IMG/VR virus record: IMGVR_UViG_3300007609_001205
Coordinates: 1 to 40,833 of that record
Length of the DNA stretch: 40,833 bases
Strand: one strand, 5' to 3'
DNA from: a virus
Taxonomy: Duplodnaviria; Heunggongvirae; Uroviricota; Caudoviricetes
Shown: positions 1-40,833 of the stretch, piece by piece
Position numbering within the stretch: the first letter of the stretch is position 1
How the letters are laid out: every line of letters starts with the position of its first letter
Made by a program: the position numbers and the translations under genes
The notes under the pieces: generated by a model
Database searches by the model: none
What the model saw: the letters and a program-made list of their open reading frames with translations, nothing else
Told to the model about the DNA's origin: nothing

Positions 1-10
1 AAACATATAC

Positions 11-18
11 CAAATATA
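11..18 (-). promoter_or_regulatory. Bacteroidota-type sigma70 -7 element (TATATTTG) for a gene beyond the left edge
   Basis: Minus strand reads TATATTTG, matching the TAnnTTTG consensus, in the intergenic space after the TGA TGA stops at 41-46. Confidence 0.5.
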
Positions 19-43
19 AGAAAAATATTGGAAAGTTTAATCA

Positions 44-946
44 TCATTTTGTTTTTTTTCTCAAAAACCCCAATAATTTCTCTCTTCTTTTCCACCCAAA
101 TACCACCAATGGAATAGCCACAGATGATGCAAACCATTCCCAATTGTTGTAAAAGAATCTTCTAATACTATATATGTGGTCAGCAGTTATGTTTATATCC
201 TTTTCGAAAACCGTTATACTACGATTCATATTGCCAAAATCGGTCTTTTTCTTTATATTGATTACCAATTTCAATTTACCACCACCCGAACGGATAGGCG
301 TAACCCCCCATGTCCATTCATTATACCTCTCGTCATTTTCAAGTGCCTGTACCCCATCAGTCAATGGTTTTATATCGAATTGTTTATTAACACCATCTGG
401 ATTCGGATCAGATAGAATAACTTCCATAACCTCTGATGTTTCTATTTCATATATTGTCGTATCATTCGAAAAACCAACTGAAATGTTATTATTCTTCTTT
501 CTACTTATTCTCAATTTAACAATATGTGCATCACCAACTACCATTTCAGTAGGACAATCATACACCATCGAACCAGTATTCAAATCCAATTCTGTTGGGT
601 CAGTGTCTATGTTCCTATCAACCACAACAGGCATTGATCCTGCCGATTCTGTTGATGGATTTGGTGCAAATGCGGGCATCTCGTTATTTGAAGTAGTTAC
701 ACTTGGTTCTACTGCAGTAGCTTCATCTGATGCCTTCTCACTTTCTTCTATTGGTTCTAATGCAACTAACTCTTCTTCGGGTTCTGTGATCATTGAATAT
801 TCTGCATCCTCTTTAGGCATATCACCATCATTTGTATGAACTTCCATGGACACATCGTGATATTCCACTTCAATAAATTCATCATTCACAACACTGGGTT
901 CATCATACATTTGCTCTGGTTCATCATAATCACTACTCGGTGACAT
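44..946 (-). CDS. Hypothetical membrane-anchored protein with acidic low-complexity N-terminus and C-terminal TM helix; probably the body of a lipoprotein gene that began at 1060
   Basis: 300-aa ORF; D/E-rich first third, beta-rich middle, C-terminal hydrophobic segment WEWFASSVAIPLVVFGW followed by KRR. Confidence 0.7.
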   Translation of the reverse strand: MSPSSDYDEPEQMYDEPSVVNDEFIEVEYHDVSMEVHTNDGDMPKEDAEYSMITEPEEELVALEPIEESEKASDEATAVEPSVTTSNNEMPAFAPNPSTESAGSMPVVVDRNIDTDPTELDLNTGSMVYDCPTEMVVGDAHIVKLRISRKKNNNISVGFSNDTTIYEIETSEVMEVILSDPNPDGVNKQFDIKPLTDGVQALENDERYNEWTWGVTPIRSGGGKLKLVINIKKKTDFGNMNRSITVFEKDINITADHIYSIRRFFYNNWEWFASSVAIPLVVFGWKRREKLLGFLRKKTK

Positions 947-1060
947 CTAGTTATACATAATCTCGTTTCACGAATAACCCGGGTCATTTGATTTCTGTGT
1001 CCTACAACCAAAAAATCCAATTAGAAAGATTGTCAATAGTAATATAGTGTGCTTTTTCAT
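947..1060 (-). pseudogene. In-frame lipoprotein-signal-like 5' extension of the 44..946 ORF, interrupted by TGA (970-968) and TAG (949-947)
   Basis: ATG at 1060 gives MKKHTILLLTIFLIGFFGCRTQKSNDPGYS*NEIMYN*MSPSS in the same frame as 44..946; TTAATATATA motif ends 4 nt before this ATG. Confidence 0.5.
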
Positions 1061-1064
1061 ACAC

Positions 1065-1074
1065 TATATATTAA
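1065..1074 (-). promoter_or_regulatory. TTAATATATA putative phage (late-type) promoter
   Basis: Exact copy of a motif seen at 7 or more gene starts; 4 nt upstream of ATG 1060. Confidence 0.5.
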
Positions 1075-1081
1075 ATTCAAT

Positions 1082-1555
1082 TCAAGAATATGGTCTAATT
1101 GATAGAATTTCCAATTTCATATTTCCAACTGGAACATTAACATCAACAATTTCACCAATAGTTTTTCCAATAAGTGCCTTTCCAATAGGTGAATTAAAGG
1201 ATATTTTACCTTCTCGTATATTTATTTCATTTTCGGGAACCAATGACCACTCCACCACCGAGTTGTTATTGTGATTTTTTAGATTAACAATAGACAACAT
1301 ACCAACACATTTCAAATCCGTTGGTGCATATATCACTTCACTATTCATTATCTTTTGTGATAAGTTGGATATCTTTAACTGGACAGATTCTTGGTAAGAT
1401 TTGGCTGACTCGTATTCTTCGTTCTCAGAAAGGTCGCCCTTATCTACGGCATCTTGTATCATTGCCACTGCTTCTTTGGCATCTACGCGGATCAAATGGT
1501 TAAGTTGCTCTTTAAGTTGTTCTAAACCATTCTTAGTAACATAATTTTTATTCAT
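1082..1555 (-). CDS. greA: Transcription elongation factor GreA
   Basis: N-terminal coiled coil with GDLSENEEY tip motif (both acidic residues kept); C-terminal ISFNSPIGKALIGK..G..V.V.VP.G motif; 157 aa. Confidence 0.95.
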   Translation of the reverse strand: MNKNYVTKNGLEQLKEQLNHLIRVDAKEAVAMIQDAVDKGDLSENEEYESAKSYQESVQLKISNLSQKIMNSEVIYAPTDLKCVGMLSIVNLKNHNNNSVVEWSLVPENEINIREGKISFNSPIGKALIGKTIGEIVDVNVPVGNMKLEILSIRPYS

Positions 1556-1609
1556 ATTTCAATTTGGAATTTGGTGTATTATATAACCAAATACACAAAA
1601 GTTCTATGA

Positions 1610-2179
1610 TTAGTCAAAATTAATGTAATCTTTGAACTTATCTAATAAATATTCTGTTATAAGATCTGACGTATTTACTGCGTTAAGGTATCTCACCTCT
1701 AATTTTGCGGTTTTACTTTTATCCTCTGATTCACTCCCATCCCCTTCCGGGATAACTTCATGATAATCTGATTCAGTCAATGTAATTATTGCAGGATGAT
1801 ATTTTGCAGTATTGCCCTTTGAACAAAAAAGTGGTTTCATAAATTCTATTGTTACATCTGGTGAAATAACTATACCAGCCTCTTCCTCAATTTCCCTCAA
1901 TAATGTTTTTGTAGGACTTTCTCCTTTTTCGATTGTCCCACTCAAAACAGTCATATGATATTCTTGACCCTCGGAATACTTGAACGTTGGTATATACTCA
2001 TATCTCAGAATAAATTTGTTCTGTTCTATGAGGTATATTATACACACAGCCATATCAGGCTCATTCACAATTGACCAACCTTCATATTCAACAATACTTA
2101 GGTGGTCATTTTCAAATTTAATATCTTTATCATTTGGCTCGAACTCAGTTTTTGGTTTTATTTTAGAAAATACTTGCAT
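1610..2179 (-). CDS. Nudix hydrolase (ADP-ribose pyrophosphatase-like)
   Basis: Nudix box SGTIEKGESPTKTLLREIEEEAGI; upstream RYEYIP resembles the ADPRase RQ.R.P element. Confidence 0.8.
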   Translation of the reverse strand: MQVFSKIKPKTEFEPNDKDIKFENDHLSIVEYEGWSIVNEPDMAVCIIYLIEQNKFILRYEYIPTFKYSEGQEYHMTVLSGTIEKGESPTKTLLREIEEEAGIVISPDVTIEFMKPLFCSKGNTAKYHPAIITLTESDYHEVIPEGDGSESEDKSKTAKLEVRYLNAVNTSDLITEYLLDKFKDYINFD

Positions 2180-2202
2180 ATGAATAAATATAGATGTTTA
2201 TC

Positions 2203-2212
2203 TATATATTAA
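2203..2212 (-). promoter_or_regulatory. TTAATATATA putative phage promoter
   Basis: Exact motif 23 nt upstream of ATG 2179. Confidence 0.45.
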
Positions 2213-2216
2213 ATCG

Positions 2217-2687
2217 TCAAATACCGAACTGTTCGGCAATTCGAGTATCGTGATTAAATGCAAAATCATATTTATCCAAGTCATTTTTATGCACCCATTC
2301 AATGGCAATAACCTCTCCTTGGTCAACCTTTGATACATCAACTGAATATTCTTCACTAGCAAACATTCGGTAATGAAAGTGTATGTTCTGTTTTTTGCTT
2401 GAAGACGGATCTGAGTTAATTTCCATAAGTTCAATTTCTTCTACATCTATAAGGTAAAGACCAGTTTCCTCATAAACTTCACGATATGCACACTCTTCTA
2501 TAGTTTCATCATAATCAAGATATCCACAAGGCATACACCATTTCCCGGTTTGTGTAACATTTTCACCACGTTTTACACACAGAACATGTTCATTATGAAT
2601 TATCATAACAATAGAAACTACCGATCGACTAATCCAACCAACACCCCTCACAAACTTATTTTCTTTATTACTGAACATCAGAACCAA
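2217..2687 (-). CDS. Nudix hydrolase
   Basis: VKRG...GKWCMPCGYLDYDETIEECAYREVYEETGL Nudix box; C-terminal AFNH. Confidence 0.9.
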   Translation of the reverse strand: MVLMFSNKENKFVRGVGWISRSVVSIVMIIHNEHVLCVKRGENVTQTGKWCMPCGYLDYDETIEECAYREVYEETGLYLIDVEEIELMEINSDPSSSKKQNIHFHYRMFASEEYSVDVSKVDQGEVIAIEWVHKNDLDKYDFAFNHDTRIAEQFGI

Positions 2688-2920
2688 GAACCTCTTTTAT
2701 TAAAAGAATTGCCTATTTTTGGTGGACTTTTGAATATGAGTGAATCTATTTTTAGAAATGGTCGAAATAGTTTGGACGTTATCACTGAGTAAGTGTAACC
2801 ATCTGTAGATTTCTTTATACCAAGTATAGAGTTCAGATTATCTCTTCCTTCACTTGATAGTTTTTTAGAATCTTCTCGGTATATATCCGATAAAATATCA
2901 TATGGGGACTTTTCTGCCAT
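2678..2920 (-). CDS. Hypothetical protein
   Basis: 80-aa ORF filling the gap between co-oriented genes. Confidence 0.55.
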   Translation of the reverse strand: MAEKSPYDILSDIYREDSKKLSSEGRDNLNSILGIKKSTDGYTYSVITSKLFRPFLKIDSLIFKSPPKIGNSFNKRGSWF

Positions 2921-2942
2921 CTTAAATTATTATATGGTTATA

Positions 2943-3554
2943 TTAATTTTCTTTATTTCGTTCATCTAATATCTCCCTCTCTCTCTGTGTGAGACTATCA
3001 ATTCCATCTTTTAGTATTTTATCAAGAATATCATCAACACTCGGATCATCTTCAACCTTTTCTTTCGGGACTTGTCCATCATATAAAGCCATATCTGCAA
3101 TTGGATCCAATCCAGACTTTTTCATCGTTTGTTTTAAATATTCTCGATCAACAAGATCACCATTTACATCAACCACATCATTTATTTTCTTACCGAAAAT
3201 AAAGTTTAGCATTTCTATGATATCATCAATTATTGAATCGTTTGGGAATTCTGATCGGATAACTTCTGATGTTAAGATTATTTTATTATTCTTAGTTACC
3301 GTAACACCCGCCTCAACAATATCCAACGTGATAACATAACCCGAAAAAATACCACCACGTATTTGAAATTGTGCATAATTATTTATCCTTGATACGAAAA
3401 TACATTTCCCAGATTCAATGGCAGATAATAACCCATACCAAGAATCTTTGATAATATTCAATTGCCTATCTTTAAGTGCTTTATCCACGGCTCGTGTAAC
3501 AATATAACCAACAAATGCGCCAATTAAAAAAACTAAAATGTGTGAAAATATCAT
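2943..3554 (-). CDS. Membrane protein with C-terminal DUF6576-like helical motif
   Basis: N-terminal TM helix ILVFLIGAFVGYIV; C-terminus VDDILDKILKDGIDSLTQREREIL resembles the tail on Bacteroidota rhomboid proteases. Confidence 0.65.
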   Translation of the reverse strand: MIFSHILVFLIGAFVGYIVTRAVDKALKDRQLNIIKDSWYGLLSAIESGKCIFVSRINNYAQFQIRGGIFSGYVITLDIVEAGVTVTKNNKIILTSEVIRSEFPNDSIIDDIIEMLNFIFGKKINDVVDVNGDLVDREYLKQTMKKSGLDPIADMALYDGQVPKEKVEDDPSVDDILDKILKDGIDSLTQREREILDERNKEN

Positions 3555-3564
3555 ATAATATCTA

Positions 3565-4659
3565 TTAATTTATTATTTCTCTCCTAATTTTTACTAGTAA
3601 ATTCTCAACCAAAGACCTATCAACACTATCAGGTAAATCAGAATTCTTAAACCTATCACCCATTGCTTTAATATCCCGTTCTACATCATCAATAAGTGTC
3701 TGTAAATCAACCTTGCCCTTTCGAATGTCTATAAGTTCTTTGGCATTTTCTCTACGAACAATGATTCCCTTTCCCTCAGATATTTCCATTGCCATATCCA
3801 TAAGCCTACGACAATGCATCATATTCTTACCATCGATTTTTTGACCATGTGACTTAACATCAACCCACCTGGCTTCATTTCGTTCATCTAACCACACTTG
3901 GTATGATTTATAATCTTTGCAATGTTTGACATAACCATCTCTGTTATATGAAATAAAAGCATCTGGTAAAACTCCCTTAGGTATGGACGACAATCTTAAA
4001 TCATTCGAATTATCTTGAATGATGCCTCTCATACCATCTTGTTCTGATAATTGTGTATAAAGTACATAAACATCACGGGCATTACTGATATTAACAAGAC
4101 CACAGTCTTTTTGATCAACATTTCTATCACTCAACCACTTTTTAAGTGGGTATGTACCATTCTTTTCATCATTACCACCAATGACATAACAAAAATCCAA
4201 TGGTGTCTTGCGAACCATCCTTTTCTTCTCCCAATTCTGTTTTTTATTCTGACCCTTTGCCTTGTATATTTGTTGTTTAGCATACCCACCAAAAGAATTA
4301 AAACACTTCTTAGTGATAAAATCTTTCTTGTGCAAAAGGACTTCATCAAAAAGTGGATGTTTATAAACAATACAATCTTGGGGGGTATTCAATAATTCAA
4401 GAACAGTTGGATTATTACTTTCAATTAGTTCAAGAAATCGTTTGATTTCATAAATGACAACATCATTGGTACTATCATTCACTTGTTCTTTATAACTCAT
4501 ACCAAGAATGCTATCCATATCTTGAACAAAAACACCTGCATAATCAGTATCAGAGGTAGGAATATTAGTTCCATATGCATGTGACCCCCTCACCACCAAA
4601 AGAAGTGGTAATGAACCAGGTGCTTTTTCCTCAATTAAATCCAATAGTTCTTGTTTCAT
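3565..4659 (-). CDS. DNA polymerase beta superfamily nucleotidyltransferase (RlaP/YcgL-like)
   Basis: RGSHAYGTNIPTSDTDYAGVF (GS...DxD) motif; NPTVLELL; C-terminal KNMMHCRRL...G helical domain. Confidence 0.85.
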   Translation of the reverse strand: MKQELLDLIEEKAPGSLPLLLVVRGSHAYGTNIPTSDTDYAGVFVQDMDSILGMSYKEQVNDSTNDVVIYEIKRFLELIESNNPTVLELLNTPQDCIVYKHPLFDEVLLHKKDFITKKCFNSFGGYAKQQIYKAKGQNKKQNWEKKRMVRKTPLDFCYVIGGNDEKNGTYPLKKWLSDRNVDQKDCGLVNISNARDVYVLYTQLSEQDGMRGIIQDNSNDLRLSSIPKGVLPDAFISYNRDGYVKHCKDYKSYQVWLDERNEARWVDVKSHGQKIDGKNMMHCRRLMDMAMEISEGKGIIVRRENAKELIDIRKGKVDLQTLIDDVERDIKAMGDRFKNSDLPDSVDRSLVENLLVKIRREIIN

Positions 4660-4663
4660 TTTA

Positions 4664-4671
4664 CAAATATA
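4664..4671 (-). promoter_or_regulatory. TAnnTTTG (TATATTTG) host-type promoter element
   Basis: Ends 4 nt before ATG 4659 of the nucleotidyltransferase. Confidence 0.55.
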
Positions 4672-4712
4672 AACATTATTCCTTTATAATACTATAAACG
4701 ACACAAAGTTTT

Positions 4713-4799
4713 CCATATTTCATAAAAATATGGTGGTGGAGTCTGATTATTGTTCGAACAAGGTCAGCCCTAAGGTCTGAGTTCATTAACTCGGACCTT
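4713..4799. other. Cluster of three inverted repeats (possible structured RNA or terminator)
   Basis: Hairpin 4713-4733 (8-bp stem), perfect palindrome TTGTTCGAACAA 4750-4761, hairpin 4772-4799 (12 bp including one G-U on the plus strand). Confidence 0.4.
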
Positions 4800-5288
4800 T
4801 CTTTTTATATACTCACCACAGAAAACAACAACCGCCCAATAAAAAATCATAAAAATGTTAAATATCGTGAAATTATTTGTCCACCCAAGACAAACAAAGA
4901 CAAAGGATATTAAAAAACACACACCCATTGAAATTAACCAAGGTCGTTTGATCAAATCAACCTTGAATGAATAACGCCTAAGTAAAGATAAAATATTCCT
5001 TACTCTCTGTTTTTTCGAACCAACCATATGAACAAGCTTATCATAACGTTTGGTTTTAATGTAACAATCCTCGCAATACATTTGACCATTATGCTTCCAA
5101 AACTCCTCTAAATCACCAAATCCTACATATTCCCTTTTTCTTAGACAATTCACACACCGATGACCATTTCGAATTTGTGCAGCAAAAATACTAGCACTCC
5201 GTTGGAATATGAAATTCCATAAAATAAGACCAATATAAACCATTAAAATAATACCATCAATCCACACCATTAAGACATACTTATGCAA
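4770..5288 (-). CDS. Hypothetical membrane protein with CxxC...CxxC zinc-binding motif
   Basis: N- and C-terminal hydrophobic helices flank CVNC...CEDC. Confidence 0.65.
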   Translation of the reverse strand: MHKYVLMVWIDGIILMVYIGLILWNFIFQRSASIFAAQIRNGHRCVNCLRKREYVGFGDLEEFWKHNGQMYCEDCYIKTKRYDKLVHMVGSKKQRVRNILSLLRRYSFKVDLIKRPWLISMGVCFLISFVFVCLGWTNNFTIFNIFMIFYWAVVVFCGEYIKRKVRVNELRP

Positions 5289-5680
5289 TTTGGACCAATA
5301 CCTAGACGAATACTATCCGGGTCAGTTAACCTACGACCACAACGACCACAACGACCCTCGTGCCATATCTCCACTACTTCCGGCAATTCTTTTGTTCTCA
5401 ATTTACCTATAACATAATCGAAAACCCTCACGGATTGTGTATTCTGACCAATAGAACTTTTGACCGAATGTCGGTAATTTGTATTTTTTCTAATCGAACC
5501 AATAAATTGATAAATATCGGGACTTGTAAGAACACTAACAAACCAAATAGAATCTTTTTTGTGTTTTTTAACTTTGAATGTAAACCTTTTCCCGGTTTGT
5601 GAATTCTTAAAAGTAACGTGAGAATTACCTGCAAAAATAAAATCAATTGAGTTAGCCGTTTCTATTTGTTTTGTTTGCAT
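5270..5680 (-). CDS. DUF6011-like phage protein with C-terminal zinc-binding motif
   Basis: WHEGRCGRCGRRLTDPDSIRLGIGPNC signature. Confidence 0.8.
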   Translation of the reverse strand: MQTKQIETANSIDFIFAGNSHVTFKNSQTGKRFTFKVKKHKKDSIWFVSVLTSPDIYQFIGSIRKNTNYRHSVKSSIGQNTQSVRVFDYVIGKLRTKELPEVVEIWHEGRCGRCGRRLTDPDSIRLGIGPNCISMS

Positions 5681-5684
5681 ATAT

Positions 5685-5692
5685 CAAAATTA
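5685..5692 (-). promoter_or_regulatory. TAnnTTTG (TAATTTTG) host-type promoter element
   Basis: Ends 4 nt before ATG 5680. Confidence 0.45.
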
Positions 5693-5723
5693 CAAAATAA
5701 AATTAACATATGAATATACAAAC

Positions 5724-6023
5724 TTATAATTTTTTTATCTCATCACGGACTATCGCTGCCTCCTCATACATCTCATTTTCAACATATACATTAAGTATGT
5801 CATTAAGTGTTTTGATCCTAATATCCACGGGGAGTAGTTCCATAAAATATATGTCAAAATAATAATATCTATCTGCAACTACATCATAATACCCATTTGA
5901 CATCCATTTTTCATAAACCAATATATCATAGTCATCCAATTCAATACTTACAACAGGAACCATATTATACTTTTTCACAAGTTCTTCAAATGGTATATCA
6001 TCAAAATCATCACTATCAAACAT
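5724..6023 (-). CDS. Small acidic protein with C-terminal UvrB/UvrC (UVR) motif
   Basis: C-terminus LNVYVENEMYEEAAIVRDEIKKL fits the UVR helical hairpin (E.YEEAA..RDEI). Confidence 0.65.
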   Translation of the reverse strand: MFDSDDFDDIPFEELVKKYNMVPVVSIELDDYDILVYEKWMSNGYYDVVADRYYYFDIYFMELLPVDIRIKTLNDILNVYVENEMYEEAAIVRDEIKKL

Positions 6024-6028
6024 ACCTA

Positions 6029-6739
6029 TTATTCATTTATTAATTTTTTTTCACATATATGATACATCAATATTGCATCATTAATGTCTTCATATGGCTT
6101 TGGCACTTTTTTCATACCCATCAAATCTCCCCTCATAGATTTAATGTGTTTAAACCACTCACTCTCTATTTCATCATTCTCGATAATTGACATCAACATA
6201 TGTGTTTTTGTAAAATTCCCACCGGCAATTCCATTATTATTTCTATAAGACACCTCTATTCTCTTTTTTCTGACACCAACCTCTTTTTCTATTGGTGGAT
6301 ATGTCAATTTACACGACTCCAATTTTAACTGGGTTGGAGATAGAACCTCAATATCCTCAGTTATTCGGTCATATATCTTTTTTCTTAATAGTGTGGAAAA
6401 TGTTACAAGGTCAAGTAGATCACCAACCTGTGCCCCAAAATTATAACCCTCTATCATAACCTTGGTGGGTTTATTAACATCAATGTTGGATGTTATATCA
6501 TCTAATATCATGTCTGTTACCAGGTCATAATCTTTCAATTTTACAATTTCACCTTCTGAATAATTATCAAATTTTCTATATGATATGTATCTTAGATCAC
6601 AAAAGGGTTCTGAATATTTAAACCATTTAGAAAGTCCGGATTTATTTGTGGCATCTGATTCACGACAATAATTTATAATATGACCATTGGCGACCAGTGC
6701 GGTTGATATTAAAGATGGATCAATTGCAACTATGTTCAT
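6029..6739 (-). CDS. RuvC-like (RNase H fold) nuclease, putative Holliday junction resolvase
   Basis: N-terminal IVAIDPSLISTA, central VMIEGY, PTQLK, C-terminal DINDA acidic motif. Confidence 0.7.
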   Translation of the reverse strand: MNIVAIDPSLISTALVANGHIINYCRESDATNKSGLSKWFKYSEPFCDLRYISYRKFDNYSEGEIVKLKDYDLVTDMILDDITSNIDVNKPTKVMIEGYNFGAQVGDLLDLVTFSTLLRKKIYDRITEDIEVLSPTQLKLESCKLTYPPIEKEVGVRKKRIEVSYRNNNGIAGGNFTKTHMLMSIIENDEIESEWFKHIKSMRGDLMGMKKVPKPYEDINDAILMYHICEKKLINE

Positions 6740-6800
6740 TGTTAATAAATAACCCTTTTATTATATATATGATAAGGATTATCCTACCTCCGACCCATGA

Positions 6801-8855
6801 TTATTCACTGGATTCATCACCGTGGTTTTTTGGGTCTAATTCTGGGTGTTTATGTAATACATATCCCATATAACTACCCCACTTTTCTTTTATATCTTCA
6901 TGTGTCAATTTATATGAAGAACCATCACTACCCCTTAACTTGAATGGCCCGGGACCCATTTCAGCCCTGCCTTCATCCACCCACTTCTGACACATCTTCA
7001 ATATTTCATACCTTCTCTCAGGTTCTCTTATATTTGTTTTACAAACACCCATCCAATCCATAGATTTGTTTATATCTATATTGTAGCCATTATCAAGCAA
7101 ATACTGCACAATATCCATTCTTTCCCATTGGAGAGCAATTCTCATAAGTTTACCATCAGACCTACCCTCAACTGCACCGGCATCCACTAAAAGTTTAACC
7201 ATGTCAATGTTCCCCATCTTTATTGCACATCTTATAGGCATACCACCACCCAAATCTGGGTCCATACCATTTTCGACACAGAATTTAACGGCTTCCATAT
7301 CGTCCAACACTGCACGGAAGGCATGTCTCGTTAATACCGCGCCATTATCAATTAACAATTTTAGTACGGGGAAAGAACGAGATTTATTTATACAAGAGTC
7401 AAAGCCGGTTTTAAGTGTGGCCACTGCACCATTATCAAGAAGATATTTAACCTTCTCAACATCATCTTCATCAATAGCATTTTCAAGTGGTTGACCATTT
7501 TGCGCATTTATATCACCACCATCTTCCTCGTGATATTGTTTTAGTTCATCAAGGGTTATATTAGACTTAACTATATTTCTGTTTGCACTTACCCTTCTTT
7601 TCTTTGCATCAATTTCTTCAGGTGTCATTGGTTCTAATAATTCCCAAAGACACCCTGGATCCGGCAAATCGTGATCCACTTCAAACCTAGAAAGAATGCT
7701 TCTCAAATTATTTTCTGATATGAAATGGTCTCGCTTATCATGTGTAGTTTCAACACTTTTATTTGGTCCGATTGTTGTTCCTATGAAACTAAGATCATCG
7801 GAAGAATCTAAATTGAAATTTACGATGACATACTGTTTATTATAAACAGTTTCACCACCAGCCCATTGATTCCAATAATGGAGGCTATTTTTTATACACC
7901 AAGATGTTGAACCACACAATTCTTGTGTTGCGGCAAATGATTTGAGTTCAAATATAATAACTTCATTCTCATCAAATAACAATTCTGCAGCGTGATCTGC
8001 ACCAAATCGCTTAGTTCTATATATCGCCTCTATAAATTTACTATATCCAGCATTTCCCTCTGCCTTGATGAAGTTCTTCGCACCCTTGACCATTGCCTCT
8101 AAATTTGGATATGCAGATATTTTACTATAAAATCTCTTCTGTATGGCTTTTCTCCTCCCCTTATTCATTACACCATCGACCATACCCAAGTTATCAAACT
8201 CGACTGCAATTTTAGCTAACTCACCTTTTATATATGGACCAGCTTTATCATACTCAGCCTTCATCGAAGACGGGAATTCATTTATGAATTTCTTAGACTT
8301 TCTATACATTTCAATATTCTCAAGGTCATCTTCAAGTTGTTCAAAATTTGGTTTCTCAGAATCCTGATCAATGTAATTGGTTATATTTCTACTTAACCTC
8401 TGTAAAAGGTCTGCATTCTTCTGTAAACGATCAAACATATATTTCAAGTCTTCATCACCAACTTTTTCAACAAGTTTGAAATACAAAAACATATAAACAT
8501 ATCCCTGCTTTTTACCCACTAACTTCTTTACATCCTCAATAGCCCCTGCTCGTTCTGCCTTTTCAAGTTCATCTTTTGTAATCTCAACCTTCTCTCTCTT
8601 ATCTAGCTCATTTGGATCTGTGTTTAAAATTTCCTTTGCCTTGTTTATCAAATCCGTTGGTAAATCCTTCTGTGCTATCGGATAACCATCAGAATCGTGT
8701 AACATAAGACCATCTTCGCTTGTTTTAAACTTTGAGTCTAGCCTAGTAACCACTTTATTTACTTGATACAGTTCTCTTGCCAATTTTTTAGCTTGTGCTA
8801 CATTCTCATTTAATAGCTTGTCATCTCTGAACGACCAATACTTAGAAAATCTCAT
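6801..8855 (-). CDS. Ankyrin-repeat-containing protein
   Basis: C-terminal ankyrin-like repeats (GQPLENAIDEDDVEKVKYLLDNGA; GMPIRCAIKMGNIDMVKLLVDAGA; LMRIALQWERMDIVQYLLDNGY); central CGSTSWCI domain. Confidence 0.8.
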   Translation of the reverse strand: MRFSKYWSFRDDKLLNENVAQAKKLARELYQVNKVVTRLDSKFKTSEDGLMLHDSDGYPIAQKDLPTDLINKAKEILNTDPNELDKREKVEITKDELEKAERAGAIEDVKKLVGKKQGYVYMFLYFKLVEKVGDEDLKYMFDRLQKNADLLQRLSRNITNYIDQDSEKPNFEQLEDDLENIEMYRKSKKFINEFPSSMKAEYDKAGPYIKGELAKIAVEFDNLGMVDGVMNKGRRKAIQKRFYSKISAYPNLEAMVKGAKNFIKAEGNAGYSKFIEAIYRTKRFGADHAAELLFDENEVIIFELKSFAATQELCGSTSWCIKNSLHYWNQWAGGETVYNKQYVIVNFNLDSSDDLSFIGTTIGPNKSVETTHDKRDHFISENNLRSILSRFEVDHDLPDPGCLWELLEPMTPEEIDAKKRRVSANRNIVKSNITLDELKQYHEEDGGDINAQNGQPLENAIDEDDVEKVKYLLDNGAVATLKTGFDSCINKSRSFPVLKLLIDNGAVLTRHAFRAVLDDMEAVKFCVENGMDPDLGGGMPIRCAIKMGNIDMVKLLVDAGAVEGRSDGKLMRIALQWERMDIVQYLLDNGYNIDINKSMDWMGVCKTNIREPERRYEILKMCQKWVDEGRAEMGPGPFKLRGSDGSSYKLTHEDIKEKWGSYMGYVLHKHPELDPKNHGDESSE

Positions 8856-10531
8856 TTTTTACTTCTCATTATTTTTTCAACTGCCTTTTCGAATATTATC
8901 TTAGACATAACACTCTCATTATTTGGAAGATATTTCTTCAGTTTCTCAATTTCAGCATAATTCTTATCATCCAATAATTGATTCAACACATCATTCAATT
9001 CCGCTTGACTCATTTGAGCATATCCACGTTTTTGGTTACGCATTTTATCAAGTTCATCACCACTATCATCATCGCCCGCAACTTCTACATCATCACCACT
9101 TATTTGATCATCCACTTCACCTCTTTCATAATCTGATATCTGTTGCAAAATCCCTGAAATGGTATTTTCTACCCATAATTTTGCCTTTGATGTCTTTTCA
9201 AATATACCCAACATCAATTCTAAGAATTGGTCTGTTGGTAATTGAACCATCTCACCAAAAACATATGTTCTAGCAGATTCCAATTTATCAGAGCCATCAC
9301 ATGAATTTATAAAATCTCTCAGTTCCGCTGCAATATATGGACCATATCGAGAACCCTCTGCTTCATCATATCCTGAAAATGTTGCTTTTTTAACAGCATC
9401 TCTTGTTGTGTCATCATATGACATAAGACCATTCGAAACTATCATAAGATATACTCCCTTAACAGCTTCATGGATAAGCATAGGCAAATCAACACCTCTA
9501 ACGGTAATAAGTCCGTGACCATCATTGGTCTCAACTTCCTCACCATCAACATCCCCACTTTCCTCGATATCGTTTAATAACTTTTCAAGGTCATCGGAGG
9601 CAAACATACCATTCTCGCCTTGACTTTCTTCTTCATCATTAACATCACCATCACCATCCTCACTAGAATCACTTTCCCAACTCACTTTACACGCCCCCGC
9701 CATATCTTGATACCTCTTCGCGAATTTTTCAGCAGCACTGTCAAGTGGGTCCAACCAACTCATTTTAATATGTATTTTTGATATTTCATCATATAATCTA
9801 TGAACTTCCGTTCCATCATCCTCACCCAATAACTCAACCAAACCAGCCTTGATAATATCACTATGTAATATATTCTTGGTATTAATTCCTTCACCATGGA
9901 CAACCATATCCATTAATTTCTTCTTATCAATGTCCCTCTTTAATTTTTCGGAATTAAGAAAAGCCATTGCATCCTCACGGGTATCAAATGGTACATCTTT
10001 TTCATCAAAATCGTCATCTTTATCAATTTCATCAGAATCGTCATCTTTGGTAATTTCATCGGCTTGGTCATCTTTGGACTTTGGGTCTTCAGGGATATCT
10101 TTAAGTTGAGGAAAATCTTCAGCAACCTCTCCGATTCTCGTCATTTTAATATCAAATCCAATATCATCCAAAATCTTCCCAAATTCTTCCCTAACTGCTT
10201 CCTCTGCCAGTTCAGAAAATTTTTCCTTTACGGTATTTTCGTCATAATTTTTTAAAATAGAAGCAACACCATTCATTTTATTCTTAAATTCAAGAGAAAG
10301 CCTCATAACTTGTGGTCCTGGTATTCTAGTACCAGGTGGGGGAACTTGCATTCCCTGAGGTGGTTGAAACCCAGGTGGGGGAGGTGGCAATGGCGGACCC
10401 GTAGGCTCATCCTTACGAACACCCAAATCTCTTTGTGCTTTTTGGTCGGTCTTATCCATCCAATCATCAGGGAGACCTTTATTACCTTTAAGTTCTGCTT
10501 CTTCTTTTATAAATTGTAAATAATTTTTCAT
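8852..10531 (-). CDS. Large acidic phage protein of unknown function with proline-rich segment
   Basis: 559 aa; PTGPPLPPPPPGFQPP segment, D/E-rich linkers, LPMLIHEAVKG motif; ATGA-coupled to both neighbours. Confidence 0.75.
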   Translation of the reverse strand: MKNYLQFIKEEAELKGNKGLPDDWMDKTDQKAQRDLGVRKDEPTGPPLPPPPPGFQPPQGMQVPPPGTRIPGPQVMRLSLEFKNKMNGVASILKNYDENTVKEKFSELAEEAVREEFGKILDDIGFDIKMTRIGEVAEDFPQLKDIPEDPKSKDDQADEITKDDDSDEIDKDDDFDEKDVPFDTREDAMAFLNSEKLKRDIDKKKLMDMVVHGEGINTKNILHSDIIKAGLVELLGEDDGTEVHRLYDEISKIHIKMSWLDPLDSAAEKFAKRYQDMAGACKVSWESDSSEDGDGDVNDEEESQGENGMFASDDLEKLLNDIEESGDVDGEEVETNDGHGLITVRGVDLPMLIHEAVKGVYLMIVSNGLMSYDDTTRDAVKKATFSGYDEAEGSRYGPYIAAELRDFINSCDGSDKLESARTYVFGEMVQLPTDQFLELMLGIFEKTSKAKLWVENTISGILQQISDYERGEVDDQISGDDVEVAGDDDSGDELDKMRNQKRGYAQMSQAELNDVLNQLLDDKNYAEIEKLKKYLPNNESVMSKIIFEKAVEKIMRSKK

Positions 10532-10791
10532 TCTGCATCTGGGAAATATTTTTCAAGATCAACTCCTTGCTCACTTGCAACCTTTATGAATTTATCGATA
10601 ACATCTTCTTCGGTTGCCTTTGCAAGTGGGTCTGGCAAATTCTTTTCACCTGGGTTCTTCGTAGGAAAGGGTGATGGTCTTTTTGGTCGGGTCTTAGGTT
10701 TTGTCTCAGTTTTATCGGGTTTAACCACTGGTTTTTCCTCTGCAACTGCTGCACTTTCCTGAAATTTCGTAAATTTTTTAATATATGCCAT
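10528..10791 (-). CDS. Small Pro/Lys-rich phage protein
   Basis: 87 aa; MAYIKKFTKFQES leader; ATGA overlap with the next gene. Confidence 0.75.
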   Translation of the reverse strand: MAYIKKFTKFQESAAVAEEKPVVKPDKTETKPKTRPKRPSPFPTKNPGEKNLPDPLAKATEEDVIDKFIKVASEQGVDLEKYFPDAE

Positions 10792-10810
10792 AATAAGGAA
10801 CTATTTTATT

Positions 10811-10861
10811 TATATATTAAGAACCAAAACTCTTAATTATACATCTACCATTTAATATATA
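10811..10861. promoter_or_regulatory. Divergent pair of TTAATATATA motifs (10811-10820 minus; 10852-10861 plus)
   Basis: Two exact copies pointing outward to ATG 10791 (19 nt) and ATG 10886 (24 nt). Confidence 0.55.
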
Positions 10862-10885
10862 AGGTGAAAAACATATATAGACCAA

Positions 10886-11407
10886 ATGAAAAAATTCACA
10901 ATAATTGAAGAAAAAGTTGCATCAAAGTGCAATGAAAATATGATGGAACAACCCATTCCGGAATTTGATGAAGGAGAAGGCAACCTTACACAAACTGAAA
11001 CAGATGAATCAAGTGAGGAAGTATCAGAATCCAACCCCGTTAAATTCATATCAAAACTATTCGAATCAAGAGAAATGGCACATATGTTTCATTTAAAGGC
11101 ACAAGGAGATGGCTCACATGCAAGTCATTTGGCACTTGAAGGATATTATGAAGAAATAATTAACACAATAGATGACCTAGTTGAAGTTTACCAAGGTCAA
11201 TATGATATAATTGAAGGATATGATATAATAGATAAAGAAAATGAAAATTCAACTGAGCCGGTACAATATTTCATAGATGTTGCAGAATTCGTAAAGAGGA
11301 CAAGATATTCTGCAATACTTGAAGAAGATGCACATATACAGGCAATAATTGATGATGTTCTTATAAACCTTTATAAACTAGTGTATAAGTTAAGATTCCT
11401 TAAGTGA
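10886..11407 (+). CDS. Ferritin/Dps-like four-helix protein (DUF5856-like)
   Basis: AHMFHL...SHASHLALEGYYEEI...DDLVEVYQG and C-terminal IDDV...Y.L.YKLRFLK pattern. Confidence 0.75.
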   Translation: MKKFTIIEEKVASKCNENMMEQPIPEFDEGEGNLTQTETDESSEEVSESNPVKFISKLFESREMAHMFHLKAQGDGSHASHLALEGYYEEIINTIDDLVEVYQGQYDIIEGYDIIDKENENSTEPVQYFIDVAEFVKRTRYSAILEEDAHIQAIIDDVLINLYKLVYKLRFLK

Positions 11408-11581
11408 TTTAATCATATTCCTAAGTCTATTTTCAAATGACTCAGGTTTATATTGTGAAAACATAGATACAAAATCTGTAACACCACTAACATCCCAATT
11501 TGATATATCAACATTTATAGTTGCACCATCCTTCGATACTGGATACCCATATAACTTATCAGTGTTGGTCTTCGATTCCAT
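11390..11581 (-). CDS. Mini-protein with a single DUF285/BspA-type repeat
   Basis: DISNWDVSGVTDFVSMF matches the repeats of the 20989..22503 gene. Confidence 0.6.
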   Translation of the reverse strand: MESKTNTDKLYGYPVSKDGATINVDISNWDVSGVTDFVSMFSQYKPESFENRLRNMIKSLKES

Positions 11582-11759
11582 TTATGATATTCTTCAATTT
11601 TTCGACAAATGTCAGTGGCGAACCAAAGTCAGTAGTTTTATAATACCGGGACTTTATATTATATAAAGCCCAATCCGCCTCTACTACGTCATTATTCATC
11701 ATAATATATGGTGTCCAAGTATAACCTTTATCAACACTATCTTTATTGGCTTTATTCAT
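11559..11759 (-). CDS. Mini-protein resembling the C-terminal segment of gp23-type capsid proteins
   Basis: GYTWTPYIMM...VVEADWA...IKSRY versus the MCP segment GLIFVPYLMA...ISEATFA...LRSRY; start moved to ATG 11759, downstream of the promoter element. Confidence 0.6.
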   Translation of the reverse strand: MNKANKDSVDKGYTWTPYIMMNNDVVEADWALYNIKSRYYKTTDFGSPLTFVEKLKNIINGIEDQH

Positions 11760-11771
11760 AATAATATTATA

Positions 11772-11779
11772 CAAATATA
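11772..11779 (-). promoter_or_regulatory. TAnnTTTG (TATATTTG) host-type promoter, with TTTG at 11805-11802
   Basis: Context TATATTTGTATAATAT is identical to that upstream of the tmRNA; TTTG lies 22 nt upstream. Confidence 0.6.
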
Positions 11780-11813
11780 AGTAAAAGTTTACACATAAAC
11801 CCAAAACTGAATA

Positions 11814-12122
11814 TCAAAACAATTCTTTTCTACCATCTTCTCGATAATCATCAATGTTCGAAACAATTTTTGAAATTCTTTCCTGTGATTCGATAAATGT
11901 TTTATTCAATAATTGGAGTTCGGTCATGATTTCATCAATTTGATCCACTTTTTTATTTGATTGGCTTTTGAATTGAGAGATCTCATTTAAAAGGAGATCT
12001 ATGAGGTCCACTTTATTGTTCAATGTATCAGACACCTCTGCCATATCTGTTGAAATTTCATCCAATCTCTCATTTGATATTTCACCAACATTGGATTTTT
12101 CATCGAAACGTTTTATATGCAT
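11814..12122 (-). CDS. Coiled-coil hypothetical protein
   Basis: Likely start MHIKRFDEKS (ATG 12122) downstream of the palindromic promoter; heptad-rich. Confidence 0.7.
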   Translation of the reverse strand: MHIKRFDEKSNVGEISNERLDEISTDMAEVSDTLNNKVDLIDLLLNEISQFKSQSNKKVDQIDEIMTELQLLNKTFIESQERISKIVSNIDDYREDGRKELF

Positions 12123-12138
12123 TATAAGATTTTCCTTT

Positions 12139-12152
12139 TTAATATATATTAA
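12139..12152. promoter_or_regulatory. Perfect palindrome TTAATATATATTAA, putative bidirectional promoter
   Basis: Contains TTAATATATA on both strands, between divergent ATGs at 12122 and 12154. Confidence 0.6.
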
Positions 12153-12153
12153 T

Positions 12154-12837
12154 ATGAGAAAGCCTAAACTAATCCTTGAATTTTCTGAATTCAACTTACA
12201 ACGTATGAACCCCGATACAGTTCAACCAGCAACTTGGGTACAGAATCCGGAATTGTCAATAGATGCACATGATCGACATTTAGACCAAATAAGAACGGCA
12301 CTTTCAAGGATTGGCGATATACACAAATCAATGGCGGGGTCAGCAGCATATAGATCACTCAAATCACAATTATCTTTGGATGACCAAGATGTTAAAAGCC
12401 TTAAAATAATCAGAATTGTGAAAAATTCAAATTATACATATGATGCTTATATAAGTTTCACTATCAGTGAAAGTGAATATTGGGGCGTGGTGAAGGATAT
12501 ACTATCTGCACCAAAAGTTATTTCCGAAGTATTCCAAGAAGAAACACTTATACTAACTGAAATATGGGTAAAAAGATTAAAGGGGTTTCTTATAAAGTCA
12601 GTACAGAATTTCCTTAAACCACAGACCGGATTCTTCAAGCAAATAAAAGATGAGGTTATCTGTTATTCATCAACTAATGGTAAAATGATGAAATTGAAAG
12701 AAGGTGTTGAAATTGAAGTTCTCAAATCATATAATGATGTAATACATATAAATTATGATGGAGAACAGTATAAACTGAAAGGCGACAACCACGTTTATTT
12801 CAAGTGGTGGTTTGAACCAATTGAAGACAAAGACTAA
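12154..12837 (+). CDS. Hypothetical phage protein
   Basis: Likely start MRKPKLILEFSEFN (ATG 12154); the track's 12001 start overlaps a divergent gene. Confidence 0.75.
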   Translation: MRKPKLILEFSEFNLQRMNPDTVQPATWVQNPELSIDAHDRHLDQIRTALSRIGDIHKSMAGSAAYRSLKSQLSLDDQDVKSLKIIRIVKNSNYTYDAYISFTISESEYWGVVKDILSAPKVISEVFQEETLILTEIWVKRLKGFLIKSVQNFLKPQTGFFKQIKDEVICYSSTNGKMMKLKEGVEIEVLKSYNDVIHINYDGEQYKLKGDNHVYFKWWFEPIEDKD

Positions 12838-12936
12838 ATCATATGAGTGATTATATCATCAACGATATTATTGGTATATTCGAAAATAAATATTTTGATT
12901 TGTTTGGTATATAAGACATTTTTCATTTTATTTTTC

Positions 12937-14436
12937 TCACATTAAAAACCACCCACTCCCATTACTCGCAAGTGTATAAGATGTTTCATTACCAAGTAGC
13001 AACGATTCATCATATTCTATTTTATTCGATCCACTCATAGTATGTATTAATAATACACTATATGTGCTAGAATCAATTCTTCTGAATTTATACTCACCAC
13101 CACCATCTGTATTTGGATCAGGTAGAACCATTTGTATATTAGAGCTAGTGGCATTTATAAAATATGTCCGGGTAGATGTACTCACAACAGTATTTGTTGA
13201 AGTATTGTTATATGGATAGACACCTACTGGACCAGTTGCCCCTGTTGCACCCATTGGACCAACTGATATTTCTTCCCAATTCCGCCTCTTGTTTAATATT
13301 TTCCATTTAATATTACGCCCAGATACAAATGATATCATATTTATAGATTCACCTGAATGAAGAACAACATCAGTAACATTACCAGTCATATCAACAATAT
13401 CATTAGTTGATTGTATGATAGCCTTGCTCCCAATAATTGAATTAGAACTTTGATATGATATATTAACACACCGACCAATATGATCAGTATTATCACCAAG
13501 GCTTCCGAGATTAATATACATTGTTGCCTTTGTAGTGGAATCTATAATCAAATTCTCATCTCTTTGTCTCAACTTATATGTCGAACTGCCACTTACACTT
13601 GTACTTGGTATAGAAGAATTTTGGCGATTTATACCATATTGCGATATTATATTTGAACCATCATATGTGAGCCAAGTAACCGATTCATATTTTGCAGAAT
13701 TCGTTCGAAGTGGACCATCAATATAAACATGTTGTGGTTTCTTATAGGTAACAATCGGAACACCAACTCCAAATGTTTGATTATCAAAAACAACCTTACC
13801 ATTTACAAAATTTCCAGTACCCGGAGTTTTTATTATGTTCCACTTACCACCTTGTGTCGTTTTATTGAGTTCGAATATGTCATTATATCTAACCGCAAGG
13901 TCGCCAGCATTTCGAACAGATGCAACAAAGTGACTTGTACTCCCATCAAAATTCAATTTCAAAGAACCTTGTGTCAATCCATGAACACTATTACCAGAAT
14001 CATATTTCCAGTTATAAGAAAATCCTGCACCAATTGTACTATCGTTATAGATATTTATAGGACTATTACTATTTGACCCACTTAATTGTAAAATGGATGT
14101 CGGTGATAATGGAGATGTCACACCATATGGTGAAATACCAACATACCCCTTTGATGCATCAATGTAAATATTCGATGCTGTTAAAGAATTAGTACCTGTT
14201 ATTTTAGTAAGATACCCAGTATTACCAACTAATCCGGAAATGCCAGTTTCTTCCAATTCCCATGTTTTGCTTGGAGAGTTCCAAACCCAAGACTCTCTTG
14301 TATCGGTCTGAAAAACCCTAAGTCCATCATATTTATGTTTTATAGAAGTTCTTTGAGATGAGTTTTTTGCAACTATCCTAGTATCGATAGGAGTTGGTCT
14401 GCCCAAGTAAAATCCATCTGTTATATTTATAGCCAT
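12937..14436 (-). CDS. Putative virion/tail-fibre-type structural protein
   Basis: 499 aa, G/S/T/N-rich; N-terminal PIDTRIV motif, short collagen-like GPMGATGATGPVG, C-terminal beta-rich domain. Confidence 0.6.
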   Translation of the reverse strand: MAINITDGFYLGRPTPIDTRIVAKNSSQRTSIKHKYDGLRVFQTDTRESWVWNSPSKTWELEETGISGLVGNTGYLTKITGTNSLTASNIYIDASKGYVGISPYGVTSPLSPTSILQLSGSNSNSPINIYNDSTIGAGFSYNWKYDSGNSVHGLTQGSLKLNFDGSTSHFVASVRNAGDLAVRYNDIFELNKTTQGGKWNIIKTPGTGNFVNGKVVFDNQTFGVGVPIVTYKKPQHVYIDGPLRTNSAKYESVTWLTYDGSNIISQYGINRQNSSIPSTSVSGSSTYKLRQRDENLIIDSTTKATMYINLGSLGDNTDHIGRCVNISYQSSNSIIGSKAIIQSTNDIVDMTGNVTDVVLHSGESINMISFVSGRNIKWKILNKRRNWEEISVGPMGATGATGPVGVYPYNNTSTNTVVSTSTRTYFINATSSNIQMVLPDPNTDGGGEYKFRRIDSSTYSVLLIHTMSGSNKIEYDESLLLGNETSYTLASNGSGWFLM

Positions 14437-14457
14437 CCTTTTATATACTGTTCTTTT

Positions 14458-15906
14458 TTAAAAATTAAATTGATATGTTTGTGTTGGCAACGTCACCTCA
14501 ATTGGAACTGTTGTACTATAAACTTTATATGTAACTCCCGACCAAATACCCAATTCACTTGAAACCCCGGTAACAGTTGAGTGTGTCCATGTTGACGAGG
14601 GTGTTCCAAAATCAAATATCAAGAACCCATTACCATCATATATTTCACTTATATCACCATACGATGACGGATAACAATAATGTAAATATCCTTCTCCTGT
14701 GATAGCAAGTGATTGACTTCCATAAACATCTACCAACTTACTGAATGTTCCACCCGATATAAGAGATGCAACATTTGATGTTGTTGCAGAGAACCCATAA
14801 TAATATGGATACACATATTCCAAAACACTTGAAGCAGTAGAAGACTGTGTTCCATCAGTAGTTATGAAAGAAAACGTGAATTTTCCACTACTACTGTTTT
14901 GAATCTGAACATTGGTTATGGACTGTGTTGCTGAATAATCATTAGTAACAAACCCACCACCTGTTATAGATGGTCCAATAACAGGGGAAATTGGTGGAAT
15001 TGCGCCACCCACCAATAAACTTGATGTTACATCACCACTACGTTTAACTATCTGATAATCATATGGAACTGAATCACTTGTTACGTGATTTCTTTCACGT
15101 ATAGGCGTAGATATACTAATAGAAGAAGCTGGACCCAAATATGGATATAATAACGTTCTCAACATTTCCTCAAATGCAACATTCGAGAAAGTAGTTCCCG
15201 CAGGAATCCCACCAATTCCAACAGGAACAGGTGTTGTTTCTGTAAATGTTGGTGCAGGTATGCCCGAAAATGATGCAGATTTCAACTCAATATACCCCGC
15301 AGATGTCCTAACCAAAAACTTATCCGTTGCATTTGCTTGATTTGAACCCATTGCAGTATATTCATCATAGGAGGGGAAAACCATCCCATTCAATGATATT
15401 CTACCCTTGGTACCCGCTTGAAAATTAAAATCACCACCAAATGGATTGGTGTGTATTATGTTAAGGTCTAATGAAGGGGTTGAACCCGATACTTTACCAA
15501 CCGATATATATGGTGCATATTCATACAGTGTATCATCATCACCACCAAGTATCTGTATTTTGGTCATTTGATTCGGAGCAGAATCTACCTTGGTATTATA
15601 AATAAAAATATCGGCATCGGAAGTTGCCAATGTATTTGATATTATATGACTACCATTCAGTTTCTTTTTACCTAATAATATCTTGTCTTTGATATCATCT
15701 CGGTCAATACCTATATACGAATCTGACCCATTCGATGTGTATCTTATTACTGAATTTTCCCAATTTGAAAAAACTGCATTCCTAACATCCTCAGGAGTTA
15801 TTTGATTGTTCGTATTATTCGGAAGGCCACTTAATACATCAGAAATGTTATTGTAACTTACCGCCTCGGTTGTACTTCCAGTATTTACAGAATATGTTGA
15901 TGGCAT
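14458..15906 (-). CDS. Putative virion structural protein
   Basis: 482 aa, S/T/G-rich; ITPEDVRNA, EEMLRTLLYPY and YVYPYYYG motifs, beta-rich C-terminus. Confidence 0.55.
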   Translation of the reverse strand: MPSTYSVNTGSTTEAVSYNNISDVLSGLPNNTNNQITPEDVRNAVFSNWENSVIRYTSNGSDSYIGIDRDDIKDKILLGKKKLNGSHIISNTLATSDADIFIYNTKVDSAPNQMTKIQILGGDDDTLYEYAPYISVGKVSGSTPSLDLNIIHTNPFGGDFNFQAGTKGRISLNGMVFPSYDEYTAMGSNQANATDKFLVRTSAGYIELKSASFSGIPAPTFTETTPVPVGIGGIPAGTTFSNVAFEEMLRTLLYPYLGPASSISISTPIRERNHVTSDSVPYDYQIVKRSGDVTSSLLVGGAIPPISPVIGPSITGGGFVTNDYSATQSITNVQIQNSSSGKFTFSFITTDGTQSSTASSVLEYVYPYYYGFSATTSNVASLISGGTFSKLVDVYGSQSLAITGEGYLHYCYPSSYGDISEIYDGNGFLIFDFGTPSSTWTHSTVTGVSSELGIWSGVTYKVYSTTVPIEVTLPTQTYQFNF

Positions 15907-15965
15907 TCTTAAAATGTGATTTTCTTATATATAAAAAAATCAATACCATTTAGTCTAAGAAATAC

Positions 15966-16370
15966 CTAAGAAAAAAGAAACTCTATCTTTATCATATCAG
16001 AAACCTTAGAAGTTCCACCATATTCAAGATCATCAAATGAAACTTTATCATATGGAATCTCATTTTCTACTTCCATAAGTTGTTTCATATCTTTATTGAA
16101 ACCATTCATATCCGATATCGTAACATGTCCTTCGATCGGATTACCATTATCATCCTTTGGTACAATAGGGTTACCATTATCATCACGAGCAATCCACTTC
16201 TCTCGGATTTTTTGCTCCATCTTTACCTTATCTTCTATTATGGAAGAAATGTGTTTCACTACACGTGCAAGTTTGAATGCAGAAGTTGCATTTATATCCT
16301 CATCTATCAATTTTGTGAGAACTGCGAGTGTTTCATTACTTAGTTGTGAATTTTTTACTTTAAATGACAT
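15966..16370 (-). CDS. Hypothetical phage protein
   Basis: 134-aa ORF co-oriented with the flanking genes. Confidence 0.7.
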   Translation of the reverse strand: MSFKVKNSQLSNETLAVLTKLIDEDINATSAFKLARVVKHISSIIEDKVKMEQKIREKWIARDDNGNPIVPKDDNGNPIEGHVTISDMNGFNKDMKQLMEVENEIPYDKVSFDDLEYGGTSKVSDMIKIEFLFS

Positions 16371-16399
16371 ATACCAATTATTATTTTTTATTATATGAA

Positions 16400-17098
16400 T
16401 TACATTTTTAATTGTTTTACCTCATTCAACCTATCAATTGAAATATCATAATACTTCTCATCCTTTTCAATGCATATATATTCTCTACCAAGGTTCTCAC
16501 ATGCAACAGCCGTTGTTCCCGAACCAGAAAACATATCAAGTACAATATCCCCTCTATTTGAGTGTTTTTGTATGAGTTCTTCAAAAAGTCCTAATGGTTT
16601 TTGTGTTTTGTGAATTGTCTTCTTTTTACCATAACACAATGGATATTTATAAACAGCATTATCATACTCTGAATGGAAGGTTGGCTTTTTATCCTTAACA
16701 AATGAAAAGAAATATTCTGCAGAGTTTGAAAGGTAATTTCTTTTTGAATTCAACGGAACCGGGTTTGTTTTTAACCATTGACCAACCCTCGGTTGTTTAA
16801 ATCTTGCATTCAATGCCGCCTCTTTCACAAGACCTGATTTCCAAATATCATAGAACGTTATCAAAGTTCCACCTCTTTTCAATACTCTATGCGATTCAAT
16901 GAACATTTTCTGAAGGTCTATTTCTTCGAGGTCCCAATCCCCAAAATGATGTGTCATTGATGAAAATTTACTTTTCACATCTGTTTTTTCAAAAAATGAA
17001 CTTTTAGAAATTGCATATGGTGGGTCAGTTAATATAAGATCAATTGAATTTTTTTCAATACTCTCAATGAAACTCAATCCATCCCCACAATATATCAT
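16400..17098 (-). CDS. Orphan N4-cytosine/N6-adenine DNA methyltransferase (beta class)
   Basis: Motif IV ILTDPPY precedes H.TQKP and motif I VLDMFSGSGTT. Confidence 0.9.
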   Translation of the reverse strand: MIYCGDGLSFIESIEKNSIDLILTDPPYAISKSSFFEKTDVKSKFSSMTHHFGDWDLEEIDLQKMFIESHRVLKRGGTLITFYDIWKSGLVKEAALNARFKQPRVGQWLKTNPVPLNSKRNYLSNSAEYFFSFVKDKKPTFHSEYDNAVYKYPLCYGKKKTIHKTQKPLGLFEELIQKHSNRGDIVLDMFSGSGTTAVACENLGREYICIEKDEKYYDISIDRLNEVKQLKM

Positions 17099-17132
17099 TT
17101 TGAAAAATTTGTTTTTTTATATATACACCATT

Positions 17133-17891
17133 ATGATCTACCTTGAAAGTTATGAAGAACACGAACCATATGAAGATGATGAACATTTCATAATCGAAAA
17201 TATAGATGATGTAGTTGAGATAACCAAAGATTATCTAGTAATGAAAATAGACACTTTCGAAGAACCCGAAATAGCACCATGTGAAATAGAGTGGTCGACT
17301 TATTTAAAGTTCAAATGCCACACATCATATAGATTAGACGAAAATTGTGTTGGATTTGAATTAAAACGTGAAAAATTGACAGATGATGACCTAATAGAAC
17401 TTACACATTACCTGAATGATAATTTCAGTGTGGAACTCATAGCAATAGAGTTATACAAAGGGTATAGCAACACACAACATATCGCCATCTGTGAAAAATC
17501 AACACTTGAGAAACTAGAATCAATAGAAAATGTGGCAAATGCCATTATAGATGGAATCGATATAAAATTAGAAGATATAAAACCAGATGGATTGGAAGTT
17601 ATAACAGATTCAATAAACACAATAACTTTCGTTCGTGATAGATATGAAATAGAAACCGTAATAAATGATAAGGGTGATGATGCACAAATATCACACATTC
17701 TATATGGTCTTTACAATGACCTGAATAATATATCCACACACATAAGAATAACATTGGATATCAAAGATGTGAATAATATTGAACACAATCATTATCTGAC
17801 CATACCTATAAATTCAACAGAAGATGAAATTACCAATTATATTTTTGAAAAACTGAGTGGCATAAAATTATTTACCGGAAATGATAAGTAA
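17133..17891 (+). CDS. Acidic hypothetical protein
   Basis: Likely start MIYLESYEE (ATG 17133) just after TTTTATATATAC. Confidence 0.7.
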   Translation: MIYLESYEEHEPYEDDEHFIIENIDDVVEITKDYLVMKIDTFEEPEIAPCEIEWSTYLKFKCHTSYRLDENCVGFELKREKLTDDDLIELTHYLNDNFSVELIAIELYKGYSNTQHIAICEKSTLEKLESIENVANAIIDGIDIKLEDIKPDGLEVITDSINTITFVRDRYEIETVINDKGDDAQISHILYGLYNDLNNISTHIRITLDIKDVNNIEHNHYLTIPINSTEDEITNYIFEKLSGIKLFTGNDK

Positions 17892-18645
17892 CTTTTTAAA
17901 TGGAATATTGAAAATGAACAAAGATCTGTCGGTGGAAATACTCCCATCCAAAGGTCTTTTTTATAAAGATGATTTTCAAATATCCATCAAAAAGGCTTCT
18001 ATGGAAGACATAACTGAATATGAAATTGGCTTTGATAAAGAAAATTTAGGAGAAATAATACACAAGATAAAATCTATTGTTAGAAAGAACACAATATTAC
18101 CAAATGGGTATACATTTGAAGATATTAAAGGGGCAGATGTTGTGTTTATCTTCTTGGAAATTGTCAAATTCACCAACAACAAACCAATTGAAATTGATTA
18201 TGTGGATAAATTGGGAGAAACCAACACAATTGAATTCGGAGAGAAAAATTTCAATTACATTAATGTCCCAGACCATGTGATGGAAAATTATGATGATATC
18301 AACAAAGAATTTGCCATTGATGGATTCAGATACTCAACACCATCCATAGGTGTTGAAAATTCACTCACTCACTTCTTAACATCAATGGCAAGTTCGGGTA
18401 AAATAGAACTATATAAAGATCACAACTACAATTTCATATATTTTTTAGGAAATAAGAATGATCTGACAACAGAAGAAATCCATAACCTCATACAAATTTT
18501 CAATCATGATTTAGATGATAATTCACAATCAACAGTGTGTAATATAATAGAAACATTCAGACCATTTACGGAATATTCACTTAAAAATGAAAGTGAAGTG
18601 ATTGAAATAACATCAAAGGTCAATTTGGAGAATATCTGGTCTTAG
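17881..18645 (+). CDS. Baseplate hub assembly-like protein (T4 gp26-like)
   Basis: N-terminal LPSKGLFY motif and D...IFL pattern recalled from T4 gp26-like hub proteins; alternative start 17914. Confidence 0.5.
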   Translation: MISNFLNGILKMNKDLSVEILPSKGLFYKDDFQISIKKASMEDITEYEIGFDKENLGEIIHKIKSIVRKNTILPNGYTFEDIKGADVVFIFLEIVKFTNNKPIEIDYVDKLGETNTIEFGEKNFNYINVPDHVMENYDDINKEFAIDGFRYSTPSIGVENSLTHFLTSMASSGKIELYKDHNYNFIYFLGNKNDLTTEEIHNLIQIFNHDLDDNSQSTVCNIIETFRPFTEYSLKNESEVIEITSKVNLENIWS

Positions 18646-18662
18646 TATTAAATATATAGTTT

Positions 18663-20987
18663 ATGAGTAATTTCAGTAATCCAACATTCATAAATCCATT
18701 GAGTCAGACAGACCGGACCATCAAAATATATGATGAAGACCTTAACATAAGGCATACGATCAATGCGCACACAGTAAAAAATGTTTTTGTTGTGAATAAC
18801 CTTATAAAGATAAGTTTGAACTCGGATAGAGTAATAACATTAGACTTCAATTCTTCGAATGAGGCAACATTGGCACTACCCAAACTCAAACAACAAATAG
18901 ACCAATTGAGCAACAAAACCCCACTCAGAATTGATAAACCAATAGAAGAATATATCCAAGGAATGGGATTATCATATTCAAATGGAAACCTTTTTGTGAA
19001 TGCAAATATGATACCTGTATCTGGATCATATTCCATCGGTTCTTCTGCATCTCTTTGGAAAGATATTTTTGTATCAACAAGTTCGGTACATATTGGTGGT
19101 GCAACAATATCAAGTGATGGAAACGCCATATTAATGGATTCACTAGGATTGGTAAGTGGTACAAACTCATTGATACTCACAAATGATAATGGATTTCTGA
19201 ACATAGGTGGTTTAACTACATCAATGGGGACTACTGGACCAACGGGGGCTACTGGACCACAAGGTATTCAAGGTGCAACTGGGCCACAAGGACCAACAGG
19301 AGGTGGACTTGGATTATTGAACGGCTCAACTGTATCTATACCGGTAGGTATTATGAATATAAACTCAATACGTACTGAAATAAGCAATGAAAATTTTAAC
19401 TTTTTCACAACATCTGCAATATTCGATTACCCATATACATTTACAGGTGATATAGCAACATACTCAACTACTATTCAACCGGGCAATCGTCCATACACAC
19501 AAACCGTAATGACGGGATTGTTCAGTGTTGGAGAATTATTTCCGGGACTCGACATGATAGCAACCTATAAGTATTATATGTTTGGGGAAAGGGGAATAAC
19601 ATCATCATACTTAGAATCAAGTGAGTTCCAATCATCTGGAATAATCTCGAAATATACCTACATATATGCAGGACTAACCCCATCAAATGGATTATCTGCA
19701 TCAACACAACACCGCCACCGTTTTTATTATAACGATTACGTGGAAACATATGATAGTGGTGATGTATCACTGACATATGATGGTACTATGTCATACACAT
19801 ACAGTAATGATATAAATGAAGGACTTTCTGTAGAAAATTCATTTCAAATAGGGAAAGAATATAATTATGGTTTTGGGTTTATTGGAACACACTCATTGTT
19901 CATGAATGGAACATATTCAAATGTAACAAAACCAACCCACTCAGATGCATTCAGTGTATATGTTGGACAAGATTCGGCTCAATATATTTCTTCGGGAGAT
20001 AGTGCAACAGCATCAGCATTCAATGTTGCAGTCGGACATTCTGCAATGAAGGATAGTGTTCTATCATCTTTTAATGTTGCAGTGGGGTTCGAAGCAGGTA
20101 AGACTGCAGAAAATGCATTCAATACATATATTGGAACAAGTGCAGGTAGATATGACAAAGGGACATATAATACATACATTGGAACAAATGCAGGACAGAG
20201 TTCAACTGCAAGTTCTAACACAGTAAATAATACATTTATAGGCATAAATTCGGGACAATCATCATTAAGTGGCTCAGGTAATAATACATTTGTTGGTGCA
20301 AACTCCGGAAGTGATAACACCACAGGTGGATTTAACACATTCTTTGGGGCTTATTCCGGTGTTGATAATACAGAGGGTGATAACAATACCTTTATCGGTG
20401 CTTACTCAGGATTCAACCATACAACAGGAACTAACAATTTATTCATTGGCCACCAATCTGGATATGATACCATATCAGCATCTGCTTCTGTGATAATCGG
20501 TGGTTATTCTACAGAATTACTAGGATCACTATCTATTGAAAACATATACTTAGCAGATGGGAATGGGAATTTGAGATACCATTATGATGGAACACAATCT
20601 ATTATAAAAGATAACCTCAAAGTTGAAGGTGCTTTAGATATCGGTGCAGTATCTGAGAGATATGGACAATACACGACCTCATCAAATACACACTTTTATG
20701 ATTGCACATCCGGTAACATATTCTACCACGAATCTTTAACATCACCATTTAAAGTAGACCTCATAAACCTACAAGAGAATGATGTTAATACCATAACAAT
20801 AATATTAGAACAAAGTGGTACAATTTACCAACCAGAATCATATTTAATAAATGGAGTTACACATTCTGTTAAATGGTCAAATGGAACATACTCGTTTAAC
20901 TCTGACCAAACAGATATAATTGGACTTAGCATTTTAAAAACAGGTACATCATCAACTATACTTGGACAAACAAATACATTCAATTGA
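18663..20987 (+). CDS. Tail-fibre-like protein with collagen segment and N-T-x-I-G beta-roll repeats
   Basis: GTTGPTGATGPQGIQGATGPQGPTG; about 9 repeats of N[TV][YFA][IVF]G..[AS]G; TAAATATATA immediately upstream. Confidence 0.7.
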   Translation: MSNFSNPTFINPLSQTDRTIKIYDEDLNIRHTINAHTVKNVFVVNNLIKISLNSDRVITLDFNSSNEATLALPKLKQQIDQLSNKTPLRIDKPIEEYIQGMGLSYSNGNLFVNANMIPVSGSYSIGSSASLWKDIFVSTSSVHIGGATISSDGNAILMDSLGLVSGTNSLILTNDNGFLNIGGLTTSMGTTGPTGATGPQGIQGATGPQGPTGGGLGLLNGSTVSIPVGIMNINSIRTEISNENFNFFTTSAIFDYPYTFTGDIATYSTTIQPGNRPYTQTVMTGLFSVGELFPGLDMIATYKYYMFGERGITSSYLESSEFQSSGIISKYTYIYAGLTPSNGLSASTQHRHRFYYNDYVETYDSGDVSLTYDGTMSYTYSNDINEGLSVENSFQIGKEYNYGFGFIGTHSLFMNGTYSNVTKPTHSDAFSVYVGQDSAQYISSGDSATASAFNVAVGHSAMKDSVLSSFNVAVGFEAGKTAENAFNTYIGTSAGRYDKGTYNTYIGTNAGQSSTASSNTVNNTFIGINSGQSSLSGSGNNTFVGANSGSDNTTGGFNTFFGAYSGVDNTEGDNNTFIGAYSGFNHTTGTNNLFIGHQSGYDTISASASVIIGGYSTELLGSLSIENIYLADGNGNLRYHYDGTQSIIKDNLKVEGALDIGAVSERYGQYTTSSNTHFYDCTSGNIFYHESLTSPFKVDLINLQENDVNTITIILEQSGTIYQPESYLINGVTHSVKWSNGTYSFNSDQTDIIGLSILKTGTSSTILGQTNTFN

Positions 20988-20988
20988 T

Positions 20989-22503
20989 ATGTTAGGAAGG
21001 CTTTCATCACATATTGGACCACTGAATAAAATTGGTCATATTAAAACTAGTTTGGGTGGTGATAGTTTTATATCAACTTGGGACACTACTCAGGCTGGTA
21101 GTGCATCTGACACAGTAGTTCTACCACTTGAATCGGGTGGTGTATATTCGGGCACAATTGACTGGGGTGATGGTAATACATCATCATTAAGTTATGCCAA
21201 CAGAACGCACGTATATGCCTCATCAGGTACTTACACAATTACTATAAGTGGTACTATCGAAGGATTCCAGTTTAACAATGGAGGTGATAAAGAGAAGATT
21301 ATTGATATATCTAATTGGGGTGCATTAAACCTTACTAATGGCTCAGTATTTTACGGATGTGTTAACTTAGATATAAGTGCGACAGATGCTCCTACAATAA
21401 CTACTACAACATTTAACTCAATGTTCAGAGATTGTCAATCCATAGTAAATGCAGATTTAAATAGTTGGGATGTTTCTGCTGTAACTGATATGACTTACTG
21501 TTTTGGGCGAATTGGTGGTGGTAATGATACCTGTCAGATAAACCCAAATATCAGTGATTGGGATGTTTCTTCTGTTACTAATATGAGTTATATGTTCAGT
21601 AAGAATATTACATTTAATAGACCACTTAACAGTTGGGACGTATCATCTGTAACAAATATGTTTGAAATGTTCAGTGGTGCAGATTTATTCAATCAGCCAT
21701 TGGATAATTGGAACACTTCATCTGTAACAAATATGGGAAGGATGTTCGGTGGATATTCACTTAGAACAAATACTTTCAATCAGGACATAAACGCCTGGGA
21801 CGTATCCAATGTAACAAATTTCGTTGAAATGTTTTCTTATGGTGATTTTGCTGGCGATATAAGGGATTGGAATTTAACATCTGCATCATCAACGAATTTA
21901 ATGTTTGCTTATAATAATGGTACACCAAACCTTTCAAATTGGAACACTTCTACCATCACAGATATGGAGGAGATGTTCAGAAACTCTAATTTCAATGGAG
22001 ATATAAGTGGTTGGGATACGAGTTCTGTTACTAATATGGTACGTATGTTCCAAGTTGCAACACAATTCAATCAAGATATCAGTAGTTGGGATGTGAGTTC
22101 TGTTACTAATATGATAAGTATGTTTTCGGGTGCAGGTTCTTTCAATCAACCAATCGGTTCTTGGACTACTACTTCACTTGTAAGAATTGATAGGATGTTC
22201 AGAAGACTTTCTAATGTAGTGTGTGTCTTTAATCAAGACATTAGTAATTGGGATGTAACTGGTATAACAAATGCATCAGAGTTTATGAGGTTAAGTACTT
22301 CTTTATCAACTACAAATTACGACCCAGTATTGGTGGCTTGGGAAGCACAATTACAAACAGCATATCCAGGTGGTATAGGCTCACCAAATGTTAATATACA
22401 TTTTAGTAATAGCCAATACACATTAGGAAGTGCAGCCGAAACTGCAAGAACAAGTTTAATTAGCACATTTGGTTGGTCAATAACTGATGGAGGTGGAATA
22501 TAA
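20989..22503 (+). CDS. BspA-like/DUF285 repeat protein with PKD-like N-terminal domain, probable virion adhesin
   Basis: IDWGDG motif and about 11 repeats of [IL]..W[DN][VT]S.VT.M..MF; ATG 20989 follows the upstream stop at 20987. Confidence 0.85.
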   Translation: MLGRLSSHIGPLNKIGHIKTSLGGDSFISTWDTTQAGSASDTVVLPLESGGVYSGTIDWGDGNTSSLSYANRTHVYASSGTYTITISGTIEGFQFNNGGDKEKIIDISNWGALNLTNGSVFYGCVNLDISATDAPTITTTTFNSMFRDCQSIVNADLNSWDVSAVTDMTYCFGRIGGGNDTCQINPNISDWDVSSVTNMSYMFSKNITFNRPLNSWDVSSVTNMFEMFSGADLFNQPLDNWNTSSVTNMGRMFGGYSLRTNTFNQDINAWDVSNVTNFVEMFSYGDFAGDIRDWNLTSASSTNLMFAYNNGTPNLSNWNTSTITDMEEMFRNSNFNGDISGWDTSSVTNMVRMFQVATQFNQDISSWDVSSVTNMISMFSGAGSFNQPIGSWTTTSLVRIDRMFRRLSNVVCVFNQDISNWDVTGITNASEFMRLSTSLSTTNYDPVLVAWEAQLQTAYPGGIGSPNVNIHFSNSQYTLGSAAETARTSLISTFGWSITDGGGI

Positions 22504-22519
22504 AATAAATAAAATAGAA

Positions 22520-22711
22520 ATGACAAATTTAGAATATCCGGAAAATGAATTATGGTACATCCTAGTAAGGGATTTAGAAATCACAGGTTATGGTTCACTG
22601 CAACCAAGTCAAGTTCTATCAACAACTGCAGATATAGACGTATTTGAATCAGAAATAGAATGGGAAGTTATATTAACAGAAAATGACATAAAGTTAGATG
22701 AGTTGGAATGA
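22520..22711 (+). CDS. Small acidic protein, possibly a fibre-associated chaperone
   Basis: MTNLEYPENELWY... directly after the fibre-like genes; ATG 22520. Confidence 0.55.
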   Translation: MTNLEYPENELWYILVRDLEITGYGSLQPSQVLSTTADIDVFESEIEWEVILTENDIKLDELE

Positions 22712-22760
22712 TAGATATGCGATAGAGATACCAAAGAAAAATTAAAATACTAAATACATT

Positions 22761-23195
22761 ATGAATATACATAGATATAAAAAATTCAACGAATCAAGGG
22801 GTGGTGAACGAGTTTCCGAAGATCATGAAGATGTTGCTTTCGTCAAGGAAGTTTTCAGTGAGTTAGTTGATGATTTCCCAATTAACAAATCCAAGATATG
22901 GGGGTATCGTAAATATGGAAACGATAAAGATACCACTATAAGATGTATGTTATATTTTGAAGGCACGACACTTGAACTCTATAAACCATCAATAAGTATC
23001 ATACCCGAACTCCCAAAAATAAGTAAAACCATTGAAACAATACAAAAGATACACAAAACAATTAGTGATATGGTACAGATTATTGAAGGTTATGGTCTTA
23101 CTTGTGAAAAATATTCCATAAACCCACCCAATTCGGAACATGATCTATACATCTCCATAGATTTTCTAAGAACAGATGATCCACTCACGAAATAG
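22761..23195 (+). CDS. Hypothetical protein with YKKFNES leader
   Basis: 144-aa ORF. Confidence 0.7.
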   Translation: MNIHRYKKFNESRGGERVSEDHEDVAFVKEVFSELVDDFPINKSKIWGYRKYGNDKDTTIRCMLYFEGTTLELYKPSISIIPELPKISKTIETIQKIHKTISDMVQIIEGYGLTCEKYSINPPNSEHDLYISIDFLRTDDPLTK

Positions 23196-23213
23196 ATTTA
23201 TCATCTATTTTGT

Positions 23214-23438
23214 CTATATTTCATCACTCAACAAACCAAGGAAAAAACTCAACCTATTTCTCCGTTTAATCATTTTATCATAACGCCTTTGGGCATCCAC
23301 ATCATCACAAACCCCACCCATATCACGGTCTATTTGCTCAAAACGCCAAAAATCTCGGATTGAACTCTCCAAGAGTGATAATTCTTTCTTGTTTTTTCTT
23401 CTTTCTTTTCCCGAAATAAAATAAGGTGATTCATTCAT
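23214..23438 (-). CDS. Small hypothetical protein
   Basis: 74 aa; overlaps the NADAR stop by 8 nt. Confidence 0.55.
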   Translation of the reverse strand: MNESPYFISGKERRKNKKELSLLESSIRDFWRFEQIDRDMGGVCDDVDAQRRYDKMIKRRNRLSFFLGLLSDEI

Positions 23439-23964
23439 TTCCTTTACTTAAAAAATTTCTATTTACTCGATCTTCCAAAGATGGCTTTTCTTCATCCTTA
23501 ATACTTTCCCTTATCGACATTTGAAGGATTCCAAGTTTGTTCTCACCTCCCCCCTTCAAATTACAATTATCACATCTACAATCACCCCAATAATTGTCGT
23601 GATGGTAATTTCCCTCAATAATATGATCATCACCAGTTGCCAATAACATATCTTTGAGATCCTGATGTTTGGTGAATTTATAAGTAACACCAAATGACAT
23701 AACATCGTCTTTTATAGAATCCCAATCAGAACGTATCTTACGTGTTCTACCTAGCTTTTTAGCATCTGATGGGTCTTTTATACTCGAAATCATTTCTTTG
23801 AAATCGGGTTCAGTGAAATGATACCCACCATAGAATTGCATACCACGGAATTTTTGTGCTACATAATAATGCTCAACAGATGGATATGATATACCCTTGT
23901 GTTTTATCTCACATGGATAAAAGTTGGAAAGGAAAAAATATCTACCCCTAAACCTATCTATCAT
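23431..23964 (-). CDS. NADAR (YbiA-like) family ADP-ribosylhydrolase
   Basis: FLSNFY, SVEHYYVAQKF, AKKLGR, W...K..VM...KF, LLATGD..IIE, DNYWG and G.NKLG motifs. Confidence 0.9.
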   Translation of the reverse strand: MIDRFRGRYFFLSNFYPCEIKHKGISYPSVEHYYVAQKFRGMQFYGGYHFTEPDFKEMISSIKDPSDAKKLGRTRKIRSDWDSIKDDVMSFGVTYKFTKHQDLKDMLLATGDDHIIEGNYHHDNYWGDCRCDNCNLKGGGENKLGILQMSIRESIKDEEKPSLEDRVNRNFLSKGNE

Positions 23965-24299
23965 ACACGGATAAATTCATCTTTCTTAACAGCCTTCTGA
24001 ATCCATCTATTGAGGAATGAAGCCTTTATCTCATTATCAAAAGCCGTAGTACCAAGGTCAGACGACAACTCATATATGGTCATTGATCGATCATCTGAAA
24101 TATCAGCTAGTCCATATTCAGCAGCACTACTCATACAAAATTCATTTTCCACAGTAGGAATAGGGAACTGATATGTCCCACTTGACAATTCTACCTTGTA
24201 GTATAGGTTACCAGCCACATAATGACTGAAATGAGCAAGTGTTCTGCTTTTAATCAATTCTTTCTTGATTTCTGTTATATCCAATTGAGTTGTTTCCAT
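23961..24299 (-). CDS. Hypothetical phage protein
   Basis: True start probably METTQL (ATG 24299); the track's longer start runs through the tmRNA 3' end and terminator. Confidence 0.7.
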   Translation of the reverse strand: METTQLDITEIKKELIKSRTLAHFSHYVAGNLYYKVELSSGTYQFPIPTVENEFCMSSAAEYGLADISDDRSMTIYELSSDLGTTAFDNEIKASFLNRWIQKAVKKDEFIRV

Positions 24300-24338
24300 A
24301 TAGGTTTTATAATAAATATTTAAAAAGTTGTTGAAAAG

Positions 24339-24367
24339 AAAAAACCCTACTTCGGTAGGGTTTTTTT
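24339..24367. terminator. Rho-independent terminator after ssrA, potentially bidirectional
   Basis: AAAAAACCCTAC-TTCG-GTAGGGTTTTTTT: perfect stem with A and T tracts on either side. Confidence 0.85.
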
Positions 24368-24738
24368 GTGGAGGCGGAGGGATTCGAACCCTCATCTTCA
24401 TAACGGAACGATATCAATCATTCACAAGTTTAGTCAAATTTTTCTAAATCTGACAAAATATTCGGTTCTTTCGTATCTAAAAAACTCCGACAAAAAACCC
24501 ACACCATTTTAGACTGCTGTGTTTCAGTGGAACTTTTAATGAATCAGTGGTTAAACCAACTCAAGCTCAGTTGCCTCGAACTGTCCGTTTCGTAGAACCG
24601 CTACTACATCTTCACGAGTACCTACTTCATTTGTAACGTTGCCGTTTACAAGTTGATCGACTTATCAAATCGGTGTCAATCAGCCCGATACCTGCTCAAT
24701 AACGAACGACATTATAAATCAACTGCCGAAACGCCCCC
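24368..24738 (-). ncRNA. ssrA: tmRNA (transfer-messenger RNA), about 370 nt
   Basis: 5' GGGGGCG pairs with 3' CGCCTCC including the G3-U70 Ala determinant and discriminator A; T-arm GAGGG-TTCGAAT-CCCTC; internal resume context TAAAC|GGC AAC and tag ORF 24643-24551; CCA not fully encoded. Confidence 0.92.
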
Positions 24739-24751
24739 AGATCATCATTAC

Positions 24752-24770
24752 TATATATTATACAAATATA
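24752..24770 (-). promoter_or_regulatory. Tandem host-type (TATATTTG, 24770-24763) and phage-type (ATAATATATA, 24761-24752) promoter motifs upstream of ssrA
   Basis: Minus strand reads TATATTTGTATAATATATAG, ending 12 nt before the mature 5' end. Confidence 0.55.
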
Positions 24771-24811
24771 CGAAAAAAAGTTTATACGGATTTTATATAT
24801 AGATAATAGAT

Positions 24812-25759
24812 ATGGGAATTATTAAACACATAGGAAATTTCATAGTTGAAAGAAATGGTGATTTCGAAGGCGGTGACCACATTCATTCATTTATAGGAAT
24901 GAGTGACGATGAACTTGATAACATAACAATAGATGTGTTTGAACTTATCAAGGAAAAGGTTCTACAAGTAGCATATGGTTATGCAAATTCATTAATAATA
25001 ACAGGTCAATCGGGAGTTGGAAAGACACATGATGTAACAACTACACTAGAAGGTGCAAACTTACGAGAAGGAATTGATTATATATTCAACTCAGGTAACA
25101 TATCAGAAGCCAATCTTTTTGAGGAATTGTTTATGAACCACGACAAATTGATAATATTCGATGATTGTGATTCTGTTTTCAAAGATGTAAATACATTAAA
25201 ATCTGCACTTGATTCAAAACCCAAAAGAACCGTAACAAGAAAATTGAAAAGCCACTTCGATGTTGCAGGGATGACCATGAATGATATAATTGCAAATTTC
25301 AAAGGGGATAAATCAATGGCAGACAATAAACAACTGTTTTTTCCTAAGAATAAAGGGAAACTCCCAAAACAATTTACATTCACAGGAAGAGTAATATTCA
25401 TATCCAACCTTAAACAACACGAAATAGACCCTGCATTGGTAACAAGGGCAACTGCAAGTATTGATGTTGATCTAACACATGAAGAGGTATTGGAAAGGCT
25501 TAAAGGCATACTCACAAGTATGAAGCCTGATATCCCAGATGAAATGAAAGAAGAAGTTCTTAATTTAGTGGATTACCTGACCATGAACTTTGAAACAAGA
25601 CACCCACTTAGTATCAGAACAGTTGCAAATGCAATGGACACTCGTGTAAGTAATGATAAGAGGTATAAAACCATCAACGGTAAGAAATATCCATTGTGGG
25701 CTATTATGATAAAAGAAGATCTAGTTGGTAAGAAAGCCAAAAAAAGACCAACGGAATGA
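24812..25759 (+). CDS. P-loop AAA+-type ATPase
   Basis: Walker A GQSGVGKT, Walker B LIIFDDCD, LKSALDS, FTGRVIFISN. Confidence 0.85.
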   Translation: MGIIKHIGNFIVERNGDFEGGDHIHSFIGMSDDELDNITIDVFELIKEKVLQVAYGYANSLIITGQSGVGKTHDVTTTLEGANLREGIDYIFNSGNISEANLFEELFMNHDKLIIFDDCDSVFKDVNTLKSALDSKPKRTVTRKLKSHFDVAGMTMNDIIANFKGDKSMADNKQLFFPKNKGKLPKQFTFTGRVIFISNLKQHEIDPALVTRATASIDVDLTHEEVLERLKGILTSMKPDIPDEMKEEVLNLVDYLTMNFETRHPLSIRTVANAMDTRVSNDKRYKTINGKKYPLWAIMIKEDLVGKKAKKRPTE

Positions 25760-26349
25760 AAAAATTAAAACATTTCATAGAATTCATAAAGGAATCCAAT
25801 GACGAATGGGTAGAAAGAACTGTACCAATACCAGTAAAGGATTTTTTCAGCAAATGGTTCAGTGATAAGAAGAAAATTGACGAAGATGATAATTACATCA
25901 CTTATGTTTACCACAACAAAGAATATGATGATAAAGAAGGAGAATATTGGTGGGAGAAAAAGAAAATAATAAAATTAGACAAAAGTAGAGATGATGTAAC
26001 ACACTATTATGAATATGATGAAATAAACAGACCTCTATATAAAGTGAGAGAAGAAGGTATGACCAGAGAACAAGAACTGATGATACGTTGTTGGTGTGGT
26101 ACTGAAAAGAATCCAAAACCGAATGGGAAATACATTGGATTTGAAAAAGGATTGGCAATGTATAAAAGTTTCCTATCGGATAGGATAAATGGTAAATTAT
26201 ATCACGTTTTACCGGATGGGGATATATTAGAAATGTTGGATGATGAAAAATTAGAGGATGAAGATTACGTAAATGATAAAATAGATTTTCTCCTTGATAC
26301 AAGAAATGAAGATAAAATACACATCATACAAAGACAATTAGGAAACTGA
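25756..26349 (+). CDS. Hypothetical protein with MKKLKHFIEFIKES leader
   Basis: 197 aa; ATGA-coupled to the ATPase. Confidence 0.7.
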   Translation: MKKLKHFIEFIKESNDEWVERTVPIPVKDFFSKWFSDKKKIDEDDNYITYVYHNKEYDDKEGEYWWEKKKIIKLDKSRDDVTHYYEYDEINRPLYKVREEGMTREQELMIRCWCGTEKNPKPNGKYIGFEKGLAMYKSFLSDRINGKLYHVLPDGDILEMLDDEKLEDEDYVNDKIDFLLDTRNEDKIHIIQRQLGN

Positions 26350-26907
26350 TGCCAACTTCTCTTCAAGTCTGGCTTTACGAGCCTTTGCTTCATCTACCTT
26401 GAACTTTGGTGCATTTTCAACGAAACCCTTATTGTTCAATTGTTTATTCACCTTTTCAAGACTACTTTTCAGTTTATCAACATCCACAACTATCTCACTA
26501 ACATCATCGACTTTTCTAAATTGTGGTTTCTGTCCCTCAATGTCAAATAAAATGCCTTTATCAGACGACTTCCCAAGTTTCACAAAAACAGTCTCATGTG
26601 ATGCCAGTTGAACCATCTTCCATTCTTTTAAAAATTCAGTTAGATCATTTTTTATATTACTCTCACCAGACATGATATCTCTCAGTTCAAATACTTCGGG
26701 TATAAAGTTCTTCCATTTATCAAATAAGCCAGTGTTTTGAAAGACACTGAACCAAGAACCAGAAGAAATAACTTGTGATATATCACCAATATCCATTCTG
26801 ATATCAGTCACAACCACACCATTCACTTCTATACTTTCAGAATCTATACGGGATTTTATATCATTTACCTTCAATCCCCATTCTTTCAATATTGTCTGTA
26901 GTTTCAT
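26338..26907 (-). CDS. Protein with S4-like N-terminus and valyl-tRNA synthetase C-terminal coiled-coil arm
   Basis: C-terminus KSSLEKVNKQLNNKGFVENAPKFKVDEAKARKARLEEKL matches the ValRS tRNA-binding arm (L.N..FV..AP); N-terminus MKLQTILKEWGL...I...SIEVNGVVV is S4-like; start moved to ATG 26907. Confidence 0.65.
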   Translation of the reverse strand: MKLQTILKEWGLKVNDIKSRIDSESIEVNGVVVTDIRMDIGDISQVISSGSWFSVFQNTGLFDKWKNFIPEVFELRDIMSGESNIKNDLTEFLKEWKMVQLASHETVFVKLGKSSDKGILFDIEGQKPQFRKVDDVSEIVVDVDKLKSSLEKVNKQLNNKGFVENAPKFKVDEAKARKARLEEKLASVS

Positions 26908-28051
26908 TTTGTGTAAGTTTACGAGACAAAGGTAATGATTCCCAATCAATATTCACACATACATCTGATAATTTTTTCAAATATGTCATATCTAAACATT
27001 CATCAGGGGTGTGTTCGTTCATATAACCAACCGATATATTTGTACATTCGGGTATAACACCCATAAAAGATGCAGAATCACTACTCACACCTGTTGGGTC
27101 TTTCTTCATATCTAATCCATTTGAGTTCATTTGAGAACATAACTCATCAGAAAATTCATCAGAACAACACACTACATCCTTTTGTTTAGTTATAATGGAG
27201 TGGTTACCCTTTCTATCAAAGGCCACACACCGTTCAACACCATGTAGATGTGTCTGTGTATCAAATGAATCAGAAACTGCCTTAGAACCAATGCAACCAG
27301 CCTCCTCGCCAATGAAAAAGTAATATATCCCCGGAACTTCGTTGTACATCATATAAACCATTAGTGCAACGCCTGCTTTATCATCTGCACCAAGTATAGT
27401 TTCACCATCAGTCATTATCAATTCAGAGTCACCTTCCGACTTTGAAAATAAATTTATTTCGGTTTGGTCATCACTACGAGTATCCAGATGTGACACAAAC
27501 ATTGTTTTGGAATTCCCAATTACTTTATAATAGTTCCCAAATTCATCCACTTCAACATCAGGCAACATTTGTGCAACCTGCTCCTCATATCCGTGTGGGT
27601 ATGTCTTCTGAACCATAGCCAAAAAAGTGTATCTTATATCAGATGGGTCATAACCACTATCAGTGAACTCAATACGTTGTGTCCCCACATTGCCCTCATT
27701 AACCTTCAAATCCACGTGTATATCATATGAATTTTGCTCATCCCCAACAAATTTAACTTTGGAATGAACAACATTAACAGGCAATTCTTCTTTATATAAT
27801 TTAATTAACTCCCAAGCCACTTTTTTAAGAGTTTCTTTCGTAGGTAGTTTTTCACGAATACGAATAAGTGCAACATGTTGCCTCTTATCAACTAATTTAA
27901 CAACAACATCATCGTCATCACCCTTTACTCGAATAAGATAGTTACTTGAATCTACATCATTGCCCACAAATACTTTGAAACCATCAACCTCAATATCCTT
28001 GATATCAAAGGATGAACTCTTAGATTCATTGAATGTCATTATGTATCTCAT
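26861..28051 (-). CDS. M28/M20-family zinc peptidase with N-terminal NFACT-R (DUF814)-like domain
   Basis: SHLDT, LGADDKAG, GEE.GC.GS, AFDRKG, SD...F and NISVGY..EH metal-ligand motifs; N-terminal DGFKVFVG...N.L.....DD segment. Confidence 0.8.
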   Translation of the reverse strand: MRYIMTFNESKSSSFDIKDIEVDGFKVFVGNDVDSSNYLIRVKGDDDDVVVKLVDKRQHVALIRIREKLPTKETLKKVAWELIKLYKEELPVNVVHSKVKFVGDEQNSYDIHVDLKVNEGNVGTQRIEFTDSGYDPSDIRYTFLAMVQKTYPHGYEEQVAQMLPDVEVDEFGNYYKVIGNSKTMFVSHLDTRSDDQTEINLFSKSEGDSELIMTDGETILGADDKAGVALMVYMMYNEVPGIYYFFIGEEAGCIGSKAVSDSFDTQTHLHGVERCVAFDRKGNHSIITKQKDVVCCSDEFSDELCSQMNSNGLDMKKDPTGVSSDSASFMGVIPECTNISVGYMNEHTPDECLDMTYLKKLSDVCVNIDWESLPLSRKLTQNETTDNIERMGIEGK

Positions 28052-28068
28052 AGAGTATATATTCCATA

Positions 28069-29976
28069 TTAAATATGATTACGCCTCCAAACATACTTAT
28101 CTTGACCACAACCATAAACACGATGATACCCACGATCACACATTATCTCAACCTCTGTTTTAAGTGGGTCAAATCCATCTTTTATCAATTTACTTTTATT
28201 ATAATTGAACCTATGTTTACGAATACCATCAACAACCCACCAATAATTCGGTGATGTTCTGTATAACATTTCAAATCCCATTTTTTCATAAACCTTACCA
28301 GAAAACATTGATATATCAGCAAATGTGGATATCTCATCAACATCATTATTATCTATGTAATATTTAAATAATTTTGAAGCAGACCCATGTACTGTAGTGT
28401 TTAATTTATTACAAAATCTAACTAATTCATTTCCTTTCTTTGGAGAATGGAATAACATACAAGATACCAATTCACCATTATAAAAAAGACCAACAGCATC
28501 TCTATACGTTGTCTTGCCCTGTATATGATTCATATCTAAAAATTCATTAACCAACTTCTTATCATTTATCACTCTTATATCACACTTCCTACCGGGTATT
28601 TTATACTTGGTCAATCCTAAAAAATTCCTAATTATAGATTCAACAATATCTCGTTTATACAACCAATCATCTTCCCATATGTGTAGTAAATTAATACCTT
28701 GTTCATTACACAAATCAGTCTTTTCCAAATGATAATTAGAATGTTTATATAAGTCTGAGTGCCAATATAAACCATTATACTCAATTGCTATATTTTTCGA
28801 AGGTATATAAATATCCAATTCAAAGGGTGGTATTATTGATTTACTGTTTGGTATATACTCAACTCCAATACTATCCAACCATTCCATTATATTTTTCTCT
28901 TGACCCGACCCACTATTCAATGGGTTACATATTGAACATGGTTCAATGTTTACTGACAATCTTCTCTGTAATGTTGTTGGGTGTATCGAAAATGTATGTC
29001 CACATGAATCATTCTTCAAATCAACAAACCCCTTAATGTCTGAGGCGGATATGAATTCAAATCCCATATCATCATAGAATTTAATTCGTTTCATTAGCCT
29101 TTTTTCAACAAATTCATCACTATTTATGAGATTTTTATATTCTTCTGTTTGAGTATAATGAGTAGCACCATATTTATCATTCATTATACCATCTATGGAA
29201 TTTCTGAATTCATAAGATTGAAAATACCAATCAGTTCCATACTTTGACTTATTCGTATTTTTTACCTTATCAACATATATTGGGGACTGTGAATAATGAT
29301 CAACACCATACTTTGAATTATTGGTGGCAATTGCCTTGGCTTTATATTCATCTGTTCGTGTGAACCAATCAACTCCATATTTTTCTCTGTTTGTTCTAAT
29401 AGTCTTATCAATATATTCCAGACTTTGTACATAATGACCAACACCATATTTATACATCATAGTATCTTTAGAAGTTTTTTTAAACTCCTCTGTTTTGAAA
29501 TAATGATCAACACCATATCTCTTCAAACACGTATCTCGATACTTTTTTTTAACTTCCTCATTCTGGAAAGATGATGTTGTACCATATCTTTCTAAGTTCG
29601 TTGAAGCCTGTTTTTTTTTAACCGATAACAATTTAGCAACATTATCAACACCATACTTAGACAATGTTGTTTTTTTTCTTCTTACCTTAGTTTCCTTACT
29701 ATTTTGTGCACACTTAGCAGAACAATTCTTTTTATACCCATTTAACCAATTACGATTGAATGTGGTATCATTTCCACACACACATTTATAATATTTTGGG
29801 TAATCATTAACCCAATGCCATATCATTTGCTTGAAAGGTAAATCAAGAATTGAACAGAAATTTTCAATTTCTATTAATACCTCATTATAATTTTTTTCAA
29901 AATAACTTCTACGCATTCTGCTAGAACTACCATCCAATATATCGTTTATAACATTTAATCTCTTTTTAATAACCAT
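28069..29976 (-). mobile_element. Free-standing homing-endonuclease-like gene (Hef-like PD-(D/E)XK nuclease with 23-aa repeats)
   Basis: 8 repeats of T..[KR]YG[VTA] at 23-aa spacing; CxC/CxxxC and CxH...CxxC zinc motifs; ELDIYIP...IAIEYNGLYWH nuclease motif; lies directly downstream of the MCP terminator. Confidence 0.7.
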
Positions 29977-30045
29977 ATCTATATGTATTCAAGAACCTTT
30001 CGCCCCTCGTATATTATGATATATATTTAGAATGAAAAGTTTATT

Positions 30046-30079
30046 AAAAAAAAAGAGGGTTCCGAAGAACCCTCTTTTT
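30046..30079 (-). terminator. Rho-independent terminator of the major capsid gene
   Basis: Minus strand GAGGGTTC-TTCG-GAACCCTC followed by a long T run, about 25 nt after the MCP stop. Confidence 0.9.
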
Positions 30080-30102
30080 AGAGAAATTATTATAACTAAT
30101 GC

Positions 30103-31824
30103 TTAGTTTAATAACTGTGCATCATCCTTCACACGGATTGTCATGTACTGCTTCTCTGGGAAGAAACCAACGTCAGCAATCGCGTATCTTGATCTAAGTA
30201 GCATTCTTGGTGCGAATGTTGCCTCAGAAATAACAGAGATTGACTGTGCCATCAAATATGGTACGAAGATCAATCCTGGCTGATCTGGGTTATTCTTTCT
30301 ACCAAGTACGATTCGGTTATCGTTGTACTTCATGTATGGATCAACATATACCTGAATATCAGCTACTTGTCCAATTGGGTACAACTGACCCTGACCGTTC
30401 AACTTAGATTTAACTGGATTAACAGTGTATCCAACTACATCCATAAGAGCAGCAGCAAGACCCCCGTTAGTTACAGCGAACTGTGCTGGTCCAACACGAC
30501 CCTCAGTTGCGATGTAGTTAGAAGCATGCATCATCCTAGTGATGAGTTTTCTTTGAACTGCGTGAGTGGTTTCACCACCTGGTCCAGTTGTAGCTGTAAC
30601 ATATGCAGTATCAAGGTCGAAAATTGTATGACCTGTAATAGTTGCTGTTGCGGCTGCTGGAGCAGTTCCACGGTTAGCATCTCCAAGTTCGAAGATTCTT
30701 GAAATAATCTGCTTAGAGATTACCTGAGAAAGTTCATTAACAAGGATTGACTCCATTTTCTGAACGATATCCATACCTGTGTTAGCTTTGATATCCTCGA
30801 TTTCAGTTCTTCTAAGTGCAGAAGATACTTCAATAGTACCAACAGCAACAGATTTAGACGAAATCTTCGGTCCAATAACACCTGCATATCTTGAATCATC
30901 TTGATCACGATCCATTGGGTAATCACCAGAACTTGTATTAGAGTTCCAATTTGCAGAGAACCCTGGAAGCTGATCTTCAAGAGCAGATACCAAATCAACT
31001 GATACAGAAGAGAAGGTAACTCCTGAGAATGTACCTGCTGCCAATTGAGCGTTCATATTTGAAGCATTATCAAATGTATTTTTATCCGCATCCCACTGAT
31101 ATGGGTAAGCACCACTACCTGCACTATTAGGAGCAGTTGTAGAGTTAAACTGACGGAATGCTCTAAAAATAGGAAGACCATCTACACGAGAGAATCCTAA
31201 GAATTCCAACCAACCTGCTTTAGTAGCCGTAGGACCAGCAGTACCGATAGTATCGCTCAAGAAATCCAAGAACAATTGACCATCTTCCAATCCACCTTGT
31301 GTTTCTCTAAGACCCTCACTAGTTATATTGTGAGAAAGAGTTGCAGTAAGTGCAGTAAGTGCAGTAGCATCAGTTGAACTCAACTTGAATACTTGCGGTC
31401 TTGAATCACCACCAACATCTCTAAGATCATCATATTGGAAATCAATATAAAGAAGATCGATTTTTGGACCCGGAGTAGGTTTTACAGCAACAAGGTCAAG
31501 ACCAATTGTCTGGGCTGCGATTTTCATAGCTACTGGAAGTAGGTTCTGACCAAGATCACCTGATCCGATGTTACCTGAAACAGCACCTTGTGATCCAAAT
31601 CCTGAACCACCACCAAGGAGACCTGGTAGAGTACCTGGTTGTGCAGATTGAACACCGCCCATACCGGCAGTTGTAGCATTAACGTAAGCATTTTCATTGA
31701 TTGAATGGAATTCAGCATATTCTGACAACCAATCAAGTCTTTCTTCGTTAGTTACACCCATGTTTTCCAATACTGGACCCCATTTCTTAATAGCTTTTTG
31801 TTTGTCTATTCTAATGTGTGACAT
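30103..31824 (-). CDS. gp23: Major capsid protein (T4 gp23-like)
   Basis: KKWGPVLE N-terminus, AQTIGLDLVAVKP, GRVGPAQFAV, VYVDPY, G..F.PY.M and RSRY motifs; own terminator. Confidence 0.95.
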   Translation of the reverse strand: MSHIRIDKQKAIKKWGPVLENMGVTNEERLDWLSEYAEFHSINENAYVNATTAGMGGVQSAQPGTLPGLLGGGSGFGSQGAVSGNIGSGDLGQNLLPVAMKIAAQTIGLDLVAVKPTPGPKIDLLYIDFQYDDLRDVGGDSRPQVFKLSSTDATALTALTATLSHNITSEGLRETQGGLEDGQLFLDFLSDTIGTAGPTATKAGWLEFLGFSRVDGLPIFRAFRQFNSTTAPNSAGSGAYPYQWDADKNTFDNASNMNAQLAAGTFSGVTFSSVSVDLVSALEDQLPGFSANWNSNTSSGDYPMDRDQDDSRYAGVIGPKISSKSVAVGTIEVSSALRRTEIEDIKANTGMDIVQKMESILVNELSQVISKQIISRIFELGDANRGTAPAAATATITGHTIFDLDTAYVTATTGPGGETTHAVQRKLITRMMHASNYIATEGRVGPAQFAVTNGGLAAALMDVVGYTVNPVKSKLNGQGQLYPIGQVADIQVYVDPYMKYNDNRIVLGRKNNPDQPGLIFVPYLMAQSISVISEATFAPRMLLRSRYAIADVGFFPEKQYMTIRVKDDAQLLN

Positions 31825-31864
31825 AATTTTTTTAATTTAGTTTTTTATCTATTTTACCCACAGA

Positions 31865-34069
31865 TTAAAGGTTTTTGAATCTTTCCATAATAGAATTCAT
31901 TTCACTCTCTGGCAGTTTATCCTCTTGGATAAGTGCTTCGTGAGAAACTAATTTCTTAGTTACAGTCTCATTCGTTTTGAGATTTCTAGTGTTCCAGAAG
32001 TGTTCCAACTGAGCTTCAGTTTGGAGTACTTCATCTGGATAAAGTCTTGCCTGTGAAAGAACAGACTTTCTAGTGCTCTCGTTTAATTGGTTCCAGATCG
32101 GCTTCATGTTTTCCGGCATCAATCTGAGGACTCTTTCTTCAAGAGTCTCGTTTTTAGTACTCAACGCTTCTGTGATCAACTTCAATACATCTTGTGTAGT
32201 GAAGAAACTTTTTTCGTTTATGTAAAGTTTAACAGTTTCTTGTTCCTCATTAGTGAGGCTGTAGAAACTATCGACCTGAGATTTGTTCAAGAATTTCAAG
32301 AAATGTACATCGGCAGTTTCAGAAGCCTTACGCTTCTTAGCTTCACCGATCAATTTATCAATAGATTTAGATAGTTCAGAATCTGAATCACCCGTAAATG
32401 CGGGTGCTTCTTCTTCACTAGTTTCTTCATCAGAAGATTCCTCATCAGCTTCATCAGAAGATTCTTCCTCTTCGGAAGTCACAACTTCATCAGAAGATTC
32501 TTCTTCTGCACTTACTTCTTCATCAGAAGATTCTTCATCACTTTCGGATTCTTCACCTTCTTTTGGAGTTTCATCTTGTGATGGAGACTGTGCCTCATCA
32601 CCAAGAGTTTCTTCTTCTTCTTCGATTGCTGTGAATCCAACTTCTTCCGGTGTTGGGAACATATTAGCAGATGCTTCACCATCTTCACCTTCTACGCTCT
32701 CGTTTATAGCACCTTCATTAAGCTTCTCAACGATTGTTCTTTGATAATCAATAGATTTATCAAGAGATTCAGCTACATACTCAGAGTACGCAATGTTATC
32801 ATCAAGATTTTCAGCAATGTATTCAGAGTATGCAATGTTACCCTGTACATGCTCTGATAAATATTCAGAGTATGCAATTGAATTGTCAAGATTTTCAGCA
32901 AGATATTCTCCGTAAGAGATTGACTTGTCAAGGTTCTCAGCAATGTATTCAGAGTATGCAATGTTCTTATCAAGATTTTCAGCAATGTATTCAGAGTATG
33001 CAATGTTCTTGTCAAGGTTCTCAGCAAGATATTCTCCGTAAGAGATTGACTTATCAAGGTTCTCAGCAAGATATTCTCCGTAAGAGATTGACTTGTCAAG
33101 ATTTTCAGCGATATACTCAGAGTAATCGATATTCTTGTCAAGATTTTCAGCAAGGTATTCTGAATAGTTTATAGACTTTTCAAGATTTTCCGCTAAATAA
33201 TCATTATGTTCAATGATTTTTTCTGTTTTTTCTTGAAGAGATTTGTTTTCATTAACAACTACTTGTACTTTTTCAGCCAAGTAATCAAGATACTTCTCCA
33301 TTTTCTTATCAGTATCAATAAGTTCATCGTAGTACTCAAGGAGTTGTTCCAATTTCTTTGGATCCAAATTCCCCTTTGTAATAGCCTTCTTAACTTCCTT
33401 CTTAGTAGAAGCCAATTCATTAACAAGATACTTCGAGTAATCTGTTAATTGTTGTTTAGTTACATAATCATTTTGGTTCATGTTGAATAGTTCATTTATT
33501 TTTGATTCATCTTTCATTTCGTAGATTCTGAAGTTAGAATCCGCTTTATATCCAAGCGACTCATTAAGAGGCTGAACATGCATTTTGGCTGACCCAAAAC
33601 CAGGGTCGGCTACGATATCATATGTGAATAATTTTTTCAGTGCAACAGAGCCATCGGCTTCAGTTATACCTGCTGCGCGAGATGAAACAAAAATTGGGCA
33701 ACCATCACTAACAAGTGATTTTGCCTCTTTACCCCAATAAGTTGAAAGTAACCTTATTTCACCCTCTATACGATTTTGCTCAGATACATATTTTGTTCTT
33801 TGGATAGTGTGGGATGATCTTGACAACGATGTATCAAAAACATCCGGGTGGTCAAATTCACCATATACTGCACCAAGTGTCTGAATTCTTTCATTCAACT
33901 CATCCAAGGCAGGTAAGAACTTATCTGCCGTATAAACACGGTCATTCCTGTTCTTAACACCAAACTCAGTGAAAATACCACTCAATAGATACTTATCATC
34001 TGCGCTACGTGCCGCTTCGTTCATTTTCAACGAATTTGTTGAGTTTTCTACGACTAATACTGGTTTCAT
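31865..34069 (-). CDS. gp21: Prohead protease (gp21-like) fused to a coiled-coil scaffold (gp22-like)
   Basis: N-terminal NRNDRVY, YGEFDHP (His), VSSRAAG (Ser) and YDIVADPGF motifs, followed by 14-aa repeats and an acidic linker; directly upstream of MCP. Confidence 0.9.
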   Translation of the reverse strand: MKPVLVVENSTNSLKMNEAARSADDKYLLSGIFTEFGVKNRNDRVYTADKFLPALDELNERIQTLGAVYGEFDHPDVFDTSLSRSSHTIQRTKYVSEQNRIEGEIRLLSTYWGKEAKSLVSDGCPIFVSSRAAGITEADGSVALKKLFTYDIVADPGFGSAKMHVQPLNESLGYKADSNFRIYEMKDESKINELFNMNQNDYVTKQQLTDYSKYLVNELASTKKEVKKAITKGNLDPKKLEQLLEYYDELIDTDKKMEKYLDYLAEKVQVVVNENKSLQEKTEKIIEHNDYLAENLEKSINYSEYLAENLDKNIDYSEYIAENLDKSISYGEYLAENLDKSISYGEYLAENLDKNIAYSEYIAENLDKNIAYSEYIAENLDKSISYGEYLAENLDNSIAYSEYLSEHVQGNIAYSEYIAENLDDNIAYSEYVAESLDKSIDYQRTIVEKLNEGAINESVEGEDGEASANMFPTPEEVGFTAIEEEEETLGDEAQSPSQDETPKEGEESESDEESSDEEVSAEEESSDEVVTSEEEESSDEADEESSDEETSEEEAPAFTGDSDSELSKSIDKLIGEAKKRKASETADVHFLKFLNKSQVDSFYSLTNEEQETVKLYINEKSFFTTQDVLKLITEALSTKNETLEERVLRLMPENMKPIWNQLNESTRKSVLSQARLYPDEVLQTEAQLEHFWNTRNLKTNETVTKKLVSHEALIQEDKLPESEMNSIMERFKNL
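32738..33199 (-). repeat. 11 x 42-nt coding tandem repeat (14 aa, consensus Y[LI]AENLDK[SN]I[AS]Y[SG]E)
   Basis: Counted directly in the translation and DNA; synonymous variation between copies. Confidence 0.95.
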
Positions 34070-34192
34070 GTATTTCAGTGATTTATTTTAATGTATATAT
34101 CGACTTAAAATACCGCAAAATTGAAAGGTGGATTTTTTATAGGCAGTTTCAACCTTCATTAAACTTTATACACCATATTGAATAGTAACAGT

Positions 34193-34711
34193 ATGGAAGA
34201 ACTAAATGAAATAGATATCAAACGCCTAAAATCATTCTTAGAAACATGGGAAATGAAAATAGATGGCGAAAGAGTAAGTAAGGCAATAGACATACCGGAG
34301 GAAATGAAAATCGAATATGATGATGATACCAAAGAAGAAACCAAAAACCTGATACTTATGTTAATCGAATCAGGAAAAAAGGGTATAAACGTACATATGG
34401 ATCACACGAACATATCAATCGAAATAATCCACCAAAGCAATAGCCAAACCAACCCAATCCATCATAACACAAACATAATAATCATAAAGGGGGACGGTAT
34501 AGAACTTGGTACGGATTCAATTTTAAATTCATATTTCAATACCAAAATAAAATATGAGTCTTTATATGATGAAATATATGATAAAGCATATAGTATAGAA
34601 TCGGAAAGGCGTATAAAGAAGTCTAAACGTATATTCAAAGAGATTGCAATCAACACCGGACTCAATCGAAATATGAACCTAAATGAATTACTGAAGGATA
34701 AAAATACCTAA
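34193..34711 (+). CDS. Hypothetical protein
   Basis: ATG 34193 preferred over the track's TTG 34178; ends 28 nt before the polymerase fragment. Confidence 0.65.
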   Translation: MEELNEIDIKRLKSFLETWEMKIDGERVSKAIDIPEEMKIEYDDDTKEETKNLILMLIESGKKGINVHMDHTNISIEIIHQSNSQTNPIHHNTNIIIIKGDGIELGTDSILNSYFNTKIKYESLYDEIYDKAYSIESERRIKKSKRIFKEIAINTGLNRNMNLNELLKDKNT

Positions 34712-34739
34712 CTATTTGAAAAAGAACCATATAATACGT

Positions 34740-36185
34740 ATGACAAAAGAAGAGAAAACAGAAAAATTAAAGAAATTAAGAGCCAGAGCATCCGAACTAA
34801 AAAAAGATGTTGATTATTACAATGCAATGCAATTGGCACTTAAACTTGTATTGAATGGATCATATGGTGCATTGGCAACACCATACTTCATATTATTCAG
34901 TGAACACGTGGCGGGGAGTATTACTGCACAAGGTAGGGAACTCACAAAACGGATGGATACTGACAATGAAGAGTATTGGTTCAATTTATGGCATAATGAC
35001 TTCGAACTACATAGTAGAATGGGTCTCAAAAATGCTAAAAGAATTCCAGATACAGAAAAAGTATCAATATACGCAGACACAGATTCACTATTTGTTTCAT
35101 TTGAACCGGTCATAAACCACTGTCAGTGGAAAAATAATTTCATAGACCCGACCCGAATGGAAAATATCACACACAAGGTTCTTATATTAGAACATCGCCA
35201 GAAAACGATTGTCAAGAACCCAAATATAAAATCCATTCATATAGATGATCTAGAAAATTTTGAAAAAATGGACATTACCAATATTCTCAAAGAAATACAG
35301 AATGGTGGTTATGAACGATTTGTCATAGATGGTGCATTTGTGAAAGATAGAACATTCAATGATAAAATACTCCCATTGATAAATGGAACCATATATTGGA
35401 ATTGGTCGTGTGAATTGGATTTCATCCAAGGATTTGACCATTTCAGATATGCACAATACTTCAAAGATTGTCTGGATACATATGCAAGTGAATATGGCGT
35501 AAAGAACAAAGAAGATTTCGAACTTGAAAGAATATCAGAATCCATTGTAAATATAGCCAAAAAGAAATACATCCAACATATATTATTCGAAGACGGAATC
35601 GATTACGAAAGACTTAATTATATCTTCCCAAAAGGTGTTGAACTTGTAAGGTCATCCACCCCATTGTTTGCAAGGGAGAAGATTATTGATATCGTTAAGT
35701 ATATTTTCTCACATCCGGATGATTTTAATATCAAAACCCTTCTCAAATTGGTCAAGGATCTCAGACGAGAATTTGAGATGGCAGACATGAATGAAATATC
35801 TATGCAGTCATCCGTTAATAAGTATGAAGAAAAAGTGATAGAAGATAAAGACAGACTCCTATTTGTCAGTGGGGCACACTTTGCAGTTAAGGCTGCAGCC
35901 CACCACAACCACTTATTACACAAGAAGAAAGAATTACAAGCAAAGTATGAATTCTTGAAATCGGGTATGAAGATAAAATACTATTATTGCAAGAATAACA
36001 GAACTGCACCAATATTTGCATTCCAACGTGGTTCCTACCCATTGGAGTTAGCACCAGAAATTGACTACGATACACAATTCCAAAAATGTATCTTATCACC
36101 CATAAATGCAATCATTGAACCACTTGGGATGCCGGAGATAACCAAAAGACTTACTGTGGTCATGGACATATTCTCTAAATTTTAA
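34740..36185 (+). CDS. gp43: Family B DNA polymerase, C-terminal half only (fingers-palm-thumb; split gp43B-like)
   Basis: Motif B KLVLNGSYG, TAQGR, motif C YADTDS, KKKY, KGVELVRSSTP; no exonuclease motifs and no motif A (DxxSLYPS) in this ORF or the upstream one. Confidence 0.9.
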   Translation: MTKEEKTEKLKKLRARASELKKDVDYYNAMQLALKLVLNGSYGALATPYFILFSEHVAGSITAQGRELTKRMDTDNEEYWFNLWHNDFELHSRMGLKNAKRIPDTEKVSIYADTDSLFVSFEPVINHCQWKNNFIDPTRMENITHKVLILEHRQKTIVKNPNIKSIHIDDLENFEKMDITNILKEIQNGGYERFVIDGAFVKDRTFNDKILPLINGTIYWNWSCELDFIQGFDHFRYAQYFKDCLDTYASEYGVKNKEDFELERISESIVNIAKKKYIQHILFEDGIDYERLNYIFPKGVELVRSSTPLFAREKIIDIVKYIFSHPDDFNIKTLLKLVKDLRREFEMADMNEISMQSSVNKYEEKVIEDKDRLLFVSGAHFAVKAAAHHNHLLHKKKELQAKYEFLKSGMKIKYYYCKNNRTAPIFAFQRGSYPLELAPEIDYDTQFQKCILSPINAIIEPLGMPEITKRLTVVMDIFSKF

Positions 36186-36235
36186 AGGAAACTACACAAA
36201 GTTGATATATATGTTTAAAATACCAGTAGTTATTT

Positions 36236-36616
36236 ATGATATTGACCAGAGAAGTAGACATTAAGATAAACCAATCCAATTATCAATATTTTGATGATAT
36301 GGGTTATGAGATATGTATTGGTCAAATAATAACAATACCCATAGAATTATTATCAAAAGGATCACACCAAAAGTTAAAATGTAAGTGTGACGGTTGTGGC
36401 ATAATGAAAGATGTAATATTCAAAAATTATGTAAATTATGATAATAAATGGGGATATTACTATTGCAGAAAGTGTTCTGAATCTAAGAGGAAAGCAACCC
36501 TCAAAGAGAATTATGGGGTAGAATACCCACTTCAGAATGAAGAAATATATCACAAAATGAAATCCACTTTAAAGAAAAAAAGATACACACGAAATGAAAA
36601 AGTTGATAATAAATAA
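36236..36616 (+). CDS. Zinc-ribbon protein with one YG-type repeat, resembling an endonuclease DNA-binding module without a nuclease domain
   Basis: CKCDGC...YCRKC; TLKENYGVEYPLQNEEI resembles the repeats of 28069..29976. Confidence 0.65.
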   Translation: MILTREVDIKINQSNYQYFDDMGYEICIGQIITIPIELLSKGSHQKLKCKCDGCGIMKDVIFKNYVNYDNKWGYYYCRKCSESKRKATLKENYGVEYPLQNEEIYHKMKSTLKKKRYTRNEKVDNK

Positions 36617-37322
36617 TAAAGAAGAAGATAGCCAAACTGTAGTTCTATCCGAACAAGATGCACAAGAAGAACTTATAAAAATGGGATTCCCGACATTCAT
36701 AAAAGAATATGACATAGATGATCAATTCATAAAAGACAATGTGGCATTAATCAACCCAAGTGATGTTTGGTTAGCAATCATAGAAGGCCTCCCAATTACT
36801 CAAGACCTTCTCGAATTCTTCTTAGATAAGAAAGTAATCAAAAAAGAATGCATAAGTGACCTCTCTATGTCGATATACTCTAAATTGGGTGATGGATTCA
36901 TCGATAAGTATAAAGAATACATAAATTGGACAAAGATGGTAACATATTTAGCATCTATTGAAAAATTGGACATTGAAAACTACTATGATATAATAGAAGA
37001 AAAGGGACTGTGGAATATAATATCATCAACTGAATTGCCTATTGATTTCATAAGAGAACACAAAGGTAAATTAAAATGGAATGTGTTACTGGCAACAAAC
37101 CACTTCACCGAAGAAGAATTGGAAGAATTCAGTGATCATATACCAAACAATACATATACAGGAAACCAAACAGTTGGAAGTTTCGACACTGAACTTTTCA
37201 AAGAAGAGTTGAAAAATAAAGGTATAAACATATATATGGGTGATTACACAGATGAAAAGACTGAACAACTTACACCAGATGAAATATCAAAGATAAAGAA
37301 TATGTTAAAAGTATTGAAATGA
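36594..37322 (+). CDS. Hypothetical protein with Trp-containing helical repeats
   Basis: FIDKYKEYINW, GLWNIIS and FIREHKGKLKW repeats. Confidence 0.65.
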   Translation: MKKLIINNKEEDSQTVVLSEQDAQEELIKMGFPTFIKEYDIDDQFIKDNVALINPSDVWLAIIEGLPITQDLLEFFLDKKVIKKECISDLSMSIYSKLGDGFIDKYKEYINWTKMVTYLASIEKLDIENYYDIIEEKGLWNIISSTELPIDFIREHKGKLKWNVLLATNHFTEEELEEFSDHIPNNTYTGNQTVGSFDTELFKEELKNKGINIYMGDYTDEKTEQLTPDEISKIKNMLKVLK

Positions 37323-37762
37323 CATCAAAAATCAAAGTAGATAGACACATACGTGAGTTCGAAAAAATGCTAGACATCTATTCATCCTACAAAGGTTGTC
37401 TAAGAACACTTAAATTAAACTCCATACTTGGCAAAAAATCTAAATTCACCATAGAGGAGATGAACCCAAGAATGACCATTGATCTGAATAATAGTAATGG
37501 TAATTCCATATTAACCTCATCCGATTACCAAACATCTTCCGTATTCACAATAAAAAACTTATCATTTATTATCAGTGATGACCTATATGTTGATGAAATT
37601 GAGTTAAAATATGACATTATTAATAAAGAATTATTAAACAGAGTCATCGAAAATTCAAATGACATTAAAATATCTCTTAAAGTATCATATAATGGTCTAA
37701 CCAAAGAACAACAAGTTGCAGGGTTTTACCTTGAGTTGAGTGATTTGATTCTCAACGATTAA
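37319..37762 (+). CDS. Hypothetical protein
   Basis: 147 aa; ATGA-coupled; stop overlaps the convergent portal stop. Confidence 0.65.
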   Translation: MTSKIKVDRHIREFEKMLDIYSSYKGCLRTLKLNSILGKKSKFTIEEMNPRMTIDLNNSNGNSILTSSDYQTSSVFTIKNLSFIISDDLYVDEIELKYDIINKELLNRVIENSNDIKISLKVSYNGLTKEQQVAGFYLELSDLILND

Positions 37763-39492
37763 AATTCAAATTCATCACCGCCACCGACACCACCTTCATC
37801 TGGACCACCTTCATCACCACCAATATCTGGACCACCTTCATCACCACCACCGAAGTCGTCACCGCCACCAAAGTCGTCACCGCCACCAAAGTCGTCACCG
37901 CCACCAAAGTCGCCGCCACCGCCACCGCCACCGGCACCGGCACCACCCTCCATACCTTCAGCACTACCGGCACCATTAGGATCTCTTTCCCAATACCGTC
38001 TATTTTCTTCTTTGTCCTCAGGAGATAATTTAAGAATGTGATCGACTAGATAATCAATGTGAAAATATGGACTACCATCGGGTTTAACAACACCCGTCAT
38101 TGTTTGAAGTATCTCAGCCTTTTTTGCAAGGTTACCCAATTTTTTCCACTCCTCAAATAATTGATTCGATAAGAAATCGATATCCATCTGATTCATGATC
38201 TTTTGGTCTTCTTTCAATTCAGGGAACTCAACCAACATCTGCAGTTTCAATGGTTTAACAATAAGTTCTTTGAAGATTGCTCTTTGTCTTTGTATGAAAC
38301 TAGAAAATTCTGCCTCATCTCTTGTTATCTCAGCAGCATCAGTGAATACATTACCACCACCATTCTCATCTTGAAAACGCAACATAGGAATCTTAGAAGC
38401 CCTTTTCAATATGTTAAAGAACCATTTAAGTATATTATCCTCATTCAAATCATGACCTTGTGGTGATACAATCTCCATACTCGGCTGACCAGCATCCCCC
38501 TCAGGAAACCAAAACTGCTTATTATATGGTAAATGTTTATGCCCATTTATACTCAATGTACCCATAGAATCATCCCACTCTACCTCTTCTGAATAATCTT
38601 GTATCAGTTGTCCAATTTGTTCTTCGGCTCTCTGACGACCCAGGCCCTTTGTTGGGATAACAAATTTCTGATAAAGTGTTGCATTTATCATATTGAACAT
38701 TATCTTGGTCTGTTCAATAATCTTCAATTGGTTATATGGCTTTATAAGACCTTCAACATAAGAAGTTTCTGAATAATCATTCTGTGATGAATATGAAATA
38801 AATACCATCTGAGAATCTAAGAAAATTCTTCTCAATTGTGGATCTTCCGGATACTGTATCCACAAATGACCAATATTTGGTTCATATGCAGGTACAATTG
38901 TCTGTGGTTCAAGTCTATTGAAACTTATAATATTCTTGTTCTTATCATCCCAAACAATCTCCATTGCAATGTGTCCATCTATAAGGAAATCTCTCATTAA
39001 GTTCCAAGCAGATATCGAGTCAGAGAACCCATAAGTGTTATAAATCGTATCAAAATATTCCAAATACTTATCTCTTACCTCTTGTGGGTAATCATTGGAT
39101 ATATGTGAAGCATTACAGAAATCCTTATCTGAATAAACAATTGCCTCATCACATACTGTTGAAACGAAATCACGAATCTCATCTTTAATAGAATATTCTC
39201 TGAGAATCCTTCTCTTATCTGCATAACTTCTATCAAGGTATGGTATTGACTTCTGTGATAAAACACTGGCAACTGCCTTCCTCGAAAAGAAATCATACAT
39301 TGAATTACCTTCAACTGAATGTGGGTCTTCATTGATATTCACACCAACTGTGTTACGCATGATCATATCATCATAATTCATACCCCAATTGGAAAGGTTT
39401 CTCAATATTCTTGAAAATAAACCTCGGTTCTCCACTGCCGAGTTCGCAAAAGAAAATTGATCTTGATTATTATTCGGATTATAACTAGCCAT
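37759..39492 (-). CDS. gp20: Portal protein (T4 gp20-like)
   Basis: EI.D.V..VCDEAIV, RDFLIDG, KPYNQLKIIE, FWFPEGDAG, F...L.RASKIP..R, EITRDE..F..FI.R motifs; start MASYNP (ATG 39492). Confidence 0.92.
   Translation of the reverse strand: MASYNPNNNQDQFSFANSAVENRGLFSRILRNLSNWGMNYDDMIMRNTVGVNINEDPHSVEGNSMYDFFSRKAVASVLSQKSIPYLDRSYADKRRILREYSIKDEIRDFVSTVCDEAIVYSDKDFCNASHISNDYPQEVRDKYLEYFDTIYNTYGFSDSISAWNLMRDFLIDGHIAMEIVWDDKNKNIISFNRLEPQTIVPAYEPNIGHLWIQYPEDPQLRRIFLDSQMVFISYSSQNDYSETSYVEGLIKPYNQLKIIEQTKIMFNMINATLYQKFVIPTKGLGRQRAEEQIGQLIQDYSEEVEWDDSMGTLSINGHKHLPYNKQFWFPEGDAGQPSMEIVSPQGHDLNEDNILKWFFNILKRASKIPMLRFQDENGGGNVFTDAAEITRDEAEFSSFIQRQRAIFKELIVKPLKLQMLVEFPELKEDQKIMNQMDIDFLSNQLFEEWKKLGNLAKKAEILQTMTGVVKPDGSPYFHIDYLVDHILKLSPEDKEENRRYWERDPNGAGSAEGMEGGAGAGGGGGGGDFGGGDDFGGGDDFGGGDDFGGGDEGGPDIGGDEGGPDEGGVGGGDEFEF
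37853..37906 (-). repeat. 3 perfect 18-nt copies encoding GGGDDF in the Gly/Asp-rich portal tail
   Basis: Plus strand AAGTCGTCACCGCCACCA x3, plus a partial fourth copy. Confidence 0.9.
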
Positions 39493-39496
39493 AATA

Positions 39497-39631
39497 TTAC
39501 TTCTTTTTTTTATCCAAGTATATATACCTACCTGATGGCGTTTTTTCAACGTTGATCAAACCCTTCTTTACCCAATTGGATAAAGTTCTTCTTGTAATAT
39601 TGTATTTTTCCATTACTTCTTTAGCTTTCAT
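39497..39631 (-). CDS. 44-aa MerR/excisionase-type helix-turn-helix protein (absent from the ORF track)
   Basis: MKAKEVMEKYNITRRTLSNWVKKGLINVEKTPSGRYIYLDKKKK*; TTAATATATA 6 nt upstream; stop 4 nt before the portal ATG. Confidence 0.8.
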   Translation of the reverse strand: MKAKEVMEKYNITRRTLSNWVKKGLINVEKTPSGRYIYLDKKKK

Positions 39632-39637
39632 CAATCC

Positions 39638-39647
39638 TATATATTAA
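39638..39647 (-). promoter_or_regulatory. TTAATATATA putative late promoter for the HTH-portal unit
   Basis: Exact motif 6 nt upstream of ATG 39631. Confidence 0.55.
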
Positions 39648-39678
39648 AAGTGGGTTTCCTCTTTTTCTATATTTTTCA

Positions 39679-40119
39679 TCATATATCCCTTTTCCTTATT
39701 CTACTCACACTCCCAACCAATCTATATACGTAATCATCAGGTAACCACTTTTGTAAAAATGCCCGATTTACCCTGGATCTTTTATTTGACACTTTATGGT
39801 CCATCGGTTCTTCATTTGTTGGTATGTGTTCGATAGACATGAATGAAACATCCCTTTCTTTCAAAAATTCAACTGTTATCTCAGATATGGTTGCAAGAAC
39901 ATTATAAACATCGTTATTACCAACCATTTCATAATTACCATCAATGGTTATAAAATTTCTGTGCCAAGTTTCTCTAATATACATGAATTCAACTTTATAG
40001 ACAATATCATTCTTTGTTGTGAATGTATATTCAACATATCTTAACCCATCCTTGACCAATACATATGGGTAAATTGTATAATCTGTGAAAAGTTCGTTTA
40101 TGGTCTTTATATACTTCAT
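39679..40119 (-). CDS. Hypothetical protein with MKYIKTINE leader
   Basis: Likely start ATG 40119, downstream of GTAATATATA. Confidence 0.7.
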   Translation of the reverse strand: MKYIKTINELFTDYTIYPYVLVKDGLRYVEYTFTTKNDIVYKVEFMYIRETWHRNFITIDGNYEMVGNNDVYNVLATISEITVEFLKERDVSFMSIEHIPTNEEPMDHKVSNKRSRVNRAFLQKWLPDDYVYRLVGSVSRIRKRDI

Positions 40120-40135
40120 ATACATATATATATTA

Positions 40136-40831
40136 CTATGGGCGACCATATTTGGAATAACTTTTCTGTAACCTCTTTATATGACCACCCAATGCATCAT
40201 ATTTTTCATTTATACCATTCTCAATATCATAGAAATCACTTAGAACAGTTTGTATGATCTCACGATGCCTCTGTTCCTTTGTCTCTATTTTCTTCTTCCA
40301 AGTATCCATCAACTTATTTGGGTCATATTTATTCGTAGGGAACGAAGAATACAAGAACCTTGGAAGAATTTCAAGGTTAATCCGGTGAATACGGTCAATC
40401 TGTGCAACATTATACTCCTGTATCGAATATTCGAAACCTATCTTCAATAATTCAGAATACATGCCTCTGAAATTCACCTTTATTATTTCGTTTTCTTCAA
40501 TATTCTTTTCCGTTATGAATGGGTCAAATATCTTAGGTCTTAACTCCAATGGGATGAAATTAAAATTCACACCCATTATTATTATCATATTACCCATCTT
40601 TCTATAATCACAGCAGAATATTGGTGAATACCTCATCCAATTAGAATCATCCCTATAAACAAGATGGTAGAAACCACCGACCGTGATATCTTCTTTATTA
40701 ACACTCTCACACTCATTGGTAGATTTCCCATATAGATCATACATATACTCAGTATTGTTCTTGTAGTAATCCACAATATCAGTACCGAACACCTTTTGAC
40801 TCAATTTAACTCTTTCCATAAGAGGTCCCAT
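40136..40831 (-). CDS. DNA end protector protein (T4 gp2-like); start may lie beyond the window
   Basis: G.FY...Y...P.F and GVNFNFIPLELR resemble gp2 G.N.HY.P..R; located in the head module. Confidence 0.6.
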   Translation of the reverse strand: MGPLMERVKLSQKVFGTDIVDYYKNNTEYMYDLYGKSTNECESVNKEDITVGGFYHLVYRDDSNWMRYSPIFCCDYRKMGNMIIIMGVNFNFIPLELRPKIFDPFITEKNIEENEIIKVNFRGMYSELLKIGFEYSIQEYNVAQIDRIHRINLEILPRFLYSSFPTNKYDPNKLMDTWKKKIETKEQRHREIIQTVLSDFYDIENGINEKYDALGGHIKRLQKSYSKYGRP

Positions 40832-40833
40832 AT

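What the first reader, a model, noticed from the sequence alone, without database searches (positions are those of the whole stretch)
24551..24643. Phage tmRNA encodes a 30-residue tag that lacks the canonical ...LAA degron
The resume context TAAAC|GGC AAC places U and A at -5/-4 as in canonical tmRNAs. It gives (A)GNVTNEVGTREDVVAVLRNGQFEATELELV*, about three times the usual ~10-residue length and ending in ELELV rather than ALAA. C-terminal Ala-Ala is the established ClpX determinant. The phage tmRNA may therefore free ribosomes while sparing the products, or redirect them to a different protease (e.g. a PDZ/tail-specific or phage-encoded one).
Basis: partly seen in the sequence, partly recalled or inferred. 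Interest (0 to 1): 0.75.

Follow-up and report, generated by a model that had tools for sequence, protein, structure and literature searches.

The report
Megaphage tmRNA with long structured tag
A giant phage carries its own ribosome-rescue RNA (tmRNA) whose 30-residue tag is three times the usual length, lacks the usual Ala-Ala end, recurs in over 100 related phage contigs, and is partly shaped by two RNA hairpins inside its own coding stretch.

Summary
Window 24366-24738 (minus strand) is a genuine one-piece tmRNA (Rfam RF00023, 59.9 bits against a cut-off of 47), although ARAGORN misses it. Positions 24643-24551 are its tag frame: GGC resume codon, 30 codons, then TAA.

The frame is supported by:
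- the Rfam alignment;
- a 10-nt spacer after pseudoknot 1, with U at -5 and A at -4;
- 103 relatives that keep the same frame (27, 29 or 30 codons);
- gaps of 3 nt only, and excess change at third codon positions.

Tags end in Ala or Val in 102 of 103 relatives. The family was found only on viral contigs. It was absent from 401 Bacteroidota genomes sampled, where 31 tags are 8-10 residues and 30 end in Ala-Ala.

New here: two hairpins inside the frame show perfect covariation, so RNA pairing sets residues 10, 15, 16, 22 and 26. The core is invariant even at synonymous sites.

Complete relatives (LR756502, LR745206) also encode SmpB, ClpP and a ClpC-like unfoldase without its N-domain. This genome fragment has ClpP.

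What happens to tagged proteins is untested. A degradation signal with changed specificity is my best guess.

This scan had already noted long phage-only tmRNA tags on other DNA. I found no published description in the library searched.

The parts
24366..24738 (-). one-piece tmRNA gene (ssrA)
   Evidence: Rfam RF00023, 59.9 bits against a cut-off of 47, model positions 1-374. A family alignment of 19 sequences has 97.9% of cells paired and 24 pairs with changes on both sides, against 12.5 in shuffles.
24732..24738 (-). acceptor stem, 5' strand GGGGGCG
   Evidence: Pairs with 24370-24376 (CGCCUCC). The G3:U70 pair (alanine identity, own knowledge) is kept in 92 of 92 full-length relatives across 9 compensated stem variants.
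24366..24376 (-). acceptor stem 3' strand, discriminator A (24369) and CAA tail
   Evidence: CCA is not encoded here. Only 9 of 92 relatives encode ACCA.
24377..24393 (-). T arm GAGGGUUCGAAUCCCUC
   Evidence: Canonical T loop, aligned by Rfam at high posterior probability.
24654..24689 (-). pseudoknot 1: hairpin 24669-24689 plus second stem 24675-24682 with 24654-24661
   Evidence: The hairpin stem is kept in all 19 sequences. The 8-bp second stem is shown only by complementarity in the window.
24644..24649 (-). upstream determinant GUAAAC (U at -5, A at -4)
   Evidence: It ends the 10-nt spacer (24644-24653) after pseudoknot 1. A at -4 is found in 103 of 103 relatives and U at -5 in 100 of 103.
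24641..24643 (-). resume codon GGC (Gly)
   Evidence: Rfam alignment. Relatives have GGC 37, GGA 17 and GAC 1.
24554..24643 (-). tag reading frame, 30 codons
24551..24553 (-). stop codon TAA
   Evidence: An invariant triplet flanked by variable columns in A2. Family totals are TAA 99 and TAG 4.
24592..24625 (-). hairpin A inside the frame (codons 7-18), starting 18 nt after the resume codon
   Evidence: 5 of 9 pairs have compensatory changes in A2. In 55 distinct versions the codon 10:15 pairs hold in 55 of 55, and codon 9:16 in 54 of 55. Coordinates.
24565..24581 (-). hairpin B inside the frame (codons 21-27)
   Evidence: Codon 22 position 1 pairs with codon 26 position 3 as CG 30, AT 21, TA 2 and TG 1, which is 54 of 55.
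24339..24367 (-). terminator-like hairpin CCCUAC-CGAA-GUAGGG followed by a U run
   Evidence: Read from the sequence. The consensus scan did not list it.
24751..24770 (-). promoter-like boxes TATATTTG (24763-24770) and AATATATAG (24751-24759)
Evidence: Read from the sequence. TAnnTTTG-like boxes also lie upstream in LR756502 and LR745206. Function was not tested.
23431..23964 (-). NADAR-domain gene downstream of the tmRNA
   Evidence: Pfam PF08719, 102 bits. It lies next to the tmRNA in 20 related loci.
26861..28051 (-). M20/M28-like peptidase upstream of the tmRNA
   Evidence: phrog_4191, 229 bits, with weak Pfam and PDB matches to M20/M28 and peptidase T. The order capsid, peptidase, tmRNA, NADAR is kept in relatives.
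30103..31824 (-). T4 gp23-like major capsid protein
   Evidence: Pfam PF07068, 98.9 bits, and phrog_138. This shows the locus is phage DNA.

Best explanation
Shown: this is a phage-encoded, intact one-piece tmRNA. The phage is a megaphage related to Mar_Mega_1, LR756502 and LR745206 (a 152-kb fragment of a genome of roughly 600 kb, T4-like capsid, standard genetic code). The RNA has everything needed to be charged with alanine and to enter a stalled ribosome. Its message restarts at GGC (24643) and encodes 30 residues ending ELELV.

Shown: the same tag family (27, 29 or 30 residues) is present on more than 100 viral contigs. Its consensus is G-N/K-V/T-x-N-E-V-G-T-R/S-E-D-L-V-A-A-L-Q-N-N-M/L-L/I-x-V-x-E/D-L-x-x-A/V. 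It was not found in the bacterial genomes searched.

Shown: the message is unusually structured. Hairpin A sits where the canonical helix 5 sits, but is read through. Hairpin B follows it. Both covary perfectly, so residues 10, 15, 16, 22 and 26 change in step with their pairing partners. The 16-residue core is fixed even at synonymous sites, so selection there acts on the RNA. The last ten codons evolve like ordinary coding sequence and keep an acidic, hydrophobic pattern ending in Ala or Val.

Inferred: together with a phage SmpB (seen in complete relatives), the RNA frees ribosomes stalled on broken mRNAs during infection, probably late, since the gene lies in the capsid module. Inferred, with about even odds: the tag is still a degradation signal, but one read differently from the host's ...ALAA tag.
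For: - tmRNA identity.
- Frame and start: the Rfam alignment; a 10-nt spacer after pseudoknot 1 and a hairpin 18 nt downstream, as for E. coli helix 5 (E. coli numbering is my own knowledge); A at -4 in 103 of 103; only 3-nt gaps; third-position excess, p = 0.012 overall and similar in codons 1-15 and 16-30; Thr/Ser at residue 9 spelled with six codons from both serine codon families, upstream of ARAGORN's alternative start.
- Family size and phage restriction:.
- Host-type tags.
- RNA constraint on the peptide.
- Peptide-level constraint at the C-terminus: Leu27 uses six codons, and the last residue is spelled GTC, GCT, GTT, GCC, GCG, GCA or GTG.
- Phage partners: SmpB at 167-177 bits in LR756502 and LR745206, with no other tmRNA above the cut-off there. 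ClpP at 211 bits in this genome and 184-260 bits in those two. A ClpC-like ATPase scoring 798 bits to B. subtilis ClpC from residue 145 on, carrying a GVGF loop.
- Phage identity and genetic code.
- Relatives and host prediction: PMC9723777 and PMC7162821.
Against: - No SmpB, Clp ATPase, Lon or S41 protease was found in the 152 kb held for this genome, which CheckV rates 25% complete.
- Pairwise pN/pS is 0.62 in the proposed frame against 0.65-0.72 in the other two, so it does not separate the frames. Much of the conservation lies in the RNA.
- ARAGORN calls a later start in two relatives.
- The window's own tag is the most divergent in the family (LRNGQF instead of LQNNML).
- Nothing here shows aminoacylation, tagging or degradation.
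Confidence: 0.72

Rival explanations
1. Translation resumes later in the same frame, at codon 16 (GUU at 24598-24596). The tag would then be the 15 residues VLRNGQFEATELELV, and the upstream 45 nt would be untranslated structured RNA.
For: ARAGORN calls exactly this start in the two closest relatives it detects (L018 and L033, tag VLQNN...ELEVA). The site is also preceded by U at -5 and A at -4, from the invariant GUA of Val14. In most relatives the codon there is GCN, the commonest resume codon. A 15-residue tag is closer to normal length.
Against: The site lies 55 nt after pseudoknot 1 and inside the 3' strand of hairpin A. Rfam aligns the resume position to GGC at high posterior probability. 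Codons 1-15 show the same third-position excess as codons 16-30. The only gaps there are 3 nt, from two independent events. All 103 relatives keep the frame from GGC. Residue 9 is Thr or Ser spelled with six codons.
Confidence: 0.1
2. Translation resumes one base later at GCA. The tag would be the short ATLQMK, ending at the conserved UAG in the hairpin stem.
For: GCA is the commonest resume codon. This frame has a stop at codon 6-7 in every relative. A UAG-UAG pair lies in the same frame in the hairpin A loop.
Against: U and A would then sit at -6 and -5. The tag would end in Lys, which among bacteria is reported only for Carsonella (PMC4131195). The UAG is part of an invariant stem (GUAG pairing with CUAC), which explains its conservation. 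The 23 codons downstream would have no reason to stay open, to take only 3-nt gaps, to keep an invariant TAA, or to keep Ala/Val at the end.
Confidence: 0.03
3. The frame is as proposed, but the tag is not a degradation signal. The long message exists because the RNA hairpins are needed, for example for tmRNA folding, for a protein partner or for pacing the ribosome. The phage would gain only ribosome release, and tagged products would be spared or sent elsewhere.
For: The core is invariant at synonymous sites (GAA, GUA, GAU, UUA, CAA, AAC). Radical residue swaps such as Ala/Phe at 15 and Arg/Ser/Asn/Lys at 10 simply follow base pairing. pN/pS is weak. There is no ...LAA end. One relative ends in Ser.
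Against: The last residue is Ala or Val in 102 of 103 tags, with free third positions. Position -4 is Leu in 90 (six codons), preceded by a conserved acidic residue. No indel breaks the frame. Relatives carry ClpP and a ClpC-like unfoldase.
Confidence: 0.3

Closest known systems
Standard one-piece bacterial tmRNA (SsrA, Rfam RF00023), e.g. Bacteroidota tmRNAs with tags such as GENTYALAA
   Same: Alanine-identity acceptor stem with G3:U70, T arm, long helix 2, and pseudoknot 1 followed by a short spacer with U at -5 and A at -4. There is an internal frame with no start codon, a hairpin 18 nt after the resume codon, and a non-polar tag end.
   Different: The tag has 30 residues against 8-10 in 31 tmRNAs of the likely host phylum. 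It ends ELELV (EVA or ATV in relatives) rather than ALAA, AMAA or RLAA. The stop codon is not in the helix-5-like hairpin: the frame reads through it and through a second hairpin. CCA is not encoded. Most relatives have odd T loops and fall below the Rfam cut-off.
[quoted passage not shown]
   Same: A natural tag about three times the usual length. There, its length goes with a switch of protease away from ClpXP.
   Different: Mycoplasma tags still end in aromatic or Ala residues (own knowledge) and belong to a cell that lacks ClpXP. Here the bearer is a phage, no Lon gene was found in this genome or in two complete relatives, and no link between this tag and any protease has been tested.
Known phage tmRNAs: mycobacteriophage Bxz1 group, Bacillus phage G (tag AKLNITNNELQVA), two-piece tmRNAs of Melnitz and pelagimyophages; Mar_Mega_1 is listed with 'one tmRNA'
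   Same: They are phage-borne tmRNAs. Phage G's tag also ends in ...VA rather than ...AA.
   Different: None of these papers discusses a long conserved tag or hairpins inside the tag frame. Phage G's tag has 13 residues. Mar_Mega_1's tmRNA is only counted. ARAGORN, the tool those surveys used, misses this window and 13 of the 15 further relatives tested, and shortens the tag in the other two.

Membership tests
tmRNA (SsrA, Rfam RF00023) | Score at or above the curated Rfam gathering cut-off over the full model | tested here: met
   59.9 bits against 47, model positions 1-374. The closest relatives L018 and L033 score 52 and 49 bits. The other 13 relatives tested in that call do not reach the cut-off.
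tmRNA (SsrA, Rfam RF00023) | 7-bp acceptor stem with G3:U70 and discriminator A (alanine identity) | tested here: met
   GGGGGCG pairs with CGCCUCC, followed by A. G3:U70 is kept in 92 of 92 relatives with 9 compensated variants.
tmRNA (SsrA, Rfam RF00023) | T arm, and a long-range helix 2 joining the 5' and 3' parts in place of an anticodon arm | tested here: met
   T arm at 24377-24393. In helices 2-4 of the alignment, 11 of 21 pairs have changes on both sides.
tmRNA (SsrA, Rfam RF00023) | Pseudoknot 1 followed by a short single-stranded spacer and a resume codon with A at -4 | tested here: met
   The hairpin is conserved. An 8-bp second stem is shown by complementarity, with a 10-nt spacer. 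A at -4 holds in 103 of 103. Covariation of the second stem was not measured.
tmRNA (SsrA, Rfam RF00023) | Conserved internal reading frame ending in a stop and encoding a tag with a non-polar end | tested here: met
tmRNA (SsrA, Rfam RF00023) | Tag ends in the ClpX-type Ala-Ala signal | tested here: not met
   The window's tag ends ELELV. None of the 47 distinct tags listed ends in Ala-Ala, and the family's penultimate residue is Val, Thr or Leu in 84 of 103. This is typical of tmRNA but not defining.
tmRNA (SsrA, Rfam RF00023) | SmpB partner in the same genome | tested here: inconclusive
   No SmpB in the 152-kb fragment, which is 25% complete. SmpB is present at 167-177 bits in the complete relatives LR756502 and LR745206. 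Host SmpB could also serve.
tmRNA (SsrA, Rfam RF00023) | Charging with alanine and trans-translation activity | not testable with these tools
   Needs experiments.
Extended tags read by Lon (Mycoplasma type) | Tagged proteins are degraded mainly by Lon, in a cell without ClpXP | not testable with these tools
   Only the tag length is alike. No Lon_C match in this genome or in the two complete relatives. The host's proteases are unknown.

The most novel reading that the evidence does not exclude
These megaphages run a private rescue-and-disposal route. Their own tmRNA and SmpB would add a tag that host ClpXP reads poorly, and that the phage's ClpC-like unfoldase (which lacks the adaptor-binding N-domain) feeds to phage ClpP. 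Products of broken messages would then be recycled under phage control. The two hairpins in the message would act as a further control point, for instance by pacing the ribosome or binding a phage factor.
Probability: 0.2. Interest if true: 0.8.

Novelty: new variant of a known kind. Interest (0 to 1): 0.55.

Why it matters
Tags of tmRNA are textbook short degradation signals. This is a large, apparently phage-only family in which the tag is three times longer and ends differently. It is also co-written by RNA structure: amino acids at five positions change in step with their base-pairing partners.

This gives a clean natural case of one short sequence under both RNA-level and peptide-level selection. 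It also raises a testable question: do giant phages redirect the fate of unfinished proteins?

There is a practical point. ARAGORN misses most members and Rfam's cut-off misses most too, so published megaphage genomes that encode SmpB (LR756502, LR745206) have a tmRNA that these two tools do not report.

Tried and rejected
- Pairwise pN/pS in the three frames did not separate them (0.62, 0.72, 0.65), because RNA structure also constrains the sequence. I used parsimony steps by codon position and gap lengths instead.
- A loose pseudoknot-1 pattern gave mostly chance hits. After filtering with a family profile it added only L125 and L071.
- The eight genome-contig hits to the tag pattern, and the single hit in 401 Bacteroidota genomes, all lie in or opposite protein genes and are not tmRNAs.
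- tblastn of the tag against the phage collection found nothing, probably because the query is so short. tblastn against this genome found no second copy or look-alike.
- The Mar_Mega_1 record (OU342829) is not in the collection offered.
- The supplements of PMC7162821 hold no tmRNA table in the files searched.
- Alternative genetic codes were considered and rejected: all three stops are used and long frames are open under table 11.
- The terminator scan did not list the hairpin after the gene. I report it from the sequence only.
- I did not build a covariance model, because a model of about 380 positions exceeds the calibration limit.

Full report

Infernal against Rfam finds one family above its cut-off in the window. 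It is tmRNA (RF00023) at 24366-24738 on the minus strand: 59.9 bits against a cut-off of 47, E 4e-21, full model length. ARAGORN reports nothing in the window or in the whole 152-kb record apart from eight tRNAs.

The Rfam alignment puts the consensus resume codon, at high posterior probability, on GGC at 24643-24641, preceded by UAAAC. Reading from there gives GNVTNEVGTREDVVAVLRNGQFEATELELV and then TAA at 24553-24551.

**2. What is the DNA?**

- The window is the first 40.8 kb of an IMG/VR virus record of 151,869 bases. CheckV rates it 25% complete, which implies a genome of roughly 600 kb.
- It encodes a T4 gp23-like capsid protein, virion proteins, an HNH endonuclease and a peptidase.
- It uses the standard genetic code: TAA, TGA and TAG all end long frames.
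- The only BLAST relatives of the tmRNA in the phage collection are LR756502 (642 kb) and LR745206 (635 kb). Al-Shayeb et al. place their largest genomes, the five of more than 634 kb, in the Mahaphage clade with predicted Bacteroidetes hosts (PMC7162821). By size these two records belong to that set, but I did not map the accessions to the paper's genome names.
- The marine megaphage Mar_Mega_1 is the sister of these two genomes and is listed with 'one tmRNA' (PMC9723777).

**3. Relatives**

Both large genomes have a homologous gene that neither Rfam nor ARAGORN detects. I collected further relatives in stages:

- A nucleotide pattern from the start of the tag found 24 members on viral contigs.
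- A profile built from alignment A2 confirmed the tmRNA in 105 loci. Of these, 103 gave a parsed tag, in 55 distinct nucleotide versions.

Contigs carrying the gene reach 476-483 kb.

The family was not found outside viral contigs:

- The start-of-tag nucleotide pattern gave eight hits among one genome for each of 185,579 prokaryote species, all in protein genes.
- The degenerate core pattern gave one hit in 401 Bacteroidota genomes, lying opposite a protein gene.
- In 31 tmRNAs of that phylum, ARAGORN reads tags of 8-10 residues ending ALAA (14), AMAA (8), RLAA (8) or ALVA (1).

**4. Is it a working tmRNA?**

- In the 19-sequence alignment, 97.9% of cells in the predicted structure are paired, against at most 42% when partners are slid.
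- 24 pairs changed on both sides, against 12.5 in shuffles; 0 of 500 shuffles reach the observed value.
- G3:U70 is kept in 92 of 92 full-length members through nine compensated acceptor variants.
- The window has a canonical T arm. Many relatives have GGGCAGUAC-type loops instead, which explains why the standard tools fail.
- CCA is encoded in only 9 of 92 members.

**5. Which frame, and where does it start?**

There are three candidates.

(a) GGC at 24643, giving 30 residues. Evidence:
- the Rfam alignment;
- a 10-nt spacer after the 8-bp second stem of pseudoknot 1, with the first hairpin 18 nt downstream, the same geometry as E. coli helix 5 (E. coli numbering is my own knowledge);
- A at -4 in 103 of 103 and U at -5 in 100 of 103;
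- all members open for 27, 29 or 30 codons;
- every gap run in the frame is 3 nt, against 138 one-nt and 64 two-nt runs elsewhere;
- parsimony steps per column of 1.29, 1.12 and 2.12 for codon positions 1, 2 and 3 (p = 0.012), with the same pattern in codons 1-15 and 16-30;
- the resume codon varies synonymously (GGC 37, GGA 17).

(b) ARAGORN's choice in the only two relatives it detects: the same frame, starting at codon 16, for 15 residues. It also has U and A at -5 and -4. However, it lies 55 nt past pseudoknot 1 and inside a stem. It also leaves the coding signature and the 3-nt gaps of codons 1-15 unexplained.

(c) The +1 frame, ATLQMK. It is open in all members, but its UAG belongs to an invariant stem, it would end in Lys, and it leaves the downstream coding signature unexplained. 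[quoted passage not shown]

I put (a) at about 0.85, (b) at 0.1 and (c) at 0.03.

**6. What shapes the tag?**

RNAalifold predicts two hairpins within the frame. Their pairs hold in the 55 distinct versions:

| Pair | Base pairs seen | Paired |
|---|---|---|
| codon 10 position 1 with codon 15 position 3 | A-U 31, C-G 24 | 55/55 |
| codon 10 position 2 with codon 15 position 2 | G-C 43, A-U 12 | 55/55 |
| codon 9 position 3 with codon 16 position 1 | four pair types | 54/55 |
| codon 22 position 1 with codon 26 position 3 | C-G 30, A-U 21, U-A 2, U-G 1 | 54/55 |

As a result, several residues change together because the RNA must pair:
- Arg/Ser/Asn/Lys at 10 with Ala/Phe at 15;
- Cys or Thr at 16 with the third base of codon 9;
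- Leu/Ile/Phe at 22 with Glu/Asp at 26.

The 16-residue core (NEVGTxEDLVAALQNN) is almost fixed even at synonymous sites: GAA 55/55, GUA 55/55 and 54/55, GAU 52/55, CAA 53/55, AAC 54/55. The collecting pattern allowed every synonym, so this is a real observation. Selection there therefore acts on the RNA, whatever it also does to the peptide.

The last ten codons behave differently. Leu27 uses six codons, and the final residue is spelled with seven codons but is always Ala or Val apart from one Ser. Position -4 is Leu in 90 of 103. That is peptide-level selection for an acidic, hydrophobic C-terminus.

**7. Surroundings and partners**

- The order capsid, peptidase, tmRNA, NADAR on one strand is kept across the family. 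This places the gene in the late structural module.
- LR756502 and LR745206 each encode SmpB (167-177 bits) and have no other tmRNA above the cut-off.
- They also carry two or three true ClpP genes, and a ClpC-like ATPase of about 700 residues. That protein aligns to B. subtilis ClpC from residue 145 on, so it lacks the N-domain, and it carries a GVGF loop.
- The present genome has ClpP at 110378-110908.
- No Lon or S41 protease was found in any of the three.

**8. Reading**

Shown: a real phage tmRNA; a conserved long tag frame; restriction to viral contigs in what was searched; and RNA hairpins that co-determine the peptide.

Inferred: it rescues ribosomes during infection with a phage or host SmpB. 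The tag is probably still a degradation signal, but one with different readers from the host's ...ALAA. The precedent is the 27-residue Mycoplasma tag read by Lon (PMC8403727). Whether the phage's own Clp proteins read this tag is open.

**9. Novelty**

Phage tmRNAs are known:
- Bxz1-type mycobacteriophages and phage G (PMC4131195);
- phage G's 13-residue tag ending QVA (PMC12484599);
- 402 phages with tmRNA by ARAGORN (PMC9004378).

The commonest tag length is 10 residues (PMC11915505). I found no paper in the held library that describes this long tag family or hairpins inside a tag frame.

Earlier notes of this scan report the same phenomenon on other DNA: long phage-only tags around an invariant 16-residue core, a tag ending LELV, and a tmRNA beside a phage ClpC. 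I did not see their sequences. My data independently show a 16-residue core, and add that it is fixed at the RNA level.

**Limits**

- The host is not identified.
- Relatives were collected with patterns that fix some positions.
- Nothing here is experimental.

Noticed in passing
window 23431-23964 (-), and 20 related loci: A NADAR-domain gene (ADP-ribose removal) lies immediately downstream of the tmRNA throughout the family. A rescue RNA next to an enzyme that may undo ADP-ribosylation could be a counter-defence pair, but that is speculation.
   Followed up: partly
L065:409-2514 (LR745206), and the homologue in LR756502 near 441-442 kb: A phage ClpC-like two-ring AAA+ unfoldase of about 700 residues. 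It lacks the N-terminal Clp repeat domain, has an acidic tail of about 40 residues in its place, and carries a GVGF ClpP-docking loop. The same genomes have two or three ClpP genes.
   Followed up: partly
L005, L006, and loci such as L008, L009, L016, L017, L019, L022, L037: Most family members have a non-canonical T loop (GGGCAGUAC or GGGCGGUAC type). They fall below the Rfam tmRNA cut-off and are missed by ARAGORN, so published megaphage genomes that encode SmpB have a tmRNA that these two tools do not report.
   Followed up: yes
L011:1539-1820: This relative's tmRNA matches the family profile only up to position 284 of 378. Unrelated A/T-rich sequence follows, so this may be an insertion, a truncated gene or an assembly break.
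   Followed up: no
window 24751-24770 (-): Two promoter-like boxes sit in tandem before the tmRNA. TATATTTG fits the Bacteroidota -7 consensus TAnnTTTG (own knowledge). Relatives of the other clades keep the first box; the closest relatives keep the second.
   Followed up: partly
window 28069-29976 (-): An HNH homing-endonuclease gene lies between the capsid and peptidase genes. Among the relatives' loci compared, only L010, L013 and L033 gave a match, so it is probably a mobile insertion.
   Followed up: no
window 26338-26949 (-): A 203-residue protein whose C-terminus matches the tRNA-binding coiled-coil arm of valyl-tRNA synthetase (PF10458, 32 bits). It lies between the peptidase and the tmRNA and is also present in L018 and L033.
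   Followed up: no
window 20962-22503 (+): A 513-residue protein made of DUF285 repeats (271 bits), a family named after Mycoplasma surface proteins, sits in the structural module.
   Followed up: no
92 full-length family members: The 3' CCA is encoded in only 9 of 92 members (ACAA 58, ACUA 20). These tmRNAs must therefore rely on a CCA-adding enzyme. I did not check whether the phage encodes one.
   Followed up: partly

Follow-up and report, generated by a model that had tools for sequence, protein, structure and literature searches.

Huge phages are known to encode their own tmRNA and SmpB (Al-Shayeb 2020, PMC7162821), as are phage G and mycobacteriophages (PMC4131195) and 402 of 18,146 phage genomes (PMC9004378), yet phage tmRNAs are almost untested. 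In Escherichia coli the tag comprises 11 residues, LAA is a common tag ending, and the long ssrA tags of Mollicutes accompany a switch to Lon (PMC9382460). Bacterial ribosome-associated quality control employs RqcH and RqcP, and NFACT-N is the tRNA-decoding core of RqcH, decoding tRNA-Ala (PMC8012679). The NFACT-R family is defined by a DxxxH histidine and a serine and also occurs outside RqcH, in CCDC25/Jlp2 and fused to ThiI; the paper describing it mentions phages or viruses nowhere and lists no viral copies (PMC4075521). Bacteriophage T4 encodes NrdC.10, an AAA ATPase (PMC1524935).

This study analyzed a window of 40,833 nucleotides, which opens a linear virus record of 152 kb whose completeness is estimated at 25%. 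The window encodes a T4-like capsid and a prohead protease, and its capsid protein is 64-65% identical to those of LR745206 and LR756502, complete genomes of 635 and 642 kb. Giant genomes such as these belong to the Mahaphage clade, whose predicted hosts are Bacteroidetes (PMC7162821). By sequence comparison, the source of the window is a Mahaphage-clade jumbo phage with a predicted Bacteroidota host. The sequence-only reading had placed a tmRNA, an AAA+ ATPase, a protein with an S4-like start and a ValRS arm, and an M28 peptidase with an NFACT-R-like N-terminus within positions 24368-28051. All four elements were found there, and the following features were identified in and around this span.

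23431..23964 (-): NADAR gene (Pfam, 102 bits), the neighbour most consistently found downstream of the tmRNA (38 of 41 loci)
24340..24367 (-): terminator-like hairpin directly 3' of the tmRNA, visible in the sequence
24366..24738 (-): one-piece tmRNA (Rfam) with a G3·U alanine identity pair; CCA is not encoded (ends ACAA)
24551..24643 (-): reading frame of the tag, 30 codons and a TAA stop, GNVTNEVGTREDVVAVLRNGQFEATELELV; resume codon from the Rfam alignment
24763..24770 (-): promoter-like -7 element of the Bacteroidota type, TATATTTG, 32 nt upstream of the tmRNA
24812..25759 (+): NrdC.10-like AAA+ ATPase of 315 aa, at this position in this genome only
25756..26349 (+): 197-aa protein, subclade-specific, with a capsid-targeting-like leader
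26338..26907 (-): 189-aa protein with an S4-like N-terminus and a ValRS C-terminal coiled-coil arm (residues 144-188)
26861..28051 (-): M28/M20-clan metallopeptidase (phrog_4191), motifs SHLDT, GADDK, GEE, FDR and NEHT intact
27695..28018 (-), approximate bounds: degenerate NFACT-R fused to the peptidase, DxxxH histidine and GSH serine lost
28069-29976: homing endonuclease, inserted after the capsid gene gp23
30103..31824 (-): major capsid protein gp23, at the head of a conserved block

The tmRNA scored 59.9 bits against RF00023 (gathering cut-off 47) and was missed by ARAGORN run on the window. Its acceptor stem carries both G3·U and a discriminator A. The G3·U pair was kept in all 29 aligned copies, among which 28 of the 49 predicted pairs showed compensatory changes. 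These results, together with the open tag frame, uphold the tmRNA call: the RNA is real, intact, and under structural selection. With a clade profile, the same tmRNA was detected at 40 of 46 related loci. Of the six negatives, five end within approximately 2 kb and one is a fragment carrying an inversion. Most copies of this family fall under the ARAGORN or Rfam cut-offs (for Rfam, 10 loci tested and also LR745206). Because a large family of long-tag tmRNAs is often missed by standard tools, phage trans-translation is undercounted. The sequence TAnnTTTG, which follows the Bacteroidota -7 promoter consensus (PMC6847099), occurred upstream of 22 of 36 tmRNAs against a background of 3.5%, suggesting that the tmRNA has its own putative promoter-like site. 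The terminator-like hairpin was not listed in a consensus scan of structure.

Read from the aligned resume codon, the tag of the window is a 30-aa acidic peptide with a hydrophobic end (GNVTNEVG...ELELV). An atypical tag, ELELV, had been noticed previously, and the frame that produces this ending was conserved in relatives, where tags of 27-30 residues follow the consensus GNV(T/N)EVGT(S/R)EDLVAALQNN(L/M)(L/I)xVE(E/D)LxV(A/V). The frame was open in 35 of 35 relatives, both alternative frames were blocked in the same number, and indels at the frame start were of 3 or 6 nt. The third-position excess was modest (0.32 vs 0.22). Two covarying hairpins lie inside the frame; RNA structure may therefore account for part of the conservation of the peptide. 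A short frame, ATLQMK, was also considered as the tag and was ruled out by the Rfam alignment and by conservation favouring the Gly frame.

At the nucleotide level, a pattern describing the core of the tag matched 77 viral contigs. Among 185,579 species genomes it matched only one contig, of 25,694 bp, which carries capsid genes and coincides in length and position with an IMG/VR contig; this match is probably misbinned phage DNA. More distant Mahaphage-like genomes carry other tags that are likewise long and acidic (about 24-28 residues), and a tag profile matched none of the phage proteins searched. On these comparisons the tag appears to be phage-specific and approximately three times the usual length. 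Similar to the extended tags of Mollicutes (PMC9382460), it exceeds 11 residues and lacks the LAA ending, a likeness that suggests changed protease specificity. However, the sequences are unrelated, the NYAFA ending of Mollicutes is absent here, and this tag is encoded by a phage.

A tag of this kind could also mean that the phage tmRNA competes with or modifies host trans-translation, either freeing ribosomes with a tag that host proteases read poorly, so that phage proteins are spared, or titrating host SmpB as an RNA. The tags of relatives end in EVA, ATV, SLV, or AVV instead of the common LAA (PMC9382460), many relatives have non-canonical T-loops, and an inhibitory tmRNA-like RNA has been suggested for phage DS6A (PMC4131195). 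Nevertheless, the C-terminus of the tag stays small and hydrophobic, the T-loop of the window is canonical, and these phages carry their own SmpB and Clp parts. We consider this explanation distinctly unlikely.

SmpB was found in all seven relatives searched, at least 37 kb from the tmRNA where both could be placed. ClpP was identified in four and ClpS in five of six genomes, and both are present in the genome under study (at 110378 and 77319). A Clp ATPase was identified in five of five relatives. SmpB, ClpP, ClpS, and the Clp ATPase are likely partners encoded elsewhere, and by gene content the Clp parts would be better candidates for a degradation step than NrdC.10 or the M28 peptidase. We consider it probable that the locus, which lies inside a collinear block of genes following the capsid gene, belongs to a dispersed phage kit for trans-translation that uses an extended tag. 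Transcribed from its own promoter, the tmRNA would be charged with alanine by the host and loaded with phage SmpB, and during infection it would release ribosomes that have stalled on broken mRNA. It would add the 30-residue tag, which a Clp-type protease of the phage or the host would read, and the local neighbour genes would not be required. Several observations were counted against this reading: neither SmpB nor a Clp ATPase was found in this genome, of which an estimated 25% is available, the hairpins within the frame may explain part of the tag conservation, and RNA-binding genes (NFACT-R, RNase R, and S4/arm) do cluster near the tmRNA. The dispersed kit resembles the tmRNA/SmpB of huge phages in its one-piece form, its G3·U pair, the location of SmpB elsewhere in the genome, and its Mahaphage clade; it differs in its conserved tag of 27-30 residues and in the many members below the Rfam cut-off.

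To place the neighbouring genes, we compared tmRNA-anchored loci. One Mahaphage subgroup exhibited a conserved order after the prohead protease and capsid genes, namely NFACT-R, peptidase, one variable gene, tmRNA, NADAR, and Dam. Among the 32 loci with at least 5 kb upstream of the tmRNA, NFACT-R was present in 28 (as a solo gene approximately 2-4.5 kb from the tmRNA), the peptidase in 29, the capsid gene in 29, and an acidic gene in 28. RNase R was located upstream in 27 loci. Among the 41 loci with at least 2.5 kb downstream, NADAR and Dam were each present in 38. The loci are related, their capsids being 62-100% identical, and these counts are therefore not independent. Translation genes were linked to the tmRNA no better than unrelated genes, and because the linkage of NFACT-R equals that of the capsid and Dam methylase genes, collinearity explains it.

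The tmRNA also occurs apart from these neighbours. A long-tag tmRNA lies beside a tail sheath gene in three loci that lack both NFACT-R and peptidase (L096, L124, and L143) and, without NFACT-R, in L140, whereas in L056 an inversion carries the tmRNA with NADAR/Dam away from NFACT-R. The complete Mahaphage genome LR756504 encodes tmRNA and SmpB and no NFACT-R; in LR756501, SmpB is present and a full tmRNA was not detected.

For the ATPase, the AAA+ assignment itself held: the Walker A (GQSGVGKT) and Walker B (IIFDDCDS) motifs were invariant in homologues, phrog_1250 was matched with an E value of 8e-29, and the protein is 26% identical (E 5e-8) to the annotated nrdC.10 product of a T4-like phage. 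Pfam AAA was matched only below threshold, and the AAA_2, ClpX, and Lon families yielded no match. It is homologous to T4 NrdC.10 (PMC1524935) and shares its Walker motifs; a tie to proteolysis is recorded for neither protein. Relatives of the ATPase occur in 1168 phage records. The ATPase gene adjoined the tmRNA at none of the 78 tmRNA-anchored loci, which vary in length, and no subclade relative has it at the locus. The three closest relatives that were checked carry it elsewhere; orthologues with 69-76% identity are surrounded by small variable genes, and one is 34 kb away on the same contig. A word search of viral contigs for ATPase loci returned none. The gene is best read, from its distribution, as a recently moved NrdC.10 gene.

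The peptidase was likewise correctly recognized. Its metal ligands H184, D219, E245-E246, D275, and H343, which form the co-catalytic site, were invariant, and phrog_4191 was matched (E 1e-67) whereas Pfam hits remained below the cut-off. The NFACT-R-like N-terminus stood in part. Pfam/NCBIfam scanning of the window proteins did not detect NFACT-R, PDB sequence searches gave no matches, and the Atlas model of the peptidase N-terminus did not match NFACT-R. A profile of the N-terminal domain nevertheless retrieved 23 other proteins from 1.84 billion representatives; all ten that were scanned were NFACT-R, one of them a full RqcH. The peptidase N-terminus aligned to a solo phage NFACT-R at 97% in hhalign, and its predicted model matched RqcH, NEMF, and CCDC25 in VIA with Z scores of 9.5-12.7 (next match 4.2), although this model was built from an alignment holding intact NFACT-Rs, toward which the fold result leans.

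Homology and fold were thus retained, but the defining residues were not. The DxxxH..GSH motif was intact in 36 of 37 solo NFACT-Rs and lost in six of six fused proteins. In relatives, an intact NFACT-R stands as a solo gene immediately upstream of the same peptidase. A quick capsid tree placed the fusion subclade as a nested group among phages with solo NFACT-R, and one subclade member (L011) lacks the domain. On this sequence evidence the NFACT-R of the window is a decayed remnant of a gene that is intact and solo in relatives. As in CCDC25/Jlp2 and the ThiI fusion (PMC4075521), the phage domain occurs outside RqcH, and its solo copies keep the DxxxH histidine and the serine; unlike these, it stands alone after the capsid gene or is fused to an M28 peptidase.

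The sequence-only reading had gone further and joined the four genes into one RqcH/RqcP-like rescue-and-degrade system whose ATPase and peptidase would read the tag. An NFACT-R-fold domain and a putative S4-like domain are present, as in bacterial RQC (PMC8012679), and they lie with the ValRS arm and the tmRNA within 3.7 kb. However, the NFACT-R is a degenerate domain joined to a peptidase, and the NFACT-N, HhH, coiled-coil, and M domains are all absent from the window protein. A search with PF05833 (NFACT-N) also found no match in five to six large or complete relatives, three complete and two near-complete genomes among them. The genes lie on both strands, the four-way combination occurred only in this genome, the ATPase is typical of T4-like phages, and the S4/arm gene adjoins the tmRNA in one subclade only. 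Such a system appears largely refuted by synteny and is highly improbable. The individual domain calls were right or nearly right, and rescue by a phage-encoded tmRNA is likely on sequence grounds; a rescue-and-degrade system encoded by the locus is the part that failed.

The 189-aa protein matched Val_tRNA-synt_C (PF10458) with 30.7 bits (cut-off 25.9), in agreement with a ValRS arm, and the family was also hit in ten of ten homologues. Compared with 1gax, the arm gave a VIA Z score of 7.5 over 54 residues at an rmsd of 2.4, a score that unrelated hairpins equalled. The S4-like start of the protein matched no S4 family in Pfam scans of the window protein and its homologues. Structural matches were weak and consistent: TyrRS or eS4 chains made up most of the top Foldseek matches (E 0.5-2 over 46 columns, with an rmsd near 2.4), and six of six Atlas rows contained S4 or S4e (TM 0.42-0.48). 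In VIA searches with the 189-aa model, matches to the C-terminal hairpin took up the results, so these searches provide no test of S4. The S4 fold is weakly supported by these models. In contrast to RqcP/Hsp15, a small stand-alone S4 protein that works with RqcH on the 50S subunit, this is a 189-aa fusion with a ValRS arm, and no phage RqcH was found in the relatives searched.

The family is small (10 clusters). Its gene precedes the tmRNA only in the subclade of the window, where it replaces the acidic 150-aa gene; in L011 it ends 8 nt before the tmRNA. More distant homologues are 28 kb from a tmRNA or have none within 8 kb according to Rfam, and at three such loci no tmRNA adjoins the gene; one of those with none within 8 kb is near GluRS and a CCA/poly(A) polymerase. 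Five large relatives gave no match in a search run without a positive control. The protein probably serves as an accessory that binds tRNA or RNA in general and whose gene took the place of another in one subclade, general tRNA binding being the simplest reading.

NFACT-R decay maps to the same subclade as the arrival of the S4/arm gene, which fits an ancestral module in which solo NFACT-R (possibly head-packaged and injected), peptidase, and tmRNA cooperate on stalled ribosomes or peptidyl-tRNA, the S4/arm protein having taken over RNA binding as NFACT-R decayed. The intact motif of the solo NFACT-Rs agrees with such a module, as does an order kept across phages whose capsids form 15 clusters at 80% identity. 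We regard it as unlikely, given that capsid, NADAR, and Dam are equally linked, that the tmRNA also occurs without NFACT-R and peptidase, that peptidase homologues are found mostly in small podophages and as four to seven paralogues per Mahaphage, and that NFACT-R by itself is not known to have rescue activity (PMC8012679).

At the start of 16 of 26 solo NFACT-Rs, the fused peptidase, and the 197-aa gene lies a short, basic leader with F-N-E at its end (background 1-2%), which was absent from NADAR, Dam, and the S4/arm protein; the pattern was defined after these leaders had been seen. The leader recalls the 10-residue capsid targeting sequence of T4, and by this analogy the proteins bearing it may be packaged in the head. 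In the favoured dispersed kit, the decayed NFACT-R may mainly supply this leader to the peptidase.

The presence of SmpB and Clp parts in the same genomes raises the testable question of whether the phage tags nascent chains for its own protease. A private Mahaphage quality-control channel is conceivable, if doubtful: phage tmRNA and SmpB would append a 30-residue tag poorly read by host proteases and specifically read by the phage Clp ATPase/ClpP or an adaptor, aided by head-packaged solo NFACT-R or the S4/ValRS-arm protein binding tmRNA or peptidyl-tRNA. Phage tmRNA and SmpB are already known; the literature searched, which was not exhaustive, contained no description of the extended phage-specific tag, of solo viral or any other phage NFACT-R, or of the S4/ValRS-arm fusion. 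Solo viral NFACT-R and the fusion would be simple to assay for RNA binding.

The 197-aa gene is a fifth gene inside the span (25756-26349, +) that had gone unmentioned, and its product is 59-63% identical to counterparts in L005, L006, and L009.

The gene directly before the tmRNA differed among the loci compared. In the window's subclade, the 189-aa S4/arm gene (26338-26907, minus strand) occupies the place before the tmRNA held elsewhere by a gene for an acidic 150-aa protein. This conserved protein (8778-9221 in the related locus L028) directly precedes the tmRNA in 28 of 32 loci, and it had no Pfam match. A second peptidase paralogue lies immediately before the tmRNA in L051, L055, and L067-L071; complete Mahaphages carry four to seven peptidase paralogues each. 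NADAR (window 23431-23964) remains close to the tmRNA even in the distant phage L014, which has lost the remainder of the block.

Two further genes are not shared by the window and all of its relatives:
an insertion separating the capsid and peptidase genes (window 28069-29976), which encodes a homing endonuclease (DUF7487, phrog_3339)
a gene located after the 197-aa gene (L005:11707-12228), which encodes 173 aa including a DGHHR motif and, judged by eye, resembles ParB
The endonuclease is absent in L009, and the 173-aa gene is present in three relatives and missing in the window.

In bacteria, RNase R together with tmRNA degrades non-stop mRNA. An RNase R-like gene (RNB, CSD, and S1) was located upstream of the prohead protease in L038 (509-2413) and 26 other loci; none was found in the window's own genome fragment. 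Elsewhere in this genome (record G000:C1), the following were identified:
77319-77513, ClpS
110378-110908, ClpP
143610-144450, eight tRNA calls
Window 1082-1555 looks by eye like a putative GreA/GreB factor.

In the window's subclade, the T-loop of the tmRNA is canonical. The T-loops were non-canonical (e.g., GGCAGUA) in the tmRNAs of L040 (9297-9679) and most relatives, and these tmRNAs scored below the Rfam cut-off. L085 (JALOAD010000047.1), a contig in a bacterial MAG, carries capsid genes and a long-tag tmRNA and looks like a misbinned phage contig.
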